Sequence record: KX011028.1
Strand: one strand, 5' to 3'
DNA from: Staphylococcus phage pSco-10
Length of the DNA stretch: 64,000 nt
Shown here: positions 1 to 64,000 of the stretch, in pieces
Layout of the letters: the number at the start of each line of letters is the position of its first letter
How positions within the stretch are numbered: position 1 is the first letter of the stretch
The notes under the pieces: model-generated
Databases searched by the model: none
What the model saw: only the letters and a program-made list of their open reading frames with translations
What the model was told of the DNA's origin: nothing
Made by a program: the position numbers and the translations under genes

Positions 1-901
1 CTAGAATCCTCTCTATTTCCAATCACTTGATTGTACTCTACTCAGTTATATTGCAATAAGCCCTCCCGGCGTAAAGCTCACTTTTCGATAGTCGTTGCAC
101 AAAATAACTTACCAATTCATTAAATGTTTAAGTTTAACCCATCTTTTCTTACTTTTAATATGGTAGTAAATACTCTCTGTTGCTTTTGGTACTTCAGCTA
201 GTATATAATTCTTGTCATACCCTTTATTTATCATATCAATTATAAGCTTAGCATCACTTTCAGTTATCGTTTTATCATAATTAACGAGTCCTGATTTATG
301 TGCATGTGTATTATTTTCTTCTATGGTACACCATTCTAGATTAAGTACACTATTATTTAATTTATCCCCATCTCTATGATTTATATACTTCTTACTTCTA
401 TCATTTTGAGGTATAAAAGCCTTAGCTATTAATCTATGTTTAAATAGATACTTATATTTACCATTAACTTTAATTCTAAACTTGTGATAACCTTTTTTAA
501 TTTGAGAAGCTACGACATAATTAAATTCTGTATTTACTAATCTACCATGATTAGTTATAGAGTAGTTTTTAAACTCTGTCTCTACTAGAATTTCAAAAGG
601 TTCTCTTTTAAACTCAGGTAATCCCATTTTTACTTTAGTTAAGTTATTTTTATTTCGGTAATTTTGAATAGTTGTTTTAGGTATATCTAACTCTTTAGAT
701 AATTCCCTATCAGTCATAGTTAAATAATTATCTTTAATGAATTTCTGTATTTCTTTGTTTTCAGTTATTTTGCTCATGATTGTCTCCTTTTTTTCTTTTA
801 GTATAGCATAAGTATTACTAAAAGTCAAGTTTGGAGAGTTCCCATGAATTAAGAGAGTTTTTTAACCTATAATATCTCTACTATAGGGGGCAGTTTTATT
901 T
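1..901 (-). mobile_element. Group I intron in nrdE, partial (3' end lies beyond the window start). It carries an HNH homing endonuclease ORF.
   Basis: 5' splice site follows GGT (plus 902-904). Proposed P1 is exon GGGU, a 10-nt loop aaauaaaacu, then IGS GCCC. A P2-like hairpin ccuaua/uauagg follows. An R-like P7 5' strand gcaacgacua is seen near plus 70-80. In-frame stop 2 codons into the intron. Confidence 0.6.
109..777 (-). CDS. HNH homing endonuclease, intron-encoded (start moved to internal ATG 775-777, which has an AAGGAG RBS 6 nt upstream)
   Basis: N-terminal HTH region. C-terminal HNH_3-like motif NHRDGDKLNNSVLNLEWCT..EN...H. The track ORF 109..828 begins with TTG. Confidence 0.8.
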   Translation of the reverse strand: MSKITENKEIQKFIKDNYLTMTDRELSKELDIPKTTIQNYRNKNNLTKVKMGLPEFKREPFEILVETEFKNYSITNHGRLVNTEFNYVVASQIKKGYHKFRIKVNGKYKYLFKHRLIAKAFIPQNDRSKKYINHRDGDKLNNSVLNLEWCTIEENNTHAHKSGLVNYDKTITESDAKLIIDMINKGYDKNYILAEVPKATESIYYHIKSKKRWVKLKHLMNW

Positions 902-1621
902 ACCCTGGTCATAAATACCTACTTTATGCTCAATAGCTTTAGCAAAAGCAATAACACCTTTACTTGAGTTAGGTCTATTACGTACTGGAGCACCTTTAGG
1001 TCTAATTCTAGTTAAGTCAATTGCAACTCCGCCACCATTAGAACTAGCGTTAGCTACACTATCTTCAACAAAGTTTAGAGACTCAATTGAATCATCTACT
1101 ACAAATAGGTAACATGAACTTAGTTCACCTCTATTGGCTTGTCCTGAGTTATTATACGTAGGTGTAGATGGTTGGAATGTTTGTTCCATAAGTTGTACTA
1201 GTAATTCTCTAGCTTTTACATAATCATTTTGGAATAGATATAAAGCTACTCGAACGTTATGTTGCTCATAATCTTCAACAAAAATAGGTTTCTCATCTTC
1301 ATCATACTGTTTTGATGCATAAGACTCATAAAACTTCTGACCTGCCATGAAACTAGGGAACTTAAAGTTAAAGCTGTAAGCTAACTTAGTCATTTCATCA
1401 ATAATAGTATCAGGAACACTATCAAATATCTTATCATAAGTTCCTTCTTCTGTCAATACTCTAATTCTTTCTACTTCACTACTAAATTTTCTTGTGTTAT
1501 CATCAATATATTTTAAATACTCATCTAAAGCTTCTTGGTCTTTATAGAGTTTATTTTTTCCATTATCATCTAATTGAGTTATCTCGTTGTTTAACTCAAT
1601 CCATTTTCCATATGTTGCCAT
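902..1621 (-). CDS. nrdE: Ribonucleotide reductase large subunit NrdE, exon 1 (upstream exon; the rest of the gene is beyond the window)
   Basis: Class I RNR alpha motifs SSCYLF and NGGGVAIDLTRIRPKGAPV. The ORF continues only 2 codons (AAA TAA) past the predicted splice site. Confidence 0.8.
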
Positions 1622-1635
1622 ATATCTCTCATCCT

Positions 1636-2028
1636 TTACGCTACTTTATATTTATTACTAAAGTGTTCTAATATTGGTTGTATCTCGTTAAAGTGTCCTG
1701 ATTGCTCTACTTTAGCAATTAAAGGAATCTTAAACATCTCTGAAATCTTTGTACTTGCTCCACAGAAATTAGAGCCCCATTGTTTATTTCCTGTACCAAT
1801 AACTTCTTTAGGGCTCCCATTAATTTCTAAGAATCTTTCTATTTGTTTAGGTATTGCACCTTTCATATAAGTAGGTGTTATTAGTATAAAAGGTTTATCT
1901 ACTTTCTCTTTTCCACTCTTAACTCTAAACGTTTCAAATGAATTATTAATATTAATTTTGTTTACTAGTCGTTCTGTTTGTCCTGTACCTGAAAAATATA
2001 CAATTAACGGTCTTTCTTTACTTGTCAT
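1636..2028 (-). CDS. nrdI: NrdI flavodoxin-like RNR accessory protein
   Basis: PLIVYFSGTGQTERL flavodoxin motif. The internal ATG at 2026-2028 has an AGGAAGG RBS. The track ORF extends to 2067. Confidence 0.75.
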   Translation of the reverse strand: MTSKERPLIVYFSGTGQTERLVNKININNSFETFRVKSGKEKVDKPFILITPTYMKGAIPKQIERFLEINGSPKEVIGTGNKQWGSNFCGASTKISEMFKIPLIAKVEQSGHFNEIQPILEHFSNKYKVA

Positions 2029-2044
2029 ACTTATCTTACCTTCC

Positions 2045-2653
2045 TTATATATCACTAAGAAGGTCATTAATCAATTCATCTTCATGCTTACTTACCTCAG
2101 ATAAATTAGACTCGACCTTCTTGTATGGTTTTACATCTTTTTTGTCGTAGCAAGATATAATATAAGAAGGTGTAAATGAGGTCAACCCACTCATGGTAGT
2201 TATAAGGACATCGTAAAAAAATTTGTCTTTTCTAATATTATCAATAATAAAATCTGTTCTCATAACAGGGTATTCATTATCTCTTAAGTCCTCATATACT
2301 TTTTCATCATAAGGTAAAGCAACGTAACTCTGAGCTCTATTTCTAGTAAATATTAAGCAAGGTGTCTTATTCACCTTGCTACTATCATTAATTACTTGTT
2401 CCCACCATGTGTGTGGCTCTCTATTGTTTAGAAGAACATTATCTATAGTCCATTCTTCTCTATGTTTACATTCAACTACTAAAGGAAAATTAGCTTCCTG
2501 AGGTACTACTATATCTCCGACAGCATTATTATCTTTACCCCAAGAGGCACCACCTGATTGAGGAGACCTATTAAATTGATATCCCCACCAAGCAGTTAAT
2601 TCTTTAGCTATTTTACGTTCGAATGTATCTCCTTTTTTCTTACTGTTCGTCAT
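2045..2653 (-). CDS. Hjc-like PD-(D/E)XK Holliday junction resolvase
   Basis: KGDTFERKIAKEL and GDIVVP....VVECKH match the archaeal Hjc catalytic arrangement. Confidence 0.6.
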   Translation of the reverse strand: MTNSKKKGDTFERKIAKELTAWWGYQFNRSPQSGGASWGKDNNAVGDIVVPQEANFPLVVECKHREEWTIDNVLLNNREPHTWWEQVINDSSKVNKTPCLIFTRNRAQSYVALPYDEKVYEDLRDNEYPVMRTDFIIDNIRKDKFFYDVLITTMSGLTSFTPSYIISCYDKKDVKPYKKVESNLSEVSKHEDELINDLLSDI

Positions 2654-3092
2654 TTTTCTTCAACTGAATTACTTTTTCATTGCTGTCAGATTCAGTTTCT
2701 TCTTGTACTTCTTCTTGTTGTTTTTGACGTAATTCTTCTTGCTTCTCTTTTAAGTAAGCTTCTCGTTTATCATTTAACTTATTCTTAGCTTTTTCAACTT
2801 GTTCTTGAGTTACTCCTAACTCATCTTCCATGATAATCATCATTAAGTCAATTGCATTGAATGCATCATTAAAATCTCCTGAAATCTCTTGAACTGTAAT
2901 AGCATTAAGTACTTTAGCAATACGAGTTGCTTCTTCTAAAGAAACACTACGTGAGCCAATTCTATCCAACTGTTTAGCTGTTTTCTCATCAACTTGTTTA
3001 CCATCAACAGTTCCCTGTACTACAGCTTCAATCCATTTCTCCATGTCTGCTTGACTAATACCTTTTGTGTGTGTGCTAATATTTTTTTCCAT
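2640..3092 (-). CDS. hypothetical protein
   Basis: 150-aa ORF with codon usage coherent with its neighbours. Confidence 0.6.
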   Translation of the reverse strand: MEKNISTHTKGISQADMEKWIEAVVQGTVDGKQVDEKTAKQLDRIGSRSVSLEEATRIAKVLNAITVQEISGDFNDAFNAIDLMMIIMEDELGVTQEQVEKAKNKLNDKREAYLKEKQEELRQKQQEEVQEETESDSNEKVIQLKKNDEQ

Positions 3093-3430
3093 TATTCTTG
3101 TTCTCCTTTTTCTTCTTCATTTTTAGGTTCTTCTTGTGATTTATCAATTGATTCTTGAATGTAGTCTAATACATCTTCGTTAATAAGCTCTGCTTTATAC
3201 AAAGCATCAATTAAAATATTTAAGTTTAACTCATTGTTGTATTCTAAGTCTGTCATTTGCTCATTAACACCTATCATAAGGTTAGTAATAGCTTTAGCTA
3301 CATCTGTTAATGTTGCTGTTTCTTCTTTACCTATTTCTTCTAATTGATGTTGTCGTTGCTCATTACCAACTCTTAGAGCTGTAATGTATTCATCTACAAA
3401 TTTTAAAATATCTTTTTTATTATTTGACAT
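3092..3430 (-). CDS. hypothetical acidic protein
   Basis: 112-aa ORF. Start and stop overlap neighbouring genes (ATGA-type coupling). Confidence 0.6.
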   Translation of the reverse strand: MSNNKKDILKFVDEYITALRVGNEQRQHQLEEIGKEETATLTDVAKAITNLMIGVNEQMTDLEYNNELNLNILIDALYKAELINEDVLDYIQESIDKSQEEPKNEEEKGEQE

Positions 3431-3497
3431 TATTTTTTTTTCTCCTTTATTAATTACTTAAGTACTAGTATAACATAAAACTCTTCTAAGGTCAAGC

Positions 3498-4565
3498 CTA
3501 AAGTTTAAGTTTTTGTTGTATTTTGTAACTTTGTATACTTTCAGGTGTTACTAGTACTCGATTCTGTTTTAGTAACTCAAAAGCTTTCCTTGTTCCCATA
3601 TCATTTGCATCCTCGTCACCATGAGGTACAAAGTAAACTTTATTAAAGTGTGTTTTTAGCTTATAGGCTAAATCTATATTATTATCTAATGCATCAGTAT
3701 CTAACATAATATATATTGATGTGTCTACACTAACATAATCAATTATTTTTTTTATTTGATTTTCTGTTACTTGTTTACCTAGTGTTGCTACCCCATATTC
3801 ATGAAAAGTTAAAGCATCAAATACACCTTCAGTTATAACTAAGAATTTTTTCTTTCTTGCTATATTTAAATTAAATACGACATCTTTTCTTCCTACTTCA
3901 TCTTGTTTAGCAGGAGCATTAATAGATTTAATATAAGGGTTTTTCTCTATACTTCGTGTGTTCCAATACTGATAGTTTCCATCATTATCATACGTAAAGA
4001 ATATAATACTATTCCTTAATGATACTTTTGATTCCCCATCAACTTTATAGAAGCTCCCATTAATAACATAACCTATATTATTGTTAATGATTTGTTCTAA
4101 AGTTATACCTCTACCTTTTAAGTATTTTAGAAAAGGTATAATCTCTCTATTATTTAAATTATCTTTTAATAATTTATATCCATCAGGTAATCTAGGTGGT
4201 TTAATACTAGTATTTCCTTTATCTTGGTGTACTCCTCTAAGCATTAATATAAGTTTCTCTGATTCTGTTAAATCCTTGTTATTAGTTGTAAGTAAAGGGG
4301 CTCTCTCTATATCTATGTTCTTAGACTCTAATAAGTCAAAAGCTTGTTTACCTGTAATGTTGTAATAGGTCTTCATAAATGTAATCGGGTTACCGGATTC
4401 ATCACATTTTTTACAATGATATTGACCATTACTAGAGTCTAAAGCTTGCTTAACATAGAACTTATAACTTTTTTCTCCACAAAACGGACAACAGTATCTT
4501 AGCTCACCTATAGTATTCTCTTTTGGTTCTCCTAATTCTTGGGTTAAAAAGTCTTCAAACCTCAT
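3498..4565 (-). CDS. DNA primase (zinc-binding CHC2 domain plus TOPRIM)
   Basis: CCPFCGEKS...HCKKCDESG zinc finger. TOPRIM motif VITEGVFDALT. Confidence 0.85.
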   Translation of the reverse strand: MRFEDFLTQELGEPKENTIGELRYCCPFCGEKSYKFYVKQALDSSNGQYHCKKCDESGNPITFMKTYYNITGKQAFDLLESKNIDIERAPLLTTNNKDLTESEKLILMLRGVHQDKGNTSIKPPRLPDGYKLLKDNLNNREIIPFLKYLKGRGITLEQIINNNIGYVINGSFYKVDGESKVSLRNSIIFFTYDNDGNYQYWNTRSIEKNPYIKSINAPAKQDEVGRKDVVFNLNIARKKKFLVITEGVFDALTFHEYGVATLGKQVTENQIKKIIDYVSVDTSIYIMLDTDALDNNIDLAYKLKTHFNKVYFVPHGDEDANDMGTRKAFELLKQNRVLVTPESIQSYKIQQKLKL

Positions 4566-4579
4566 AATATCCTTCCTTA

Positions 4580-5176
4580 CTATTTACTAATTTTTTTCAT
4601 CAATAGTAACATATTGTAAATCTGTCCTAGGTCACTATAAGTTACGTCTACAGAAAAATCACTCTCTTTAAGTGCTTCATTTAATTGTGACTCTTCTGAT
4701 TTCATGTTAAAGATTCTCAATTCTTCTTCTGTTTTACCTTCTAAGTACCTAGTAACAACAATAGTTTTAAGACTTTGGAATATAACTCCAATATCTCTGA
4801 ACCCTTGTTCTACAATGCTAGCATCATACTCTTCTGTTATAACAGGTAAACCGTATTGTTTAGCTTTCTCAATAATCTTTAAATTATCTTTACGTACTGC
4901 AGGGTTATACCAATACCCTATTCTACATCTATGATTATTATCTCTAATAATATCTAGGTCATTACTTTCTAAACCGTAAGACGAAGGTAAAGTAGAACGT
5001 AATCTTTTTAATTCTAAATACTCTCCATTTCTGCTTAACTTATACTCATAAGCATTACTTAAAGGATACCAATCAACTAAATTAGCTGTAGGTACATTCT
5101 CTATTGTTTTGTGCTCCTTATTACGATGAAACACATTAAGTGTTGCATTATCTTTATCTAAAATCTTTAATTTCAT
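4580..5176 (-). CDS. hypothetical protein (start taken at internal ATG, 1 nt overlap with the upstream HNH gene stop)
   Basis: The track ORF 4580..5221 extends into the upstream gene. Met16 gives a compact arrangement. Confidence 0.55.
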   Translation of the reverse strand: MKLKILDKDNATLNVFHRNKEHKTIENVPTANLVDWYPLSNAYEYKLSRNGEYLELKRLRSTLPSSYGLESNDLDIIRDNNHRCRIGYWYNPAVRKDNLKIIEKAKQYGLPVITEEYDASIVEQGFRDIGVIFQSLKTIVVTRYLEGKTEEELRIFNMKSEESQLNEALKESDFSVDVTYSDLGQIYNMLLLMKKISK

Positions 5177-5757
5177 TATTTTTCCTCCAGTTTTATTTCT
5201 TCTTCTGTGGCATAACGCCATTTATAATCTTTATGATATCCACCTCTTCTACCTGTACATTGTTGTGATATACTTTGATGTGTAAATCCACATCTATCAG
5301 CTTCCATCATAGATTTAAAATATATCTTATCCTTACCATTTCTATGCTCTCCTATAATAGGAGTACCTCTGACATTATTTTTTATCTTAGTCTCAGATAC
5401 CTTATTAATACGACTACCGTAGGTATTATTATAGCTATGAGTACACCACTCTAAGTTATCTACTCTATTATTTTCTTTATTCTCATCTTTATGATTTATG
5501 CAAGGTAGATTATCAACATTAGGTAAAAAATGAGTAGCTACTAATTTATGAACCGTTACCGATTTTCTTTTTTTATTATCATATAAATGTACTACCATGT
5601 ACCCAATACCATTATTATTCAAAGATAAAATTTTCTCTTTCTTTTTCATCATATGGTTAGACCTTTTTATTAGCTTCTCTTTTGCCTTAACCCTACCATA
5701 ATTAGAAATCATATAATAGTTTTCATATCCTTCTATATCTTTCCATTCTTCTTTCAT
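5176..5757 (-). CDS. HNH homing endonuclease, free-standing
   Basis: Motif HKLVATHF...CINHKDENKENNRVDNLEWCT..NN in the HNH_3 family. TAATG overlap with the sbcC stop. Confidence 0.8.
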   Translation of the reverse strand: MKEEWKDIEGYENYYMISNYGRVKAKEKLIKRSNHMMKKKEKILSLNNNGIGYMVVHLYDNKKRKSVTVHKLVATHFLPNVDNLPCINHKDENKENNRVDNLEWCTHSYNNTYGSRINKVSETKIKNNVRGTPIIGEHRNGKDKIYFKSMMEADRCGFTHQSISQQCTGRRGGYHKDYKWRYATEEEIKLEEK

Positions 5758-7676
5758 TATTTTTCCTCCAATTTTGATACTCCTTTTTCTTTTATAATTT
5801 TAATTGTCTGTTCAAATAAAGGAGCTAAACTTTGGTTATGAGTAATTACAAAGATAGTTCCTACTGTATTAAGTCTATCCTTTAATAACTTAATTACATT
5901 TTCACATCCTACAGTATCTAACCCATCAAAACATTCATCATAAAGTGCAATATTTGTAGATATCTCATCTTTACTCATAATTAAATCCTGAATTGCAAAG
6001 CTAATTGCTAGGTCAATACGTTTTTGTTCTCCTGCTGAGTTTGATTTGTATGAGCCTCCGCCCTTACTATTCTTAACAATAACATCAAACTTATCTTTTA
6101 GTTCTCCTTTAGCATTCTTCACCTGAGTTTGGAATTCTATTTCAATATCTGAACCTGATAAAGTTTGAAGATATTCATTGGCTTTCTCATTTAAGAAAGG
6201 TGTAATAAAGTCTAACACTACTGAACGTATACCTTTATTACTAAAAGCATCTACAGCTTGTTGATACTTACCTTTCTTACTTTCTAATTGTACTACATTT
6301 TCTTCATGTTTGTCAATAGCATTTTGTAATTCTTTTTTATCTTTTTCATGTTTTTCTTTGCTTGGCTCTTCTCGTTCTAATCCTTGAATAGATTGATGCT
6401 GATATTTCACTTTTAAATATGTTTTATTATTCTCTAATGAACTAATATCTGATTTAATCTTAGAAGACTCTTGAATGAGTCTATTAATCCTGTTGTTGTG
6501 TTCTCGTTCTTGTTGGTCTTCTTGGGACATTTTGTCTTTAATTTCTTGTGCTTTATTATTTACTTTATCAATAGCTTCTTTGTACGTATCTTTCGTTCCT
6601 AATAAACTAGTAATCTCTTGTTTCTTACGTTCAATCTGATTATTGATATTTTCCTGCTCTTTAAGTTTATGAGAGTTATCTATAGGAGAACCACAAACAG
6701 GACAATGGTCGTTTGTATCTAACTGATTTAAGCTATTATTTAGTGTAGCTATCTCAGATTTTAGTACCTGCTCCTTAGTATTATAATCTGTATATACTTG
6801 ATTTAATTCAGTTAATTTATTAGAAAGTAAATCTAGGCTCTGAGAGGCTTTATTATAGTCCTCTGAATGCTTAAATTGTTCATTAGGTATTGTTGGTACC
6901 TGTGAAGTTAATTGCTCTATTTGAGCTTCTATTTGCTTCTCCTCTTGCTCTCTTAATCTATCTTTCTCTTTATTACTGTTTTCTATCTGAACCAATTGTT
7001 CTTTATATTGATTGTACTGTTCTACTTCCTTTTGAAAATATTCATCTTTTGTAGATAACTGATATCCTAATTTATCTATTTCTTGTCTTAGGTTATTTTG
7101 TTGTTCCTCTACTTCTTTAACTTTCTCTTTTGCTACATCTTGTGCTTGCTTATATACATCTGTTTTAGTAATGGATTCAAGAATCTCTTTCTTACCTTTA
7201 TCTGTTGCTTGGGAGAACATAGGAATATCTCCTTGACCGTACATGATAGCATTAACATAAGTATTAAACTCAATCCCAAATAAATCCTGTATCTGTTTAT
7301 CAGTAACATCATTTGTTGAGCCTGTAATTTCGTTACCATTAACAAATAATTTTACTTTGTTCTTATTCTCTTTATCCTTACGATAACGCTCAATTAAATA
7401 GCTATCTTCTCCAATATCGAACTTAAGTTTAACAGATGTATTTTTCTTCTCAATATTATTTACTACATCATCTGCTTTTAACCCTTTTTCAGTTTTACCA
7501 TATAAAGCATAAGTAATGGCAGATATTAAAGTTGACTTACCGGAGCCATTTGAATGGAATGACTCGTTAGATTTATTCTCACCCTCAATAAGTATTAAAC
7601 CTCTATTCTCTAGCTCTAGTGTAGCTTCTTTAATTGCTAAAAAATTATTAACTTCTACTTGTTTAAATACTACCAT
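5757..7676 (-). CDS. sbcC: SbcC/Rad50-like recombination ATPase
   Basis: Walker A GSGKST. Long coiled coil with zinc hook CPVCG. C-terminal signature/D-loop DECFDGLD...ITHN. Confidence 0.9.
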   Translation of the reverse strand: MVVFKQVEVNNFLAIKEATLELENRGLILIEGENKSNESFHSNGSGKSTLISAITYALYGKTEKGLKADDVVNNIEKKNTSVKLKFDIGEDSYLIERYRKDKENKNKVKLFVNGNEITGSTNDVTDKQIQDLFGIEFNTYVNAIMYGQGDIPMFSQATDKGKKEILESITKTDVYKQAQDVAKEKVKEVEEQQNNLRQEIDKLGYQLSTKDEYFQKEVEQYNQYKEQLVQIENSNKEKDRLREQEEKQIEAQIEQLTSQVPTIPNEQFKHSEDYNKASQSLDLLSNKLTELNQVYTDYNTKEQVLKSEIATLNNSLNQLDTNDHCPVCGSPIDNSHKLKEQENINNQIERKKQEITSLLGTKDTYKEAIDKVNNKAQEIKDKMSQEDQQEREHNNRINRLIQESSKIKSDISSLENNKTYLKVKYQHQSIQGLEREEPSKEKHEKDKKELQNAIDKHEENVVQLESKKGKYQQAVDAFSNKGIRSVVLDFITPFLNEKANEYLQTLSGSDIEIEFQTQVKNAKGELKDKFDVIVKNSKGGGSYKSNSAGEQKRIDLAISFAIQDLIMSKDEISTNIALYDECFDGLDTVGCENVIKLLKDRLNTVGTIFVITHNQSLAPLFEQTIKIIKEKGVSKLEEK

Positions 7677-8074
7677 TACTTATCTCCTTTCGTAACCCTA
7701 AAGAAACAATTATGAGAACCATAATCAATCCAATAATATTCATCATGTTCTACAATTCTATTATAGTAATGTTTTTCAAAATTACTATCTTCAAAAATCT
7801 TTTTCATTTTAGATAAACCATCTTCTAAACCTTCAACATTACAAATGTTCTCTATTACTCCATCCGAATCTTGAAATTGTAAAATAGGTTTCTTTTTATC
7901 TAAATCTTTGTCCTCAACATTACTAATATCTAGTTTGTTAATCTTAGGTTTCATATCTTTAAACGCTTTCCATAAATCTTCTTTTACCTGTTCCCAATCT
8001 TCTGCTAAATTTTCTCCATCTGACCTGTTTAGATATTCTTTATACTTTCTCACTATAAAACCTCCTTCAAACAT
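7676..8074 (-). CDS. hypothetical protein
   Basis: 132-aa ORF between sbcD and sbcC. Confidence 0.6.
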   Translation of the reverse strand: MFEGGFIVRKYKEYLNRSDGENLAEDWEQVKEDLWKAFKDMKPKINKLDISNVEDKDLDKKKPILQFQDSDGVIENICNVEGLEDGLSKMKKIFEDSNFEKHYYNRIVEHDEYYWIDYGSHNCFFRVTKGDK

Positions 8075-9081
8075 TCAAGTATTTCTTGTTCTGATTCAGG
8101 TGTATATTGCTTAGCATAAGTACTAGCAATTGTTAAAGGGTCATCAGATACATCACTATCTATACGTTTCTCTACAGTATACTCTTTTTTAATCTGAACT
8201 TCAACGTTTCTATCCTTCATACTATCATCCATTTCTAGAACTTTAGCATGGTTTGAAGTACCAATAACTCTAATAAAATTATCCTCATCTACTAATTGCT
8301 CAAAGTTTTCAGGTATATCTTCTCCCTGGATAGTAATAAATCTACGTGTATAAATTGGGATAAATTCTGTAGTCATCTTTTCTGTATCTATTAAATGTAC
8401 ACCATTAGCTTCTTGTTCATCAGAAAATGACTGTTGCATTAATGAACCTCCATAAAAATGGTTTGGGTTTTTGAAATATTGTCTTCTGTGGTAGTGTCCT
8501 AATAGAATGAAAGCATAATTATCCGGTAATAAATCTTGATAACCAAATGCGCCTTCTAATCTGTGTGAACCTTTACCAGTTAACGACCCTTCTACTCCTA
8601 AGTGACCTACTAGAATATTAACTTTCCCTAACTTATTACTACTTTTAATGTAATCTTTTATCTCTTCAGTCTCATCTCCGTAAGCACACATTGTTAATTG
8701 TACTGTATCACTTAAAGGTTCACTTCTTAGAGATTTAGTTACTTCTACGTTAGGTAACGTTTCAAATATATCTATACTTGAATCAGTATATAATGAGTTA
8801 CTCACAGCATCATGATTTCCTCTAACCATATAAACTTTAATGTCTTGGTTACTAGCAAATGTTTCAAAGACTTTATTATACACTCTAGTATCTACTGAAT
8901 TACGTTTGTGAAATAGGTCTCCTCCAAAAATAACTGTAGCTTCTTCTTCCCTAGCAATATCGAAAACTTTCTGTAATGCTTCTATCTGCTCTTTAAATCT
9001 ATCATTTACATAATCGTCATCAGGTTTTGCATAGTTTGTAAATAAGTGAAAATGACTATCAGTAAAAAATACAAACTTCAT
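8053..9081 (-). CDS. sbcD: SbcD/Mre11-like nuclease
   Basis: Calcineurin-like phosphoesterase motifs FFTDSHFH, GGDLFH and MVRGNHD. Confidence 0.9.
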   Translation of the reverse strand: MKFVFFTDSHFHLFTNYAKPDDDYVNDRFKEQIEALQKVFDIAREEEATVIFGGDLFHKRNSVDTRVYNKVFETFASNQDIKVYMVRGNHDAVSNSLYTDSSIDIFETLPNVEVTKSLRSEPLSDTVQLTMCAYGDETEEIKDYIKSSNKLGKVNILVGHLGVEGSLTGKGSHRLEGAFGYQDLLPDNYAFILLGHYHRRQYFKNPNHFYGGSLMQQSFSDEQEANGVHLIDTEKMTTEFIPIYTRRFITIQGEDIPENFEQLVDEDNFIRVIGTSNHAKVLEMDDSMKDRNVEVQIKKEYTVEKRIDSDVSDDPLTIASTYAKQYTPESEQEILECLKEVL

Positions 9082-9113
9082 ATTAATCTCTCCTTTTAAC
9101 TCTTTATAAAATA

Positions 9114-9142
9114 ATTATACCACCTAACATATAAAATGTCAA
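9114..9142 (-). promoter_or_regulatory. sigma-A type promoter upstream of sbcD-sbcC
   Basis: Minus strand TTGACA (plus 9137-9142), 17-nt spacer, TGgTATAAT extended -10 (plus 9114-9119). Confidence 0.6.
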
Positions 9143-9160
9143 GTGGTATATAGTAAAAAT

Positions 9161-10603
9161 TTAAATTCCAGGTAATCCTCCGAATGTGTTATTTATAGCT
9201 TCTATTTTATTATCTTTATCCTGGAATTTACTTGTATCTTCTTTTCCATTATCGGATAACAATTGAATATGTTCTTGTTTTTCTTCCGGTGTTTCATCTC
9301 TTACAATCATCTTAGTTGGTTCTACTTTAAGATTAACAAACCGTTCTCCTGTGTTAGAGCTGTTACGGATTTTATCTAAATATAATCTTAGGAAACCACT
9401 CTTGAATTCTTCATCTTTTTGGTTTACTGCTAATGATACCTCAACAGCATTGACAATCTTACGAGAACCCTCTACATGCTCACTTGTAATGACATCTGAA
9501 CCGTAAGCTCCACGGTTGGTCTGAGCTAAAGTCCAACATACAAATCCATACTGTTGTGATAATCTACGGATATCTTCAAACAGTTTACCGCCTGCATCTG
9601 ACTCTGAGTGATACTTAGCGTAAGGGTTTCTCATTAGATGAGGGTAGTCAATGATAACAACATCAATATTCTTATCTTTCTTAATTGTAGTATTAACAAT
9701 AATTTGCTCTAATTGGTTTGGTGTAACTTCACCTGGCATGTGTTTAGAAATATAGAAGTCACCTAATAACTTTCTATTCTTCTGATAATGATTTTGTAAG
9801 GCACCATAAACTTTACTATTTAAAGACATATCTTGGTTTACTAGTTGGTTTTTCTCTACACCTGCCATTTGTTGCTCTGCACGTAAAATCATTCTATCCA
9901 TTTTTTCCTCTAATGCAATATATAAAACACTTAGCCCACTCTTCACATAGTTTTTAGCTAAGTTAGAAGCCATTAATGACTTACCTCTACCAGTTGGAGC
10001 TATAATTAATCCAACCTCTCCTCTTGCTATACCACCTTCAATGTGGCTATCAATAGAATTAAACCCTGTAGAGAATTTATTTGTAGCTAAATTACTTAAT
10101 AGTTCCTGTTTCTTTTCAGTATCTTCGAAGAAATCAATAAATTCCCCGTTGCCTCCTGAAATATCACTTACCTCTATTTGTTTTAATTTATCTACAAGCT
10201 CATGTAAGTTGTCTGAGTCTTCTTGTTTATTTTCTGCAATAAACTTAACTAATACTTCCTTAGACATTTCTGTTTTAATATACTTTTCTATTTCATAGTT
10301 AACAGACTCATCTTTCTCATTAACATCTACTTTGTATAAATCTTCTAAGTAAGTTAAAGTTTTAGTTACTCTCTCTTCATCTTCCTTATTATTACCCATA
10401 AGCTGTTCTACTTTAATTGCTAATGCTTCATTTGACATCTTATCGGAAATGTGTGCTGTTCTCTTTATAGCTGTAAATAAGTAACCCATATCCTCAGACT
10501 CTGCTGAGAATAGGTTCTTAGGTAAGTTATCTAATACTTCTCTTGCAAAATGTATATCCTTCATTGATTTATGAAGAATAAGCTCCTTTATCTTTTTACT
10601 CAT
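9161..10603 (-). CDS. DnaB-like replicative helicase
   Basis: Walker A GLIIAPTGRGKS. DnaB H2-like motif IDVVIIDYPHLM. Confidence 0.75.
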   Translation of the reverse strand: MSKKIKELILHKSMKDIHFAREVLDNLPKNLFSAESEDMGYLFTAIKRTAHISDKMSNEALAIKVEQLMGNNKEDEERVTKTLTYLEDLYKVDVNEKDESVNYEIEKYIKTEMSKEVLVKFIAENKQEDSDNLHELVDKLKQIEVSDISGGNGEFIDFFEDTEKKQELLSNLATNKFSTGFNSIDSHIEGGIARGEVGLIIAPTGRGKSLMASNLAKNYVKSGLSVLYIALEEKMDRMILRAEQQMAGVEKNQLVNQDMSLNSKVYGALQNHYQKNRKLLGDFYISKHMPGEVTPNQLEQIIVNTTIKKDKNIDVVIIDYPHLMRNPYAKYHSESDAGGKLFEDIRRLSQQYGFVCWTLAQTNRGAYGSDVITSEHVEGSRKIVNAVEVSLAVNQKDEEFKSGFLRLYLDKIRNSSNTGERFVNLKVEPTKMIVRDETPEEKQEHIQLLSDNGKEDTSKFQDKDNKIEAINNTFGGLPGI

Positions 10604-12209
10604 AGTTATTAACCTCTTCCTCTACTAAATGTATAAGTTTATTATAATCCAACATACCTTCTTTTGTCAAGGGTATTTTATCAATTAAATTATATTTCTC
10701 TACAATATATTTTACTTCTCTTAAGTTTACTTCATAGCCTAAATAATCTCCAAACATTCTTAGTATATAATAAGTAGAAGTATACTGTCTCATATAAAGG
10801 TACTCATTACCGTTCTGTTCTAGGTTTTGTATATCCATTCCACTAAGTGAATCTTTATCCACTCTACCGCCTAAGCTTAATGGTAGTAAGTCTTCTCGTT
10901 TAATACCATTATTTAATTGTTTATCATGAACAATATACTCTTTTTGCATAGTGAACATTGATAATCTTGCTGAAGGTGATATACTCGTTGGTGAATATTC
11001 ATTAATTATACATTGTTTTACATATTTATTAATAATACCTCTTTCTTCCTCAGGTAAGTTCTTAACTTCCTCTTCAATCATAGAATTATATTGCAGTAAT
11101 ACAATATGTTTCATATTTCCAAATAATCCATAAGAAGCATTCTCAAGGTCTAAGGCTTGTTCAAACATTGTATCAATATCATGTAGAGTAGAATTTAACC
11201 CTGTAGTGTATAATTGATGTAAATGTAATACAGCAGGATTCTTCACATAGTCTGAAGAATTAATAATACTATCTGTATCTCCTAGGTGTCTGTTGGTATT
11301 GTTAATACCTTTTTTTATTCCTTTAATATAATTATTATAGTTTTTAAAATACTTATCTGAACTAAAGAAGTTAGGAGAAGGTATTGGATTAGGGTGCATA
11401 CCATTCTCATAATAAAATGTTACATTCTTAAACACGTTTTGCATATATTTAAATACATTAATATTTTTATCTTTTATTTTTAAATAAAAATTATAAAAGG
11501 TATTAAATGTTTTACTACCAAAGAAATTATCACTTACACTATTTCTAGGTAAGTTCTGAATCATTTTATTTCTATAGTATTCAGACATATGTTGATGGTA
11601 GTCATACTCATCTTTAGTTGTGGCTTTACTCATTGCTTTAAGATGACTCGTATGTTTAGCATCCATATGAGAGATAGCGTATTGGTCATAAAGCTTACAA
11701 AGTATATATGCTTTATAGAATCCTTCAGGGTCATAGGACATATTAAAAACTTCCCTAGAAGGGTAAGGAAGACCTTCTGAATGGAAATTCATATCAGATA
11801 TAATCTTTCTTTTCTCATCTTTAATAGCATTATACTGAGTCATTTCTAATTTTGTACGTCTTCGTTGTTCTTTTCTCTCATATCTATATGAAGGGAAATG
11901 TTTCTCTCTAAGTTCTTTGGCATATTGTAAGTTTGAAGTGATAATGTTATCTTCAGCCTCATTAAACTCTTTTAACTCTTCAGTATTATAGTCTCTCACT
12001 AAAGTTATCACTATACCACCATTCTTACCTCTTTTAGACACAGTAACAATTTTATTTTCTTCTTCTAACTTTTTAAGGTTATTGGATAAAGCAGAGATGG
12101 AAACGTCTAGAGAGTCTGCTAGCTCTTTCTTAGTAGAAATATGAAATTTATTTTCTGTAGCATTTTCTTCTAGATACTGGTATAACTTTCGTTGTGTTTT
12201 TGTTGCCAT
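10596..12209 (-). CDS. DNA-binding protein with N-terminal winged helix (possible replication initiation or regulator)
   Basis: N-terminal LADSLDVSISALSNNLKKLEEENKIV HTH-like segment. Confidence 0.55.
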   Translation of the reverse strand: MATKTQRKLYQYLEENATENKFHISTKKELADSLDVSISALSNNLKKLEEENKIVTVSKRGKNGGIVITLVRDYNTEELKEFNEAEDNIITSNLQYAKELREKHFPSYRYERKEQRRRTKLEMTQYNAIKDEKRKIISDMNFHSEGLPYPSREVFNMSYDPEGFYKAYILCKLYDQYAISHMDAKHTSHLKAMSKATTKDEYDYHQHMSEYYRNKMIQNLPRNSVSDNFFGSKTFNTFYNFYLKIKDKNINVFKYMQNVFKNVTFYYENGMHPNPIPSPNFFSSDKYFKNYNNYIKGIKKGINNTNRHLGDTDSIINSSDYVKNPAVLHLHQLYTTGLNSTLHDIDTMFEQALDLENASYGLFGNMKHIVLLQYNSMIEEEVKNLPEEERGIINKYVKQCIINEYSPTSISPSARLSMFTMQKEYIVHDKQLNNGIKREDLLPLSLGGRVDKDSLSGMDIQNLEQNGNEYLYMRQYTSTYYILRMFGDYLGYEVNLREVKYIVEKYNLIDKIPLTKEGMLDYNKLIHLVEEEVNNYE

Positions 12210-12220
12210 CTCTTACCCTC

Positions 12221-13969
12221 CTATTTTCCTAAGTCTTTTATTTCAAAATCTTCCTCTTCATAGATTTTCCTACGCTCATTAGAATGAGTATATAAAAATC
12301 TATTTGTCATATCATTAAAATCAAATATTTGTGTTGTATTGTCATCTTTCTTCTTACGTAAAGCACGTCCGATGCGTTGTAGTGTCTGTCTTAATGATTT
12401 ACCTCCTGCACCTAATATTAGTGCATTAATACCGGATATATCTACACCCTCATCAATAAGTGATGTAGCTATCATTACTTTAAGCTTACCACTTCTCATG
12501 TCATTTAGTTTTTCTCTTCTAGTTTCAGAGTCTATTTCCCCATGTAAGAAGTAGTGTTCTACATCTAAATCATTTAACATTTCTGATATTGTATCTCCGT
12601 GTTCTATGAAGTTTACAATGATTAGTGTTCCTTTATCTTGATTATACCACTTTTCTGTTAGTTTTGCAATAAGTTTATTCCTAAAATCATTATTTGTTAT
12701 ACCTTTATCATAAGCTTCCCTATAATCATCAATTCTATCTATATCATTAGGATTAGCTACTGGTATAATATTTATTGTCGGTCTAGCAGAATGACCTTCT
12801 TCAATCAAGAACTTATTAGTAGTTCTAGCTATAACATTACCAAATAAGGCTTGTAGTCTCATCCATAGTAATTCATCTTTCTTATCTATAGAACCTGTTA
12901 GTGCAATCCTGTACAATGCCTTTTCACATGTCATTAGGTTATTATACCATGAGTCTGATTTAGAGTGGTGTGCTTCATCAACTATCATAACAGTTACTGA
13001 ATCTAGGAAGTTTCTCATATCTTGGTATTTATCATACTTCTTTTCATTCTTTTCTCTAACAACTTTTTGGAAATGAGCATTATGTTTCTTTAAGTTTAAT
13101 AAGACTTCTGCATCAGTTTTACTGTTTTGGTAAATTAGCTCTAAAACATTTAGTACATTTTGCTCTACCTTTGTTTTAGGTGTTGTATTATCAAGTAATA
13201 CTTTAAGTAATTTCTTTTGATTGGTACCACCTTCAAATTTAGGTAATATTTCTTGTGCAATCTTTTTACTAATATTTTGTTTAGGTGTGACTTTAACTCC
13301 TTGTGTAGGGTCTTTAAGATTTGCATTTAATGTAGGTATCATTACAACTGTAACCTGTTTAACATCAAATTTACCTGCCCCTACTTTACCAATAGGAATA
13401 TTTAGTCGTTCTTTTAATCTGTCTGCAGATTGATGGAATATCTCTGTAGAGCCTGTGAAAAATGCTACTCTTTCTCCTTTTTCTAACTGAGGTAATAGTT
13501 GGTCTATAATACCACTAGCAACTTCTGTTTTACCTCCATTAGTGGCTAAGTGGGCAATACCATTATAGAATGTTAAACTATTGTAGACAGCTTCGTATTG
13601 ATAGTCTCTTAAAGTAATTTGACCAATATTATTATCGAGTAATGTTATCTCATCATCAATATCTTCTTCAGCTAAGAAACTCTCATCACGTTCATCAATT
13701 GTTTCAAACTGGAAATTATATCTTGATTGTAACTCACCTAATAATAACTCAACTTTAAATAAAAGTCCAGTAGGAAATTTATCTTCCTCATAAACATAAA
13801 AGTCTACATACCCATCCCAACTACCTCTTTTGTAAGCAGGGCTGTATTGAAATCCTTCTTGACGTGCTCCTATAGTCGTATGGACTCTCTTTAAAAATAT
13901 ATCTTTTAAGTATTTATCATCCTCCTCAAATTCGACATAGGTATATAAGTTCTTAATTCTTAATCTCAT
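12221..13969 (-). CDS. SF2 DEAH-box helicase
   Basis: Motif I ATNGGKTEVA. Motif II DEAHHS. Helicase C motifs near the C-terminus. Confidence 0.85.
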   Translation of the reverse strand: MRLRIKNLYTYVEFEEDDKYLKDIFLKRVHTTIGARQEGFQYSPAYKRGSWDGYVDFYVYEEDKFPTGLLFKVELLLGELQSRYNFQFETIDERDESFLAEEDIDDEITLLDNNIGQITLRDYQYEAVYNSLTFYNGIAHLATNGGKTEVASGIIDQLLPQLEKGERVAFFTGSTEIFHQSADRLKERLNIPIGKVGAGKFDVKQVTVVMIPTLNANLKDPTQGVKVTPKQNISKKIAQEILPKFEGGTNQKKLLKVLLDNTTPKTKVEQNVLNVLELIYQNSKTDAEVLLNLKKHNAHFQKVVREKNEKKYDKYQDMRNFLDSVTVMIVDEAHHSKSDSWYNNLMTCEKALYRIALTGSIDKKDELLWMRLQALFGNVIARTTNKFLIEEGHSARPTINIIPVANPNDIDRIDDYREAYDKGITNNDFRNKLIAKLTEKWYNQDKGTLIIVNFIEHGDTISEMLNDLDVEHYFLHGEIDSETRREKLNDMRSGKLKVMIATSLIDEGVDISGINALILGAGGKSLRQTLQRIGRALRKKKDDNTTQIFDFNDMTNRFLYTHSNERRKIYEEEDFEIKDLGK

Positions 13970-14000
13970 TTTAATCTCCTTATATCCTTACACGAGTTAT

Positions 14001-14029
14001 AGTATACCACAGAATACTTATTAAGTCAA
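14001..14029 (-). promoter_or_regulatory. sigma-A type promoter upstream of the helicase gene
   Basis: Minus strand TTGACT (plus 14024-14029), 17-nt spacer, TGgTATACT (plus 14001-14006). Confidence 0.5.
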
Positions 14030-14030
14030 G

Positions 14031-14058
14031 AAAAAAAGACTAGGAGTTTGTCCTAGTC
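14031..14058 (-). terminator. rho-independent terminator after the tail and receptor-binding gene cluster
   Basis: Hairpin gactagga/tcctagtc followed on the minus strand by a 7-nt U run. Confidence 0.6.
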
Positions 14059-15431
14059 TATGGCATATTAATACCTATAATTCTTGTAACGTATTGTGTT
14101 TTACTGCTCTGTACTGCACTGTCTACAATTTTCCAAGTTGTTCCTGAGAAGTTGATACCTACTCTATAAAATTCTGTAACAGGTGGTTTTGTATCTGTTC
14201 TATCTCCTGAAACAAAAGTTCCTGAGCAAACGTAGGTACCACTACCATCCAAGTAGAATTTATGACAAATTGTACCTGAATCATCATTACCTTTAGTCTT
14301 CTCTACTGTCTTATGTTTAGTATAAACCTCTACATAAGAATAATTACTAATGTCATCTGAGAGATTCTTAGTGGCTCCTATAGATAAGAATGATTGTGCT
14401 CCAGTCCATAATTCTTTGTAAGATGGTGTAGTTTTTGGTGTAGACCAAGAACCACTACTAACAGCTCCAGTAGCAAACCTACCATCTGTACCTATAGCAT
14501 AATATATACCATGAAGGTTACTTACATCTGTAACATCAGATAAATATAGACCTCTACAACTATTTGGTAATGGGGAACCAGGTACCCCATTCTGAGAATA
14601 AAAACTAAAGGTTGTTTGTCCTGTTTTCTGTATATGATTCCTTATAGCCTCTTCAAATGATATTCCTTCAGACTTATAAACGAGTAGATTAAATTTCGTA
14701 CTTCCATCAGAAATATCATTTAGTATATATTTCTGCATATCAATAGGTTCAAATTCTTTTTTCCAGTCTGTGTATACTCCTGTAGGTTTCTTAATACTAG
14801 TGTACTCTTTACCAGTTTCAGAGTCAGTTAACCTAGCTAGTCTATTGTCATTAGAATCTACACTTAAATCTAAAAAACCTGAATCTACACCACTAGGCAT
14901 ACCTCCTGTCATTCCCATAACAAAATAAACACCTGGTGAAGATATATCTAAAATATTAGTACCTGTTATAACAGCATTTTTATTACTAGGTAATCCTTGA
15001 ATAAATTGCCATTCTGAACTAGAGCTTCCTGAGACAAATCTATATAACGTTTTAATTTGATTATTGTTAGTAGATAATGTGTATAAATGTTGAACTACTT
15101 TACTAGAAGTATCAAGTGGTACTACATGTAATACAACATCAATAGACTCCATGTCAGGCTTATCTAATAATGTTGCTAATGTTCTAGCTCCGATATAATA
15201 GTAACCAGGTTCTTTTATATCTCTAAGAGCTGTTATGTTTCCATAAGATTTAGTTAATCCCTTATCATCAGTTAGTTTAATTTTCTGTGATTTATTAAAA
15301 TTATAAACTAAATCATCTGTAATGTCAAATATATTTCTTTCTTTTGTTAATTCTTCTCCAATGTTATTGACCTGAGTAGTCAGGTCTCTAATAACATTGT
15401 TTTCCGTTATTGTAGTAAAATTTAATGCCAT
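14058..15431 (-). CDS. tail fiber or receptor-binding protein
   Basis: 457-aa Gly/Ser/Thr-rich beta-type protein at the distal end of the tail module. Confidence 0.6.
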   Translation of the reverse strand: MALNFTTITENNVIRDLTTQVNNIGEELTKERNIFDITDDLVYNFNKSQKIKLTDDKGLTKSYGNITALRDIKEPGYYYIGARTLATLLDKPDMESIDVVLHVVPLDTSSKVVQHLYTLSTNNNQIKTLYRFVSGSSSSEWQFIQGLPSNKNAVITGTNILDISSPGVYFVMGMTGGMPSGVDSGFLDLSVDSNDNRLARLTDSETGKEYTSIKKPTGVYTDWKKEFEPIDMQKYILNDISDGSTKFNLLVYKSEGISFEEAIRNHIQKTGQTTFSFYSQNGVPGSPLPNSCRGLYLSDVTDVSNLHGIYYAIGTDGRFATGAVSSGSWSTPKTTPSYKELWTGAQSFLSIGATKNLSDDISNYSYVEVYTKHKTVEKTKGNDDSGTICHKFYLDGSGTYVCSGTFVSGDRTDTKPPVTEFYRVGINFSGTTWKIVDSAVQSSKTQYVTRIIGINMP

Positions 15432-15437
15432 TTATGA

Positions 15438-15812
15438 TTACCCCTTTTGACCTAAAAGTTGTTGAAGCATTTTCATCATAGCTTCTTGTTGCTGTCTCAT
15501 AATCTCTAACTCTGCTTTTAAGCTATCGTATTGTTCTTTAGGTACAGTAAGTTGTTGAGACTCTTCGTCATTATCATTGCTTCGTGGTGGTACATAGTCT
15601 TTATTTTCTATAACCTCTTCAGGCTTTTTATAATACAAATATCTTTCACAGGCAAAATTATCAAAGAAGTAAGCAGGTAAAATTTCCCTATTAACTTTTA
15701 CCTGTCCGAAATCTGTGTCATAAGCACCTGCTGTTGTAAATCCTGTAATGTATTTACCTTCTCTTAGATGTAATACTATTTCATCTCTACCAATATCAAA
15801 GTATCGAGTCAT
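15438..15812 (-). CDS. hypothetical tail-module protein (possible fiber chaperone)
   Basis: 124 aa, sits between two fiber-like genes, has a C-terminal coiled coil. Confidence 0.5.
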   Translation of the reverse strand: MTRYFDIGRDEIVLHLREGKYITGFTTAGAYDTDFGQVKVNREILPAYFFDNFACERYLYYKKPEEVIENKDYVPPRSNDNDEESQQLTVPKEQYDSLKAELEIMRQQQEAMMKMLQQLLGQKG

Positions 15813-15825
15813 TCTATTTACCCTC

Positions 15826-17739
15826 CTAAAGTGTATTAATTCCTGCTATTCTATATATAGTTATTATTCCTTGAGCATTGTATCCTGATACAGATGTCGT
15901 ATTTGTAGACCCGTTTAAAGTAACTTGTTTAGCCATATTAGGTGTAGCTGAAGTAGTTGTTGGGAAAGATAAATATCCTTCAAAAAAGTCTACCCCTGAG
16001 CCTGTGGAATCATTAGCTAGATTGAAATCTCTTATATATAAGTATGGCGTTGTAGGTGTTCTTAAATCTAGAAACATTGTTTTATAATGTCCTGCTGATT
16101 TTGTTATATACACAACTTCCAACATATCATAGTTAGTCCAAGAGTCATTTAAAGGTATCGTATCTTTTGAGCCATAATCTAATGTACCTTCCCAAAGTAT
16201 TGTAGATGTTCTTTGTTGTTTTAGAGGCTTCCAACCGTAATTATATCCACCATAATATAAGGTGTAAGGTATACCTTCTGAATCTGTAAATACCAGTTTA
16301 ATAAACTTATTAGTACTATTTGGGTCACCTTTATCATAATCTACTTGTATAGTTCCTCTAATAGAACGTCCTCTAGGTGTTCCCTCGATAGAGCCCTGAC
16401 AATAGAAAGTATGGTAGCCTTGAGGTACTGTCATAATTAAGTCTTTTAGAGACATACCGTTTACATCATTCTCAAACCATGCATACTTAAAGTAATTTCT
16501 ATTATCTACATCTGAAGTATAGTTATTTAATATTGATTGTTCATCAGCATACTCCGACCAATTTGACCAAATCTCATCGTATTGTACTTTATCGTCTTGA
16601 TGTGTTATGAAAGGTGTGGCTTTATTACCTTTTTCTAATTTAGGTAAAGCATAATAACCTGTCATACCAGTACCTGTCCCTGAGTTAACAGTAGTAATAC
16701 GCATAGCACAAGCAATATACTTAGCTTCTGATTCAGGAGGTACTGTAGCTGTTACAGTAAGTCTTTGCCATTCTTTCTCTTTTAAATCTGCTTTATAGTA
16801 TTTAGCACTTTGTATAGAGGTGTTAACATCTAATAAATCATCAGTATATTTATCCACTTGTATATAAAACGCATTATCTTTCATTGCCTCTAAGCTAGGA
16901 ACATACAAGTAAGTAGAGAATGTTAATTCTTCTCCAGGTTGTACATCTTTGCCTATTTCTAACCCTCTACTTCTAATAATAGGATATTTTGCTGTCCCAT
17001 TGTTAGTCACCTTAGCTGTTTTATTCCCTTCGAAACTTATATCATTTGTAATTGAAGTATCAGATGTGTCTATTGTATCCCATTTCCAATTACTATTTCT
17101 ATCTGTGTAAGGTTTTAAGTTATACTGTGTTTCCTCAAATAAACTATCTCTAAGTAAGTTAGGGTTTTGTTCTTGTACAGGAAGCTTTCTTATCATTTTA
17201 AATGTAGATGTAGAATTAACAGGGTTAAACTCTACTAAAGACGAGACACCATTTTTACTTTCTTTATAATTAACCCATCCTGTATTTAAGTTCTCTTTAA
17301 GGGGATTAATTAATGTTGCGTACTGAGTTGTAGATTCAGTAAGTTCTTTTACATTCAAAGTATTACCTTCATTGTATAAGTTACCTTCATCTAATTTAAA
17401 ACTAATCCAATCATATACTGTTTTATCAGCATAAGTCTTAATATACATTTTATTACTATTAAATGGTGAATAATATACTTTGTAATAACGTGAATTTCTT
17501 TTATCTAACCGTACGAATCCATTCCGATTTTCTCCTGGTGGGAAATTTGTAGAAGTTGTCACATAATAATTACCACTATCAGGAATCTTATCTAGTATAT
17601 TATTAAAATCAGGCTGTGATATTACTTTTAAATCACTAGGATTAACCTCTGTTTTTAAGAAGTTACCTATATCATTTACCTTAGGATACATATCCTTTAA
17701 CTTTTGTGTTTCAGTAAGAGGCGTGTAGTTAAATGCCAT
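15826..17739 (-). CDS. receptor-binding protein
   Basis: 637 aa with a carbohydrate-binding-like beta-rich C-terminus. Position and size match Kayvirus RBPs. Confidence 0.6.
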   Translation of the reverse strand: MAFNYTPLTETQKLKDMYPKVNDIGNFLKTEVNPSDLKVISQPDFNNILDKIPDSGNYYVTTSTNFPPGENRNGFVRLDKRNSRYYKVYYSPFNSNKMYIKTYADKTVYDWISFKLDEGNLYNEGNTLNVKELTESTTQYATLINPLKENLNTGWVNYKESKNGVSSLVEFNPVNSTSTFKMIRKLPVQEQNPNLLRDSLFEETQYNLKPYTDRNSNWKWDTIDTSDTSITNDISFEGNKTAKVTNNGTAKYPIIRSRGLEIGKDVQPGEELTFSTYLYVPSLEAMKDNAFYIQVDKYTDDLLDVNTSIQSAKYYKADLKEKEWQRLTVTATVPPESEAKYIACAMRITTVNSGTGTGMTGYYALPKLEKGNKATPFITHQDDKVQYDEIWSNWSEYADEQSILNNYTSDVDNRNYFKYAWFENDVNGMSLKDLIMTVPQGYHTFYCQGSIEGTPRGRSIRGTIQVDYDKGDPNSTNKFIKLVFTDSEGIPYTLYYGGYNYGWKPLKQQRTSTILWEGTLDYGSKDTIPLNDSWTNYDMLEVVYITKSAGHYKTMFLDLRTPTTPYLYIRDFNLANDSTGSGVDFFEGYLSFPTTTSATPNMAKQVTLNGSTNTTSVSGYNAQGIITIYRIAGINTL

Positions 17740-17898
17740 CTATTTTTCTCCTCTCTCTTTCTTTAATTCATTAAGAAGTCTATCAACTTCATTAATTTTT
17801 TCCTTATATGTTCTTTCTAATTCCTTAATTGATTTCTCTTCAACAGTAGGAATAAACAGCTTAGCTTGAGAATAAGGGTCTCTAACTTCTCTAGGCAT
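17740..17898 (-). CDS. small ORF (52 aa) absent from the track, sequence MPREVRDPYSQAKLF...
   Basis: ATG at 17896-17898 preceded by AAGGAGAG. Its stop abuts the start of the downstream RBP gene. Confidence 0.4.
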   Translation of the reverse strand: MPREVRDPYSQAKLFIPTVEEKSIKELERTYKEKINEVDRLLNELKKERGEK

Positions 17899-17912
17899 AT
17901 AAATCTCTCCTT

Positions 17913-17943
17913 ATTAAATAAAGAGGGGTCAACCAACCCCTCT
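17913..17943 (-). terminator. rho-independent terminator after the 1153-aa tail protein gene
   Basis: Hairpin agaggggu/accccucu followed by uuauuuaau on the minus strand. Confidence 0.5.
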
Positions 17944-20900
17944 AGTTTTCATCCCTAGTAGTAACCATAAGTCTACGAACACGAGGACGTAAAAAGCTAT
18001 TTTCAGTTGATAAGTCTAATCTAACTTGTAGTTTAGTATTTGTTCCTGATGATTTTACTTTCTCGTCAATGACGTAGCGTGTAAACTCATTGTTGGCTCT
18101 AGTAGTTGTAGGTGATTTAGTAAATGTTTTCCAAGTTTTCCCATCATCATCAGAGTACTTAGGAACAACTTTAGTACCTCTAGGTAAGAAAGCTTCATAA
18201 CTAAATCTTATTGTATTGTAAGGAGCCTCTGTCATATCAATAGCTCTGCCGATATATGAGCCTGTTAATTCTGTTAAGAATGTAGTGAATGTTAAATCAT
18301 TAGAGCTCATTAGTGGTGAGATATATCTATTTGATTCAAAAGTTGCTCTTAACTTAATTTGTCTTGCTAAACCTAAAACATCTAAGTCTTGGTAGTTACC
18401 AATAGGCTCCCATTTCAATTGGTCGAATGTTGTAGAAGATGCCATATCATCTAAAATAACTTTCATTTCCCATGTACATCCTGTTCTCTCAGGAGTTAAG
18501 TACGTAGACATAAGAACTATTCTATCTGCAGATACATCTTTAATTGGTTCGAATTCAATTGTTGCTGTCTCATTAAATTTAGAAGTATAGATACCAAATT
18601 TAAGGTCAGAGTTTTGATGTGGAGTCCATGTTGATGCGTTTGATGAGCTGAATAATACACCTTGAATGTAAGGGTTACCTGAGATAACCTCATTAGGTTT
18701 ATCAATCTTAGGCTTAGTTCTAGTACCTACCCACATCGTATAATCACTGTTCTCAGTAATAATAACGATAGCGTATTCCTTACCGCCTTCAGCCATCATA
18801 GGGTCATCAAAGTATACTCTAGTTTCAGCACTAGCATTATTAGATACTTTAATATCATCAGCATTCAGAACTGTTTCTGCATAGATTGTTTTATTAGGAT
18901 ACCCTTGGTCACCCATACCTCTAATTTGGATAGTAACATTAGATTGTTTATCACCTTTAGAAGCAAAGTATAAACCTAGTGATGAAATAGTTCTGTTTTC
19001 ATCATATTGGAATGATTGTGCTAATGGGTCTACTAAGTTTACTGTTACACGAGTTCTGATAATAATATCTTGAACGGTTTTTTTACGTCCTTGAGCTGTG
19101 TAAGTTGTAGCACTTGTAGAGTTAGCATTCTTAAGTGTAACTTCTCGGTTACCGCAACGAATACCTGCAGGAATAGTAAATTTACCTTTAGCTGTTCCTT
19201 TTGCATCTGTCATGATAGTTCCATCTTCAGAACCTTTTCTGTAACCAGTTGCAGGAGTAATAGGACATCTTACACCATCAAATAATAAATATAAGTTATT
19301 ATCATTAGGGTTTAGTCCTTTAACTTCGAAGGATACATCTCTGATTCTGATGAACTCAATCATTTCTTCTAGAGTACGTTGTCCTCCTGATTCTAATAAA
19401 GTACCAGTACGTCCGTGCTCTCTATCGTAAGCGTAAGTTTCACCTTTCCACTTTTGCCCTGCATCTAATTGTAAATTAGAGTACAAGTAATGCTCAGTCT
19501 CACCATAGTAACTTTCATTATGTCTCCAAAATCGTTTCATAGTTACTTTCTTAGTTTTTTGTTCAGTGATTGTAACATTTTCAGTATCAATCCAGTTATC
19601 CTCACTAGGTGTTAGTTTCAATACACCTTGTTTATTAGGGATATTATAAGGGTTAACATTTAATGTTTCTGATGCTTGACCTTGATAGATTGTACGCTCT
19701 TCAGTAAATGGTGCTGAAATTAATCTACCCCAAATATGAGCTGTTGTATCTCCAGGAATAATCTGCGGTTGGTTAACTGCTTCTGTATAAGCTAAAGTAG
19801 CTTCTGCGTCTTCAAAACTAAATACAACACCAAAGTCAGGGTGTGTAATATCTGATTTATCTAGACTAATGAAACCTTCACTAAATACTGAACGTAACGT
19901 TAGAGGGTTCTGTCCTTCCATTGCACCATCATCTAAGGCATTTACTGCTTGGTTATACTCTAAGTTGTCTACTCTTGTTTTTACTTTTTGTAAGTCTTCC
20001 ATAGATAATCTAGTGATTGCAAATGAAATACAAACTGCTTCATCTGAATCAGGTAATACTGTAACTGTACCTAATTGTAAATTCTCAGGGTCTGTATTTA
20101 ATGGAGGTGTAACTAATCTCATAATGTTAGGCTCACCAGGTAATATTGCAATATCACCATACTTATTAATAAACACTGAATCTTTACGAGCCAAGTAGTA
20201 AGTATAGTCTACTAATACTACTGTTTGGTCAATAGGTTTAGCTCCATTTGAAGGTGTAAAGTTAATGTACCATTTCTTACTTAACCCTTCACCTTGAGTT
20301 GTTACTTCATAATCTTTACCAACTTCCATACGTTTATTATATTTATAAGAAACATAGTATGAAGTACCGCCTGAGGGTTCTTGTCCTTGAGGTGACCAGT
20401 CAATCGTTTGACCGTCTGTTAATCTGAAGTCTTCTCCTTGTTTATATTCTTTTGTAGTAACTCCAGGGCTTGTTTCAGTCCAAACTTTTACAATCTCAAA
20501 CGCTGTATTATTAGATAAGAAGTCTTGACCGTCACCTTCTGCTCCTCTAGTAACTCGTTCTTTTTCAATAAGTACTTGACCTGTAACACGTTTTATTTCG
20601 TTTACAGGGCTATTAGCTAAACTAATAGAATTACTAGATTTATTGAAAACTGTACTTTCATTCTCTGCCGTACCTAAGTCATAAGATTTTGGTACACTAA
20701 TTCTTGTTGATACGGGTTTATCTACTTTAAAACCTTTTACATAGGCTTTACCTGCATCTACAACTACAGAAACGTGGTCATCATCTTCAGCATTACCTTC
20801 TGAGAATAACTCAAAACCACTTACTTTATATGAACCTGATTCATCATAAGTACGTTCAGCTAATACTTTATTGATTTTATCCATCTCAGCATTAGTTGAT

Positions 20901-21403
20901 TGGATGTATAAATCTCCGTCCATGAAAGTATAAATAGTTGCTGTAGTAGGGTCATTAACAGTTAATGACATCTTTTCTTCTAATCTATCTGCACCTTTAG
21001 AGAAGTAACTTGGTACTCCACTAGTCTGATCTAATAGACTAGCATCTTCATCAGGTGTTATGATGCGTTCTGTTAACTTGATACCTATAGTTTCTTTACC
21101 TACTCCAGTTAGTTTAACTGAGTCATTGCTATCATAATATCTTATTTTACCATTGATATATACATAACCAGGATTGATTGTCAATACATTATCTTCAGAT
21201 AATGTGAATCCAAGTCCTGATTGTTTATCTCCGTCTTTAAAAATAGCGTCTCCTAGATTTTTTAAATAATATTGGTCTATAGACTGCATTTCATTTAATT
21301 CTGCCTGTTGTAGAGGTCTATCAGGATTAAATAATACTTTTGTTCTATCTTTAGACGGGTCAAATCTATCTAAATAAGGTGAACCTTTAAAATTAATTGC
21401 CAT
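17942..21403 (-). CDS. adsorption-associated large tail/baseplate protein
   Basis: 1153 aa. Size and position match the Kayvirus adsorption-associated tail protein. Confidence 0.65.
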   Translation of the reverse strand: MAINFKGSPYLDRFDPSKDRTKVLFNPDRPLQQAELNEMQSIDQYYLKNLGDAIFKDGDKQSGLGFTLSEDNVLTINPGYVYINGKIRYYDSNDSVKLTGVGKETIGIKLTERIITPDEDASLLDQTSGVPSYFSKGADRLEEKMSLTVNDPTTATIYTFMDGDLYIQSTNAEMDKINKVLAERTYDESGSYKVSGFELFSEGNAEDDDHVSVVVDAGKAYVKGFKVDKPVSTRISVPKSYDLGTAENESTVFNKSSNSISLANSPVNEIKRVTGQVLIEKERVTRGAEGDGQDFLSNNTAFEIVKVWTETSPGVTTKEYKQGEDFRLTDGQTIDWSPQGQEPSGGTSYYVSYKYNKRMEVGKDYEVTTQGEGLSKKWYINFTPSNGAKPIDQTVVLVDYTYYLARKDSVFINKYGDIAILPGEPNIMRLVTPPLNTDPENLQLGTVTVLPDSDEAVCISFAITRLSMEDLQKVKTRVDNLEYNQAVNALDDGAMEGQNPLTLRSVFSEGFISLDKSDITHPDFGVVFSFEDAEATLAYTEAVNQPQIIPGDTTAHIWGRLISAPFTEERTIYQGQASETLNVNPYNIPNKQGVLKLTPSEDNWIDTENVTITEQKTKKVTMKRFWRHNESYYGETEHYLYSNLQLDAGQKWKGETYAYDREHGRTGTLLESGGQRTLEEMIEFIRIRDVSFEVKGLNPNDNNLYLLFDGVRCPITPATGYRKGSEDGTIMTDAKGTAKGKFTIPAGIRCGNREVTLKNANSTSATTYTAQGRKKTVQDIIIRTRVTVNLVDPLAQSFQYDENRTISSLGLYFASKGDKQSNVTIQIRGMGDQGYPNKTIYAETVLNADDIKVSNNASAETRVYFDDPMMAEGGKEYAIVIITENSDYTMWVGTRTKPKIDKPNEVISGNPYIQGVLFSSSNASTWTPHQNSDLKFGIYTSKFNETATIEFEPIKDVSADRIVLMSTYLTPERTGCTWEMKVILDDMASSTTFDQLKWEPIGNYQDLDVLGLARQIKLRATFESNRYISPLMSSNDLTFTTFLTELTGSYIGRAIDMTEAPYNTIRFSYEAFLPRGTKVVPKYSDDDGKTWKTFTKSPTTTRANNEFTRYVIDEKVKSSGTNTKLQVRLDLSTENSFLRPRVRRLMVTTRDEN

Positions 21404-21423
21404 TTAGAATTATCTCCCTTTCT

Positions 21424-21960
<537 letters not shown>

Positions 21961-22018
21961 TCATCTGTTGTTTTCTTTATTAATATAACATGGTATACCC
22001 ACTAAATATTACTTTATA

Positions 22019-22047
22019 AGTATACCATATTATTAACTTTCTGTCAA
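22019..22047 (-). promoter_or_regulatory. sigma-A type promoter inside the baseplate module
   Basis: Minus strand TTGACA (plus 22042-22047), 17-nt spacer, TGgTATACT (plus 22019-22024). Confidence 0.5.
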
Positions 22048-22055
22048 CTTATTTA

Positions 22056-24614
22056 TTAAACTTTTCTTAATTCTACTCTTCTTACCTTAGATGTACCATC
22101 ATCATATGGTCTGATATAAAGTCTAACATCTGTATTTAACCTTGGGTTGCTTTCAGTAGACGCTTTTGCAATAAATTCTTTTTCAACATACCCATTAGAT
22201 ACTTCAGATGAAGAAATAGCTAGTTCACCAAAGTTAGGGTTGGAGTTGTATAAAGATATAAATTCTAAGTTCTCTTTAAAGTCCCCCTCAATAACAAGTT
22301 TATATCTTGTTTTTTCTTGTACAGGTTCGTATAGTTCATAGTCTATATACTGAGAGCGTGTTGCTGTTCTTTCAACAAATCCATTTTTAATAATACTTGT
22401 ATTTGGTAACTGTTCAGATATAGAATCTACTACTTTAATTCTGTTATCTACATTGAGTGACTCTGCGGTTAGTAACTCTTCTTTTAGTTCACTTATTAAT
22501 CTACTAGAACCTAAAGTCAATGGTTCAGTATAGTTAGTTAAAGTATAAGCTAACCTATCTAAATCAGTATAAGCACCTACGTCAAATAAAGTAGCTTTAA
22601 TAACTTCTCCAGTAGCCCCGTCAAATACTCCACCTTCAGTATCTTTAACTATTTTCATAGAACCTAAATCAATATCGGATAATTTATCTATATCTTGCCA
22701 TACAGCATTAAAGTAATCATTAGACATATTAGATAAGGAACCTTCTTGATTATTAAGTTCACCTAATTTAACATTCCAAATAGAACGTAATGATACTTTT
22801 GACATTGGATTTATATTAGAATAATCTACAGTCTGTAATCCATATAAATCTATTAATATATTAGGTACTATAGTTTCACCCTCAGGTATTTCAGTTAATG
22901 CTGTCAGTTCTTCCCAAGCATCACCATAATAAGAATATTCAAATTTAATATTTGGAATTAAAACATCACTATTTAATTCAAAACTGTGTATATTAGTTTT
23001 GACATTACCATATGATAATATCAAACTATTAGAGTTATCTTCTAAAATAGTACTTGGGATATTATTAGTGTTATTATCTACAGTAATAATTTCTATATGA
23101 TTACTTAGGTTATCAATATCTCCTGATACTCTTAGATAACCTATAGGCTGAAAACCTGTTTTACTTATAATATCTCCGTTATTCAGAGAAGTTAGTTTAA
23201 ATGCTTCTACATAAGTCTCTCTAGATATATCTAAATAATTCTCTACTAATGCTTTATAAGGTTTTATTGTATAAATACTTCGTTCATAGTAATAAAACAT
23301 TAAATCTAGGTAATTAACTTTAATATCTACTGAATCTCTTCTACCCGCATTTATCTCTAATCTAGTAAACATATTTAATTCACTGTTTAGATAATCTTTT
23401 ATATATCCTATATTGCTCCCGATATTTTTTTCATAGAAAGATAAGTTATTAATTGATACTGTAAGCCATCTATTAATAGAGAAGTCATAAACTTGTAATT
23501 TAATTTCTATACTTTCATCAGGAGGTAGTACAGCACTAAGATAGTAATCAATACTTAATTCTTTTATATAATCAGATACAATTCTTCTAGACTCATCAGA
23601 TTGTAAATCTACCTGAGGTCTGTACTTGCTCATATAATCTCTAAAGTTAAAGTTATTGTATAAGTAAGACACACCGGAAGTAGTTTGCATATTAAGTTCT
23701 ACTGTATTGTTATTCTTAATACTAGTATACATATAGTAGTCAGTAGGTACTTCTTGTCCTCTACCTTCTGTACTAGCACTTATTTGATTTACAGAAGATG
23801 TCATACTTGGGTTATAAACATATGATGTTACGTATCCATAGTTAACATATTGTCTACCTACACTAGAGGAACCAGTTAAAACATCTAAGCTATTAATCAA
23901 ACTATGATTTGTTTTAAAAATGTCTGATGAACTATTATCGTTATCTTTACTTTGATTCATATTCAAATGACCATAAAATGTATCATCATAACCTATAAAT
24001 CTATCAAACTCTTGATATGTTTCAATTTTAGGTAGTCCATCTAACCACTTAATAATTGCTCCGCCCCTAATAGTAGAAGCCCCATCATAAGTGACATATA
24101 AAGTTACACCTGCAGGTTTGAATTCATTAATTACATCTATAATTTCTACAGGGAAATAATCACCTATAGAGACATTAATAACAGCAAATCTATAATAGTA
24201 TCCCATTAAATGGTCTTCTCCATTTAAATGTGATTTGTTAGTATAGAAAATATTTGTAAAAGGCTCATACACACTTACATCAATATCATCTCTACCTAAA
24301 TAATCTTTTATAGCATCTATTATAGCATTATTAGTTCCTCTTTTCAAGAGTAAGTATCGTATAATTCTTGCTCTATAAGTTGTATCATCTTCATTTGCTC
24401 TTCTATATACACCAAACCAGTCTCCAAATTTATCTAGATATTCACTCGTTGCGGTCTTTAGAGAAGACTGTAACTTACTTTCTATAGCATCCCTTTCTAC
24501 TTGATTCATCTCTTCATTGAGTGCATCTATCAGAGCAAAGTTAGGGTCTTGATTATCTTTTGTATTTCTATTTCTTCTTAACAATGGATGAAGATTTTTT
24601 AAAAAATTAGCCAC
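22056..24614 (-). CDS. baseplate wedge or tail morphogenetic protein
   Basis: 852-aa structural-type protein. Confidence 0.6.
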   Translation of the reverse strand: MANFLKNLHPLLRRNRNTKDNQDPNFALIDALNEEMNQVERDAIESKLQSSLKTATSEYLDKFGDWFGVYRRANEDDTTYRARIIRYLLLKRGTNNAIIDAIKDYLGRDDIDVSVYEPFTNIFYTNKSHLNGEDHLMGYYYRFAVINVSIGDYFPVEIIDVINEFKPAGVTLYVTYDGASTIRGGAIIKWLDGLPKIETYQEFDRFIGYDDTFYGHLNMNQSKDNDNSSSDIFKTNHSLINSLDVLTGSSSVGRQYVNYGYVTSYVYNPSMTSSVNQISASTEGRGQEVPTDYYMYTSIKNNNTVELNMQTTSGVSYLYNNFNFRDYMSKYRPQVDLQSDESRRIVSDYIKELSIDYYLSAVLPPDESIEIKLQVYDFSINRWLTVSINNLSFYEKNIGSNIGYIKDYLNSELNMFTRLEINAGRRDSVDIKVNYLDLMFYYYERSIYTIKPYKALVENYLDISRETYVEAFKLTSLNNGDIISKTGFQPIGYLRVSGDIDNLSNHIEIITVDNNTNNIPSTILEDNSNSLILSYGNVKTNIHSFELNSDVLIPNIKFEYSYYGDAWEELTALTEIPEGETIVPNILIDLYGLQTVDYSNINPMSKVSLRSIWNVKLGELNNQEGSLSNMSNDYFNAVWQDIDKLSDIDLGSMKIVKDTEGGVFDGATGEVIKATLFDVGAYTDLDRLAYTLTNYTEPLTLGSSRLISELKEELLTAESLNVDNRIKVVDSISEQLPNTSIIKNGFVERTATRSQYIDYELYEPVQEKTRYKLVIEGDFKENLEFISLYNSNPNFGELAISSSEVSNGYVEKEFIAKASTESNPRLNTDVRLYIRPYDDGTSKVRRVELRKV

Positions 24615-24634
24615 GGCTTAAGTTTCACCTCTCT

Positions 24635-25681
24635 TTACTTTAGTTCTACTTTTATTTCTCCTGCTCTAATAATTCCTTGTGGTGGTACTATAATATTCTC
24701 ATCTAAGTTATCAAATGACACATCATAGATTAATACATCATCAATATTCATTATAGCTTGAATAAGGTCTGTAATTATTAGGTCATCAGAAGTTTTTAAA
24801 TTATTTAAATAGCTTCTAATAACACCTTCAATATGTTTTTGTAATGTATCACCAATTCTAGATTTATTAGATATAGTTACTGTAGCAGAAACATTAACTT
24901 CTTCTTTTTCTACTCCCGTAACATCTAACATTATACCACTTGGTCTATAGTCTTGTAAAGCACTAATTATATCTTCTTTTAAAGTATTTGATAAATTACC
25001 ATTTTTATCATGAGCAAACACTGTTATATGCCCTGTTTCTTCATAAACATAAACACCCTCTACATCAGGTATTTGTAACGCCCCGTATCTCACTGATTTA
25101 TTAGTTGCTCTTCCTCTAGATTCTACAAAAGAGTGAAACCTACGCTTAAAGTCTTCTTGGCTCTCTTCTTTAGTTCCTGTATTAAAAGAGTATTCATTAT
25201 TAACACTTCTAATCAAACTAGAACCTGATGCTATAGTGTTAATTGTTCCTTCAGGAACATTACCTGCAACTCCTGTTTCTTTACAATAAACTTCAACAAC
25301 AATCTCAGTAGAATCAGGCTCTGCATAATAATCAACTAATGTTTCAAATTGCTGAGGGTATTCTTGTCGTGTTGAAGTAAAAGTTGTTCCTGCAGGTATA
25401 TACATTCTCATATCCAAGGGTTGATAGAATTGAATGGTAACATTACCATAAGCCCTTTTCGATTGTCTCTTTTGGAAATCAAAAGCCTCAATAATACCTT
25501 CTTGTATACCCCAATCAATATTTTCTTTTGTCAAGATATAAAATTGCTCTATCTCTAATGCTACAGCTTCTAATAGTGAACGAGAAGCTGAACCAGGGGT
25601 AAAGTCTGTTATCTTACTTGTACCTGCCATTGTCTTATCCATTAATTTTGATAGTATGTTAGTTAATTTTCTAGTTTTCAT
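24635..25681 (-). CDS. baseplate J-like protein
   Basis: 348 aa, in the gpJ/gp6-like position. Composition matches Baseplate_J family proteins. Confidence 0.55.
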   Translation of the reverse strand: MKTRKLTNILSKLMDKTMAGTSKITDFTPGSASRSLLEAVALEIEQFYILTKENIDWGIQEGIIEAFDFQKRQSKRAYGNVTIQFYQPLDMRMYIPAGTTFTSTRQEYPQQFETLVDYYAEPDSTEIVVEVYCKETGVAGNVPEGTINTIASGSSLIRSVNNEYSFNTGTKEESQEDFKRRFHSFVESRGRATNKSVRYGALQIPDVEGVYVYEETGHITVFAHDKNGNLSNTLKEDIISALQDYRPSGIMLDVTGVEKEEVNVSATVTISNKSRIGDTLQKHIEGVIRSYLNNLKTSDDLIITDLIQAIMNIDDVLIYDVSFDNLDENIIVPPQGIIRAGEIKVELK

Positions 25682-25695
25682 AATTTAATCCTTTC

Positions 25696-26400
25696 CTATT
25701 CAAATAAAGCAAAAATTCCTTCCTCGTCTTGTCCTAAAACAAAATTTATTGATTCTTCAACAGATTTTATCTCTACTGAAAATTGTCCTGAATAAACATT
25801 ACCTTGTATTTTCCAATCAACTAAGTTAGCTGATTTTACTCTATTATCTGCTGTTAATGTTCTCAATACTTCCATTTCAATTAATGTAGCTTGTTCAGGT
25901 ATATTAAGACCAAATAAATTATGCAAATCTGAACCATAGTTAGGGTGAAGCATTAAAGAACCTCTAGGGGTTAATAACCGTGCCTGTAATTGTTGCTTCA
26001 TGTTGTCTATACCTTTTACAGTATCTAAATCCCCATTACCATTTGTACTAAATGCTAGTATATTATCACTAGTACCATGCTCATTAAAATATTTTTCATC
26101 TGCAGTAATATTTAAATCTCTTCCTAAAGCTAATTCAACTAATACATCTTTATCTCTAGAATTAATCTCTTTTGCAGATACATCCGTTAAATCAGATTCT
26201 ATCGGTATAATAATTGTATCCCCTGTAGAAGCTAGCCTTTCAGGGTCTTGCATTTTCTCTTCATCAGTTTCTACTATATAAGGATACTTTAAGTTATTAT
26301 GTTCTACTAAGTCTATCCAGTAACTAACATCCCCATAATATCTTTGTGCTATGGCTTGCATCGTTTCTTCATGTTGAACTATATGCTTCTTAAATCTCAT
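25696..26400 (-). CDS. baseplate protein with an N-terminal LysM-like segment
   Basis: HIVQHEETMQAIAQRYYGDVSYWIDLVEHNNL resembles LysM. Confidence 0.5.
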   Translation of the reverse strand: MRFKKHIVQHEETMQAIAQRYYGDVSYWIDLVEHNNLKYPYIVETDEEKMQDPERLASTGDTIIIPIESDLTDVSAKEINSRDKDVLVELALGRDLNITADEKYFNEHGTSDNILAFSTNGNGDLDTVKGIDNMKQQLQARLLTPRGSLMLHPNYGSDLHNLFGLNIPEQATLIEMEVLRTLTADNRVKSANLVDWKIQGNVYSGQFSVEIKSVEESINFVLGQDEEGIFALFE

Positions 26401-26924
26401 TATACGTTAGCCTCCTTTTTAATTAGAGGTAATTGTAATTCTATAGCACTAAAACATAAATCTAAGTCTCTTAAGTCTAGGACAACACTATTGTAATCAT
26501 CATAGTTTCCTAGGTAATCTGCTACATAATTTAAATTTTCTCTTGTTATTCTAACATCTTCTTCAGTTAAATATTTTAGAGAACTTGGGTTTTCTACAAA
26601 ACAATTAACGATAGCATATGCTTCAAGTACAATAGATTGAAGAATCATATACATTCTTGGGGCTTGTACTTTTAGTAACGTATTATTAGCTTTATGAATA
26701 ATTGTATTATCATTAAATTCTCTTTCTAATACAGGTATATCATCTGTCTTTATATTTGTCAATACTTTTTTTGCTAATTCACTTAATTGTAGTTGTGGTG
26801 TATAAAATTTAGATACAAATGACACCTCTTCATCAAGTAAGTTCATATTAGATGCTGTTAAATCTGTGTCTAAGGCATTTAGAAACCTAAGTAATCCTTG
26901 GGGTTGTGGTATAAAATTATTCAT
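26400..26924 (-). CDS. hypothetical baseplate-module protein
   Basis: 174-aa ORF with ATGA-type overlaps on both sides. Confidence 0.6.
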   Translation of the reverse strand: MNNFIPQPQGLLRFLNALDTDLTASNMNLLDEEVSFVSKFYTPQLQLSELAKKVLTNIKTDDIPVLEREFNDNTIIHKANNTLLKVQAPRMYMILQSIVLEAYAIVNCFVENPSSLKYLTEEDVRITRENLNYVADYLGNYDDYNSVVLDLRDLDLCFSAIELQLPLIKKEANV

Positions 26925-27715
26925 TAGCTAGATACACCTCCATCACCATAACCTATTATTAAAGCCATATTATCAATATTACCTTTTAATCCATTAGTAG
27001 ATTGTCTAGGATTATATACAGAGCTACTAGGGAAACTTTGCTTTAACCTATTACCCTCGTTTGTATTATCTCCTGTAGAGTTTGGTATTGTATTTTCCCT
27101 TCTAGATATTTCTTGATTATTTCTATCTCTCGTTTTACGAGCATTTTTATCTAACTCTTTTACACCTTCATCTACTCTTTGAGAAGCGTTAGGATTAACA
27201 TTACCAAACTCTTCTGTTGTTACAGCACTTCTATCTGCTTCTGTTAATGAGCCAATAACTACTAATGTTATTTCATATCTAAAAAGTAACGGTTCATCTT
27301 TAGACCTAGATACTTTTAATCCTTGGGGTGCTAAGTGCACTTTATAGTAACTATCATCTGTAAAATTAAAGAATTGTAAGTAAGAACCGCTTACATTACC
27401 GCTACCACCTTGCATAGCGTATTCATTAACTCTACTCTGTAACTCTTCCATTTTCTGCTTACCTGTTTTTAATCCATTTACTTCTCTAACTGGTCTAAAT
27501 CCAGTAGTACCTGAGAAGTTAATAACTTCTATGTCTTTACCGTAATCTTCTATTACAATATCTGATTTTGTTTTAATTGCTGTTGTACGTTGTGGTGAAT
27601 CTATTGTGTAATTCTCAGGGTTAACTTTAAATCTATACATATCATAACCACCGCCCTCTTTAGGGAAACGTAAAGCTATTCTATGAAGGTTACTTGTTCC
27701 ATCTGATTGTGGCAT
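26924..27715 (-). CDS. hypothetical tail protein
   Basis: 263-aa ORF. Confidence 0.6.
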   Translation of the reverse strand: MPQSDGTSNLHRIALRFPKEGGGYDMYRFKVNPENYTIDSPQRTTAIKTKSDIVIEDYGKDIEVINFSGTTGFRPVREVNGLKTGKQKMEELQSRVNEYAMQGGSGNVSGSYLQFFNFTDDSYYKVHLAPQGLKVSRSKDEPLLFRYEITLVVIGSLTEADRSAVTTEEFGNVNPNASQRVDEGVKELDKNARKTRDRNNQEISRRENTIPNSTGDNTNEGNRLKQSFPSSSVYNPRQSTNGLKGNIDNMALIIGYGDGGVSS

Positions 27716-27788
27716 TTTATCCTCTCCTTTTTAGTATGTATATAAATCTCATACTACTAATATATCACGAACTAGTTTAAATTACAAC

Positions 27789-27814
27789 TAAAAAAAGACC
27801 TAAATTAATAGGTC
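27789..27814 (-). terminator. rho-independent terminator
   Basis: Hairpin agaccu/aggucu with an 8-nt loop, followed by a 7-nt U run on the minus strand. Confidence 0.55.
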
Positions 27815-27821
27815 TTTAATA

Positions 27822-30377
27822 TTAAATCTTTTTATATTCATCTAGGTAGTTTGTAAAGAATCCATCTACACCCATTTGTATTAAACTTTGCATTTCATCT
27901 GTTGTGTTTACAGTCCATGCATGTACTTTAAGTCCTTTACTATGTGCTAAGTCTACTAACTCTTTAGTTATAGTTGTATACTTAGGAGCAATAGCATAAG
28001 AACCATAACTTAAGCAATCGTCCATTTCTGCTTCTGAGAAGGTACTTGTTAAGTAAGCTAGAGGTATATTAGAGAATTGATTATGAATATTAATTAATGA
28101 TTCTCTAGCAAATGATTGTATAATTACTTGGAATCTCTCTGAACCTATTCCTATTAGTCCTTTTGCTTTTAATTGAGTTAATAACTCTTTATCCATATTA
28201 ACATCAAATGGACGTTTAGTTTCTATATAGTATTTAACTTCTGTTCCAAAATGATTTAATACATCATCAAGAGATGGTATTGGTTCTCCATTAAGGGATG
28301 TGAAGTTAGTTTGGATATAAGATAAAGTCATGTCTGCTACTTTACCTGTTCCTGTTGTTGTTCTGTCAATAGTAGAATCATGCATACACAATAACTTGTT
28401 ATCTTTTGTCAATTGTAAATCTAACTCTATATAATCTGCACCTTTATCTAAAGCCATTTGATATCCTTTTATTGTATGCTCATCTGTATATCCAGTTGCC
28501 CCTCTATGACCAATAAGCATAAAGTCTTTTTCCATAGTTTCAGTTTCTAATTCTATAGCTTCAATACTAAACCATGTATAAGGGTCTGCCCTAAATTGTC
28601 TGTCACCTTCTGAATCTTGGTAAACTTCAAACTCAAAGTAATCCCCTTCTTTGACAGGGATAACTCCACTAGTACCGTTCTGAGGAGCTGTAGAGATAGC
28701 TACATCCCTTGTATAAGGTAATCCTAGACTATAAGTACCATTCTTTAATATCCTAAGCATACGTTGTCCTGTAGCGTTAGAATCCCATAGTACATTACCT
28801 GCAACTCTTACTTTTGTTATTCCTTTAGGGATAACCAATCTAGTAGGGTTATTAGAATCCCAAAACTCTGCGTTATTATAAGTAACTTTACTCCAAGGTA
28901 TTGGCATATATGTTTTCGGAGGTACAGTAACATTTTCCTCTAACTGTATCATAGCACCTATATGCTCTCCTCTATCTGAAATTATTTTATCTGCACTGTT
29001 ATTATTGTTATTATTGTTCTCTAATGCTGTTAACCTAGTTTTGATATTTGGTATTTCAGTTTTCTCTAGGTTATTAACTGTAGTTTTTAAATTATTAACA
29101 TCTGTTTTCATACCAGGGAAATTCTGATTTACTTCATTAATAACAGTAGAAGCATCTTCATAAAAATCTTTAAAAGTCTCATCTCTAAATTTTTGGAATT
29201 GAGTTATAATACCCTCAGTTCTACCACTAACCTCTGATATCTGAGTTGTAAGTCTATTAACATCTGAAGTTGCTTTTTTAGATGCCTCTATAGACTCTTT
29301 TGTAGATTCTATTAATTCTTCTAAATTATCCTTACCTACACCCTCAAGAAGATAGTTTATATCATCTAGTTCTTTTTTTATTTCATTTAAATTATTCATA
29401 GCCTCTGCTATACTCTCATCTAAGTTTTCTAGCATAGGCTTATCATCTATATAAATTCCTTCATCTGTAAATTCAAATTTATGCTTATCATTTTTAATAT
29501 AAAATTTATTATCTTCACTAATACCATACTCAATCCAAACTTGAGCTTCATCTAACATTAGGTCATCATCTTGTTTAATAACCCTATAAGAACCATCACT
29601 TGACATTTCTTGTGTAGTTCTCTTCTGTGTTTCTGTATTTAAAACTGAAGCTCTGATATCTCCTCTTTCAGATATAAATAGAGTAGTTATGTGATTATCC
29701 GGCGTACCATCATCATAAAAAACTCCTTGATGCTTGAATAACATGTTAGGAGCCTTTTGTATTCTAGGCTCAATTAGTGTCTTATTACCGTAATAAGAAG
29801 TAAATAAATCTTGATACTCTGTTCCAGTATAGAAATCTGTTGCTTGAGGTTTCTCTTCTTCTCCGGATGTCATAGAAAAGAATGACTTACCATTAAAAGT
29901 TTTAATACTTGTTCCTTCACCATCATCATACTTATAATTTAAAGATGGAAGTATCTCATATAGTGCACTACTATATTTATAAACACTATCCGTATCAAAT
30001 TTACCTCCGTCTAGAGGGTTAGTATTAATCATTTTATTTTGTTCATTATCACCATACACACTTAGAATAATAGGACTGTTTATATCATCATTTAGAAACC
30101 CTATTAATACTACGGAGCCCTCAGTAATAAGTGGTTTTGTACCAAATACACTTCCTTCAGGTGTTCTACCTATGAAAGATTTAGGATAAGGTACAGCTAG
30201 ACTACCATCATCACCTATACGGCTTCCTAAAGTCAAGTTATTAACCTTAACTTCTACTGATTGGTATTTATAGTTAATTTTACTAACTGTAGCTAAAACT
30301 AACCCTTTTACATTTAAATCATCTGAATCTACTCTTTTTAAACTTCTTCCCATGGAAGATTGGAATCTTACTACCAT
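27822..30377 (-). CDS. tail protein with C-terminal glycerophosphodiester phosphodiesterase (GDPD) domain
   Basis: LIGHRGATGYTDEHTIKGY...YIELDLQLTKDNKLLCMHD is the GDPD catalytic signature. Confidence 0.8.
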   Translation of the reverse strand: MVVRFQSSMGRSLKRVDSDDLNVKGLVLATVSKINYKYQSVEVKVNNLTLGSRIGDDGSLAVPYPKSFIGRTPEGSVFGTKPLITEGSVVLIGFLNDDINSPIILSVYGDNEQNKMINTNPLDGGKFDTDSVYKYSSALYEILPSLNYKYDDGEGTSIKTFNGKSFFSMTSGEEEKPQATDFYTGTEYQDLFTSYYGNKTLIEPRIQKAPNMLFKHQGVFYDDGTPDNHITTLFISERGDIRASVLNTETQKRTTQEMSSDGSYRVIKQDDDLMLDEAQVWIEYGISEDNKFYIKNDKHKFEFTDEGIYIDDKPMLENLDESIAEAMNNLNEIKKELDDINYLLEGVGKDNLEELIESTKESIEASKKATSDVNRLTTQISEVSGRTEGIITQFQKFRDETFKDFYEDASTVINEVNQNFPGMKTDVNNLKTTVNNLEKTEIPNIKTRLTALENNNNNNNSADKIISDRGEHIGAMIQLEENVTVPPKTYMPIPWSKVTYNNAEFWDSNNPTRLVIPKGITKVRVAGNVLWDSNATGQRMLRILKNGTYSLGLPYTRDVAISTAPQNGTSGVIPVKEGDYFEFEVYQDSEGDRQFRADPYTWFSIEAIELETETMEKDFMLIGHRGATGYTDEHTIKGYQMALDKGADYIELDLQLTKDNKLLCMHDSTIDRTTTGTGKVADMTLSYIQTNFTSLNGEPIPSLDDVLNHFGTEVKYYIETKRPFDVNMDKELLTQLKAKGLIGIGSERFQVIIQSFARESLINIHNQFSNIPLAYLTSTFSEAEMDDCLSYGSYAIAPKYTTITKELVDLAHSKGLKVHAWTVNTTDEMQSLIQMGVDGFFTNYLDEYKKI

Positions 30378-31264
30378 TAAATATACACCTCTTCATCAAA
30401 TCTCATAACTCTTCCGTTAAATTCATTCCAATAATCATCAAGCTTGTATTTACCTATAGGTGTTTCATCTTTAGGGAATTTACCTATCATAGATATAAAC
30501 TCCCCATCACCTACATAAATACCTATATTAGTATCACTTCTACCAAAGAATAATATATCTCCAACTATAAATTTACTAACATCTACTTTATACTTATGTC
30601 CTTTACCAAAGACAGTAAAAAATCTACCTTCCGTAAAGAAATAGTTAATATTCATAGGGTAAGCTAATTCCTCGTCTTCACTTAAATAAAGCCAATATAA
30701 TAAATTATAAGTATCTATATAAACATCTTTATCTGTTGCAAAAGGATTCTCTTTAGGAGCACCCTTGAACATATACTTTATATTTGATAGGGATTTAAGA
30801 TTATCATTTAAGTCTAATGCTAGTATCGTACTTAATGGTACATCCTCATTAAATATATATTCTTCTTCCATATATTCCCCATACAACACATCTTGTATCT
30901 CATCAAAGTAATCTATTAATAACTCTTGATTTCTTTCTATTAAATGAACTGTTAAAGTGGATAAAGAATCTGTAGGTATAGACCTGTTATCCGTTAAATA
31001 ACTTACTTTCCTAAAACTTAATTCTGCTTCTATATCATATCCATTATTAGAAAATGATTCATATTGTACATGTTGAGGGCTAAGGCTCTGTATTACACCA
31101 ACATAAGGTCGTATATACACAACCTTCTCATACATATCTTCTGTAGTTATTTTTTTAATTTCTTCGTCTTTTTCTTTAACTCTTTCCATAGTTAATACAT
31201 CAAAATTAAATACATTATCTATAAACTTATCAATAACATCTTTAGCTTCTTTATCTGTTGCCAT
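30377..31264 (-). CDS. tail-associated protein with a NlpC/P60-like C-terminal domain that lacks any cysteine
   Basis: GDILFFGRSDTNIGIYVGDGEFISM matches the NlpC/P60 His region. The 295-aa protein contains no Cys. Confidence 0.6.
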   Translation of the reverse strand: MATDKEAKDVIDKFIDNVFNFDVLTMERVKEKDEEIKKITTEDMYEKVVYIRPYVGVIQSLSPQHVQYESFSNNGYDIEAELSFRKVSYLTDNRSIPTDSLSTLTVHLIERNQELLIDYFDEIQDVLYGEYMEEEYIFNEDVPLSTILALDLNDNLKSLSNIKYMFKGAPKENPFATDKDVYIDTYNLLYWLYLSEDEELAYPMNINYFFTEGRFFTVFGKGHKYKVDVSKFIVGDILFFGRSDTNIGIYVGDGEFISMIGKFPKDETPIGKYKLDDYWNEFNGRVMRFDEEVYI

Positions 31265-31277
31265 AAACTATCCTCCT

Positions 31278-33710
31278 TTATTTCTTATCATAAATGAATT
31301 GAGCATTTTTACCTATAGCTGAACTCATGTCTATAGTTCTAGTACCATACCCATTAGGGGTAGCCCAGTTATGTTCAGAGATAAATATTTTTTTACCTCC
31401 GTCTAAAACTTTCTCAACAAAAGCAACATGACCATATTGAGCACTACCTCCTTGAACTCCTCTCTGCCATATAACACAGGCACCTTGCTTAGGTGTTTTA
31501 CCTACACCATACCCTGCACTTTTAGCTCCACCAATCCAGTCGGCGGCATCCCCCCATAAAGGCACAGGAATGCCTAATTCACCTCTTCTGTTATAAGCAT
31601 ACCAAGTACACTGATACTTGTAGTGTCGGTTACCTGGTTGAACAAAATTTGAGTCATGTTTAGGGAGTTTACCATTATATTTTTTAAGTGAATCTAAAGA
31701 GCCACCATCTTGGGTTCCTCCACTATCAGAACCACTATCCTTATCTCCACTGCTTTTCTTCTCTTCTACACCTTTTTCTTTAAGTTCTTTAGAAGTATCC
31801 TCACCCATAAGACCTCCCATGAAGTCCGATGATTGGTTCCATAGTCCTGCAAATCTGTGAGGGCTACCTTTACCATCTTCCAGGATAGCATCTTTTAAAC
31901 CTCTAGTTACTCCTACAGTGGTATAGTAACCTTGTTTGTAATCAAACGTATGTTCTACAGATTCAATGTAGAACTCCCAAGTGTCTCCTCGTTGCTTATC
32001 CTCGATAAATAATCTTTTACCTAAATCATATTTAGGGTCACCTAGAACAATAATATCACCTGCGTAAAAGTTAGGGTTACCATGATACCAATTAAATAAC
32101 ATTCTAGAGAACATAGCTAAAGGACTATCACTTGCATCTGAGCCCGTATCAGTAGCTATATTACTCACACCTTCTATAGCTTTAAGGTATTTATCAAAAG
32201 CCTCATCATTAGGTGGTTCTCCTTTGTATTTAATATATTCATCTAGCAAAGTTGTAGCGTGTGTTTTATTACCAAAACGATATTTAGTTGTCAATTCTTT
32301 AAGTGCATCTTTTTTAGCCTTTTTCTTTTTCTTAGAATTATTAAAATCATCTTGTGTTTTAAACTTCTCTTTTAGTATACTCTTTAATTTATCTTTTGTC
32401 AACTTCGGTCTGTTATCTGATGTTAATTCATCGTCTACTTTGTTACCTGTTATCTCTTCGTATTCTTTCTCTGTTACTTTTCCTTCTTTGACAAACTTAT
32501 CTATAATTTTTTTAGCTTGAGCTTTTTTTAAGTTTTTGTATTTTGAAGATAATTTACTGGTATATTTATCTATACCTTTAGATACATTATCTCTTCCATA
32601 GTTACTTAAATCCTTCATAATTTTAGAATAAGTTCCTCTTTCAGTACCGTTATCATCACCTGAAGAATCTGAGTCTTCAGTAGCTGAACCTGATTTAGTA
32701 CTAAGATAAATATTTTCTACTTCAAATTTAGTATACCCATATCTATCAGTCAATTCAGGGTGAAATTGTGGTTTAGAAAATACATCACCGTTAAGTTCTT
32801 TTAACATACCTGCAGGTGTAGCTGTAAATATAGAATATGTCTCTATATCACTTTTACCTACATCTTCTTCAATAAAGTCTTCAGTAGGTACTTTAATCAT
32901 ATCTAAAGCTCTCCACTCAGTAGGATTAAAAGGTGTTTTTCTTAATACAAGTTGTGCTTTACCTGGTGTTTTTTCAGAGTTTTTGAAGAATAATTCATTA
33001 AAAGGTCTAGCTGTAACCATATCCATTAACTGTTTTAATGACCCATCAAAATTAGTAAACGCTGAAACTTCTGTAAGTTTCTCAAACTCATCCCAACTAC
33101 TTAAATCATCATAATCAAGATAATTATCTATTGTATTATATGTTTTTTCAGTGTAGTTATACTTCATATATGGTATGAATCTACGTATAATTCCTGTCAT
33201 TACTTCATGGGCTGAGCTACCAGTAAATTTTACTTCATTATCTCCATCACCATCAATAAGCCAACCGACTTCAGGTAATACAGCTTGAACCTCTTGAATA
33301 ACACCTAATCCAAATTTCATAAATGGTTTTACAAAAGATTGACCTGTTATTCTAAATTGAGTTTGGTCGTTACCATAACTACCTACTTTTGATACTTGAG
33401 AGACCATACCTACTTGGATGAGTCGTTCTTGTCTTCCTTCTTTATCATTAGGGTCATCATTAGGAGTAATAAATATTCTTATAATATCATTAGCCATAAC
33501 TAACTTATCCCAATAAGTATCTCCTGCCATATTGATTTTGAAAACTGAACTATCATCTTCCATAGAGTTTTTAGTTTGAAATCCTAAAAGTTTAGCTCCA
33601 AATTCATCACCAGTATAATCTCGTGTATCTTCAAATCTTAATGTAAATGTATTATCATCTGTAACAATTTCTATTCTTACCTTAGGTCTTCTTATTCTAC
33701 GCATATACAC
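31278..33710 (-). CDS. tail-associated muralytic enzyme with C-terminal CHAP domain
   Basis: C-terminal CTWYAYNRRG...GHVAFVEKV CHAP Cys/His. 810 aa. Confidence 0.8.
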   Translation of the reverse strand: MYMRRIRRPKVRIEIVTDDNTFTLRFEDTRDYTGDEFGAKLLGFQTKNSMEDDSSVFKINMAGDTYWDKLVMANDIIRIFITPNDDPNDKEGRQERLIQVGMVSQVSKVGSYGNDQTQFRITGQSFVKPFMKFGLGVIQEVQAVLPEVGWLIDGDGDNEVKFTGSSAHEVMTGIIRRFIPYMKYNYTEKTYNTIDNYLDYDDLSSWDEFEKLTEVSAFTNFDGSLKQLMDMVTARPFNELFFKNSEKTPGKAQLVLRKTPFNPTEWRALDMIKVPTEDFIEEDVGKSDIETYSIFTATPAGMLKELNGDVFSKPQFHPELTDRYGYTKFEVENIYLSTKSGSATEDSDSSGDDNGTERGTYSKIMKDLSNYGRDNVSKGIDKYTSKLSSKYKNLKKAQAKKIIDKFVKEGKVTEKEYEEITGNKVDDELTSDNRPKLTKDKLKSILKEKFKTQDDFNNSKKKKKAKKDALKELTTKYRFGNKTHATTLLDEYIKYKGEPPNDEAFDKYLKAIEGVSNIATDTGSDASDSPLAMFSRMLFNWYHGNPNFYAGDIIVLGDPKYDLGKRLFIEDKQRGDTWEFYIESVEHTFDYKQGYYTTVGVTRGLKDAILEDGKGSPHRFAGLWNQSSDFMGGLMGEDTSKELKEKGVEEKKSSGDKDSGSDSGGTQDGGSLDSLKKYNGKLPKHDSNFVQPGNRHYKYQCTWYAYNRRGELGIPVPLWGDAADWIGGAKSAGYGVGKTPKQGACVIWQRGVQGGSAQYGHVAFVEKVLDGGKKIFISEHNWATPNGYGTRTIDMSSAIGKNAQFIYDKK

Positions 33711-33743
33711 ATACTTCCTTTTATTTTTTATATGTATAAGAGT

Positions 33744-33772
33744 AGTATACTATGATACTACTCTTGTGTCAA
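33744..33772 (-). promoter_or_regulatory. sigma-A type promoter overlapping an 11-bp-stem hairpin, upstream of the tail lysin gene
   Basis: Minus strand TTGACA (plus 33767-33772), 17-nt spacer, TATACT (plus 33744-33749). The spacer is part of a hairpin aagaguaguau/auacuacucuu. Confidence 0.4.
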
Positions 33773-33782
33773 TACAAAATTA

Positions 33783-36700
33783 CTAATAACTTCTTTTATG
33801 TTCATTTGCAAAGATATCCATGTTACTATCTAGAACATCTCTAATTCTTCCTCCGATAATGTCTCCAGTTTCTTCAGGATTATTTCCACCTTGAACGTTA
33901 ACATTAACTGTTATTCTGTTAGTTGTAGAGGCATTAGAAGCATCGTTAGAGCCTGTGTAGTTAGAACCAGTAGTTAATATAGGGTTACTCATAGCTTCTT
34001 GATAAGTAGAGGATAGAGCTCCTCCTCCTCCACCGCCAGAACCGCCTCCGCCATATTTTTTCTTATAGGCTTTAGCTTTATTGATACGGGTACTCATCAT
34101 AGCCTCATTTGCTCCCATACGTTCAAACCCGTTAGCAAAGGCAGTTGCATTTTTCTCTAAACTAGCATTTTCACTCCATCCGGCATTTTTTAGCATATCT
34201 GAATCATAGCCGGATTCCATTTCTTTCCATAGGTAGTCTAGTTGAACATCTAAGTCATTAGATTTTTTACCTTGTTTCTTAGCAAAGTTATCTAATCCTG
34301 TTTTTCTATCTCCTAACCACTGAGCAATACCAAATGCTCCACTAGAAGAATTTTTTGCGTTAGGGTCAAGTTTAGATTCTTGGTATAAGTTACCCATAAC
34401 AGCTCCAACCTGATTGTCAGATAGTCCTTTTCCTTTAAGGAACTTATAAATCTTCTCTGCGCCTTCACCGCCTACATCAGATGCGGAGCCTCCTGAATTT
34501 CCACCGTCTTCAGTTCCTCCATCTATATTAATACCCTTAGCACTCTCAATAATTTTCTGAGCTCTATCAAGTAAATCACTATAGATTTTAAGGTTCTTAG
34601 TTTCAGATTGGTTATTCTTTTCTCTAAGCTGTTCTGCTGTCATTTTTTCTTTCTTCTTAGTATCCCCTTTAACACCTTTAACGCCTTTCTTCTTATCTTT
34701 ACTATCTTCTTCAGATGCTTCAGCGTCACTATCAAAGAGACCTGTTATACCGTTCCATGCTTTAGATAAAGGTTTTCCTATTAGAGAATCTTGGAATTTA
34801 TTCTTACCGTCCTTATCTCCGTTAGACCATCCTAGGTTCCATCCTTCTTTAGTGCCAGCTTTTTTAGCCATGTCTCCGACTTTTTCACCGACAGCTCCAC
34901 CACCGAAGGAACCTATAGCTCCACCTATTAAAGCTCCAGGTATTGCACCTACACCACCAAATAAAGCTCCTATAGAAGCTCCTGCTGATGCACCTGCCAT
35001 TCCGCCACCCATAGAGCCTAATCCTCCACCGATAGCTTTACTATCTCCGGAAGCTAAGGCAGGTATTAGTGATAATGCAGATGTAGCAACACCTAAAACT
35101 CCGGCTCCTTTTCCAAGTCCACCTGCAAGTTTTCCTAGTTTTCCTAGTCCGCTACCGCCTGCTTTTGGTGATTGTGAAAGGATACCATTTTTACCTCCAT
35201 CACCAAACTTATCAGCAAATTTACCATAGGCACCTTTACCTTTGTTTAATAAGCTACCGGTACCATCTTTTATTTTTCCACCTAGACCTTTGAAATTCTT
35301 AGGATTAAGAATACTTCCACCGAATTCCGATTTACCAGTGTCAAATAAACCTTTACCGGTTTTTTTACCTAGGTCTTTGGTTCTTCCTAAGTATTCTCCC
35401 ATAGTAAAATCTCTGTTTTTAGGGTTTAAATGGTCAAATAATCCCTTACCAGTTTTCTTAGTACTATCCCAAACACCTTTAAATTGTTCTTTTCCTGAAC
35501 GAGAACCACCTTTTTTATTTTTACCGCCTAAAAGTTTATCTCCTAGTAACATACCGCCTGAAAGGGCTTCTCCTCCAAAGCTCTTAGCTTTTTCAAACAT
35601 GCTACCTACTCTAGAACCACCGGAAGTTCCCCCACCATTAGGTGTTTTAGGATTATTATTAGCGTATTTTTGTCTACCAGGGCTTGTTCCTGGAGGTGGG
35701 GTTCCTCCTCCTTTATTATTCTTACCTCTTCTTCCTAAAGCTTTAGCCCCTTTACCAATTAAATGACCTGCACCAAATTGAGATGCTGAAGCAAGTAATG
35801 AAGCTGTGAATGCTCCTATAGCTCCTATAGCTAAATATACAGGAGCAGGCAGTCCTGCTAAGGCACTATGAGCATCTCTTAATGGTTGAGCTAAATCATA
35901 AGTATCTTCTGCTTTATCATCCGTCTTAGCTTTATTTTGGTCATTTTTACCTGACTTAGACTCCTTGTAATCAGTGGCGTTATCTTCTCCTTCTTTTTTA
36001 CCTTCTTTTTCCATTTTCTTAGCTTTTTTAGCTAACTCTTCTTTAGATAATTTTCCGGATTGAGCATCTTTAAATATCTCATCAGATTGCTCCATAGTAA
36101 GGTTGGCACCTATTTCTTTCATACTTCTATTAAATAGGTATTTTTGTTCTTTTTCACTTCCACCCATTTGAGTAGCCATATCAGCCATATCTGTCAAGTT
36201 TTCAGGATTAGATATCCCTTCATCCATACGTTTTTGTAAATCGTATCCACCTTCAAGACCTTGGTACTGTGTTCCCCATCCCATTGCTATACGAGCATAA
36301 GAACTATTCATACCATTTTTAAGTCCTTGGTCTATACTATTAATAGCATTGGCACCTTGTTCACCTTGTAATCCTTTACTTCCTGACTCTGCAAAAGTAG
36401 ATTGCATAGCAGTAAGATTACTCATTTGGTCTTTAGTTAAAGTTCTTCCTTCTCCTGATTGTTCAGCTATAGAACCTAATGCTTTAAGTTGCTCATCTTG
36501 ACGACCAACCATACCTGATTGTTTAATACCGCCTAGGAATGCATCTTGCATTTCCTTCATGTTATCGGAATTTACTCCACCAGTGTGCATTATTTGTCCC
36601 ATAGACTCCTGATAAGCTTCTTGGTCTTGTATTCCTAATGAACGTCCTCCAATAGCAAGTTGTTTAGTTCCTGCCATTGTATCCTCATCACTTTTATGTC

Positions 36701-37913
36701 CTACTGATGATTCATATGAAGTAGCCATTTTCAACATGTCAGTACTATTATAACCTAACTTATTATCAATTGACAAGTCTCCATAAGCATTTCTTACAGA
36801 ATCTATATCCATATTGTCTGAATTTTGACCTAATGATGTAACCATTGGTCTATTAGTTTCACTTAATGAAGCACCCTTCATGTATAAACCTGTAGCCATG
36901 GCAGTAGTACCCATCATAGCATGAGAACCAATGGATGGTAAACGTTCTTGAACCATTCTACCGAAAGTTCCACGTTGTTGGTCTACATCTCTAGTTTGAA
37001 AATCTTTCTGAACTGAACCCTTATAATACTGAACAGTTTTATCAAGCTCTGCTCCTAATTTCTCATAGTTAGATATAAGTTCTTCTCTAGCTTTCATTTC
37101 CATTTTAATAGAAGCTAGCTCTTTTTCATACTGAGCTTTATTAATTTGACCACTAGCTCTACGGTTAGTCAGGTCTTGTTGTTGTTTACCGTAATTACTA
37201 TATTGTTCTCTTGCTTGACTTAAATTACGTTGGTTTTGTTTTCTTTGACTTTCATAAGAATCTACCTTACCTAGCTCACTTCTAACTCGTGCCCCTTGGT
37301 CATATGTTAAACGTCCTGTTCCTTCTGAACGTTCCATATAACCTCTAGTCATATTACGGTTAGCTCTTAAACGTTTAGTATAATCTTTAGTAGCACTAGA
37401 GTCTTTACTAATTTTATTATATTCTTCTGTTACTTTATTTAAGGTTTTCTGTTCTTTAATTCTATTTTGAATACTTGCATCTGAGCCTATTTTTTGGTTA
37501 GACATTTTACTAAGATTTTCACTAGTCTCATTAACAACTTTATTCATCTTAGCGTATGCTTTTTCAACTTCAGGGTCAGGTGCTATACCTTTAGATATAT
37601 TTTCTTTTTGAAGGTCGTCTAAAGCTTTCTGCAACTCATTTATTTGTTTCGTAGCAGATTGAGTAGATTTAATGGTCTCGTCCATATCTTTAGCAGATAC
37701 TACAGATTTACCTTCCTGTTTATCCATTGCATTCTGTACATTCTTAACTTCTTTAGCAATTACTTTTAATTTCTTCAAGAAATTATCTAAAGGGGCATCA
37801 ATATTTTTAGATTCCAAGGAATCCATATAAAGTTCTATTGCCTTCAGACTATTTTCTAAATCCGAACTATCACCGGATAAGACCAATCTATAATCGTCAT
37901 TCATTGCCATCAT
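33783..37913 (-). CDS. tape measure protein with a Gly-rich repeat region and a C-terminal SLT-like lytic transglycosylase motif
   Basis: 1376 aa with N-terminal coiled coils, long GGxGxG repeats, and YQESKLDPNAK...GAFGIAQW. Confidence 0.85.
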   Translation of the reverse strand: MMAMNDDYRLVLSGDSSDLENSLKAIELYMDSLESKNIDAPLDNFLKKLKVIAKEVKNVQNAMDKQEGKSVVSAKDMDETIKSTQSATKQINELQKALDDLQKENISKGIAPDPEVEKAYAKMNKVVNETSENLSKMSNQKIGSDASIQNRIKEQKTLNKVTEEYNKISKDSSATKDYTKRLRANRNMTRGYMERSEGTGRLTYDQGARVRSELGKVDSYESQRKQNQRNLSQAREQYSNYGKQQQDLTNRRASGQINKAQYEKELASIKMEMKAREELISNYEKLGAELDKTVQYYKGSVQKDFQTRDVDQQRGTFGRMVQERLPSIGSHAMMGTTAMATGLYMKGASLSETNRPMVTSLGQNSDNMDIDSVRNAYGDLSIDNKLGYNSTDMLKMATSYESSVGHKSDEDTMAGTKQLAIGGRSLGIQDQEAYQESMGQIMHTGGVNSDNMKEMQDAFLGGIKQSGMVGRQDEQLKALGSIAEQSGEGRTLTKDQMSNLTAMQSTFAESGSKGLQGEQGANAINSIDQGLKNGMNSSYARIAMGWGTQYQGLEGGYDLQKRMDEGISNPENLTDMADMATQMGGSEKEQKYLFNRSMKEIGANLTMEQSDEIFKDAQSGKLSKEELAKKAKKMEKEGKKEGEDNATDYKESKSGKNDQNKAKTDDKAEDTYDLAQPLRDAHSALAGLPAPVYLAIGAIGAFTASLLASASQFGAGHLIGKGAKALGRRGKNNKGGGTPPPGTSPGRQKYANNNPKTPNGGGTSGGSRVGSMFEKAKSFGGEALSGGMLLGDKLLGGKNKKGGSRSGKEQFKGVWDSTKKTGKGLFDHLNPKNRDFTMGEYLGRTKDLGKKTGKGLFDTGKSEFGGSILNPKNFKGLGGKIKDGTGSLLNKGKGAYGKFADKFGDGGKNGILSQSPKAGGSGLGKLGKLAGGLGKGAGVLGVATSALSLIPALASGDSKAIGGGLGSMGGGMAGASAGASIGALFGGVGAIPGALIGGAIGSFGGGAVGEKVGDMAKKAGTKEGWNLGWSNGDKDGKNKFQDSLIGKPLSKAWNGITGLFDSDAEASEEDSKDKKKGVKGVKGDTKKKEKMTAEQLREKNNQSETKNLKIYSDLLDRAQKIIESAKGINIDGGTEDGGNSGGSASDVGGEGAEKIYKFLKGKGLSDNQVGAVMGNLYQESKLDPNAKNSSSGAFGIAQWLGDRKTGLDNFAKKQGKKSNDLDVQLDYLWKEMESGYDSDMLKNAGWSENASLEKNATAFANGFERMGANEAMMSTRINKAKAYKKKYGGGGSGGGGGGALSSTYQEAMSNPILTTGSNYTGSNDASNASTTNRITVNVNVQGGNNPEETGDIIGGRIRDVLDSNMDIFANEHKRSY

Positions 37914-37965
37914 TATTCACCATCCATTTTAAAAAAATAAGGATGGTAGTATCACCTACCACCCT

Positions 37966-38502
37966 TTACATATACCAGTCATCATCCAGGTCTTCTAGTG
38001 CTTTATTAACGCTCTCTTGTGATATAGTAGCATCCTCTTCACTAGTTTTACCATTTCCTACTTCTTCATCTAGTTCTTCTTGTTTTCTTCGAATGTATTC
38101 CATCATAGCAAGATGTTGTGTAGTGAGTCCTTCTGTCTCATCATTCAACTCTGCATCATTTCTCTTAGCTCTCTCTTCCTTATCTCTATCAGATAATTTA
38201 GCTTCCATCTGTTTAGCTAGGTCATCAGCATCTAAGAAATCAGGTACTGGGTCAAAGTCTTCATGAGATTCATTCCACCAACTACTATCATCATCTTCGA
38301 ATTGGCTATCGTACTTGCCACCTTTTTGAGCTTGTTTAAGTTGTTTATTATGTTCGTAAACATCTCTGTTCATATTACCAATAATAAACTCTATTTGATA
38401 GTCATCTAAGTCCTTAAATCTTTGCTCAGTAGGTAAAACATTAAACTCTTTCATAATAGCCCATAGATTTCTAGATAAAGGCTGTTTAACAATTGATTCC
38501 AT
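37966..38502 (-). CDS. acidic protein upstream of the tape measure gene (possible tail assembly chaperone)
   Basis: Sits at the gpG/GT-like position. No frameshift signal found. Confidence 0.5.
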   Translation of the reverse strand: MESIVKQPLSRNLWAIMKEFNVLPTEQRFKDLDDYQIEFIIGNMNRDVYEHNKQLKQAQKGGKYDSQFEDDDSSWWNESHEDFDPVPDFLDADDLAKQMEAKLSDRDKEERAKRNDAELNDETEGLTTQHLAMMEYIRRKQEELDEEVGNGKTSEEDATISQESVNKALEDLDDDWYM

Positions 38503-38545
38503 TCCACCTAATCGTTCTATATCTTTATCTAGTGTTTCTATATTA

Positions 38546-39001
38546 TTAATAACGAAAGGAGTTTAGGAACCCTAACCAATCTTCATACATAACAGTTAAA
38601 GGATATAAGTTATAGATATCATCAGGGTCTTGGAATTCCTTAGGAACTTCAATACCTACTTCTTGTAATGTAGCTAACATTTGATAAGCTCTAATTACTT
38701 GGTCTGTTTGATACATATCCATACCACCTAAGTAAGCAGAACGTAACGCAAAGATATTACCTTGTTCACGTGCATTAGGTAATTTAATTTTAACTTTAAA
38801 TCGTAAGTCTAGTTCTTCAAAGTTATACTCTTTTTCCCAAGTATCATTAACACCTTTAATAACTTTGTTAATAACCTGCTCTTTTTCTTTCTTGTCTTGG
38901 TATTTTAATTTATCTATTTCTTCCGGTGTCATTTTACTGACATCCTTTTTCTCTTCTTTTGTTTCTTGTACTTCTTGTTCCTTTTTAATTTCTTCTGCCA
39001 T
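38546..39001 (-). CDS. hypothetical protein (possible tail assembly chaperone)
   Basis: 151-aa ORF upstream of 37966..38502. Confidence 0.5.
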   Translation of the reverse strand: MAEEIKKEQEVQETKEEKKDVSKMTPEEIDKLKYQDKKEKEQVINKVIKGVNDTWEKEYNFEELDLRFKVKIKLPNAREQGNIFALRSAYLGGMDMYQTDQVIRAYQMLATLQEVGIEVPKEFQDPDDIYNLYPLTVMYEDWLGFLNSFRY

Positions 39002-39133
39002 AATATGATATACCTTCCTTTTTTTAAATATTAATAAAGCCTACGCTTATCCGATTCAATATTAATATAACACGGACTAGTGTAGGCTTACTACTTTAAA
39101 TATAGTATATCATATTTTGTTTTTAAATCAAAA

Positions 39134-39445
39134 TTACTTTAAGTATTTCTCTGTACTTGTTAAAATTTCCTCTAAACTTTGTTTAATTTTATCACTATTT
39201 CTAAGTAGGTAAATGTAGTATTCTTGTAATGAATCATAATACTCATAATTGATTGTTAAAATCTCTTGACCTTCTAAATACTTTTTAGTAATTTTACCTG
39301 CTTGCTCTGTTAATTTTTTGTATTTATCTAAAATCTGATTGATTGCAATTGCTGTTGATTTACTTGTTACATCTACCTCTTTCGGGAATTTGTGTAATTC
39401 TACTTTCATCTCTTCATAAACTGCTCTTAATTTATCTTGTGCCAT
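39134..39445 (-). CDS. hypothetical protein
   Basis: 103-aa ORF. Confidence 0.55.
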   Translation of the reverse strand: MAQDKLRAVYEEMKVELHKFPKEVDVTSKSTAIAINQILDKYKKLTEQAGKITKKYLEGQEILTINYEYYDSLQEYYIYLLRNSDKIKQSLEEILTSTEKYLK

Positions 39446-39515
39446 TTTATATCTTCTCCTTTAATTTGTTATATCTTTATTATAATTTATTATTTTTAAT
39501 TTGTCAATACTTTTT

Positions 39516-39710
39516 TTACATATATTTTAATGAGTAATAAACACCATTAATAATTAAACATGCTAAAAATTGAATTGATGTTATTACAACTAATGCTTTA
39601 CTCATAGCTAGTGATTCATTTGTAACTGTACCTCTACCATTTAATATACTTAATACAATAAATATAATACTTGATAGAATAAAGTAACCATTTACTATTG
39701 TTAATCCCAT
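39516..39710 (-). CDS. small membrane protein (2 TM)
   Basis: 64 aa, hydrophobic throughout. Confidence 0.5.
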   Translation of the reverse strand: MGLTIVNGYFILSSIIFIVLSILNGRGTVTNESLAMSKALVVITSIQFLACLIINGVYYSLKYM

Positions 39711-39722
39711 TATAATTCCTCC

Positions 39723-40184
39723 TTATTTAATTGTCAAGCCTTTATTATAATAATCTAAATCTAATGTTTTGTGTGTATCTGTAATGCCATTATAGTATGT
39801 AGTTATTATTTTACCATCTTCTAGGTTAATAACTAAGTACTGATAACTACTTACTCCTTCTACTGTTACAATAGTAGGGCTTTTAAAAATTACTCTTCTT
39901 TGTTTTTTACCATGAAAATCTGTAATATTAAATTCAATAATATTAAAAGATGCATTATTACTCTTGAATATAAATCCTAATAACTTACTAAAATCTATTT
40001 CATTTTTAATTTTAGTTTTACAATGGTTTGATAGTTCTAAATACTTATGTGTATTAATTGTATCTTGTAATAGTTTAACACATTGTTTCTTTTCCTGTAA
40101 AGTCATTTGAGTATAATGTTTCTTTACTTGCCTATGTTTACCTGTTGTTCTTCTTTTTGACCAAAATGTAGTCATATAATTCAT
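39723..40184 (-). CDS. hypothetical protein
   Basis: 153-aa ORF with an AAGGAGATGA RBS. Confidence 0.6.
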   Translation of the reverse strand: MNYMTTFWSKRRTTGKHRQVKKHYTQMTLQEKKQCVKLLQDTINTHKYLELSNHCKTKIKNEIDFSKLLGFIFKSNNASFNIIEFNITDFHGKKQRRVIFKSPTIVTVEGVSSYQYLVINLEDGKIITTYYNGITDTHKTLDLDYYNKGLTIK

Positions 40185-40217
40185 CTCCTTATTTGTTATA
40201 CTCTTAGTATATCAGCT

Positions 40218-40355
40218 TTAATATTCCTTGTCAACACCTTTATGTTTATTTTTTCTAGAATATTTTGTTTTATCTTTCTTAACTTTGGTTACAGGGTTAA
40301 TATTCCATGTTGCCCTTGTATTACTCATTTTACCTATTGTTTTTCTATTTGTCAA
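40218..40355 (-). CDS. small very basic ORF (45 aa with TTG start, or 36 aa from ATG at 40326-40328), not in the track
   Basis: AAGGAGGG RBS 7 nt upstream of TTG. Sequence MTNRKTIGKMSNTRATWNINPVTKVKKDKTKYSRKNKHKGVDKEY. Confidence 0.35.
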   Translation of the reverse strand: MTNRKTIGKMSNTRATWNINPVTKVKKDKTKYSRKNKHKGVDKEY

Positions 40356-40408
40356 GTTAATCCCTCCTTATTTATTATGATAGCATAACCCTTGATACTG
40401 GTCAAGGG

Positions 40409-41422
40409 TTATAGATAAATAAATTTATACTTTTTACAATGCTTACTTTTACCTTTTAAAACTTTACTTATATTTGGTGCTGATGCATTAATTAATCTAG
40501 CTACTTCATTAACAGTACCTTCAACTGTTTCACCTGTAACCATATGTGTTCCTTTAATCATTTTCTTTTGGCTTCTTTTACGTGCTTCTTCAGGTGTATA
40601 TTTGTATTCTTCATCTACTAGTCTAAACATTTTGTTATTCAAAGTAAGTCTATCAATATTACCATATAAGTAAGAAGATACCCCTTTTATTCCGGTCTCA
40701 ATTTCACACTCTTTAATAGAGTTAAATATAGTTTCTTCATTTTTATCTAAATCATACATAGCTATTGATGTTGTTTTTCTTGGTCTGTTTTTGATACTCT
40801 CTTCTTTTTTGATTCTTCTTGTCTCTACATAAGTCTTTCTTTCTAATTCCTGCTCTTCATTTACTAAACTAAACTTGTATCCTGATGTGGAGTTTAGTTC
40901 CCCGATTAAACATTTGTAAAAATTACTATCTGTAAGTTTATACTTATTGATAATATCATTATAACTACCTGTATATAAATAACGACCATTCTTTGTGTAG
41001 ACATTAATATCACCATCAAATTTTAAAGAAGTAGTGTACACTTCTACTGTATCAGGTTTCTTAATCTCTGTAAAATAGTTTCTTAAAATTTGATATACTT
41101 GCTCTAAGGTTTTATTTTTATAACTTATATCTATATAAATTATATTATTGTTATCACAATATTCTTTTTTAATTCTATCAAGTAATTTTATTCTATCAAA
41201 ATCTAAATTGAATACTTGTCTATAATGTTGTTCACCCATATATTCAATACAATAAAATTTTCCTTGGTATTCTACTAAAAAATCCATTCTTTGTTTTGTA
41301 CCTATGTTGTTCCTAAAAGAATATTCTCGTTTATACTTCATATTATTAAAACCTAAAATTGAATCTACTAATCGTTCCCCATGAGAACCTAGTACTTTAT
41401 CTGAATATATCATTGATATCAC
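40409..41422 (-). CDS. free-standing homing endonuclease-like protein with an N-terminal Vsr/DUF559-like nuclease domain
   Basis: RMDFLVEYQGKFYCIEYMGEQHY is shared with ORFs 51768..52292 and 58823..59770. Confidence 0.7.
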   Translation of the reverse strand: MISMIYSDKVLGSHGERLVDSILGFNNMKYKREYSFRNNIGTKQRMDFLVEYQGKFYCIEYMGEQHYRQVFNLDFDRIKLLDRIKKEYCDNNNIIYIDISYKNKTLEQVYQILRNYFTEIKKPDTVEVYTTSLKFDGDINVYTKNGRYLYTGSYNDIINKYKLTDSNFYKCLIGELNSTSGYKFSLVNEEQELERKTYVETRRIKKEESIKNRPRKTTSIAMYDLDKNEETIFNSIKECEIETGIKGVSSYLYGNIDRLTLNNKMFRLVDEEYKYTPEEARKRSQKKMIKGTHMVTGETVEGTVNEVARLINASAPNISKVLKGKSKHCKKYKFIYL

Positions 41423-41474
41423 CTTCCTATTATTAATATATCATAAGTGTACCATAACTTTTACACTTTGTCAA

Positions 41475-41506
41475 TAAAAAAAAGACCTAACTTTTATTGT
41501 TAGGTC
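41475..41506 (-). terminator. rho-independent terminator after the tail tube gene's last exon
   Basis: Hairpin gaccuaac/guuagguc followed by an 8-9 nt U run on the minus strand. Confidence 0.7.
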
Positions 41507-41518
41507 TTAATAGGAAAT

Positions 41519-41545
41519 TTAAGTTCTAGCCTTATCTGATGCTGT
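41519..41545 (-). CDS. tail tube protein exon 3 (TASDKART plus stop)
   Basis: In-frame continuation after predicted intron 2, ending in TAA. Gives a 142-aa product overall. Confidence 0.6.
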   Translation of the reverse strand, partial: TASDKART

Positions 41546-41833
41546 CCTCTATACCCTATCTTTCGATATATTTTAAAGGGAGTAGACTATACCATAATCT
41601 TAATGTGTAACTAAGACTCACTTATTATAGTCGTTGAAGCTTCCCACTCTCGTAGGCTTGCCTGCGTATCATCTATTTTACTGTACTTAGGGTTTAACCT
41701 TATACTATACTAGATATTTTTTCTGATTTCTCAACATTCAAGCTTACCCTTTCAGGTTACTTTGTAGTTATCTAGTCTTTAAGACTTTCACGCAATTTAA
41801 AGTGTTTTCTATGCTTGTCACCAAACATAGCCT
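41546..41833 (-). ncRNA. ORF-less group I intron 2 in the tail tube gene (288 nt)
   Basis: Proposed P1 is exon CCUU, a 9-nt loop, IGS GAGG. Q-like aauccgcagg, R-like uucaacgacu and S-like agucu elements are present. Terminal G. The intron begins with UAA. Paralogous to intron 1. Confidence 0.65.
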
Positions 41834-41896
41834 CTATTAGTTAAAGGTAGCTAAACTCAATTTCTTCTGTTACAATTTCATTTGTCTGCCACGTCT
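41834..41896 (-). CDS. tail tube protein exon 2 (NYNETWQTNEIVTEEIEFSYL)
   Basis: 63-nt in-frame segment between two intron-like repeats. Exon 1 ends in U and the intron ends in G. Confidence 0.6.
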
Positions 41897-42239
41897 CGTT
41901 GTAGTTCACTTATACCCTATCTCTCGATATATTTAAAGGGGTTAGACTGTCCCATGTCCCTTATTTCTAAGGTGACTACCTATTACAGTCGTTGAAGCTT
42001 CCCACTCTCGTAGGCTTGCCTGCGGATTTCCTATTGATTGAGTACTTAGGACATTAATAATGTGTCGTTAGTTATTAATGCTTTTATCTCACCATATACT
42101 ATCCAATTAATTTTTTCTGATTTCTCAACATTCACGCTTACTCTTTCAAGTTACGTTGTAGTTTAATTGGCTTTAAGGTGTTCCCGCAATTTCAGGTATT
42201 ATTCGACTATACATTACTGTATAGAAGCAACAATTATTT
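41897..42239 (-). ncRNA. ORF-less group I intron 1 in the tail tube gene (343 nt)
   Basis: Proposed P1 is exon CAAU, an 8-nt loop, IGS GUUG. P2 hairpin cuauaca/uguauag. P4 ugcggg/ccgca. P7 gacu/aguc. Terminal G. Confidence 0.65.
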
Positions 42240-42578
42240 ATTGGCACTACATCCGTGGTAACTAATAATAACTTGTTTTGTTAAGTTATCTACTACTAAA
42301 ATATCAATGATATCTTTCTTAAGAATTTCTTCACCAAGTGAAGCATATCCTAAATCTGCAAAGTTTTCTTTTTTCATACGTAAACGTTCTACTGTAATTG
42401 TACCCTCATAACGTAAGTATACGTGTTCTTGAGGCATGATAGAACCGATTTCGTATACACCAGTTGTACCATATTCACGAGTACCTGATGCTGATTGTGC
42501 TCTTCCTACCGGTTTACCTTTAATCATAAGTAGGACGGTATTACCAGTATGGACGGTTTGTTTAGCTTCTGATGCCAT
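42240..42578 (-). CDS. tail tube protein exon 1 (113 codons)
   Basis: The track ORF 42234..42578 ends 2 codons into the intron (AAA TAA). RBS TTAGGAGAG. Confidence 0.85.
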
Positions 42579-42618
42579 CTGTATTCACTCTCCTAAAGTA
42601 TTCAAATTATATTAATAG

Positions 42619-42641
42619 GAGTACCCAATCTAGGTACTCCA
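42619..42641 (-). promoter_or_regulatory. stem-loop between the sheath and tube genes
   Basis: ggaguacc/gguacucc 8-bp stem with a 7-nt loop and no U run. Possible attenuator or processing site. Confidence 0.3.
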
Positions 42642-42650
42642 TCACCTAGA

Positions 42651-44414
42651 TTAGGCTTGTAATGTTTGTTGCTTGTAAACCAAGCTAACAGAGATTTTCT
42701 TGAAGCTTCTGATTGGGTAAACTGTCATTGAAATTCTTGCTTCGTTACCTTCAACAATAACTTGTACGTCTTCAGCAGGGAAGTCTTGAATTTCATTATC
42801 ACGTTTCTTACGACCCAAGTAAGATTGGATAAAGTCTTTAATGATTGAAGCACTTGTATTGATAGTACGAGTACCAATGAATTGGTCTTCAAGTTGAACT
42901 TTAAGCTCACTTACTAAGAAGTCATTAGCTTCCCCAACAGCCATCTCAGCCTTAACTGGGTCTGACTTATCGTTGAATGTAGTTACGTCATCAACGATTC
43001 TGAAGAATGTATTAGTACGGTTACGAACAAACTCGATACTAATAATACCATTTTCATTTAATTCATCTAAATCAATTGACTCGTATACTTGGTCTAATGA
43101 ACTTACAAGTAATGGTTTGAAAGTGATTGATTCACCAATCTCTAAACCACTTGCAAGACCACCTAACGCTACAGCTACCATATAAGCAGGTACATGGTTT
43201 TTACGTCCATCATCCATAACAAAAGTACCTGAGTTAGCTACTAATGATACACGTGGATTAGATAATGATGCTTGTCTACCGAACAATTGTTCTTTAGATT
43301 CATTAAATCCTCCACCAACAATAGCTCTCATTGGTTCTCCTGCATCAGAACGTTCTTTAACGAAAGCAGATACCTCTGCATGAACTGATTGTTTAGATGA
43401 TAATGGAACAATGTAGTATCCACCTTCATGTGCAAATTTCTCTAATTTATCTGCCCATGTAGCAGGTGGTTCACCGTTAGTACCGCCTTGTAACTTAGTT
43501 AATTCGAAAGGCTCGATAGTTCTAATAGGTGAAGTAGCTGTTACTGTAGCTGATTCTTCTCCTGCTTCAACTTCTACATTGCTTGGTACTTCTCCTTCTG
43601 CATTAAGTTGCTCAAAAGATACAATACCATTAAAAGCTGTTTGTTTTTCTAAGTCACCGAAGACTGCTTTAACGTATACAGCTTTATCTTTAATGTCTAC
43701 ATCTGATGCTTTATCTAATTTACTAGATTCTAAGTTTTTATCTCCGAAAGGTGATAACTTAGCTTCAAAATCAGGTAATTGATTGATGTCTGTGATAATA
43801 GCATTAGTATAATCATAAGCACCGCTAGTTAAATCATATGACTTAACTTCTTGGTCTCCAACTTTTAATACTAAACGACTTGCTTTTTGAGTTTCTTCAT
43901 CATGTTCTACAGAGAAAGTTGCGTTAGCTTCTTCACCTGTATATTTAATTGTGAAGATATTACCGATATTATCGTAAACTTCATTGAAACGGTCATCTTG
44001 GAAAATTACTCTTAAACGTAATGAATCACTTAATGTGTTCTTTTCCAATCCTACTTGAATGTTATTAGCAACATTACCGTAGATTTGAGATGTAATTTTT
44101 AGTCCGCCAACTTCTGCTGTTGCAGGTTTAGCATCTTCAGTACGCATAGCTAAAATCTTACCTGCTGTATAGTTAGGGTTAGAACCCCATGCTAATTCAA
44201 TTGCATCAAGTAATTCTCCTGAACGGAATAAACGTTTAGCTTGTGCGTAGTTACGTAATTGATAAACTGTATTTGGTTCTCCGCCTTCTGCTGAACCGAT
44301 TAAGCAAAGTACTTTTTCACTTGAACCTGCTGAGCCACCGATACCTGAAGTATCTACTTCAATAGATGTATGAGGACGGGTAATAGGTCTTCTTGGGAAT
44401 GGTTCTACTGCCAT
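42651..44414 (-). CDS. tail sheath protein
   Basis: 587 aa. Sequence and size match the Kayvirus tail sheath. Confidence 0.9.
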   Translation of the reverse strand: MAVEPFPRRPITRPHTSIEVDTSGIGGSAGSSEKVLCLIGSAEGGEPNTVYQLRNYAQAKRLFRSGELLDAIELAWGSNPNYTAGKILAMRTEDAKPATAEVGGLKITSQIYGNVANNIQVGLEKNTLSDSLRLRVIFQDDRFNEVYDNIGNIFTIKYTGEEANATFSVEHDEETQKASRLVLKVGDQEVKSYDLTSGAYDYTNAIITDINQLPDFEAKLSPFGDKNLESSKLDKASDVDIKDKAVYVKAVFGDLEKQTAFNGIVSFEQLNAEGEVPSNVEVEAGEESATVTATSPIRTIEPFELTKLQGGTNGEPPATWADKLEKFAHEGGYYIVPLSSKQSVHAEVSAFVKERSDAGEPMRAIVGGGFNESKEQLFGRQASLSNPRVSLVANSGTFVMDDGRKNHVPAYMVAVALGGLASGLEIGESITFKPLLVSSLDQVYESIDLDELNENGIISIEFVRNRTNTFFRIVDDVTTFNDKSDPVKAEMAVGEANDFLVSELKVQLEDQFIGTRTINTSASIIKDFIQSYLGRKKRDNEIQDFPAEDVQVIVEGNEARISMTVYPIRSFKKISVSLVYKQQTLQA

Positions 44415-44440
44415 ATTTAATTCTCCTTATCTGAATGTTA

Positions 44441-44656
44441 TTATATATCTAATTTCCTACCTAGGTACTTCTCTAATGAGGGTAAGAATTCTTGCTCACT
44501 AAACAAATAATGACTACCTTCCATATAAGCTTTAAACCCTGCTACTTGTGAATCCCTCATATTAAAAAGGGTTTTTGCAGTATCAAGGAATGTATCTATA
44601 TGAACATAACCATTAAATTTAGGAGTGTTATTTTCAGGTGTCTTTTTTCTAGCCAT
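44441..44656 (-). CDS. hypothetical protein
   Basis: 71-aa ORF. Confidence 0.5.
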   Translation of the reverse strand: MARKKTPENNTPKFNGYVHIDTFLDTAKTLFNMRDSQVAGFKAYMEGSHYLFSEQEFLPSLEKYLGRKLDI

Positions 44657-44657
44657 C

Positions 44658-45494
44658 CTACTTCCAATCCTTTCTTTCTTTAAAAGTTAGTTTATTAATA
44701 TCTTGTGTAATAGTATAATCCAAGTCTAGAGAACTTGTGTACTTAATAATTGTTGGTCTCCCAAAAATCATTGAGTCACCATCTTCTATTATTGGTGCAA
44801 TATCACCAAAGGACAAATTCTGTAATTGGAATGTTTGTTGCTCTTCTATACTATCTCTCATAGATATTAAAATCATTTTTAATACAGCATCTAAACATCG
44901 TGCAACATCTACATTAAATGATAGACCTACAACTGTTACTTGTTCGTCAACTGTGAATCCTTTTACTAAACCTTTTGAATCATTTTTCTTCTCAGTAAAG
45001 ATAATGTTAGCATTATAATTCTCATAATCTTCATTAGTTTGATATCTAAATGATACTTTGTTACCTTCTACGTTAAGATTATCAAATTTTGCAAATTCAA
45101 TATCTTCTACTTTTATTAACTCTCCTATAGGTTTAGAAACAGTAAAAACTAACTTATCATCTTCTCTTATTGCTGTAGAAGATTCGACTAAGGTATCTCC
45201 TGTTGCCTCAAAGTAAGATGACTGAATACTCCCTAAAGAGTTTTTTGTCTCTTGTCCTTGACCTAACTGTATCAAGTAATGAGCTTCATAGTTATTTTTA
45301 AATTTTGGGAAGTTAAATCCTACCGTTACTTCATGTTGTGCATTTTTACCACAGAAAGCTTCTTTAAAGCTCTCTCTAGTTTGATAATCAAAGTCTTTTA
45401 AAACTTCATCTATAATATAACAATTCTCTAGCACAGTGTTAAGTCTAGGCTTTATTTCTGATAATAAATATGAATCAACTGATGTTATTGCCAT
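44658..45494 (-). CDS. virion structural protein (neck or tail-completion region)
   Basis: 278 aa, sits between the sheath and head genes. Confidence 0.55.
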   Translation of the reverse strand: MAITSVDSYLLSEIKPRLNTVLENCYIIDEVLKDFDYQTRESFKEAFCGKNAQHEVTVGFNFPKFKNNYEAHYLIQLGQGQETKNSLGSIQSSYFEATGDTLVESSTAIREDDKLVFTVSKPIGELIKVEDIEFAKFDNLNVEGNKVSFRYQTNEDYENYNANIIFTEKKNDSKGLVKGFTVDEQVTVVGLSFNVDVARCLDAVLKMILISMRDSIEEQQTFQLQNLSFGDIAPIIEDGDSMIFGRPTIIKYTSSLDLDYTITQDINKLTFKERKDWK

Positions 45495-45512
45495 TTAATA
45501 CTAACCCTCCTT

Positions 45513-46133
45513 TTAATTTAAATTTTTCATCTTCCAGTTCATTAGTTGCTTAACAGTTTTTAGAGTTGTTTTAGAGAAATTATTCTCATTAACTTTATCT
45601 CTATTAAGTATCCATGAACTAGCAGGTGATTTACTAGAAACAGTTCTAAATATAAAGTAAGAAGACTGTCTCCCTCTTTTAACTTTAGTCATGTTGTGAG
45701 TCATAGGTTCCGGTTTCATTGATGGATGACTTACATTCTTTCTACGTCCTTCTAGATAATCAGTTATCTTAGAAGCTGAACCTGTACCTTTATTTACTTT
45801 TAATTTTCTCATATCTTGATAAGTACTATTATTCATTCTACTAGTTTTAATGCGGATTGGTACAGTTAAATACCAACCTCCATCTTTACTAGTTTTCTTT
45901 TTAGATGAATGAGCAAACGCTTTTTTAAGGTCTACTACGCCTTCTTTTTCAAGTTTTTTCTCTGTTACTTGTAGATAAGTAGGCATACGTTTAATACTAG
46001 TATTCTCTACTTGCTGTGCTGTTGCTTGTAGCTTGTCAAGCACTTCTGAACGCATACCATCAATGGTTCTCTTACCTACCTGCTTATAGTTCTTATTTTT
46101 AAATAAGTTAGGTCTCTTTCCGTGAACTGGCAT
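45513..46133 (-). CDS. virion structural protein (head-tail joining region)
   Basis: 206-aa basic protein. Confidence 0.55.
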   Translation of the reverse strand: MPVHGKRPNLFKNKNYKQVGKRTIDGMRSEVLDKLQATAQQVENTSIKRMPTYLQVTEKKLEKEGVVDLKKAFAHSSKKKTSKDGGWYLTVPIRIKTSRMNNSTYQDMRKLKVNKGTGSASKITDYLEGRRKNVSHPSMKPEPMTHNMTKVKRGRQSSYFIFRTVSSKSPASSWILNRDKVNENNFSKTTLKTVKQLMNWKMKNLN

Positions 46134-47011
46134 TATTTAAATGCACCTCCGAAGAATCCACCTAAATTACTAGGATTAGATGCCGAAGCTTTAGGGTCAT
46201 CTACTTGAATTTCTAGGTCTTTTTCTATACCATCATTAACTTTATAAGGGTCTTGTAATACAATAACATCTTCCCTTTTAAGAAGTAATTTTTGGGGTAA
46301 GTTTTCAAATTTTGATTTAGGTTGATTAAATTTAGTATACTGATAACGACTTTCTTTTAATATATCTGATACTACATATCTTAAAGTCATAAGTATCTTT
46401 AATGTAACTGTATGGTTCTCATATTTTTCATTTAAATACAATCTGTTATTCTTAATTTCATAATCTTCTTCGTAGACTGTACCATCTTGAGTGGCTATAT
46501 AAGTTACTTCTTTTACATCGTAGTATAACGGTATACCTTTTCTAATTCTATCTTTATTTACAAAATAAATCATTTGCTGAGGCATTAGTACTTCAGGAAC
46601 AGTAAACCTATCTCTATAGGATATTCTCTTTTCTAATTGGGTTGTACCTATTGCAGTACCTGTATCTAATATCCCTATATCTAATTGGTTAGTTCCTTTC
46701 TCTTGAGACTGTATTGCCATTATAGTCTCTTTAGGAGGTAAATAAGCAATCCCTTTACCATGACATCTAGGACAATCTACTCTAGGATGCCCTGAGTCAG
46801 GGTTAAGGCACGGGCAGAAATATGCTTCTTCCCATAGTACTTTTATACCTCGGTCATTAATAAACCTAATCATATCAATAGTATCAAACTCTAGTCTAGT
46901 AGTATACTTAGGTTTATCTTGTTCATCTGCTTGTGTTATAGTAGTATATGTTGTTGACTTATTAATAATATTAGGGTTAGAGTTGGCTCCTATCATATAC
47001 GGTTTTTCCAT
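46133..47011 (-). CDS. virion structural protein (head-tail joining region)
   Basis: 292 aa, with a zinc-ribbon-like CPC...C..C segment. Confidence 0.55.
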   Translation of the reverse strand: MEKPYMIGANSNPNIINKSTTYTTITQADEQDKPKYTTRLEFDTIDMIRFINDRGIKVLWEEAYFCPCLNPDSGHPRVDCPRCHGKGIAYLPPKETIMAIQSQEKGTNQLDIGILDTGTAIGTTQLEKRISYRDRFTVPEVLMPQQMIYFVNKDRIRKGIPLYYDVKEVTYIATQDGTVYEEDYEIKNNRLYLNEKYENHTVTLKILMTLRYVVSDILKESRYQYTKFNQPKSKFENLPQKLLLKREDVIVLQDPYKVNDGIEKDLEIQVDDPKASASNPSNLGGFFGGAFK

Positions 47012-47024
47012 TTTCTAACCCTCC

Positions 47025-47933
47025 TTATAATCCTATCATATTATATCCAAAGTAAGCTCTTAGACCATCCAATAGTTCTTTTATATCTTCATTTATTTGA
47101 AGTATTTGAGCACTAGCTCCACCATACATAGCTGATTGAGTAGTTCCTATTGTTTCTGTAATACCGTCTACTTCTAATGTTTTATTAGCAATACCGGCAC
47201 CAATGATTAAGTTACCCCATACTTGGTATATTTCTTTCAATGCATATTTTATAACTAGCTGTTCTAACTCAGGAGGCATCTCCCAAGGTTTATTTCTTCC
47301 TGCTTTTTTACGTGGAAGCATACCTGATACATATTCTAGTCGTATCATTTGAGGTGCAAATGTTGCTCCTGATGGTGGGTATACACCTGCTAATTGAGGG
47401 TATCCATTGAATACAGCATCATATGACATTGATTGTCCTGTTTGCATAAGTGCTGTAGGGAACAATTGAACATGACCGGCTAAATGCTCTACTTTCCACC
47501 AGTTAGCAGGGTATTTATATATAGGTCTACCGTTAAATTGTAGCTGTAAGTTCTCTACCTGTAATATAGGTTTTCTGTAAGCATGTACAAACATATAGCT
47601 ATTAAACTCTGTCTCATGATAATCTCTCATCTCATATTGAGTATCAGGTAGTATAGATATATCTAATGCTCTCTCAGCTTTACCTACTGCTCTTTCTAAT
47701 ATATGATTATAAAACTCGTCACCCATAGGCTGTCCTGTATCAGGGTTTTGTACTACAATACCGAACATATAAGCTTTAACTGCATCAGGTGACCATCCAT
47801 AGTCAGCTAATGTTAAGTTATCTATCTCCCTTACATCTATATGTTTAGGGTTACCATCAGGATGATAAGGATATTCATAGTTTAATGATTTTTCATAAGG
47901 GTCTAAGTCCCCTCCAAACATTGAGTTAACCAT
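47025..47933 (-). CDS. virion structural protein (head-tail connector or adaptor)
   Basis: 302-aa ORF. Confidence 0.55.
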   Translation of the reverse strand: MVNSMFGGDLDPYEKSLNYEYPYHPDGNPKHIDVREIDNLTLADYGWSPDAVKAYMFGIVVQNPDTGQPMGDEFYNHILERAVGKAERALDISILPDTQYEMRDYHETEFNSYMFVHAYRKPILQVENLQLQFNGRPIYKYPANWWKVEHLAGHVQLFPTALMQTGQSMSYDAVFNGYPQLAGVYPPSGATFAPQMIRLEYVSGMLPRKKAGRNKPWEMPPELEQLVIKYALKEIYQVWGNLIIGAGIANKTLEVDGITETIGTTQSAMYGGASAQILQINEDIKELLDGLRAYFGYNMIGL

Positions 47934-47945
47934 TTAATTCACCCT

Positions 47946-48242
47946 TTACTTATTTTCATCTTTTTTGGCTGTTGTTTTACGTGCTGTAGATTTTCTAGTA
48001 GTGCTTGTAGATTTTCTAGTAGAGGCTTTCTTTTCCTCTTCTTTAGGTTCTTCTTCTTTACTAGTAGAAGCTGATTGTTTTCTAGTAGTTTTCTTTTCTT
48101 CTTCAAATTCAAAACCTGGAACATTTGCAAACTCTTTTTCTTGTTCCTTAGTTAATCCTTTAACTACTCCGTCTTTATCAATCTCGACTGTACCATAAAC
48201 AGTAGCCATTTTTTTATCTATTAATTTCTTATAGTATAACAT
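47946..48242 (-). CDS. small Lys/Glu-rich protein downstream of the capsid gene
   Basis: 98 aa. The overlapping ORF 47939..48130 is an alternative frame through the same low-complexity stretch. Confidence 0.5.
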   Translation of the reverse strand: MLYYKKLIDKKMATVYGTVEIDKDGVVKGLTKEQEKEFANVPGFEFEEEKKTTRKQSASTSKEEEPKEEEKKASTRKSTSTTRKSTARKTTAKKDENK

Positions 48243-48272
48243 ATTTATTGAGTCCCTTCAAGTTTATTTTAA

Positions 48273-48303
48273 TAAAAAAGGGATAAACCCTAAGTTTATC
48301 CCT
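48273..48303 (-). terminator. rho-independent terminator after the major capsid gene
   Basis: Hairpin gggauaaac/guuuauccc followed by a 7-nt U run on the minus strand. Confidence 0.7.
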
Positions 48304-48333
48304 ATTCTCTTGTATTCAGTTTTTCTTATTCTA

Positions 48334-49725
48334 TTAAACTGCGATATAACGAACGTTTTTAATACGAGCCCATTTTTTAGGAGCACGTAATGCTAATGCA
48401 CCATACCATAATACTGCAAATGTAATAGAAGCATTAATTTGAGCTAATGGTAATTTCATCATTGGAAGTAATTCGAATAAGTGAACTACTTGTGGTGACA
48501 TTTCACCAACAAATACGTCTGCTGTTTCAGGTAATGTTTCGTTCTTATCTACGAATACGATTGAACCGTCTTCTTGTGCATCTTTAACTGGTACACGTTT
48601 GATTAAGAAATATTGACCAGTTTTCTTACCTTGACGGTAAATAGAAACGAATTGTGGTTGTTGTTGGTACATAGCGTTAACATTAATTGTTAATTTAACA
48701 CCATCGTCAACGTTAGATACTGTAGCTGTTACTTCTTCAGAAGGAGCTGATTGAGCGTCATCTGAGTTAACGACTACTTTATATGATAATCCTGCACGGT
48801 CTTCTTCATCTTCAAAAGCACCTTTTTGCTTAGTTTCAACTGTAGCTGTAACTTTAGCAGGTTGTGGAGCATTTGGTAATGGTTGTAATGATTCATCTAA
48901 GATTAATTCATTTTCCATTACTGTAGAACCATGTAATTTAATGAATCCACGAGATGAGTAGAAACCATTTACACTGTAACCAGTATTAACGTTACCGCTG
49001 TTGTCTTGCATTAATTGCATTTGACGACCTAAGATTGAGTTAACGAAGTCTGCATGTACACCGATAGGCATGTAAGCATCTGTAGCTGTACCGAAGCCTT
49101 TACCGATACGTACCGCTGCCTTATTTAAGTGGCGTTCTGTTAATTGTTCACCTTTAGCGTTAATTACGTTATTTTTGTCAATTAATTTAGCTAAACCATC
49201 AAACTCTAAACCTTCACCTTCAACTTCAGAAGTTAATGAAGCGTCACCGTAGAATGAAGCCCACTCAATTGTTTTTGCAACAACTGCGATAGCATCTTCT
49301 GTAAGGATTTGTGATGGGTCAGCAATGTTATTTACTAAACCTGATGCAATTGACATGTTTTTAGTATCAGAAACGTATTTCATTGATACGGTTTTTTGAC
49401 GGATATTTGGGTCAGATACAGGTGCTACTCCGATTTCTTTAACGAAACGAGAGTGACCTACGTTACCATGACGTAAATATTGGTCGTATTTTACTACTGT
49501 AGATTGAGCAGGACGGCGTGAAATATCACGGTAGAAGATTAAGTCTTCATTAGTCCATGTTAACATTGTGATTTGGTCATCTAAAATTTCTCTACGTAAA
49601 GCTCCTGCGTCAATTTGTGTATCAGGAGTGATTCCATAACCAGTTTGGAATGACTTTACTACGTCTTCTTGGAATTGGTCAGCGTACTTTTGTTGAACGT
49701 CTGACAGGTTCTTTTCGATAGTCAT
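48334..49725 (-). CDS. major capsid protein
   Basis: 463 aa, HK97-fold type. Matches the Twort-like major capsid protein. Confidence 0.9.
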   Translation of the reverse strand: MTIEKNLSDVQQKYADQFQEDVVKSFQTGYGITPDTQIDAGALRREILDDQITMLTWTNEDLIFYRDISRRPAQSTVVKYDQYLRHGNVGHSRFVKEIGVAPVSDPNIRQKTVSMKYVSDTKNMSIASGLVNNIADPSQILTEDAIAVVAKTIEWASFYGDASLTSEVEGEGLEFDGLAKLIDKNNVINAKGEQLTERHLNKAAVRIGKGFGTATDAYMPIGVHADFVNSILGRQMQLMQDNSGNVNTGYSVNGFYSSRGFIKLHGSTVMENELILDESLQPLPNAPQPAKVTATVETKQKGAFEDEEDRAGLSYKVVVNSDDAQSAPSEEVTATVSNVDDGVKLTINVNAMYQQQPQFVSIYRQGKKTGQYFLIKRVPVKDAQEDGSIVFVDKNETLPETADVFVGEMSPQVVHLFELLPMMKLPLAQINASITFAVLWYGALALRAPKKWARIKNVRYIAV

Positions 49726-49766
49726 ATAAATTTATCACCTTTCATTTGTGTTCTTTTTATTTTATG

Positions 49767-49790
49767 TAGGGTACAGTAAAATGTACCCTA
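49767..49790 (-). promoter_or_regulatory. stem-loop in the 5' leader of the capsid gene
   Basis: uagggguaca/uguacccua 9-bp stem. The U-rich tract lies on the wrong side for a minus-strand terminator. Confidence 0.3.
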
Positions 49791-49840
49791 TTTATATTCT
49801 TTATTTACACCGTATAATATAACACAACTTTGTGCGTTAA

Positions 49841-50782
49841 TTAAATTTGTGCAAAGTCTTTTACAGTTTTAATATCTTTCTCTGATGCATTAGTAGGGTC
49901 AGTGTTGATGTTCAAGTAAGATTGATAAGCTGATTGTAAATCATGCTTAGATGCTCTAGGGTCTTTAGCTTGTGCTTTATAAGAATCCATGAACTTAGTT
50001 CTTTCTTCTTGACTTAAACCTTTGAATGTGTCATCTTCTTGTACTGCTTCAGCTTCTTCTGTTTTTGCTTCTCCAGTTTCAGCTTGTTCTTCAGCATCTA
50101 CTGACTTAGCAACATAACCTTCTACTTTTTCTTGCTCTCCATTTGTAGATGTAACTGATTTTTCTACAGCTTCATCTTCAGCTTCATCAGTGTCTAATGA
50201 TTTAGAAACATCTTCAGAACTAATATTAGAGATTTTTTCTGATAACTCATCAATTGATTTACTTACTTCATTTAAATCTTCTTTAGTAGCAAAGTTTTCT
50301 TTTTCCTTGTTTAAGTTTTCAAAAGATGTTAAGATAGATTTAAATACTGTTGTGATATCTTCATCAGAAATTGATTTAGAAGTTTTTTCCTTCTTATCTT
50401 CTTTCTTATCTTCAGTATCTTCCTCATCTTTATCTTCATCAGAATCTTTATCATCTTTTTTATTCTTACGTTTCTTGTTGTCTTTATCTTCTGTTTTAGT
50501 ATCTTTATGGTCTACAGGGTCATTAGATTCTTTAGCTGATTTCTCAACCTCTTCATCTTCTTTACCTTCAGACTCAACTTTTTCACCTTGCTCTTGTGCT
50601 TCTTTAGCATCTTCTTCAGTAACCTTTTCAGGTTCTTTAGCAGGCTCCTCAGTTGTTTCTGCTACTTGTTCTTCAGTAGCTTCTACTGTATTTTTTTCAT
50701 CTTCATCTACAGATTTAGAAACTGCCTCTTGAGCATTTAACTTATCATACTCTTCTAAAATATTTTGCATTTCTTTACTCAT
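49841..50782 (-). CDS. putative scaffolding protein (acidic, coiled coil)
   Basis: 313 aa with low-complexity D/E/K stretches, sits between the protease and capsid genes. Confidence 0.5.
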   Translation of the reverse strand: MSKEMQNILEEYDKLNAQEAVSKSVDEDEKNTVEATEEQVAETTEEPAKEPEKVTEEDAKEAQEQGEKVESEGKEDEEVEKSAKESNDPVDHKDTKTEDKDNKKRKNKKDDKDSDEDKDEEDTEDKKEDKKEKTSKSISDEDITTVFKSILTSFENLNKEKENFATKEDLNEVSKSIDELSEKISNISSEDVSKSLDTDEAEDEAVEKSVTSTNGEQEKVEGYVAKSVDAEEQAETGEAKTEEAEAVQEDDTFKGLSQEERTKFMDSYKAQAKDPRASKHDLQSAYQSYLNINTDPTNASEKDIKTVKDFAQI

Positions 50783-50800
50783 AGAATGTATTCTCCTTAC

Positions 50801-51574
50801 CTATTCTAGTTTTTGTTTGTTTATATCCATTACTGCTAGTTCTGCATCTTTACGAGATAAACCTTTAGCTAGTTGTAACGTAAGGACTGATTCCTCATAT
50901 CCCATACTATTAGATTTACTCAAATCTTCAACAACGCCATTCCATACATCATTAAACTCTTTTAAATCTTTAATCTTAGTGACATACGCTAAATTTGTAA
51001 TGCTAGATGCTATTTCTTCTTTTCTTAAAGCTCCTGCATCAACTTGAGTGTCAGGTGATGTACCGTGACCAGTTAAAAATGATTTCATAAAGCTTTCCCA
51101 TGTTGCTTCAGGATTAGCAGGATTTTTAACTAATGCAACCCCTGTTATCATAACTTCATCAATAACTCTATTGTCATTCACATTACGTTTTTTAACTGCA
51201 CCTTCAATAGAAAAACCTAAACGTCTTCCGCTACCTGATTTTTCTAATTTCTCAGCTAAATCAAGCATCTTAATAACATTTTCATCATTCTTCCATAACT
51301 TTGCTTCAATAAATAAACCTTTTTCTATATCCACATAGCAATTCTCTGTAGGTATACCTACAACTTTATCACTTTGATGCTCATAATTAATGTACCCTTG
51401 TGATTTAAAATACTCTATATCTATTCCTTTAGGATTAACTATATCATTCTGTAAATCCATACTTGGAGTACTAGCCCATCCTGAAACGATAGAATACTCA
51501 TTAGTATCAGAAGCTGTTGATACAGATTTCTTCAAATCCATCGGTACAAAAGCATTAAATTTTATTTCTTCCAA
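50801..51574 (-). CDS. prohead protease
   Basis: 257 aa, immediately downstream of the portal region. Typical S78/HK97-like position. Confidence 0.65.
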   Translation of the reverse strand: MEEIKFNAFVPMDLKKSVSTASDTNEYSIVSGWASTPSMDLQNDIVNPKGIDIEYFKSQGYINYEHQSDKVVGIPTENCYVDIEKGLFIEAKLWKNDENVIKMLDLAEKLEKSGSGRRLGFSIEGAVKKRNVNDNRVIDEVMITGVALVKNPANPEATWESFMKSFLTGHGTSPDTQVDAGALRKEEIASSITNLAYVTKIKDLKEFNDVWNGVVEDLSKSNSMGYEESVLTLQLAKGLSRKDAELAVMDINKQKLE

Positions 51575-51740
51575 AGGTGTCTACACCTCCACTTGTTATT
51601 TTATTTACTTTTACGTTAATAATATAACAATAATAACTTGTAAGTGAAATATTAATATTTTATATGTATTAATATCAATTACATATAGTATACCATAGTT
51701 ATTACATTTATCAAAATTAAATTAACAAAAAAATAAATAA

Positions 51741-51767
51741 AGCCTAGATTTATTCTAGGCTTATTAA
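51741..51767 (-). terminator. rho-independent terminator after the split homing endonuclease gene
   Basis: Hairpin aagccuaga/ucuaggcuu followed by a U-rich tract on the minus strand. Confidence 0.55.
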
Positions 51768-52292
51768 TTAATGTTTAAATATTTCAATAGACCTGTTTAT
51801 ATAATAACTCGTTTTATTATATTTATCTTTCAATTCTTTCTTACTTAATCCATTGCAGTAATCTAAATATATGCTATATTTAATATCATCATTCTTACTT
51901 CTTATAATATAGTTTCTTAGGTTATGATAATCCTTATTTTTAAGTATATTATTTAACTTACTGTTTTCAACATTATTTAGTATAAAAGATAAATCACTGT
52001 AACTACAATTTATTTCAATATAATCTATATTTTTATTCTTACAATAGTTATATTTCTCTAAATCAGATTCCTTTGTTTTCTCATGATTCATGTAACCATT
52101 TAATTCTCTATAATGCTGTAATCCATGAGTTTCTATAACCATATTTAATTTAGGTAAATAAAAATCAAACTTTCTATTAGGTAAATCTTTAAATACTTTT
52201 TGGTATTCATAATTTAAATTATTTAATTCTAGTAATCCTATCATTAATCTTTCAGGGTATGTTATAGTTGAACTACATCTGTGACATATCAT
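51768..52292 (-). CDS. Vsr/DUF559-like nuclease domain, the C-terminal half of a split homing endonuclease
   Basis: MICHRCSS zinc knuckle followed by DFYLPKLNMVIETHGLQHY. Paralogous to the nuclease domain of the terL-intron endonuclease. Confidence 0.65.
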   Translation of the reverse strand: MICHRCSSTITYPERLMIGLLELNNLNYEYQKVFKDLPNRKFDFYLPKLNMVIETHGLQHYRELNGYMNHEKTKESDLEKYNYCKNKNIDYIEINCSYSDLSFILNNVENSKLNNILKNKDYHNLRNYIIRSKNDDIKYSIYLDYCNGLSKKELKDKYNKTSYYINRSIEIFKH

Positions 52293-52692
52293 ATTCTTCT
52301 TTATACTCTGAACATATCATAGTATAAACTATTCCTACATTCTTAACCTTTCTAATAGTTCTTACAGTGTCACCATTAACTACTTCCTGCTCTCGATATT
52401 TAGCTTTATTAGGAGGATTAACTATTTTATTTATATTTAGTGTCTTTAAATCATGAGGGTCTATTACCTTAACATAATTATCATATTCAACTTTAACTTT
52501 TCCTTTATCTTCCATATGATAAGTTACATAAAATAGACCCTTCTTACCTTTGTAATAAAAACTTACTTCTGTATTTAAACACTTTTTCCAATTTTTTCTA
52601 GGGGTATCTTTACGATACCCACTATCACCTTTTTGTAAATAAGGAACGTTAGTTAAATCAATCCAATTATTATCTTTATATATAACTGACAT
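52273..52692 (-). pseudogene. N-terminal DNA-binding half of a homing endonuclease, separated from the nuclease half by a 28-bp duplication that shifts the frame
   Basis: A direct repeat ATGATATGT flanks 19 nt. Removing 28 nt fuses this ORF in frame to 51768..52292. Confidence 0.5.
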
Positions 52693-52712
52693 TTAATTTT
52701 TTTACCTCCTTA

Positions 52713-54407
52713 TTAGTGTTTAAAATCAGAAGACTTTTCACCTTTTTTACCTTGACCCTTGTTAGACGTTTCTGTTCTATAAACGTTTGTATCTCCTTTA
52801 ATTTGGGAGTCAGTTCCTACTTCAGGGTTACCATCATTACTAGAATCTGCCGATTGACTGTCTTCGGAATCGTCATTATCTCCCTCTAGTAAACTCATCA
52901 TCATTTGTAAACGTTCTTTTTGTTTACCATCATCATATTGTTTCTCTTGTTGTAATTGAGCTGTTGCTTGTAAGAATGAAGCATCTAAAATAATGTCTCC
53001 ACCTTCAATAGGTTTCTTACCTTGCTCTTCTCTAGCCTCGTTTACTGTTTTGAATATTTGAGTTTCAAGTTTAAGGATATTAAGCTTATCTGTAGCACTC
53101 TTAGTATCTCCACCAACAAATTGGAAAGTATATTTATCTCCATATTCTGATATAATATGTCTATTAACTAAATCTTCGATAAATCTAAGTAAAGGTTGTA
53201 ACCCTTTATTTTGAGATTGTTGTTGTTTTTTACCTGGGTCAGCCTCATTTAAAGTAGAGCCACCTTTAGAACCTGTAGCTCCTCCTCTATTAGGGAAACC
53301 AATTTCTGCAGGGTCAATACCATACAAAGCAGATATAATATTAATAAGATAGTTTAACCATTTCTCGAATTGCATATCATTAGCAGTAGGGGTCATATTA
53401 ACAAATTTAATATCGTCTGCCATTACCACCGGAATTTGCCATGAACCATTGATACCTGATAAACTTGATTTCCATTCACGCTTAAAATTCTCTAATGCAT
53501 GTTGTGATTGTTGTTGGTCTGAACGTATTTGTAAAATACCTCTAGTAGTACCACCGTGTGAGAAAAATCTATCATTAAATGATTCAGTATTATTGTAGGC
53601 AATAAATTCTTTCATAGCTATCTCTACTTCTGATAATCCATATCCGGAAGAAGATAATTCAGTTCTAGGGTTTCTTATACCCATAGCCAATTCTCTAGAA
53701 GTAAAACTAGCCACTACTCTTTTATCTACTACCTGAACAAATCTCTTGCCACCCTTAATAATTTTACCTTTTTTATCTGTTGCATAAAAAATAGTAGAAG
53801 GGTCTACTGCTATGAATTTCTCTAATCTAGTTTTATTGTTCTTACTAAATACTTTTTCAAAGTTAACCTGGTCATAGATATAAGTATCTCTAACAATTTT
53901 CTTACAGAAAGTTTGGAACGAGTCTCTGTCTACATCTTTATCTTTACCAGTATTAACAATAAAATCTTCTATACGTTTCATTTCTTCTTTTTCTTTTCTA
54001 CCTGGCTCTGCATCTAGGTCTCTTAGTCTTACCTCAAAACCTAAACCTTTCTCTGAATATCTTGCAGGTTGACAATACATAGCTACTTGATTTGAACGTG
54101 TAAGTATGATAGCATTAAGAATAGGGTTGTTACCAAACTTTTTCAAAACATCATGTAAATTATGTTCATTCTTCATGTAACTTCTCTTGTCTCTAAACTC
54201 AGGATTAGTATCCATCATTTCTATAAATGGCTCTGCATAAGCCTGTTGCTGTCCGTATAAAGACTTAGTTAAGTCTTGATATTCTTTATTGTCTTGTTCT
54301 ATTTTTTTAATGTTAGCTTGTAATCCCTCATCAATAGGAACCTGAGCAATAGTACTATTATTACTGTAGCTCTTACCTAATCTGAATTGCTTAAATAAAT
54401 CTGCCAA
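52713..54407 (-). CDS. portal protein
   Basis: 564 aa with an acidic C-terminus, immediately upstream of the protease. Confidence 0.8.
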   Translation of the reverse strand: MADLFKQFRLGKSYSNNSTIAQVPIDEGLQANIKKIEQDNKEYQDLTKSLYGQQQAYAEPFIEMMDTNPEFRDKRSYMKNEHNLHDVLKKFGNNPILNAIILTRSNQVAMYCQPARYSEKGLGFEVRLRDLDAEPGRKEKEEMKRIEDFIVNTGKDKDVDRDSFQTFCKKIVRDTYIYDQVNFEKVFSKNNKTRLEKFIAVDPSTIFYATDKKGKIIKGGKRFVQVVDKRVVASFTSRELAMGIRNPRTELSSSGYGLSEVEIAMKEFIAYNNTESFNDRFFSHGGTTRGILQIRSDQQQSQHALENFKREWKSSLSGINGSWQIPVVMADDIKFVNMTPTANDMQFEKWLNYLINIISALYGIDPAEIGFPNRGGATGSKGGSTLNEADPGKKQQQSQNKGLQPLLRFIEDLVNRHIISEYGDKYTFQFVGGDTKSATDKLNILKLETQIFKTVNEAREEQGKKPIEGGDIILDASFLQATAQLQQEKQYDDGKQKERLQMMMSLLEGDNDDSEDSQSADSSNDGNPEVGTDSQIKGDTNVYRTETSNKGQGKKGEKSSDFKH

Positions 54408-54410
54408 TTA

Positions 54411-54791
54411 CTAGTCACCTCTACTCCCTCTTACTGTAGTTAATACAACAGTGTTATTATAAGTTACATCTCTAATATGTTGAGGGATATTTATTTTAAC
54501 CTCGAACGGTTCTTCAATGTAATAAAACATCTTTTTACTTTCCATAACAATATCATAATCTTCTAATAGTATATTATTATCTTTATCTACTAATATTACT
54601 TTATTGTCTTTTGTTGCTTCTAAAATCATGTATTTTACTTTATTTAAAGCAATAAAAACAGCTACGTGTTTTCCACCTATCTGTCTATAATAATCTACAA
54701 TCTCTATCCAATTATCTTGCATTCCTTGACCTTTAATGAAATCTTTTGCTTCATCCCATTTTTTATCTTTAGAGAATATCAACCTATTCAC
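54411..54791 (-). CDS. hypothetical protein
   Basis: 126-aa ORF. Confidence 0.55.
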   Translation of the reverse strand: MNRLIFSKDKKWDEAKDFIKGQGMQDNWIEIVDYYRQIGGKHVAVFIALNKVKYMILEATKDNKVILVDKDNNILLEDYDIVMESKKMFYYIEEPFEVKINIPQHIRDVTYNNTVVLTTVRGSRGD

Positions 54792-55168
54792 CGTCTTTTT
54801 TTATTTTTAAAGTTACTCTTTTTAATAATTTTCATCATCTTGTACCATATTCCTCCAAGTATAGAACCTATAAAACTTATAGTAAATATAATTATAGGGT
54901 CATTAAATCCAATATAATGTTCAGTATTTTCTATGGAATCTATTACATCATTTTTAATAAGTACAGATGTTGTCTGAAACATAGTTAAAACTATGTATGT
55001 GCCTATACCTATTATAGCATAAATTACATACAAAACAAAAAAGTTTTTACTGGAGAACTTACTGTGAACAAAAACCATTAAAGTTAAAAGACATAAACAG
55101 GTAAGTACTACTGATAGTGACGTTATAATATTCATTCCTACCAAAGTTTTCACCACCGTAATGTTCAA
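54788..55168 (-). CDS. membrane protein (about 4 TM)
   Basis: Hydrophobic segments. TTG start. Confidence 0.55.
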   Translation of the reverse strand: MNITVVKTLVGMNIITSLSVVLTCLCLLTLMVFVHSKFSSKNFFVLYVIYAIIGIGTYIVLTMFQTTSVLIKNDVIDSIENTEHYIGFNDPIIIFTISFIGSILGGIWYKMMKIIKKSNFKNKKRR

Positions 55169-55207
55169 TTTTTTTATATTTATCTCTTATTTAATATAGC
55201 AAACAAA

Positions 55208-55229
55208 AAAGAGGAGTAATTACTCCTCT
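55208..55229 (-). terminator. rho-independent terminator overlapping the stop of the 418-aa gene
   Basis: Hairpin aagaggagua/uacuccucuu followed by a 6-nt U run on the minus strand. Confidence 0.55.
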
Positions 55230-56476
55230 TCAATTTTATCTTCGTTATCTGTAGTATTATCGTCCGGTTGTTCTTCCGGTTGTTCTGTAGTCTGCTCATC
55301 CTCTGATGTATCTTCATTTGTATCCTCTTCGTCCGCTTTATCGTCCGGTTCAGAAGGTTCTTCTACCTCATTTTCATCAGGGTTTTCAGACGGTTCTTCT
55401 TCATTTTCATCAGGGTTATCTGATGGTTCGGAAGGTTCTTCTTCATTATCATTACCTTCATCAGGTTTTTCGTTAGGTTGCTCAGTACCAGGTTCTGAAG
55501 GCTCAGGCTCAGGCTCAGGAGTTACTTCTCCTTCATTGCCCCCTGTATTACCATTATCTGAAGGCTCTTCTATTGGCGGTGGTGGCTCAATACTACCTCC
55601 ACCACCTGAACCTTTTCCACCATCTGCATCTGTATATCCTGGAGGAGGTGGATTTGGATTATCTGTGTTATCTACATCTCCTGAATTATTATCTACTGTA
55701 TTTCCAGGTAATACATCTGAAGGTATACCAGGTTCAACTGGATTTGGTATAGTAGGATTATCTGTTGGTACACTTCCAACTGAAGGGTTATCAGCAGGAG
55801 GTAGTATATCTGAAGGTGTAGTTGGGTTAACTGGATTTGTTATAATAGAGTTATCTGTTGGTACATTATCATTAGAAGCATCGATACCCTCTGATATACT
55901 ATTTGCTGTGTTTGGGTAAACATTACTATCAATAATACCTAAACTGTCTGTACTAGGTGAATACTGTGATAGGTAAGGGGAACCTAATACACTAGTAATG
56001 ATAGAACCTACTGTTTGTTTTTCATAACCACTGTTTGTAGGAACAGTTATTGTACCGACCCCGTCTTCACTAATAAGTATTTCAGGCTTGCCTACTTTAT
56101 CACTAAACTCAATATTATTTTTTACTAATATTAAGTCATCGTCACCCGTTACATCGTATATTTTATCTCTAGTTTTTTTATCTTCCTTTTGTCTTTCTTT
56201 TTTTGACTTCTCGTTATAACCCTTATAATTTGTTTCTTTTTTAACTTTCCTAAGCTCTTCTTCAGCTTCATTTAATCTTTTTACATATTTCTTTTTAGTA
56301 TCACCATTATTATCATCTGCTTTTTGATAAATCTCAACTATTCTCTGATATTTATCTTTATCTTCCTTAGCATCTTGATATTTATTAAAAAATATGGTAG
56401 TTATGACTACAAATATTGCGACCATAACCGTAATTATGGTTATTATTATCTCATTACCTTGTGGTTTCTTTTTCAA
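55220..56476 (-). CDS. membrane-anchored low-complexity protein (Pro-rich repeats, acidic PEPE tail)
   Basis: N-terminal TM, repeated NP..P.D..P segments, C-terminal EPSEPSDNPDENEEE. My hand-indexing differs from the track by 1 nt here. Confidence 0.55.
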   Translation of the reverse strand: MKKKPQGNEIIITIITVMVAIFVVITTIFFNKYQDAKEDKDKYQRIVEIYQKADDNNGDTKKKYVKRLNEAEEELRKVKKETNYKGYNEKSKKERQKEDKKTRDKIYDVTGDDDLILVKNNIEFSDKVGKPEILISEDGVGTITVPTNSGYEKQTVGSIITSVLGSPYLSQYSPSTDSLGIIDSNVYPNTANSISEGIDASNDNVPTDNSIITNPVNPTTPSDILPPADNPSVGSVPTDNPTIPNPVEPGIPSDVLPGNTVDNNSGDVDNTDNPNPPPPGYTDADGGKGSGGGGSIEPPPPIEEPSDNGNTGGNEGEVTPEPEPEPSEPGTEQPNEKPDEGNDNEEEPSEPSDNPDENEEEPSENPDENEVEEPSEPDDKADEEDTNEDTSEDEQTTEQPEEQPDDNTTDNEDKIEEE

Positions 56477-56517
56477 TTATGATACCTCTTTTTATATAGT
56501 CTCACAATTCTTCCCTT

Positions 56518-56997
56518 TTATAAGTTATTAAGTTTTTCTTCTTCTTCTTTTCTAATGCGTTCTTTTTCTTCAAAGTCTTTGCTAAGCATAAATGAAATAC
56601 TTCCTTGGAACTCATTACCTGAAAGAATGTTACTTAATGCTGTATCTATAATAGCTACATCACCTAGCTCAATTGCTTTACCTAATTCTACATCTTTTCT
56701 GAATTGCTTGTTAGCTTCAAAAATATCAATGCGTTTTGAAAAAGCAAGTTTATACATCTTATCATGTAAATCTCCTGTTAATGGGTCATTTAATCTACTT
56801 TGAAATACCATTAGAGAGCCATCTAGACGTTGAGTTTCATCCATAGGGTCTTGTCTAAATACATTATAAGACTTGTATAATCTACTTACCATTTCACATA
56901 ATAAGCTACTAAATTCTTTAATACTATCTTCTTTCTCCTCTTTACTAAGTGGAGTTATTGATTCTTCTAACGTTAAATTATTTTCTTCTAAAGTCAT
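56518..56997 (-). CDS. hypothetical protein
   Basis: 159-aa ORF. Confidence 0.55.
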   Translation of the reverse strand: MTLEENNLTLEESITPLSKEEKEDSIKEFSSLLCEMVSRLYKSYNVFRQDPMDETQRLDGSLMVFQSRLNDPLTGDLHDKMYKLAFSKRIDIFEANKQFRKDVELGKAIELGDVAIIDTALSNILSGNEFQGSISFMLSKDFEEKERIRKEEEEKLNNL

Positions 56998-57153
56998 TTA
57001 TTTCTTCCTTCCTTTTTTATCTTACCTTTAATATCTTCCTGTAATATCTTTAATAATTCAGTTGTGTTATCTATCCTACTCATACTAGACTTTATATAAA
57101 GTAATTTTATTATAATATATAGTATGAATACAATAGAATAGATGATTATAGTG

Positions 57154-57975
57154 CTAAATAAAATCACTATAATCACCTAAGAATTGTTTTACATCTTTTT
57201 TTCTTAGGATGTATCCATCTTTATTAGGTTTAAATCCTAAAGTTTTTAAATACTCTATAGCTTCAGGCAATTCTATGTCATACACAACTGCATTTTTATT
57301 TTCCTTAATACTTAAACGTAATAATTCCATAATAGCTCTTGCTCCTACGCCGTCTGAATCAGGTGAGCTTGCATAAGAGTCTAAAATTATATCATTTTCA
57401 GTTCTTTTAAAAGATGTAATTCCTAATGTATCTCCATTATCATCAACAAACTCTTTGTACAATGATGAGTTTGTACTGACATGTGATACATCGACACCTT
57501 TTTTACTTAAACTAGATAATGAATTTGCTACCTTTTTAGGGTTTACCTTTCCTTCTTCACCATTCGAAATAGCTCTTGCTCCTACTGCACTTCTACTAAC
57601 TTCTTCTTTTCCTTCTTGTTTTTCTTTACTATCATTATCTTTATTACCGTCTTCGTAAACTGTCATTTCCATTTCTTTACCATTACGAATAACAGTACGT
57701 TTAACCTTATTTAGCCCACTAAGATTTTTATCTCCACCTTTATGGACTATTTCAGGCTCTCTATTAGCATATAAAAAACAATCAAAGAAATTATCGAATC
57801 CTAGAGATTTATAAACATGTTCATATTTAACATCTAAGGCATCACTATTTTTAGAAACATAATCTAAAGATAATTCCTCACCCAATAACAAATTCAATAC
57901 ACTTTTATTAATTTCTTCATTACTAATTGTACCATAAAATAATTTATTTGTCAAGTTTATTTCACCTCTATTCAT
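57154..57975 (-). CDS. hypothetical protein (start trimmed to Met21 so it no longer overlaps terL exon 2)
   Basis: The track ORF 57154..58035 overlaps terL by 68 nt. Contains a repeated GARAI motif. Confidence 0.5.
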   Translation of the reverse strand: MNRGEINLTNKLFYGTISNEEINKSVLNLLLGEELSLDYVSKNSDALDVKYEHVYKSLGFDNFFDCFLYANREPEIVHKGGDKNLSGLNKVKRTVIRNGKEMEMTVYEDGNKDNDSKEKQEGKEEVSRSAVGARAISNGEEGKVNPKKVANSLSSLSKKGVDVSHVSTNSSLYKEFVDDNGDTLGITSFKRTENDIILDSYASSPDSDGVGARAIMELLRLSIKENKNAVVYDIELPEAIEYLKTLGFKPNKDGYILRKKDVKQFLGDYSDFI

Positions 57976-58738
57976 CAAAGTAGAATTGTTTATTTCCTTC
58001 TTGATTGTAATCAGTGGAAACAAATGTAGAACCAAAACTTGTACCGTTTCCTTCTTTAAGAAGTTCTTGTATTCTTGTTAATCCGATATTAGAGTATACA
58101 GATGCTTGAGCCCAGTGGTCGTCACCTTTACGTTTAATAACTTGTCTCATTTCTTCTGTTTTCTCATCTTCTTCATCCATGATTAATACATTCTGCCAAT
58201 GTTTTAAGAAAGTTCTTAAATCGTCATCCACTTCTTGGTACATTCTTATATTCTTAGTTTTTAAACCTTGGATATATAATTTGTTCTGCATTAATTTATC
58301 TACTGTAACCGTATTTTTATTTTCATTAAATTCAGGTCTTAACTGTCCTGTGGATTTAGGAGAAGATTTATAAGTACATCCAAAAACTTTGTCTTCCCCA
58401 AAATGATTAATGAGTTTTAGAACGTTATTACCTGAGTCACCGTTATCTGCAATTATAATGTCAGGGTCGTACTTAGATATTTCCCAAATGATTTTTTCTA
58501 AATCTGCTTCTACCATATCAGGTCTAGACATTTTCTTAACAGAAAATAATCTAATTAAATCTTTTTTACCATCAGGTAAAACTCCATGAATAGAAATCCA
58601 ATGAGTATTACCCCAATCTATACCTACAGAAATATGAGAATATCTATCTCGTTTCATTAATTGTGTTTCTGCAATAGGTGATTTATTGCCAAATACATCT
58701 TCTTCTAAAACACGCATTTTAACATCTTCAAAAGGCAT
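57968..58738 (-). CDS. terL: terminase large subunit exon 2 (nuclease domain). The 5' boundary is tentative.
   Basis: ISVGIDWGNTHW is an RNaseH-like motif I of the terminase nuclease domain. Exon 2 is proposed to begin at ATG 58736-58738. Confidence 0.6.
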   Translation of the reverse strand: MPFEDVKMRVLEEDVFGNKSPIAETQLMKRDRYSHISVGIDWGNTHWISIHGVLPDGKKDLIRLFSVKKMSRPDMVEADLEKIIWEISKYDPDIIIADNGDSGNNVLKLINHFGEDKVFGCTYKSSPKSTGQLRPEFNENKNTVTVDKLMQNKLYIQGLKTKNIRMYQEVDDDLRTFLKHWQNVLIMDEEDEKTEEMRQVIKRKGDDHWAQASVYSNIGLTRIQELLKEGNGTSFGSTFVSTDYNQEGNKQFYFDE

Positions 58739-60021
58739 CAATTACTACCGCTAGTTTCCTAGTATTTGTTTTACGGTTTAGACTATATCATAACCCTTAG
58801 TTTAGGTTAAGGGCTCTCTGCTTTACACTAATAATTTTTTATCTAAATATCTTGCTATAGTATTATAATATTTTTCAGTATACTTAATTTCAATTAACTT
58901 ATATCCTTTTTCGTTTGCATACTTTCGTTTAATATTATCTTTTATAACTTGCTGTTCATATGCTTCTTTACCACCAAAACTATCTATTGGCATGTAGTGC
59001 TGAGCTCCATTATATTCTATTAAGATGTTTAACTCAGGTAAATAAAAGTCGTAGGATAAGTTTCTTTTGTATACTAAATCAGAAAACTTCTTCTGAGTTT
59101 CAAACTTGATATCTCTACTATTAAGATATTTTTCTACATGTTTTTCTCCAATAGACATTTTACATGTAGGACACATATCTCTTGTTAGTAAATGATTAGG
59201 TTTGATTTCCCATTCTGTTCCACATTTATGTCTTACTAGTATTTTGTTTTTTGAGTTAATATAGGTTCCTAGTACTTTGTAGTCACTACCATATCTATCC
59301 TTAACCTCCTTAACAAATACTTCGTGAGGCTTTCTTTGGCTAAGGTTATGAGACTTAATACGACAATACCAACATCTAGAATGTGAAGATATGAAAGCGT
59401 TAGGTGTAACCTCCCACTCCTTGTTACATTCTGTGTGTCGTAGTGTTACTTTATTATAAACACCATTGTATTCTCCTACTAAGATGTACTCCTCTCCTAC
59501 TATGTTGTATAACTCTTTCTTAAACTGTTCAGTAGTTTTAGTTTTTTTACCTTTTGTTTTGTTATTACATTCCGGACATCTTGTTCCTTCTAATACACTT
59601 TTAGGTCGAACCCAATACTTATGATGGTTACAATTCTCTGAGTTGTGTTGTATTAAAACTTTAGTATGGTTATTTGTATACTCACTTAACAAATTATATT
59701 CATCTTTTACCTTAGAGAATAATTTATTTTTAAATTCTTCTGTTGTCATCCTTCGTGCCAAATTAAGCACCTCCTTATTATTAATATTATTTTTTTAAAA
59801 AATTATTAGTTTTTATCTAGTTCTCACTTACACCTTTTTGTAAGTTACCTAGAAATTTAGTCGTTAGGCATTTAGTTAACCTTACAAATACACTATAACA
59901 TGTATTTTATATAAAGTCAACACTTAGCACGGGATTATCATATGCTTCTTTAAGCACTTAGATTTTCCCCGTTTAACAGAGTTCTTCGATACACATTACT
60001 GTGTAAAGGGGCTACCTATTT
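58739..60021 (-). mobile_element. group I intron in terL (about 1.28 kb) carrying a homing endonuclease ORF
   Basis: 5' splice site after GGT (plus 60022-60024). Proposed P1 is exon GGGU, a 9-nt loop, IGS GCCC. R-like cuaacgacuaaa precedes the ORF. S-like gauauagucu and a GAAA-tetraloop P9 (cuag gaaa cuag) follow it. The 3' splice site is uncertain. Confidence 0.6.
58823..59770 (-). CDS. intron-encoded homing endonuclease with zinc-finger DNA-binding modules and a C-terminal Vsr/DUF559-like nuclease domain
   Basis: Several C..C/H..C knuckles. C-terminal DFYLPELNILIEYNGAQHY. AAGGAGG RBS with an ambiguous TTG/GTG start. Confidence 0.75.
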   Translation of the reverse strand: MLNLARRMTTEEFKNKLFSKVKDEYNLLSEYTNNHTKVLIQHNSENCNHHKYWVRPKSVLEGTRCPECNNKTKGKKTKTTEQFKKELYNIVGEEYILVGEYNGVYNKVTLRHTECNKEWEVTPNAFISSHSRCWYCRIKSHNLSQRKPHEVFVKEVKDRYGSDYKVLGTYINSKNKILVRHKCGTEWEIKPNHLLTRDMCPTCKMSIGEKHVEKYLNSRDIKFETQKKFSDLVYKRNLSYDFYLPELNILIEYNGAQHYMPIDSFGGKEAYEQQVIKDNIKRKYANEKGYKLIEIKYTEKYYNTIARYLDKKLLV

Positions 60022-61068
60022 ACCCAGTGAATAATTATAAAAGGCTTGTTTTGATTCTGTGTTCATTTCTTTTTCAACAAGTTGGTCTGCAGAAATCCAT
60101 ACAGCGTTCATTTGAGATATATAGTAACCTCTAATACCTGAGTTATTTTTGGTTCTATCAGGGTAACGACATTCCCATACCCCATTATACCATCTATCTA
60201 AAGGTTTACCACATTTTTGACATACATATTGATAAGTACCATCTTGAACTGTTTTTGCTGTTTCATCTATACCATCAGGATTAACTAATAATAAATTACC
60301 ACTTTCCATCAAATTATTTTCATCATATGGTGCATATTTCATCTCATTATGATAATCACAATGTTGACAAACATGTGCATAATACCATTGGTCAGATTGT
60401 TGGTAAAGTTTATGAATACCAATTCCAGGTGCTGAAGGTGTTGAGAACCTACGTACTATTTGGAATGTAGAACTTGACATGGACTCTAGTGCAGAAGACT
60501 CAGCAAGGCTATTTACCCTCTCATATTCATCCATTGCAAGAAAATCTATATCTACACCTTCTACTGTTCCTGGTTTACTACTTGTTCTAAAGAATAAACT
60601 AGAGTTTCTTATCTGTTTATACCCTAAAGAATCTTTATCCCAATTAACTATATCAGTAAAATATCTCTTCTCTAATACAGGATTTAACCTAGATTGAACA
60701 AATTTTTTCATCTGCTCGTTGGTCGGGAAGGTGTAAAGACATTTAGGTGATTTATAACTATACATATCTGCAAAATGAACCATTTCCATTACACTCATCT
60801 CACTCAAACCAAGCTGTCTGCTTTTTATTACTGCTTTATTTGGATGAGTGTCATTTACTATACGGACTTGCCACGGTCTATGAGCCTGTGCTTTACTTCT
60901 ATCCCTCTTAGGAATACTGAAAGTTATAGGGTGACCCCTTAACGTGTGATACTTAAGCATATAGGTAGAAGGGTTTAACATATTGATTATATGGTCTACC
61001 TGTTCTCTTGTTATTTTTTCTGTTTGAAATGTTTCTTGTGCTATCTTAATTAGTTCTTTTCCATCCAT
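60022..61068 (-). CDS. terL: terminase large subunit exon 1 (ATPase domain)
   Basis: 349 codons of terminase ATPase up to ...NYSLG. The track ORF continues only AAA TAG into the intron. Confidence 0.8.
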
Positions 61069-61082
61069 TTATATCTTTCTCC

Positions 61083-61493
61083 TTAGAATGTCTCAGAATT
61101 TTCCTCATTCATTACTCTTTCCTTCTCGGAAATCATTTCTGTAATATCTTCCGCTGACATTTCTGATATTTTTTGTAAGTCTACAGTAGACTCTCCGTTA
61201 CTATCTTCTGTTGTAATCTCTTCAAATAATTCTTGTTGAGGTCTAGATAGCTGAGGTATTGCTCCGCCTTCAGAAGTTTCATTAACCATATTCTGCATTT
61301 GGGAGAATATCACAAATAGTTTATATAAATCATTAGGGTCTTTAACTTCTATTTCTTTATTATCTACTTTTTTATTGAATTCATACATTAATTTACCGAT
61401 ACCATTCATAAATCCATCAGCTATATATTTTCTTGTATCCTCTTCTTCTAACTTTTTCTTGTTAATTATATCTCTAATATTTTCTGCACTCAA
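61083..61493 (-). CDS. hypothetical protein
   Basis: 136-aa acidic ORF. Confidence 0.55.
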   Translation of the reverse strand: MSAENIRDIINKKKLEEEDTRKYIADGFMNGIGKLMYEFNKKVDNKEIEVKDPNDLYKLFVIFSQMQNMVNETSEGGAIPQLSRPQQELFEEITTEDSNGESTVDLQKISEMSAEDITEMISEKERVMNEENSETF

Positions 61494-61768
61494 TCCATTT
61501 CACCTCGTTTTCTTAAATTTTTATAACAATTATTGATATCAGCACAGATATCAAAATAAATATACTTAGAATACTGTAAATGAAAATGATTAACTTTTGC
61601 TAATGCTTTCCCTTTAGTGTAATTCATACCTGATAACTGCTGACCGCATAGACTACAAATTCTACTAGGACTAGCTATTCTCTTATCTCCTTTTTTTACT
61701 AAAGAAACAGTTGTAGCACCGTCCTTAAGTTCTTTCCTTTGTTCTTTAATTTCTTTCTTCGTTTTCAT
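61490..61768 (-). CDS. hypothetical protein with a CxxC...CxxxxC zinc-ribbon-like segment
   Basis: 92-aa ORF. Confidence 0.5.
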   Translation of the reverse strand: MKTKKEIKEQRKELKDGATTVSLVKKGDKRIASPSRICSLCGQQLSGMNYTKGKALAKVNHFHLQYSKYIYFDICADINNCYKNLRKRGEMD

Positions 61769-62132
61769 CGTAATCTTCCTTTTTACTATCTCCCTCTATC
61801 CTTCTTTGGGCTTTAGCTCTAACTTTTATCTCTTCTGCTGTTATACCGTAGTTACTTTCTATGATTTTCTTGATTATTCTTATTTCTTTATCATTTATCT
61901 CTACCTGTTTAAGAACGTACTCAGGTAAGGGGTCTTCTTTCTTAAGTAGGAACTTATCTGTTATAGTAAGTGCGACATTAGAAACGATACCGCCAAAGAG
62001 AAAGTATGTCATAACTACACTCGGTCTTATTGAGTAAATAAGTGACAAGGAATTAATAACAGACAAAATTAGCAGTAAGAATATAATAATAACCAAAGTT
62101 TTGAATATGAATATAGCTATGTTATTATTCAA
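61746..62132 (-). CDS. membrane protein (2 TM)
   Basis: N-terminal hydrophobic helices. Confidence 0.55.
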   Translation of the reverse strand: MNNNIAIFIFKTLVIIIFLLLILSVINSLSLIYSIRPSVVMTYFLFGGIVSNVALTITDKFLLKKEDPLPEYVLKQVEINDKEIRIIKKIIESNYGITAEEIKVRAKAQRRIEGDSKKEDYDENEERN

Positions 62133-62181
62133 CCACTTTAACCTCCTATTGTCTTTTTTTATTATATTATTAATCTAACAA

Positions 62182-62214
62182 TTGACTTTTATGACCGTCT
62201 TTTAATGTTATATT
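62182..62214 (+). promoter_or_regulatory. putative extended -10 promoter in the divergent intergenic region
   Basis: TGtTATATT at 62206-62214. The upstream TTGACT at 62182-62187 is 21 nt away, which is suboptimal. Confidence 0.35.
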
Positions 62215-62271
62215 AGTGGTGTAATCTAAAAGTTCTAGAAATAATAGGTCAAAAGAAATAGGTGTTTAACA

Positions 62272-62538
62272 ATGATTATCGTATCTTTTTTTGTGTCTAT
62301 ACCTCTTTTTTGTTTCTATTATTTTATACTTAGTGGTGTTACAACGTCTTTAGGTTATTCTATCTATAGAAAAGATAAAAGTAAGATAACTATTAATATA
62401 GTATATCTATCAGCTATCTACGGTTTATCTGTTTTTAGTATTTGGCTTATTTTCTCAGAAAAAATAATTATTATCGTTATCCTTAATATAATTATAATAA
62501 CTGCTTTTATCATAACTATTATACCACAAAATAAGTAA
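62272..62538 (+). CDS. small membrane protein (3 TM)
   Basis: 88 aa, hydrophobic. Confidence 0.55.
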   Translation: MIIVSFFVSIPLFCFYYFILSGVTTSLGYSIYRKDKSKITINIVYLSAIYGLSVFSIWLIFSEKIIIIVILNIIIITAFIITIIPQNK

Positions 62539-62570
62539 AATTAAAAATTAATAGTAAGGAGGTTACCACT

Positions 62571-62897
62571 TTGACTAAATATAAGGATATCCTTAAGTTA
62601 GAGTTTAAAGATGCACTAGCCCATTTTAAAAGAGACAGACGCTATTTCCACGTCTATAGAATAGACAGAGTATTAATAAATGGCTCAATTATATACTTCG
62701 ACTATTATTACCTTCCTTCTGATGACCCAAATATTGTAATAAAAGAATTAGACCTCCAAAGTTTTGGTAAGCTTAGGTTTGAAATTGATACAAAAACATC
62801 TTACGGAAAAGTCGTTACGGATAATTATATGGAGATTATCAATGATTTCTTAGAAAATTATGATATCCATTCTGAGTCTGAAACGGTTAGACCTTAG
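62571..62897 (+). CDS. hypothetical protein
   Basis: 108-aa ORF with an AAGGAGG RBS. Confidence 0.6.
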   Translation: MTKYKDILKLEFKDALAHFKRDRRYFHVYRIDRVLINGSIIYFDYYYLPSDDPNIVIKELDLQSFGKLRFEIDTKTSYGKVVTDNYMEIINDFLENYDIHSESETVRP

Positions 62898-62909
62898 AGG
62901 TGATTCTAG

Positions 62910-63242
62910 TTGGATAAGGAAATAAACAACCTTGTTTCTCAAGTAGATACTATTAAGTCTAAGATACAGGAAGGTAATTATATAGATAGAGGAACTTTCA
63001 GAGATTTAGAAGTTGAGGTAGCTGAACTAAGAAAAATGATAGTTAGTATAGATAAAGATGTAGCTGTCAATAGTGAAAAACAATCAGCAATTTACGTCCA
63101 ATTAGAAAGACTTGATGAAAAGATTTCAGAACTTGCTGAAAGTACAAAAACTAAGGATACCAAGAAAAAGGATACTACTGAGAAGGTTCTTTTACTTGTT
63201 CTAGGAGCTATATTATCCTTTGTCTTTAACAAATTTGCATAG
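62910..63242 (+). CDS. hypothetical protein with a C-terminal TM anchor
   Basis: 110 aa, coiled coil plus a C-terminal hydrophobic helix. Confidence 0.55.
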   Translation: MDKEINNLVSQVDTIKSKIQEGNYIDRGTFRDLEVEVAELRKMIVSIDKDVAVNSEKQSAIYVQLERLDEKISELAESTKTKDTKKKDTTEKVLLLVLGAILSFVFNKFA

Positions 63243-63254
63243 GAGAGATTGTAG

Positions 63255-63464
63255 ATGTCAAAACATATTGAAATAACAATGTCAAGTGGTTCTAAGTATT
63301 TTTTAGTATCTACTGATGAAAAGAGTTATAGTAGGCAAGACATAGATTATATGCTTAGTGGTGTTGATTCTGTATCAATTAAAGTATTTACTGAAAGTAA
63401 TAATGCTTCACCTCAAGTTTATATTAATCCGAAAAGAATAGAATCTTTTAAAATTGTATTTTAA
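63255..63464 (+). CDS. hypothetical protein
   Basis: 69-aa ORF with a GGAGAG RBS. Confidence 0.5.
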   Translation: MSKHIEITMSSGSKYFLVSTDEKSYSRQDIDYMLSGVDSVSIKVFTESNNASPQVYINPKRIESFKIVF

Positions 63465-63470
63465 TTATTG

Positions 63471-63497
63471 AGTGACTTTAAGTAGTCACTTTTTTAT
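63471..63497 (+). terminator. rho-independent terminator
   Basis: Hairpin agugacu/agucacu followed by a 6-nt U run. Confidence 0.65.
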
Positions 63498-63508
63498 TTG
63501 TCTTATTG

Positions 63509-63545
63509 TTGACTTCTTAACATTGTTAATTATATATTATATATT
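63509..63545 (+). promoter_or_regulatory. sigma-A type promoter that includes copy 1 of a 23-bp direct repeat
   Basis: TTGACT at 63509-63514, about 17-18 nt spacer, then TATATT/TATATA. Confidence 0.45.
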
Positions 63546-63719
63546 AGTAATTAATAATAAGTAATAAATATATATATTACTATATGAAGGTAGCTTATTT
63601 TTTAAATACGTACTTTTTCTTCTGTAAGTACTGATATAAAGGGATTTTACTCTAAATAAATATAAATTATTACTCAGAATAGTAATTTTTCTGTTCTTGT
63701 TAATTATATATTATATATT
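63523..63719 (+). repeat. two copies of a 23-bp direct repeat ttgttaattatatattatatatt (63523-63545 and 63697-63719) in an AT-rich intergenic region
   Basis: Exact 23/23 match, 174 bp apart. Confidence 0.7.
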
Positions 63720-63861
63720 TAATATTATTAATTACTTATATCAGAATATAATTATATATAATACGGAGTCCTCCTTATTTTCTAAATAGGTTAACTATCT
63801 AAATATTCAGAATACTTAAGTATACTAAAAATAAACTTTTATCAAAATAATAGTATTTGTA

Positions 63862-63890
63862 TTGACATCAAAATAATTATATGGTATATT
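63862..63890 (+). promoter_or_regulatory. sigma-A type promoter
   Basis: TTGACA at 63862-63867, 17-nt spacer, TATATT at 63885-63890. An AAAGGGAG RBS and an ATG at 63920 follow. Confidence 0.6.
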
Positions 63891-63919
63891 AGTAGTATCA
63901 AATAAAGGGAGTTGTAGTA

Positions 63920-64000
63920 ATGAAAAAAAGTAATTATAAATATCAAGTAGGAGAAATAGTAAATGGTACTTTAAAAATAGTTAGTCAAAATAAAAAAGGT
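63920..64000 (+). CDS. 5' end of a plus-strand ORF (MKKSNYKYQVGEIVNG...), truncated by the window end
   Basis: Good RBS and promoter immediately upstream. Confidence 0.45.
   Translation, partial: MKKSNYKYQVGEIVNGTLKIVSQNKKG

Follow-up and report, generated by a model that had tools for sequence, protein, structure and literature searches.

A mobile group I intron of the Twort nrdE-I1 type, with an intact HNH endonuclease gene, very probably interrupts nrdE of Staphylococcus phage pSco-10

In Staphylococcus phage pSco-10 (KX011028.1), the reading frame of nrdE stops shortly after a GGT codon and an open reading frame for an HNH protein follows, which raises the question of whether the gene is split by a group I intron and, if so, whether this intron is a sibling of the one found in terL of the same genome, as an earlier note had proposed. 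The whole stretch of 64,000 nucleotides that was analysed is called here the window. The insert is very probably a mobile self-splicing phage intron of the IA2 type, ~987 nt long, orthologous to nrdE-I1 of phage Twort and carrying an intact homing-endonuclease gene. The locus begins with the following features:

902..1621, minus strand: nrdE exon 1, 240 codons, ending ...YDQG, final base U at 902
896..898, minus strand: in-frame UAA stop, two codons beyond the nrdE 5' splice site
1..901, minus strand: first 901 of the ~987 nt of the nrdE group I intron, an insertion relative to intron-less phages

The open reading frame at 896..1621 (minus strand) is composed of exon 1 and the start of the intron, and it terminates in ...VGIYDQGK-stop, with the stop two codons past GGT (904-896), exactly as had been noted before. 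The codons at the end of the exon are GAC CAG GGT AAA TAA (GGT at 904-902 and TAA at 898-896), and AAAUAAAACUGCCCCC represents the first bases of the intron on the minus strand. In a tblastn search with an intron-less NrdE, residues 1-240 were covered by exon 1, and the homology to intron-less nrdE breaks at 902/903. Judged from the sequence, the insertion follows Gly-240 of the large subunit of a class Ib ribonucleotide reductase in phase 0, and it splits the conserved motif YDQG/GVRQG.

The insert (~987 nt) is present in 11 of 247 related Staphylococcus phage records and absent from the other 236, and in every inspected intron-less record the break falls exactly at the U of GGT (base 902), so that close relatives differ by presence or absence at one exact site, the pattern that characterizes a mobile intron. 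The remaining 86 nt lie to the left of the window and contain the 3' strands of P8 and P7, P9, P9.1 and the terminal G; intron length and 3' end were inferred from PG-2021_35, 184DA and EW3 (relatives 94-96% identical). The closest relative is 96.3% identical across the intron and has its 3' splice site 86 nt further left, in line with the previous claim that this site is beyond the window. In the relatives, the intron ends in ...ACAUAACUG and exon 2 starts in frame with GGAGUAAGACAAGG; the terminal G, in ...CAUAA(C/U)UG, precedes an in-frame exon 2 in PG-2021_35, 184DA, EW3 and Twort, and is off-window in pSco-10. We expect the pSco-10 sequence beyond the window to contain UCUAGGAU (P8'), GAUAUAGUC (P7'), a GNRA-looped P9, and ...CAUAACUG leading into GGAGUAAGACAAGG.

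The exon base at position -4 tracks the intron, being G (CAG GGT) in 5/5 intron-containing alleles and A (CAA GGY) in 5/5 intron-less alleles examined. Since CAG is observed in 5/5 of the former and 0/5 of the latter, the G that completes P1 appears to travel with the intron; the change from CAA to CAG is synonymous. When the exon-1 product was looked up, a single metagenome contig of 2969 bp was found, which ends within the HNH ORF, while an exact 81-mer from the locus had no match in IMG/VR, an exact 48-mer had none in the metagenome contigs scanned, and an exact look-up of the HNH protein returned no record. In GenBank, phage 184DA is annotated with two separate nrdE CDSs on either side of an 'HNH endonuclease'.

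The helices predicted for the insert are, in 5' to 3' order, apart from P3 and P6, whose two strands are listed together:

888..905, minus strand: P1, GGGU of the exon and A of the intron (905-901) with UGCCC (892-888), recovered independently by RNAalifold
866..887, minus strand: P2 hairpin, CCUAUAGUA/UAUUAUAGG, two pairs with compensatory change
852..857, minus strand: P3 5' strand, CUCUCU, pairing with 14..9, compensatory change in 4/6 pairs, 100% of cells paired
9..14, minus strand: P3 3' strand, AGAGAG, partner of CUCUCU at 852..857
773..848, minus strand: P4-P5-P5a domain, -19 kcal/mol when folded in isolation (z = -3.66), recovered by RNAalifold
848-843 and 778-773, minus strand: P4, UUCAUG with CAUGAG
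837-833 and 787-783, minus strand: P5, UCUCC with GGAGA
824-816 and 803-795, minus strand: P5a
764..772, minus strand: P6 5' strand, CAAAAUAAC, pairing with 108..100 in 9/9 pairs
100..108, minus strand: P6 3' strand, GUUAUUUUG, directly after the stop codon of the HNH ORF
88..99, minus strand: J6/7 and P7 5' strand, R element UGCAACGACUAU, P7 being GACUAU at 93-88
20..82, minus strand: P7.1 and P7.2, both located between P7 and P3', where subgroup IA has them
~82-55, minus strand: P7.1, imperfect hairpin of uncertain register
33-29 and 24-20, minus strand: P7.2, CAAUC with GAUUG, recovered by RNAalifold, supported in 6/7 sequences
1..7, minus strand: start of P8 5' strand, AUUCUAG, truncated at the edge of the window, P8 being complete in relatives

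U902 precedes the 5' splice site and forms a U·G wobble with G891 inside P1 (GGGUA/UGCCC), as is characteristic of group I introns. The pairing of GGGU with GCCC and the ccuaua...uauagg hairpin described in the earlier note were both found, at 905-888 and 887-866 (minus strand), respectively; the R-like element that it mentioned, GCAACGACUA, is also present, although at window positions 98-89 and not at 70-80. The partner of GACUAU in P7 is AUAGUC, in the S element (off-window, seen in relatives); P7 is invariant in seven sequences and is separated from P3' by two hairpins in 73 nt, the arrangement of subgroup IA. The counterparts of P3 are CUUCCU/AGGAAG in Twort and CCUUAU/AUAAGG in SAP_01, and compensatory versions of P6 are observed in both phages (CAAGAUAA/UUAUCUUG and CAAUAAAUU/AAUUUAUUG, respectively).

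RNAalifold independently finds P1, P2, P3, P4, P5, P5a, P6, P7.2, P8 and P9.1. In the full model, with 12 helices, the P7 pseudoknot and seven homologues, 94.5% of the pair cells are paired, against 38-47% with slid partners, and 23 pairs are compensatory, against 0-8 in the slid controls; none of 500 shuffles was as good. Every homologue forms all helices when checked individually. P9 was excluded from the formal pair count and checked sequence by sequence, because MAFFT misaligned it between clades (alignment A1), and P4, P5 and P7 do not vary in the alignment and so provide no covariation evidence. The core domains P3-P4-P5-P6 and P7-P3-P8 are both found, the 3' strands of P7 and P8 being visible solely in relatives, and P10 is weak (at most ~2 bp). 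The insert is predicted to fold as a complete group IA-type core, from P1 to P9.1 with P7.1 and P7.2. Chance does not explain the insertion polymorphism, nor does it explain the covariation or the homology to Twort nrdE-I1.

The loop of P6 is occupied by the endonuclease gene:

109..777, minus strand: HNH homing-endonuclease gene, 222 aa, AUG at 777-775, stop at 111-109

A Shine-Dalgarno (SD) sequence, AAGGAG, is located at 789-784 (minus strand), and AAAGGAGACAATC precedes the ATG. The protein matches Pfam HNH_3 (PF13392) with 35.8 bits (cut-off 24.8, E 6e-9), the I-HmuI structure 1U3E (E 1.4e-8) and PHROG 59 (E 8e-33); it thus has the domain above its curated threshold and also the catalytic histidine and asparagines of the H...N...N motif (H134, N146 and N155). 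A 239-aa version initiated at TTG was rejected, as this start sits in the -35 hexamer of the candidate promoter described below and has no SD. The two proposals made earlier for this region, an intron with an HNH gene after nrdE exon 1 and an internal ATG with a ribosome-binding site inside it, are borne out, the former by the insertion polymorphism, the core fold and the HNH_3 domain.

The signals for expression of this gene overlap the ribozyme core, the AUG being within the 3' strand of P4 and the SD within P5, and a candidate promoter is embedded in P5a:

800..828, minus strand: sigma-70-like promoter candidate, TTGACT-17-TATACT, with TG before the -10 element

This candidate is a consensus match alone, with 10/12 hexamer positions matched, and both hexamers are retained in Twort I1 and in the SAP_01 intron, according to the alignment; such promoter-like matches in the region are fewer than in shuffled sequence (5 observed, 9.5 in shuffled sequence). 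The predicted P4-P5-P5a fold puts SD and AUG in stems, and an RNA beginning after the -10 element is predicted to be unstructured (0 kcal/mol). In the full pre-mRNA, SD and AUG would thus be kept paired in the ribozyme's own P5 and P4, while a transcript beginning in P5a would be missing the 5' strand of each helix and, therefore, would have its ribosome-binding site free. Such an arrangement, in which SD, AUG and promoter fall within P5, P4 and P5a, respectively, would constitute a compact and testable coupling of ribozyme folding to endonuclease expression.

The intron in terL is the one with which that of nrdE had been compared:

58739..60021, minus strand: terL group I intron, 1283 nt, P1 GGGU/GCCC, with a nuclease ORF that is not HNH_3 at 58823..59770

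Its P1 region, GGGTAAATAGGTAGCCC, is at 60025-60009 (minus strand) and had 0 matches in 100 shuffles, and the frame at the splice site reads CTG GGT / AAA TAG, as in nrdE. The P1 geometry, the AAAUA leader and the position of the stop (GGGU/AAAUA...GCCC, stop two codons in) are, as claimed, common to both introns, and in terL, too, alleles with the intron have G at exon position -4 and those lacking it have A. The leader is observed in three of the four introns of the window (nrdE, terL and tube intron 1), more often than would be expected by chance.

One joint reading, which we regard as speculative and rather unlikely, is that the lineage keeps a fixed GCCC guide to which the exons become adapted, spreading into new GGU (Gly) sites through either reverse splicing or illegitimate homing and dragging the synonymous G at -4 along by co-conversion, and that SD in P5, AUG in P4 and promoter in P5a would make ribozyme folding and endonuclease translation mutually exclusive, a layout conserved from Staphylococcus to Enterococcus phages. 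It is still less probable that a single element was recently copied within the genome to give both the nrdE and the terL intron, with a common P1 and internal guide sequence (IGS) by descent or by reverse splicing into GGGU. All the common features described above, including the IGS GCCC(C) and the G at -4, are in its favour, as is the related intron in the recA-like gene of ECP3, which also follows GGGU. Nevertheless, an IGS must fit its exon anyway, and an exon 4-mer is common to only one of the six pairs that the four introns form (~9% expected with uniform bases), so that the shared GGGU is by itself no more than chance. In addition, identity between the nrdE and terL introns is 49% over ~63 positions of the 5' alignment, against 84% for the nrdE intron and Twort nrdE-I1, and BLAST found no similarity between the nrdE and terL introns besides 14-18 nt of the S element. 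The length of P2 and the sequences of P4-P6 differ, and the ORFs belong to different families and occupy different places, the I-HmuI-like HNH gene being in the P6 loop in nrdE and the other nuclease between P7.1 and P3' in terL. The 'nearly identical' 5' architecture is, in this way, limited to P1 and does not extend beyond the first ~16 nt. The related mobile family suggested by the earlier note exists broadly, as the IA2-type introns of Herelleviridae phages are related, which was documented before; the terL intron, however, is not among the nearest kin of the nrdE intron, which are found in Twort nrdE, Kayvirus recA-like, Silviavirus helicase and Enterococcus phage recA-like genes.

We consider it very unlikely that the insert is a decaying intron or HNH cassette that no longer splices, leaving nrdE inactivated or expressed as two polypeptides that assemble, as in the mobE-split nrdA of Aeromonas phage Aeh1. 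The 184DA annotation would agree with this, as would an Rfam score under the threshold: RF00028 gave 34.2 bits (E 1.2e-6) on the 3' part of a relative's nrdE intron, covering P8, the S element and P9, and thus did not reach the gathering threshold of 50 bits. This low score is accounted for by the 670-nt ORF in P6 together with the window cut; the ORF-free tube intron 2 of the same window scored 50.7 bits and the 5' half of the terL intron 33 bits. Moreover, all core helices are intact and kept across genomes by compensatory changes, the insert has the canonical boundary bases, U and G (the G in relatives), in-frame joining of the exons yields a conserved motif, and the Twort orthologue, despite its decayed ORF, is reported to splice in vivo, its GTP-dependent self-splicing being cited in PMC3653736. 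Whole-window Rfam scans, at the gathering threshold and at E up to 10, returned zero group I introns; the window nevertheless contains four, which were detected by sub-region scans alone.

An assembly or annotation artefact hiding a continuous nrdE frame can practically be dismissed, as nothing was found in its favour, the insert is at the identical base in 11 independently sequenced phage genomes and a metagenome contig, its RNA structure is coherent and its ORF is intact. An intein is ruled out by the in-frame stops and the lack of intein motifs, a group II intron has no matching features at this locus, and a free-standing homing-endonuclease gene inserted without an intron is ruled out by the full ribozyme core.

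For the mobile, self-splicing intron that we favour, the structure and the Twort orthologue suggest that translation would terminate at the UAA that lies two codons past the 5' splice site, the RNA would fold from P1 to P9, and exogenous G would attack after U902, in the U·G wobble; the terminal G would then dock and the exons would join, restoring ...YDQG-GVRQG.... The 222-aa HNH enzyme may nick or cut the intron-less nrdE of co-infecting phages, and recombinational repair would copy the intron in along with flanking exon bases.

The intron is real but ordinary for its phage group, a further member of a well-known kind, since it corresponds to an intron known from Twort since 2002, here with its gene intact, and it leaves the current understanding of group I introns unchanged. 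It means that nrdE of pSco-10 should not be annotated as two fragments but as a single gene that is spliced, together with an endonuclease encoded in its intron. Phages of the pSco-10 kind are used therapeutically, and the content of introns and endonucleases influences marker exclusion during mixed infection as well as phage breeding.

The nrdE introns of Twort were reportedly first described by Landthaler, Begley, Lau and Shub in 2002. Twort nrdE-I1 (AF485080) is located in the same gene and at the same codon (after CAG GGT, Gly-240), with the same P1 (GGGUA/UGCCC); it is 84% identical to the pSco-10 intron over the first ~63 nt and ~79% over the core, and the helices are the same, kept by compensatory changes. 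Nevertheless, it has 429 nt, whereas the pSco-10 intron has ~987 nt, and it retains a frameshifted remnant of the endonuclease gene (the first ~12 and last ~27 codons), which in pSco-10 is complete, with 222 codons. Taken together, the two introns illustrate, at a single codon, how a homing-endonuclease gene invades, becomes fixed and decays in nature. PMC3653736 attributes to Landthaler et al. 2002 the two self-splicing nrdE introns of Twort.

I-TwoI, from Twort nrdE intron 2, is 30% identical to the pSco-10 HNH ORF. The DNA polymerase introns of SPO1 and SP82 encode I-HmuI and I-HmuII. These introns and Twort nrdE intron 2 are likewise group I introns with HNH_3-type endonucleases in replication or nucleotide-metabolism genes of Herelleviridae, but their insertion sites and intron lineages differ from those of the pSco-10 nrdE intron. 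Unlike proteins of the I-TwoI/I-HmuI kind, the pSco-10 protein has no Pfam-detectable NUMOD4 and has an extra N-terminal region of ~65 aa, helix-turn-helix-like.

The T4 td intron (I-TevI; also nrdB and nrdD) is likewise IA2, with an ORF looped from a peripheral helix (P6 in td) and an early in-frame stop after the 5' splice site, as in pSco-10, although its endonuclease is GIY-YIG and not HNH. In T4 introns, an internal promoter and sequestration of the ORF ribosome-binding site in long transcripts have been described (PMC2988022; PMC3984707); the sequestering helix is a dedicated hairpin in T4, whereas in pSco-10 the ribozyme's own P4 and P5 are predicted to play this role, with the promoter-like site in P5a.

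Homologous cores, 75-84% identical over parts, are present in the introns of SAP_01 (Kayvirus) recA-like, Romulus/Remus (Silviavirus) helicase, ECP3 recA-like and Twort orf142/Kayvirus tail tube genes, which differ from the pSco-10 nrdE intron in host gene and IGS sequence. In the SAP_01 and Romulus introns the ORFs are absent or decayed, whereas the intron of Enterococcus phage ECP3 has a full-length HNH gene that is related to the pSco-10 one (30% identity) and starts at an AUG in P4.

The minus strand is the coding strand of all genes in the nrdE part of the window, whose source is a Kayvirus-like member of the Twortvirinae infecting Staphylococcus. The earlier note's HNH-bearing group I intron following nrdE exon 1 is borne out by an exact insertion, covarying core helices and an HNH_3 domain.

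896..1621, minus strand: nrdE exon 1 ORF, coding for residues 1-240 of the large subunit of class Ib ribonucleotide reductase, ending ...VGIYDQGK-stop
777-775 (ATG, plausible start) to 111-109 (stop), minus strand: HNH ORF, AAAGGAGACAATC preceding the ATG

The junction codons read GAC CAG GGT AAA TAA, the T of GGT being base 902. Bases 1-2100 share 96.5% identity with their closest public match; megablast with these bases matched 247 phage records, 11 over the full query and 236 without the first ~900 bases, and in every intron-less record among the matches listed homology ends at 902/903. Boundaries were set by aligning the intron-less phage P68 with PG-2021_35, the closest intron-containing phage, which places the insertion between ...TATGACCA(A/G)GG(C/T) and GGAGT(T/A)AGACAAGG. 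The insert is 987 nt long, starts AAAUAAAACUGCCCC directly 3' of the U and ends ...ACAUAACUG, and ...YDQG-GVRQGSGA... is regained in frame once it is taken out. By the 3' end deduced from relatives 94-96% identical, the window breaks off at nucleotide 901 of the intron (window base 1), leaving the last 86 nt of the intron and the whole of exon 2 beyond its left edge. The YDQGGxRxG segment is presumably 'loop 2' of class I reductases, through which the allosteric specificity signal reaches the active site; invariant stretches of this kind typically serve as homing sites. In phage 184DA (L001, 388-2505), the adjoining nrdF, in a region outside the window, is likewise interrupted by an HNH endonuclease gene, probably within another intron.

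Intron RNA structure was analyzed in an alignment of seven homologues with the ORF replaced by a tetraloop (the window intron completed with the PG-2021_35 tail, PG-2021_35, 184DA, EW3, the first nrdE intron of phage Twort, the intron in the SAP_01 recA-like gene and the Romulus helicase intron). RNAalifold found P1, P2, P3, P4, P5, P5a, P6, P7.2, P8 and P9.1 without model input. With the P7 pseudoknot included, the full model pairs 94.5% of cells; sliding the 3' partners by 1-3 columns lowers this to 38-47%. Two-sided changes occur in 23 pairs, against 0-8 in the slid controls, a value equalled by none of 500 shuffles. P3 is the clearest helix (CUCUCU/AGAGAG in the window, CUUCCU/AGGAAG in Twort, CCUUAU/AUAAGG in SAP_01 and CUCCUU/AGGGAG in Romulus); the P9 and P9.1 stems are kept although their sequences differ strongly between clades, with a GNRA loop on P9, and P4, P5 and P7 are invariant in the seven sequences and therefore uninformative on covariation. 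Two hairpins occupy the P7-P3' interval, a signature of subgroup IA, the register of P7.1 being unsettled. The Rfam group I model scored a relative at 34.2 bits (E 1.2e-6; P8, S element and P9), below the 50-bit threshold, a shortfall explained by the truncation at the window edge and by the 670-nt ORF inserted in P6. Whole-window Rfam scans (1-64000; gathering threshold, and E up to 10) returned no group I intron; the second intron of the tail tube gene, scanned alone, reached 50.7 bits, above the gathering score. In long inputs, AT-rich phage introns of this kind are lost to the Rfam speed filters.

In Pfam the 222-aa product of the HNH ORF scores above threshold for an HNH_3 domain. It aligns with the I-HmuI crystal structure 1U3E (E 1.4e-8), retaining H134, N146 and N155, and shares 30% identity with I-TwoI. 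Close homologues (more than 90% identity) are confined to the 11 intron-containing phages, the next best proteins being at most 38% identical. Its AUG lies in the 3' strand of P4 (CAUGAG) and its Shine-Dalgarno (SD) GGAG in that of P5, and P6 (CAAAAUAAC/GUUAUUUUG) flanks the remainder of the ORF, the P6 3' strand beginning directly after the stop codon. Folded alone, the P4-P5-P5a domain reaches -19 kcal/mol (z = -3.66) with SD and AUG paired. P5a contains a TTGACT-17-TATACT site with a TG motif, a promoter by consensus match only, and an RNA starting just 3' of it has no predicted structure at the SD/AUG (0 kcal/mol). Endonuclease expression is probably tied to the SD/AUG in P5/P4 and the promoter-like site in P5a. 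T4-type control, with an internal promoter and a ribosome-binding site sequestered in long transcripts, shields splicing from ribosomes entering the intron core (PMC2988022).

The terL intron, which the earlier note considered nearly identical in 5' architecture, is also real.

60021..58739, minus strand: terL intron; exon 1 ends ...NYSLG at CTG GGT (60022), 3' base of the intron G
58823-59770, minus strand: terL intron ORF, 315 aa, PHROG 559 'HNH endonuclease' (E 6e-86), weak zinc-finger-type matches only in Pfam

Exon 2 goes on MPFEDV, compared with YPFEDV in the intron-less phage 812, and the 5' half of the intron scores 33 bits (Rfam). The site follows residue 349 and is distinct from the one at residue 65 reported for MSA6 and fRuSau02. 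Both introns do follow the exon 4-mer GGGU, open with the leader AAAUA, use GCCC(C) as guide and reach a stop two codons into the intron, but beyond this the likeness fails: identity over the first ~63 positions is 49%, and BLAST found no similarity between them apart from the S element. The terL intron has a short P2 with a GUAA loop, like the tube and SAP_01 introns, and td-like P4-P6 sequences, and its ORF, of another family (no HNH_3 match), is inserted not in P6 but between P7.1 and P3'. The C-terminal part of this ORF (...IEYNGAQHY...) has the look of a Vsr/DUF559-type nuclease.

The shared P1 and guide, read earlier as the sign of a related mobile family, carry less weight: the four introns found in the window follow GGGU, GGGU, CAAU and CCUU, and one common 4-mer among six intron pairs is not remarkable. 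That three of these four introns have the AAAUA leader exceeds chance, and it fits the known tendency of phage introns to carry an in-frame stop shortly after the 5' splice site (PMC3984707). A minor argument for the note's proposal comes from exon position -4. The Gln codon preceding the nrdE site is CAG in 5/5 intron-containing alleles and CAA (CAA GGY) in the 5/5 intron-less ones examined; the codon before the terL site is CTG or TTG in two alleles with the intron and TTA (TTA GGT) in one without it. These are small samples, from intron-containing genomes related to one another. In both genes (nrdE 902-905, terL 60022-60025, minus strand) a synonymous G accompanies the intron and completes the fourth P1 pair, GGGU/GCCC, which could reflect co-conversion in homing, a selective advantage of a stronger P1 or resistance to the endonuclease.

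Further introns and endonuclease or endonuclease-like genes were identified in the window:

41519-42578, minus strand: tail tube gene with two group I introns, 42239..41907 (333 nt) and 41843..41546 (298 nt)
40409-41422, minus strand: 337-aa ORF just downstream of the tube gene, with a C-terminal I-HmuI NUMOD-like DNA-binding domain
5176-5757, minus strand: free-standing HNH endonuclease gene, 193 aa (PHROG 59, E 2e-40), between anti-sigma factor and exonuclease genes

The tube gene has a 21-codon exon (41906..41844) between its introns and an 8-codon last exon, and appears to end at intron 2 because this begins UAA; the conceptually spliced protein (142 aa) is colinear with, and 99.3% identical to, the products of intron-less Kayvirus tube genes. 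Twort orf142, likewise a tail tube gene, is a parallel case with three introns. With promoter-like and terminator-like sequences of its own ahead of it, the 337-aa ORF is probably a further homing-endonuclease-like gene of the free-standing kind. The 193-aa gene is missing from PG-2021_35, the closest relative, where its two neighbours abut.

The closest kin of the nrdE intron is not the terL intron but Twort nrdE-I1, with 84% rather than 49% identity over the first ~63 intron positions. Twort nrdE (AF485080) was recovered by a sensitive search with the intron as query, and its exon 1 also stops at residue 240 (tblastn, intron-less NrdE as query). Twort nrdE-I1 starts AAACAAUUCUGCCCCCUAUA after ...CAGGGU and ends ...CAUAAUUG before GGA; its 429 nt agree with the first of the two lengths, 429 and 1087 nt, that Landthaler et al. 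reportedly gave in 2002 for the Twort nrdE introns. The window intron is its orthologue. A passage in PMC3653736, citing Landthaler et al. (2002), credits Twort nrdE with two self-splicing introns, one encoding an HNH enzyme, and Twortvirinae intron content is described as well documented (PMC11878797; PMC5618024). The window intron is a fresh member of this thoroughly described family, of modest interest for its endonuclease start signals embedded in the ribozyme core and for the pairing of an intact endonuclease with a decayed one. The Twort reading frame starts MSKITNSKETQK (window: MSKITENKEIQK), jumps directly to VPNATKSIYHHIKSK (window: VPKATESIYYHIKSK) and is then shifted by a 1-nt insertion; the Twort copy is therefore deleted and decaying, and the window copy intact. 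The Enterococcus phage ECP3 (Brockvirinae; L010, 2270-3400) has a related intron in a recA-like gene, after ...CCGGGU, with a full-length related HNH gene in the same layout (30% identity over 96% of its length), the AUG of which lies, as in the window intron, within the AAUCAUGAG element of the P4 3' strand.

Follow-up and report, generated by a model that had tools for sequence, protein, structure and literature searches.

Two Paralogous ORF-Less Group I Introns Very Probably Split the Late Tail Tube Gene of Staphylococcus Phage pSco-10

Introduction

How can the tail tube gene of Staphylococcus phage pSco-10 specify a complete tube protein, if its open reading frame (ORF) stops after 114 codons and is followed by a long stretch without any ORF? 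The window analyzed here, a 64,000-nucleotide stretch of the phage DNA (KX011028.1), matches Staphylococcus Kayvirus genomes (Herelleviridae, Twortvirinae) in this region, with phage SA3 as the top match (99.2% over 1.3 kb). The tube gene is encoded on the minus strand and immediately follows the gene for the 587-aa tail sheath protein. As described in the initial annotation of this sequence, the list of ORFs contains a 114-aa tube ORF on the minus strand (42578..42234), which ends with GCC AAT AAA TAA. The ORF-free stretch that had been given as 810 bp measures 811 bp, extends up to the next gene at 41422, and contains no minus-strand ORF of at least 30 aa.

The initial annotation interpreted this locus as a tube gene split by two group I introns, an interpretation that is supported by the evidence presented below, and foresaw its mis-annotation as a truncated gene. 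In agreement with the latter, the stump ORF alone is annotated in the records of SA3, HN01, vB_Sau_CG, phiIPLA-RODI, and Remus and in the RefSeq record of Twort. The records of Remus and PM32 place 'promoters' within the introns. The reading as a whole, in which the late gene tmpA is split by two paralogous ORF-less group I introns that are spliced out and probably spread with the aid of a nuclease, is very likely to be correct.

Layout of the Tail Tube Gene

All parts of the gene are located on the minus strand. Exon 1 (42578..42240) consists of 339 nt, comprises codons 1–113, and has the 3′ end GCC AAU. Intron 1 (42239..41907, 333 nt) is inserted after nt 339 of the coding sequence (CDS) and is followed by exon 2 (41906..41844), the 63 nt of which encode 21 residues (NYNETWQTNEIVTEEIEFSYL). 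Intron 2 (41843..41546, 298 nt) is inserted after CDS nt 402, and exon 3 (41545..41519) contains 24 nt encoding TASDKART and the TAA stop codon. Both introns are ORF-less. The exons of 339, 63, and 27 nt add up to 142 codons and a stop codon in the spliced translation.

In the initial annotation, removal of 41897–42239 and 41546–41833 was proposed to yield this product. The ends at 42239 and 41546 were right, but those at 41897 and 41833 were each misplaced by 10 nt, and literal removal of these segments results in a frameshift with stops (...CSANRRGRQMKL-stop). When 41907–42239 and 41546–41843 are removed instead, the 142-aa product is obtained with the three peptides joined as had been claimed. 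Intron 1 has stop codons in all three frames. In unspliced RNA, 1 codon would be read beyond the first 5′ splice site before a stop is reached (AAA TAA), and a stop (TAA) would follow the second site directly, with 0 codons between; both distances are within the 0–2 codons originally reported.

A stop codon at or near each junction is also compatible with joining of the exons without RNA splicing, either through translational bypassing of the kind seen in gene 60 of T4 or through protein-level ligation, but it is nothing specific to these processes. Both gaps match the group I intron model, carry the U·G pair at the 5′ end, and end with a terminal G (see below). An intein-like ORF is absent, and every frame contains stops. 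To our knowledge, moreover, gaps of 333 and 298 nt far exceed any known ribosomal hop. Joining at the level of translation or protein is therefore exceedingly improbable.

Group I Character and Splice Sites of the Introns

The covariance search with the Rfam model RF00028 (Intron_gpI) that had been proposed as a check matched both repeats. In a 1.3-kb slice, intron 2 scored 50.7 bits (E = 1.3e-11; gathering score 50), and intron 1 scored 31.0 bits (E = 1e-5), which is under the gathering score. Neither intron was detected when RF00028 was run on the whole 64-kb window, whether with the gathering cutoff or in E-value mode, which is an effect of the speed filters; standard genome-scale Rfam scans thus miss both introns. 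Weak matches to ncr1241, STnc220, rox2, and group-II-D1D4 in the slice had E values of at least 0.9 and were dismissed as chance. The two introns are 77% identical, and the similar repeats that had been noticed in this stretch aligned at 80% mean column identity.

Both P1 pairings proposed earlier are present, each closing with a U·G pair. The guide GUUG of intron 1 (42231..42228, minus strand, as are all elements below) pairs with the exon sequence CAAU across an 8-nt loop, and the guide GAGG of intron 2 (41834..41831) pairs with CCUU across a 9-nt loop. In intron 1, P2 (42224..42207) is followed by the 5′ strands of P3 (42198..42194) and P4 (42189..42184), an extra 10-bp hairpin (42081..42051), the 3′ strand of P4 (42025..42020), the first strand of P7 (within 41995..41986), the 3′ strand of P3 (41981..41977), the second strand of P7 (41949..41943), and the terminal G (41907). 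The corresponding elements of intron 2 are P2 (41830..41809), the P3 strands (41804..41800 and 41623..41619), the P4 strands (41795..41790 and 41667..41662), the P7 strands (within 41637..41628 and 41589..41583), and the terminal G (41546). The P, Q, R, and S elements of intron 1 are AAAUUGCGGGAA, AAUCCGCAGG, CUUCAACGACUG, and ACAGUCUA, respectively, and have equivalents in intron 2. The core motifs listed in the initial annotation were all recovered, including the P2 hairpins, which proved to have GNRA loops, UGCGG paired with CCGCA, aauccgcagg, uucaacgacu, agucu, and a terminal G in each intron.

For intron 1, a single placement of the boundaries is both colinear and compatible with a U preceding the intron and a G ending it. 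For intron 2, a boundary after nt 401 is also compatible with this pattern, and it is excluded by vB_Sau_CG and by the P1 pairing CCUU/GAGG. The tube gene of vB_Sau_CG, which is without intron 2, reads TAC CTT ACG uninterrupted, placing the boundary at nt 402. In the paper on vB_Sau_CG, no intron was detected in the tube gene (PMC5526547); this published statement concerns a genome that carries one. A U·G pair at the 5′ splice site is also found at the relatives' sites 328, 345, 355, 366, 374, 382, 386, 391, and 409.

P1 is limited to 4 bp and P10 is weak, with about 2 bp in intron 1 and none obvious in intron 2, so that efficient splicing in vivo might need help. In an alternative explanation, the insertions are genuine group I introns that do not self-splice and require a protein of the host or the phage, for instance an RNA chaperone or a maturase-like factor; such dependence could possibly provide temporal control of tube production. 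The short P1 and weak P10 are consistent with this explanation, as are the sub-threshold Rfam score of intron 1 and the difference between the family of the window's introns and that of the Twort introns shown to self-splice.

RNA Fold and Covariation

The exons of relatives were mapped by a spliced-alignment script and by hand; two loci that stayed unresolved (L023 and L027) were excluded. For covariation analysis, 11 members of the window's intron family were aligned; a Bacillus-phage intron (L082) that was misaligned in a MAFFT alignment was dropped. A fold was built by hand from intron 2 and comprises P2, P3, P4, P5, P5a–d, P6, P6a, P7, P8, P9, and P9a, with a P3/P7 pseudoknot.

Standard pairs occupy 94.2% of the alignment cells, compared with 34–43% when the 3′ partners are slid by 1–3 columns, and double-sided changes occur in 32 of the 65 pairs, compared with 2–4 in the slid controls; as the fold was taken from one of the aligned sequences, the percentage paired is inflated, but the double-sided changes are not. 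None of 500 shuffles attained the observed pairing and covariation values. In the 11-member alignment, each of P3, P4, P5, P6, P7, and P8 contains at least one compensatory pair, and P5a occurs in six different, fully paired 7-bp versions among the family members. Compensatory differences between introns 1 and 2 themselves are present in P2, P3, P4, P5, P5a, P7, and P8. The fold has a P5 extension of about 110–145 nt and several GAAA tetraloop hairpins.

P7.1 and P7.2 helices located between P3′ and P8 are a hallmark of the IA2 subgroup. The last nucleotide of P3′ in intron 2 is intron nt 225, P8 begins there at nt 227, and the gap in intron 1 is 4 nt, leaving no room for P7.1 and P7.2 in the window's introns. 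The large P5 extension and the lack of this space indicate that they do not have the IA2 architecture that has been assigned to I2 and I3 of Twort.

Dependence on a protein is disfavored by the complete and covarying catalytic core and by the GAAA tetraloop hairpins, which are typical of self-stabilizing tertiary contacts. In addition, neither intron encodes a maturase, and the same intron works in at least three genera, with hosts ranging from S. aureus to S. xylosus. A protein requirement would also be unusual for group I introns of phages, as these mostly undergo self-splicing in vitro. Obligate protein assistance thus has only a small chance of being correct, and both introns, judged from their sequences, are very probably self-splicing.

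The Spliced Tube Protein and Selection on Its Exons

The spliced product aligns in a single piece (tblastn) with uninterrupted tube genes (G1, SA5, IME-SA2, and others) at 99.3% identity, the overall range being 99.3–100%. At least 80% of the spliced query was covered in 707 phage records. Its residues 1–142 align with residues 1–142 of the 'Tail tube protein' chain of PDB entry 8q01 with one substitution, and ten other PDB entries match the 142-aa tail tube chain likewise. An end of tube homologs at ...CSANK had been named as an outcome that would contradict splicing. The uninterrupted tube genes (G1, SA5, IME-SA2, and others) and 8q01 carry ...CSANNYNETWQTNEIVTEEIEFSYLTASDKART colinearly, and thus tube homologs do not end at that point.

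Compared with the intron-free phage-K-type allele, exons 2 and 3 have 15 substitutions in 87 nt, which affect 11 codons without changing any amino acid. Exon 2 differs at 7 of 63 nt and exon 3 at 8 of 24 nt, in both cases only synonymously. This pattern indicates that selection acts on a frame that exists only after splicing, and exons 2 and 3 are, as judged from these substitutions, under purifying selection in the spliced frame.

The GenBank annotations, in which only the stump ORF appears, would also fit insertions that are decayed, non-splicing remnants, with the 114-aa stump or another tube protein being used and the downstream exons being junk. The synonymous character of all 11 codon changes is at odds with such decay, and the last 29 residues of the protein, which are conserved throughout Herelleviridae, are part of the solved 142-aa chain. 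The RNA fold, moreover, is maintained by compensatory evolution, and the same arrangement occurs in many independently isolated, viable phages. A separate tube protein is countered by the number of loci: tblastn matched 758 places in 757 records, which is essentially one tube locus per genome. Decay of the introns is thus barely conceivable, and their removal from a functional transcript is the preferred reading.

An intrinsic-terminator-like hairpin with a T-run is located on the minus strand (41482..41508) directly after the stop codon of exon 3, and is the predicted end of the tube transcription unit. No minus-strand terminator-like site was found between exon 1 and exon 3.

The Downstream Nuclease and Intron Mobility

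The next gene (40409..41422, minus strand) is predicted to encode a free-standing homing endonuclease of 337 aa from a GTG start codon; its relatives are annotated from an ATG three codons further in (334 aa). A promoter-like site that is a consensus match only (41446..41474, minus strand; TTGACA, 17-nt spacer, TACACT, upstream TG) precedes the ORF. The presence of this ORF beyond the terminator, with its own promoter-like site, indicates that the nuclease is free-standing and not intron-encoded.

The ORF matches PHROG 7140 'intron encoded nuclease' (6.8e-100), and the C-terminal part of the protein contains NUMOD-like DNA-binding modules of I-HmuI. A fold search matched its N-terminal domain with I-Bth0305I (PDB 3r3p) and Vsr. 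For this domain, a sequence search of the PDB gave only chance matches, and NCBIfam and Pfam yielded nothing. The product of ORF 41422..40409 is therefore predicted, from the fold search, to be a Vsr-fold, I-Bth0305I-like (EDxHD) homing endonuclease.

Phage-K-type genomes, which are intron-free, lack the 1.06-kb nuclease segment as an indel. A homolog of the N-terminal domain is present downstream in 16 of 21 intron-bearing Staphylococcus-phage loci and in 0 of 5 intron-free loci, counts that are not independent since the loci are phylogenetically related. The nuclease is missing at five intron-bearing loci (Remus type, L016–L018, and L020).

The tube gene itself carries a tract of elevated divergence from the phage-K-type allele, with 2% at nt 1–300 and about 20% at nt 301–426. 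An intron 100% identical to intron 2 is carried by Silviavirus Romulus, StAP1, MR003, and SA11. Between Remus (Silviavirus) and the window, exon 1 differs at 14% of positions and exons 2–3 at only 1 of 87 nt. In sequence terms, the divergence tract and the shared intron are the marks that would be expected of double-strand-break repair in which flanking exon sequence is co-converted. No endonuclease is encoded by the introns themselves, and hence their spread probably depends on the adjacent free-standing nuclease, which we infer to drive intron transfer.

Comparison with Known Systems

The tube gene of phage Twort, orf142, contains three self-splicing group I introns and undergoes exon skipping (Landthaler and Shub, 1999, cited in PMC11878797, PMC10136302). 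The suspected correspondence with the pSco-10 locus was confirmed: the tail tube gene of Twort is orf142 (PMC11878797), and its locus is laid out in the same way. In the Twort genome, RF00028 gave three matches (63.6, 97.4, and 100.9 bits), and the published 23-nt exon and the spliced 142-aa product were recovered, with introns after nt 345, 386, and 409. The two loci share the gene and its 3′-terminal region, ORF-less and highly similar tandem introns, a 4-bp P1 with U·G, and an 'intron encoded nuclease' ORF directly downstream. However, the three Twort sites (345, 386, 409) and the two window sites (339, 402) have none in common, and the window's introns are at most 62% identical to any Twort intron and belong to a different sequence family. 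Twort I2 and I3 have been described as IA2, whereas the window's introns have the P5 extension and no room for P7.1/P7.2; in Twort-family introns, 70–110 nt separate P3′ from P8, compared with 1 nt (intron 2) and 4 nt (intron 1) here. Twort I2 and I3 have a guide in common, GUGC (paired with GCAU), consistent with the skipping of the 23-nt exon that has been reported, whereas the guides of the window's introns differ from each other. The middle exon of the window has 63 nt and is thus in frame, and its skipping could yield a 121-aa tube variant.

Phage 812 and its relatives carry two non-coding tube introns and a nuclease, which were lost together in mutant 812a (PMC6445280). This type resembles the window in being a Kayvirus with two ORF-less introns in the tube gene and a free-standing nuclease immediately downstream; phage K is without both. 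A transcriptome of phage K, which does not carry the window's introns, holds no splicing data for the tube gene (PMC9241854). The 812-type introns, with insertion points after nt 355 and 391, are members of the Twort-like family, unlike the window's pair at 339 and 402, and the 812-type nuclease has 467 aa and is about 55% identical to that of the window in the N-terminal domain only. A BLAST search of GenBank phages showed that PM32 has 100% identity with 812, Fi200W, and 676Z across the junction, and the 3′ junction of the 812 type had no match in a pattern scan of IMG/VR.

The tube genes of phiIPLA-RODI, Romulus, Remus, SA11, and StAP1 contain the same intron family as the window, with site-402 introns that are 99–100% identical and insertions that are unannotated in the records examined. 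SA3, HN01, and vB_Sau_CG also carry this family. The first intron of phiIPLA-RODI, Romulus, Remus, SA11, and StAP1 is inserted after nt 328 (guide GACC), whereas that of the window is inserted after nt 339. The phiIPLA-RODI nuclease is 95% identical to the window's nuclease; the Remus type, unlike the window, has no adjacent nuclease.

Collaborative homing, in which an ORF-less group I intron and a free-standing homing endonuclease act together, was reportedly described in T-odd phages and cyanophages by Bonocora and Shub in 2009 and by Zeng et al. in 2009. The window appears to share with those systems ORF-less introns beside a free-standing endonuclease gene, joint presence or absence, and a divergent flanking exon tract. 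It differs in that two introns, not one, flank the presumed target. The window nuclease is 19% identical to I-Bth0305I, which is intron-encoded, whereas the window protein is free-standing and has I-HmuI-type NUMOD-like modules.

A Model for Splicing and Spread

The pre-mRNA would run from exon 1 through both introns to the terminator just past exon 3. Each intron would fold into a group I core (P3–P8) with the P3/P7 pseudoknot and a large P5 extension carrying GAAA-tetraloop hairpins. The 5′ splice sites would be chosen by the 4-bp P1 closed by U·G (CAAU/GUUG for intron 1, CCUU/GAGG for intron 2), and the introns would be excised by two guanosine-dependent transesterifications, each intron ending at its own terminal G. 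The ligated exons would then be translated into the full 142-aa tube protein, and unspliced RNA would give only the 114-aa stump.

As for spread, co-infection would probably expose intron-free alleles to cleavage by the adjacent Vsr-fold nuclease; in the subsequent repair, introns, neighboring exon sequence, and nuclease gene would be copied jointly, as in 'collaborative homing'. The introns would also shield their own genome from the nuclease.

Insertion Hotspot and Significance

A survey of Staphylococcus- and Bacillus-type phages identified at least 11 insertion sites between CDS nt 328 and 409 (328, 339, 345, 355, 366, 374, 382, 386, 391, 402, 409), with up to four introns per tube gene. 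The window's intron family occupies four of these sites (328, 339, 366, and 402, with the guides GACC, GUUG, GUUC, and GAGG, respectively), and apparently changes sites by retuning only the short internal guide. Tentatively, and with the balance of probability against it, the last ~100 nt of the Herelleviridae tube gene might be an intron hotspot shaped by an arms race with neighboring free-standing Vsr-fold endonucleases. If so, each insertion would break up a nuclease target and immunize its carrier, and the 339/402 pair would bracket such a target.

Knowledge of the phenomenon in Twort-like phages dates back to 1999, and its mechanism is ordinary group I splicing; the window adds one more case of group I introns in essential late genes of these phages. 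The pair at 339 and 402 belongs to a different family and occupies different sites from the published Twort and 812 pairs, and GenBank leaves it unannotated, although it may have been described earlier in Lobocka 2012, in Lavigne & Vandersteegen 2013, or in the Romulus/Remus or phiIPLA-RODI papers. The practical value of the finding lies in annotation: in therapy-relevant Kayvirus and Silviavirus genomes, the essential tube protein is routinely represented by a stump of 112–121 aa. The many sites within about 80 nt, an identical intron shared across genera together with flanking exon sequence, and a nuclease found only beside intron-bearing alleles are of specialist interest. The tube locus is thus a compact natural system in which ORF-less introns may be seen to reach new sites and to cooperate with free-standing homing endonucleases.

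Introns at the 3′ End of the Tail Tube Gene

In the Herelleviridae tail tube gene, introns cluster in a hotspot at the 3′ end (CDS nt 328–409). Introns occur at no fewer than 11 distinct sites among related tube loci from other phages (L001–L094), following CDS nt 328, 339, 345, 355, 366, 374, 382, 386, 391, 402, and 409, and the P1 guide, the internal 4-nt sequence that pairs with the 5′ exon end, matches at every one of these sites. Each intron-bearing tube gene in this set contains one to four introns, with four in CIFT_MFB_MRSA13 and three each in B2-102 and Twort. Bacillus-type phage contigs (L082–L084, L075) also have tube introns at sites 328 and 382, and the 3′ end of the L082/L084 intron is nearly the same as that of the site-328 intron of Staphylococcus phages.

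Intron 2 of the window (41546..41843, minus strand; site 402) is 100% identical to sequences in records of a second genus, Silviavirus (Romulus, StAP1, MR003, KSAP11, and SA11). Whereas tube exon 1 (42578..42240) is only about 86% identical between the window and the locus of the Silviavirus Remus, exons 2 and 3 (41906..41844 and 41545..41519) differ at 1 of 87 nt. The combination of an identical intron, near-identical exons 2–3, and a divergent exon 1 points to recent intergeneric transfer of intron 2 with co-conversion of flanking exon sequence. Some of these Silviavirus genomes have 4–6 places matching the intron 2 family, which therefore probably resides in further genes as well.

Terminal Nucleotide of the 812-Type Intron

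The 812-type intron inserted after CDS nt 355 (2856..3160 of L005, the PM32 tube locus) is identical in 812, 812h1, Fi200W, 676Z, and U16. The last nucleotide of this intron appears to be A instead of the canonical G (...CGTAATAATAACA, followed across the junction by GGCAGACC), because the resulting junction is colinear with the conserved NETWQT motif, its position is homologous in relatives, and a 5-bp P10 pairing with the 3′ exon results (GGCAG/CUGCU). The intron has a good 7-bp P1 helix and an unaltered P7, and the 100 nt spanning the junction are 100% identical in at least nine records. A length of 426 nt and a product of 141 aa are listed for the 812 tube gene in PMC6445280, whose authors thus seem to have picked a different junction.

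Possible Skipping of Exon 2

Exon 2 (41844..41906) is 63 nt long, and its skipping would therefore keep the reading frame: a transcript in which the 5′ splice site of intron 1 is ligated to the 3′ splice site of intron 2 would encode a 121-aa protein. In Twort, by contrast, the skipped exon is 23 nt. Introns I2 and I3 of Twort have a common guide (GUGC), whereas the guides of the window introns differ (GUUG and GAGG); for this reason, exon skipping may be rarer in the window than in Twort.

Candidate Intron in the Terminase Gene

As judged from sequence features, a third group I intron (about 60021..58739, minus strand) probably splits the terminase large-subunit gene of the window. The terminase ORF (61068..60016, minus strand), which encodes a GpA_ATPase domain, reaches a stop two codons past a junction after GGGU that could pair with a GCCC guide. 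On the same strand, P/Q/R-like elements lie 3′ of this junction (about 60000–59860), and an S-like element (GATATAGTCTA) is located at about 58790. The candidate intron contains a 315-aa ORF (59770..58823, minus strand) whose C-terminus (DFYLPELNILIEYNGAQHY) is similar to the nuclease motif found in the ORF next to the tube gene, which is a free-standing homing-endonuclease gene (40409..41422, minus strand). The candidate had no Rfam match, even when the search was narrowed to 3 kb; the 1-kb ORF insertion is the probable reason. A terL intron is on record in kayviruses (PMC7997843).

Annotation and Detection of the Tube Introns

The tube protein, although essential, appears as a 112–121-aa stump in the GenBank/RefSeq records KY794641, NC_028765, NC_022090, NC_007021, MF001365, and PQ156939. 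'Promoters' are placed within tube introns in the Remus and PM32 records. Contrary to the description of vB_Sau_CG tmpA, the tube gene, as having no intron (PMC5526547), the vB_Sau_CG genome carries the 333-nt site-339 intron.

Both tube introns of the window (41546..42239) were absent from an Infernal scan of the whole 64 kb, with the gathering score and in E-value mode alike, because the speed filters of Infernal discard them; in a 1.3-kb scan, they score 50.7 and 31 bits. Genome-scale Rfam annotation can be expected to overlook the intron family of the window systematically.

Follow-up and report, generated by a model that had tools for sequence, protein, structure and literature searches.

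The tail-tube gene of Staphylococcus phage pSco-10 (positions 42578 to 41519 in the 64,000 nucleotides of record KX011028.1 analysed here, hereafter the window) is interrupted by a pair of group I introns that lack ORFs and belong to one family, which we name alpha. These introns were probably acquired separately from a common pool of mobile introns, their paralogs exchanged modules, and a free-standing endonuclease gene next to the tube gene is the probable driver. The window belongs to a Kayvirus, with 99% identity to Staphylococcus phage SA3, and its intron pair adds one more case to the multi-intron tail-tube genes already known from orf142 of Twort and from phage 812 (PMC10136302, PMC11878797, PMC6445280). 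The pair captures one state of an exceptionally crowded set of retargeted ribozymes that is tied to a homing endonuclease cassette. It has long been asked how group I introns come to occupy new sites, and for this question the locus gives several natural before-and-after pairs, which sit in easily manipulated lytic phages.

All features of the locus lie on the minus strand. Exon 1 (42240..42578, codons 1-113, ending in GCCAAU) was delimited from the list of open reading frames, the splice reconstruction, and the collinearity with the intronless gene of phage G1. It is followed by intron 1 (41907..42239, 333 nt), inserted after nucleotide 339 of the coding sequence (CDS); exon 2 (41844..41906, 63 nt, codons 114-134, NYNETWQTNEIVTEEIEFSYL, ending in CCUU); intron 2 (41546..41843, 298 nt), inserted after nucleotide 402; and exon 3 (41519..41545), with codons 135-142 (TASDKART) and the stop. 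Both introns are in phase 0, both 5' exons end with a U, and the last nucleotide of both introns is a G. In the splice reconstruction, the product of the spliced ORF is a tube protein of 142 aa, which aligns with intronless Kayviruses (G1, SA5) as one unbroken tblastn piece, over its full length and with 99.3% identity. Both introns fall exactly inside the outer coordinates, 41546-42239, given in an earlier note on this DNA, and the spacing of 63 nt that it reported between them holds. The lengths that it gave (343 and 288 nt) were each 10 nt off, and its internal boundaries would leave exon 2 with a stop codon in frame. Across phages, we set the junctions manually, guided by the U/G rule and by the frame. 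Spliced alignment was discarded for this purpose: at a low intron penalty it created spurious micro-exons in the introns, and with unrestricted targets it put short terminal exons kilobases off. Where the public records that we fetched contain these introns and are annotated for genes, their tail-tube CDS stops short at the first intron, and a phage whose published genome paper reports no tail-tube introns (PMC5526547) has one. This makes correct splice coordinates important for these phages, which are phage therapy candidates.

Three types of evidence identify both introns as group I. First, region-limited Rfam scans matched RF00028 twice, with 50.7 bits for intron 2 (E=1.4e-11) and 31.0 bits for intron 1 (E=1.1e-05), against a gathering threshold of 50 bits. 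Scans of the whole window, at the gathering threshold or at E<=0.01, gave no matches; since they miss both introns, the lack of a match elsewhere in this AT-rich window is not evidence of absence. Second, each intron has an internal guide sequence that pairs over 4 bp with the end of its 5' exon: 5'-GUUG-3' in intron 1 (42228..42231), which pairs with CAAU of exon 1, and 5'-GAGG-3' in intron 2 (41831..41834), which pairs with CCUU of exon 2. These two differing guides had been correctly read before. In both introns the exon-end U makes a U.G wobble with the P1 guide at the splice site, as is the signature of group I, the omega-G is present, and excision restores the frame. Third, the core helices P3-P9, with the P4-P6 domain and the P3/P7 pseudoknot, are present in both. 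Our fold model comprises 74 pairs in 15 helices, with 97.7% pairing; sliding the 3' partners lowers this to 34-41%. Compensatory changes affect 31 of the 74 pairs across seven family members. Covariation backs helices P2-P9 of intron 1, the P3/P7 pseudoknot included, and likewise the fold of intron 2. Single-sequence folds of both introns recover P2, P4-P6, P7-P8, and P9, and the minimum free energies have z-scores of -2.4 (intron 1) and -2.9 (intron 2). RNAalifold, which cannot draw the P3/P7 pseudoknot, paired the 5' strand of P3 with the 3' terminal AGGGUAU; we dropped this pairing, substituted the canonical P3, and then tested the latter in the 74-pair model. Both introns are predicted to self-splice. 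No ORF of at least 30 aa is found on the coding strand inside either of them, in agreement with the earlier view that neither carries a homing endonuclease.

The two introns are 78-80% identical over aligned columns. The colinear blocks that had been quoted for them are real, and include an exact repeat of 38 nt covering P4'-P6-P6a-J6/7-P7 (CGCAGGCAAGCCTACGAGAGTGGGAAGCTTCAACGACT; 41987..42024 in intron 1 and 41629..41666 in intron 2), which is matched twice, and never in 100 shuffles. Identity by element reaches 26/30 in P5b, 18/18 in P5c, 25/25 in P6/P6a, and 30/35 in P9; P2, P5a, and P8 have different sequences. When the 74 modelled pairs are compared between the introns, 50 are unchanged, 20 show compensatory changes, one has changed on one side, and three are broken. 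An insertion of around 35 nt in the P5d arm (42052..42086) is found in intron 1 and its relatives at sites 339 and 366, and is missing from intron 2 and from the introns at site 328. Of the guide letters only the first G is common to both, and of the target letters no more than the C and the last U. Likeness in the universal core alone, the outcome that the earlier note had named as refuting, was not obtained: peripheral elements (P5b, P5c, P6a, and P9) are also alike, with 87-100% identity. To judge from this alignment, introns 1 and 2 are true paralogs, homologous well past the universal core, as had been proposed.

We searched the intron family with nhmmer profiles and surveyed around 35 loci, out of around 350 Twortvirinae genomes. 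This revealed 11 insertion sites inside 82 nt of the 429-nt tube gene, with up to four introns per gene. Alpha introns have copies at CDS nucleotides 328, 339, 366, and 402, and a second family, beta (the Twort-ribozyme type), occupies at least seven further sites. The introns of the window are distributed independently of each other in other phages. Phage CG has the 339 intron only (99.7% identical to that of the window), T-SE-G1 has the 402 intron only (98.3%), and in RODI and Remus the 402 intron is paired with an intron at site 328. Copies at the same site in other phages, another genus included, match each of the two introns at 98-100% identity, which reveals horizontal transfer. Intron 2 is 100% identical (0 differences) to the copy in Remus/Romulus, of the genus Silviavirus, against a background identity between the window and Remus of 78.2% in the sheath gene and of 85.7% in nucleotides 1-300 of the tube gene. 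At 95% identity or more, the phage collection contains 56 records with the 402 type and 20 with the 339 type. In the grouping by distance, intron 2 goes with the intron of site 328 and intron 1 with that of site 366, in a tree that is compromised by mosaicism.

Relative to the intronless G1, 17 of the last 36 codons of the window's gene differ, all of them synonymously, and the changes include TCT>AGT, TTA>CTT, AGT>TCA, and CGT>AGA. There are two distinct tracts linked to the introns: that of codons 107-118 is common to the 339 carriers CG and SA3, and that of codons 129-141 is common to the 402 carriers T-SE-G1, RODI, and Remus. The tube gene of T-SE-G1 is G1-like as far as nucleotide 386. 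Between Kayvirus and Silviavirus, the exon adjoining the 402 intron has 93.8% identity, against 85.7% upstream. These tracts indicate that flanking exon was co-converted with the intron and that both spread horizontally. The phages with a single intron could in principle derive from two-intron ancestors by recombination with intronless alleles, so the order of events is not strictly recoverable.

The paralogs have also exchanged parts. Mosaicism among them is significant (Fisher p=1e-7 and 6e-8): in P5b-c, intron 1 agrees at 11 of 12 informative sites with the 328-site intron, and not with its own same-site relative, and intron 2 is of the intron-1 type in P6 (12:0) and of the 328 type in P8-P7' (0:15). 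This pattern indicates that modules were swapped between paralogs, which partly accounts for the long identical blocks. The same segments are what one would expect if the long blocks came mainly from concerted evolution, originally more different introns having been partly homogenised by gene conversion, in tandem or upon co-infection, in which case the recency of their ancestor is overstated. Yet, the segments without conversion are still collinear, share their helix architecture, and agree at many unpaired positions, so the whole family must still descend from a common ancestor. We regard such concerted evolution as rather unlikely, and it modifies the explanation by separate acquisition instead of replacing it. 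Gene conversion can make tandem introns look more alike than their descent warrants, which calls for caution in any inference of recent duplication.

The earlier note had argued for a local duplication, not two acquisitions. The part of this claim that stands is that homologous introns moved between nearby sites: the alpha family has clearly done so within the tube gene. Near-matching targets are found in related introns at sites 339 (CAAU/GUUG) and 366 (GAAU/GUUC), and in the near-isogenic phages SscM-1 (site 339) and ZCSS1 (site 366) the introns are 91% identical, with guides one base apart. The Twort introns at sites 386 and 409 both have GCAU/GUGC. Such cases, in which relatives sit at separate sites whose targets partly match, mean that retargeting has happened somewhere in the family. 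The part that is not supported is the duplication in this genome. A single acquisition, followed by a local copy, made as DNA or through reverse splicing into a site just 63 nt away, with the guide drifting to the new exon, would agree with the membership of both introns in one family, with their near-identical peripheral P5b/c, P6, and P9, with their proximity, and with the evidence of retargeting. It is difficult to reconcile with paralogs that have diverged by around 22%, with 20 compensatory pair changes, and each of which has near-identical counterparts at its own site in further phages and genera; with phages that have either intron without the other; with the separate exon tracts; with nearest introns by distance that sit at sites 328 and 366; and with the little that the guides and targets have in common. 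We find this account improbable. That the two are unrelated introns, acquired independently and alike in the universal group I core only, has nothing in its favour besides the differing P2, P5a, and P8, and is refuted by the alignment (78% identity, against 61-69% over aligned columns, or 38-57% of the longer length, between the alpha introns of the window and the beta introns of the tube gene), by the exact repeat, and by the identity of the peripheral elements.

Around 100 nt past the stop codon of the tube gene begins an ORF encoding a putative free-standing homing endonuclease (40409..41413; 334 aa from the ATG, or 337 aa from a GTG at 41422). Its sequence suggests a nuclease-like core at the N terminus and, at the C terminus, a DNA-binding domain of the I-HmuI NUMOD-like type, with matches to PF22083 (1.4e-09) and to phrog_7140, 'intron encoded nuclease' (6.8e-100). 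A sequence search of PDB and NCBIfam gave no match for it, and the only Pfam matches of its homologues were sub-threshold (DUF2726). A motif is conserved in the homologues that adjoin intron-bearing tube genes. A hairpin with a T run resembling an intrinsic terminator lies 3' of the tube gene (41482..41508), and a sigma-70-like promoter (41446..41474; TTGACA-17-TACACT, with TG) lies upstream of the endonuclease gene. The latter, with its own predicted terminator and promoter context, adjoins an intron-bearing gene, as collaborative homing requires. This ORF went unmentioned in the earlier note.

The endonuclease gene is missing from the intronless G1, where homology to the window is lost at 42265 and regained at 40349. 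In the sample of around 35 loci, 24 of the 24 that are endonuclease-positive have introns, and the negative ones comprise five with introns and seven without, in a test that ignores phylogenetic relatedness. Introns without the endonuclease gene are found in Remus, SA11, and some metagenomic loci. The endonuclease gene never occurs without introns in this sample, which suggests collaborative homing. The stretch of 1.9 kb made of the introns, the recoded exon, the terminator, and the endonuclease gene acts as an optional cassette, which also fits this process. We sought a one-to-one match between endonuclease subtypes and intron sites and found none, with the 3'-most intron alone showing a tendency.

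Taken in this light, the separate acquisition of the two introns probably proceeded as follows. Within the gene pool of the staphylococcal Herelleviridae, alpha introns have been retargeted, by a mechanism that we can only infer, to at least four nearby sites (328, 339, 366, and 402). Each of them would recognise its own 5' exon by its 4-nt guide, and precise excision would give the 142-aa tube protein. The paralogs then diverged while selection kept the ribozyme fold, and they traded internal modules by gene conversion. The pair in this genome most likely results from two separate acquisitions at the DNA level, not from duplication in the lineage, each bringing an intron with a short recoded tract of flanking exon. 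What drives this is probably the free-standing endonuclease gene directly downstream. Its product, given its presumed activity and target site, would cut the intronless tube genes of co-infecting phages, the introns would shield the carrier's own copy, and repair would copy the cassette into the cut gene. The presence of introns at all 24 endonuclease-positive loci and the synonymous recoding of the exon near the sites lend this cutting and shielding indirect support.

Several known systems resemble this one. The introns I1-I3 of Twort orf142 were described by Landthaler & Shub 1999 (PNAS 96:7005, cited in PMC10136302, PMC11878797). The gene is orthologous, its spliced product also has 142 aa, it has several ORF-less group I introns clustered in its 3' quarter, its I2 and I3 resemble each other closely, as paralogs with a short exon between them, and a nuclease gene lies directly downstream. 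In Twort, I2 and I3 have a common guide and target (GUGC/GCAU), the basis of the exon skipping reported there, whereas the two guides of the window differ. The insertion sites also differ (345, 386, and 409, against 339 and 402), and the window introns are only 45-55% identical to I1-I3 over the longer length, being of the other family. Subgroup IA2 is defined by the additional hairpins P7.1/P7.2, located between P7 and P3'. Twort-type introns carry extra hairpins there, whereas in the window introns P3' follows P7 after only 3 nt, and, unlike the Twort type, they have a large P5a-d extension. With this short P7-P3' segment and their low identity to I1-I3, they fall outside the orf142 type (IA2).

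Phage 812 is described as having lost its tube introns and the adjoining nuclease gene together (PMC6445280, citing Lobocka et al. 2012). It is of the same genus as the window and has the same gene and layout, with two ORF-less introns and then a nuclease gene, the introns and the nuclease gene being gained or lost jointly. The annotated nuclease of PM32 has 467 aa (1404 nt), the size of 812 orf104, and, to judge from gene sizes, the arrangement of 812 is presumably of the PM32 type. PM32, standing here for that type, differs from the window in having beta introns (sites 355 and 391) and in its nuclease, which is 35% identical to the window's endonuclease. In cyanophage S-PM2, collaborative homing has been described for an ORF-less psbA intron and the free-standing F-CphI (Zeng, Bonocora & Shub 2009; PMC6083498, PMC3984707). 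There, as in the window, the intron, the endonuclease gene, and the flanking exon are inherited as a unit. The differences are that loci of the window's type have up to four introns per gene at 11 alternative sites, and that F-CphI is of another nuclease family.

The occurrence of related group I introns at different positions of rDNA has been read as circumstantial support for reverse splicing (Bhattacharya et al. 2005, cited in PMC3984707). The tube gene likewise has close relatives at different nearby sites of one gene, with guides matching each site, and for some of the sister pairs the targets are the same or differ by one mismatch. It differs in being a protein-coding gene of a phage and in that the adjoining endonuclease provides an alternative route at the DNA level. 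A reverse transcriptase is not known from this tail-tube intron system. A more general proposal, which we put forward tentatively as a possibility, is that the last 100 nt of the tail-tube gene of Herelleviridae could be a landing strip for at least three families of ORF-less ribozymes, which would be retargeted time and again via the 4-nt guide and swap modules, each insertion shielding the gene from one of the diverging adjacent endonucleases in an arms race. If this were true, the near-isogenic pairs would be the most tractable natural system to tell RNA-guided reverse splicing from endonuclease-triggered illegitimate repair. Besides the 11 staphylococcal sites, a homologous insertion site is present in an Enterococcus phage.

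The window belongs to a Kayvirus (in the 1.3-kb tail-tube region it has 99.2% identity with Staphylococcus phage SA3, and matches to this region come from about 400 phage records). In the ORF list, the tube gene appears downstream of the tail sheath gene (44414..42651, minus strand) as a minus-strand ORF at 42578..42234, which holds the first 113 tail-tube residues and then meets a stop codon. We placed the splice boundaries by rules under which the 5' exon ends in U, the intron ends in G and the product is collinear with intronless relatives, and this gives, on the minus strand, exon 1 (42578..42240), intron 1 (42239..41907, 333 nt, inserted after CDS nt 339), exon 2 (41906..41844, 63 nt), intron 2 (41843..41546, 298 nt, after CDS nt 402) and exon 3 (41545..41519). 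The tube ORF after predicted splicing has 142 aa, and the intronless Kayviruses G1 and SA5 match the spliced product at 99.3% identity in one unbroken tblastn piece over residues 1-142. An earlier note, made without database searches, had the outer coordinates, the 63-nt spacing and both guide sequences right; its intron lengths of 343 and 288 nt are wrong by 10 each, because it set the internal exon 10 nt too far downstream, and its boundaries would give an in-frame stop in exon 2.

Region-limited Rfam scans recognise both introns as RF00028, at 41853..41564 (50.7 bits, the threshold being 50) and 42258..41923 (31.0 bits). Scans of the whole 64-kb window missed both at both thresholds, and a 1.4-kb scan detects them; in phage DNA as AT-rich as this, the Rfam filters incur severe losses. 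P1 is in each case a 4-bp helix with a terminal U.G pair, CAAU/GUUG in intron 1 and CCUU/GAGG in intron 2. The group I architecture (P2, P3, P4, P5, P5a-d, P6, P6a, P7, P8, P9 and the P3/P7 pseudoknot) was tested on a seven-sequence alignment, in which the two introns were joined by five related ones taken from other sites and phages: standard pairs occupy 97.7% of its cells, sliding the 3' partners by 1-3 columns lowers this to 34-41%, and compensatory change is seen at 31 of the 74 modelled pairs. When only the two window introns are compared, 50 pairs are unchanged, 20 differ on both sides yet still pair, one has changed on one side and three are broken. Most helices are recovered by single-sequence folds (z-scores of -2.4 for intron 1 and -2.9 for intron 2). 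The covariation indicates ribozymes under selection, and splicing is predicted for both. Neither contains a homing endonuclease, as previously noted, the coding strand of each being without an ORF of at least 30 aa.

The two introns are indeed paralogs, with 78% identity over aligned columns and 68% over the longer length; the beta-family introns of this gene in other phages, of the Twort-ribozyme type, are 38-57% identical to them by the latter measure. They have in common an exact 38-nt repeat, for which shuffles gave no match, and their similarity extends beyond the universal core, with near-identity in P5b (26/30), P5c (18/18), P6/P6a (25/25) and P9 with the 3' end (30/35). The divergent elements are P1 with the guide (8/24 identical), P2 (6/19) and P8 (10/24), where compensatory substitutions account for most of the change in P2 and P8, and intron 1 has an extra stretch of ~35 nt in P5d. 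The long identical blocks from which paralogy had been proposed are real, yet partly secondary, as they arise in part from module exchange. Of 12 informative sites in the P5b-P5c segment of intron 1, 11 agree with the intron found at site 328 in other phages and not with the same-site relative in phage vB_SscM-1, versus 7 of 61 sites that are 328-like outside this module (Fisher p=1e-7). Intron 2 is intron-1-like in P6 (12:0) and 328-like in P8-P7' (0:15; p=6e-8). As this mosaicism of P5b-c and P6 shows, internal modules have passed between introns of different sites, and the site-determining intron ends stay in place.

The earlier note suggested that the pair arose by a local duplication or by reverse splicing into a nearby site. 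A number of sequence comparisons lead us to think that it was not duplicated within this genome. First, each of the two is found alone elsewhere: vB_Sau_CG carries just the site-339 intron (99.7% identity with the window copy), T-SE-G1 just the site-402 intron (98.3%), and RODI, Remus and SA11 pair the 402 intron with a 328-site intron and not with a 339 one; in the phage collection, at an identity of at least 95%, 56 records contain the 402 type and 20 the 339 type. Such single carriers favour separate acquisition. Second, the 402 intron has been transferred horizontally between Kayvirus and Silviavirus, with zero differences between the window and the Silviavirus Remus, against a background of 78.2% identity in the sheath genes and 85.7% in tube nt 1-300 that rises to 93.8% in the intron-adjacent exon (nt 301-429). 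Third, the paralogs have diverged by ~22%, with 20 compensatory double changes, far above the 0-2% that separates same-site copies across genera, so that their split is older than the current spread. Fourth, the nearest relatives lie at other sites, 402 grouping with 328 and 339 with 366 by distance, in a tree compromised by recombination and mosaicism. Fifth, the exons carry two footprints. Of the last 36 tube codons, 17 are not those of intronless G1; all these changes are synonymous and lie in the exon parts spanning CDS codons 107-141 (41519-41660 and 42240-42260, minus strand), and four of them switch codon family by more than one nucleotide (Ser TCT>AGT, Leu TTA>CTT, Ser AGT>TCA, Arg CGT>AGA). 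The recoded tract of codons 107-118 is common to the 339 carriers CG and SA3, that of codons 129-141 to the 402 carriers T-SE-G1, RODI and Remus, and T-SE-G1 is G1-like through nt 386 and switches only from nt 387. Part of the recoding makes the guide-paired exon sequence (GCC-AAU for GUUG; CCUU, not CUUA, for GAGG). Two distinct intron-plus-flank tracts are the trace that two DNA-level acquisitions would be expected to leave. Exon 3 of the window also has GCAU|CAG, the exon allele that goes with a site-409 intron elsewhere, and is without an intron there.

Sister pairs bear on how the introns reached new sites. The 339 (CAAU/GUUG) and 366 (GAAU/GUUC) introns of two closely related Sciuriunaviruses are 91% identical over aligned columns, with guide and target one base apart each; between vB_SscM-1 (339; 2840-3173 of its locus) and ZCSS1 (366; 2867-3199), P1-P2, P8 and the 3' end are replaced, which looks like recent retargeting or an end-swap. 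The 328 (GGUU/GACC) and 402 (CCUU/GAGG) introns form a second pair, and the Twort 386 intron and the 409 clade a third, in which both members have the same target and the same guide (GCAU/GUGC). A guide-directed choice of site, as in reverse splicing, would fit two of these three pairs; we know of no reverse transcriptase in this phage system. Alternatively, illegitimate repair triggered by an endonuclease may have placed introns at new sites, with selection for splicing afterwards.

A putative free-standing homing endonuclease of 334 aa is encoded downstream of the tube gene (41413..40409, minus strand; 40409-41422 with an alternative start), after a terminator-like hairpin (41508..41482) and a sigma-70-like promoter (41474..41446) on the same strand. 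It matches phrog_7140 'intron encoded nuclease' (6.8e-100), has a predicted C-terminal I-HmuI NUMOD-like DNA-binding domain and gave no match in PDB or NCBIfam. It shares with its homologues a ~110-aa N-terminal core with an invariant S.GE...N...DF...E..G.QH...D..K..Y. Mutual identity among the homologues is otherwise only 26-50%, and they give weak DUF2726 matches; the catalytic class is possibly PD-(D/E)XK/Vsr-like. Of the 15 intron-bearing staphylococcal-phage loci from GenBank (the window among them), 14 have a homologue directly 3' of the tube gene, as do phiEF7H and the majority of the intron-bearing IMG/VR loci. Among the sampled loci, all 24 with the endonuclease have introns, and those without it divide into five with and seven without introns (Fisher p≈1e-4, computed ignoring relatedness). 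Homology between the window and intronless G1 stops at 42265 and restarts at 40349, ~1.9 kb standing in place of ~220 nt, and phage 812 mutants are reported to have lost the tube introns along with the neighbouring nuclease gene (Botka et al., PMC6445280). ORF-less introns beside a free-standing endonuclease gene make up the collaborative-homing layout known from the cyanophage S-PM2 psbA intron and F-CphI (PMC6083498, PMC3984707). By analogy, the endonuclease would cut intronless tube genes, and the introns would shield the carrier's own copy.

Tail-tube genes with several introns are well known: three introns interrupt Twort orf142, I2 and I3 being highly similar to each other, and exon skipping occurs there (Landthaler & Shub 1999, as relayed by PMC10136302 and PMC11878797), and a 2025 paper calls the Twortvirinae intron distribution 'well documented' (PMC11878797). 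The window pair differs from both Twort orf142 and phage 812 in its sites (339, 402) and ribozyme family. The literature we reached, which excludes Lobocka 2012 and Lavigne & Vandersteegen 2013, describes neither the full site set nor the intron-linked recoding of exons nor the exchange of modules, and we claim no priority. We mapped tail-tube introns in 16 GenBank loci and further IMG/VR loci, a partial and phylogenetically non-independent sample in which the splice junctions of other phages were curated by hand. The staphylococcal Twortvirinae mapped have 11 insertion sites between nt 328 and 409 of the 429-nt CDS (328, 339, 345, 355, 366, 374, 386, 391, 397, 402 and 409), with one to four introns per intron-bearing gene and none in many Kayviruses, e.g., G1. 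CIFT_MFB_MRSA13 has four group I introns in one 429-nt gene (2846-4026 of its locus; sites 345, 374, 391 and 409), with exons of 29, 17 and 18 nt between them. The alpha family, which includes both window introns, occupies sites 328, 339, 366 and 402; the beta family, with the three Twort orf142 introns, occupies 345, 355, 374, 386, 391 and 409, and the site-397 intron of locus L033 matches its profile. A third type is found in phage PG-2021_23 and Enterococcus phage phiEF7H (Brockvirinae), at a position homologous to 391. The phiEF7H intron (2392-2779 of its locus; RF00028, 34.3 bits) extends the hotspot beyond staphylococcal phages, and the downstream ORF carries the same nuclease core motif. 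The guide pairs with the local exon in all cases checked but two odd ones.

At site 355 of PM32 (2856-3161 of its locus), the canonical choice of U, 7-bp P1 and terminal G shifts the reading frame of the product. Only an intron ending in A preserves frame and Trp119, a 5-bp P10 supporting that 3' exon start; the 3' splice site may be non-canonical, or the cause may lie in the annotation or the sequence. Phage 812 is presumably of the same type. In PG-2021_23, whose GenBank record is marked UNVERIFIED, the 387-nt intron (2891-3277 of its locus) has a single in-frame junction, at which the last base of the 5' exon is G (GAG|) in place of U; the phiEF7H relative of this intron has a normal CAGU| at the homologous position. 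Public records annotate the tail-tube CDS only to the first intron in loci L001-L005 and L008-L012, and those of Remus and PM32 place 'promoter' features within introns. The vB_Sau_CG paper reports finding no tail-tube introns (PMC5526547), but the phage genome does carry the site-339 intron.

Partial alpha P3-P5 matches occur in introns of other genes (the portal gene region of Brochothrix phage A9, H140/L018; the phiSA_BS2 lysin, H184; MSA6 rec, H205) and span other host genera, Lactococcus, Enterococcus and Clostridium phages among them, so the ribozyme family is not restricted to the tube gene. At the window start, weak beta-family profile matches at 1-121 and 750-901 (minus strand; E=3.8e-07 and 2.4e-03), where a regional Rfam scan gave nothing, may be part of an intron clipped by the window edge. 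A further group I intron-like element lies at ~58738-60031 (minus strand), between ORFs 61068..60016 and 58741..57968; it has an RF00028 match of 33 bits at 60031..59823 and nhmmer beta-family matches at both ends, encloses a 315-aa ORF (59770..58823), and is probably an endonuclease-containing intron of another gene.
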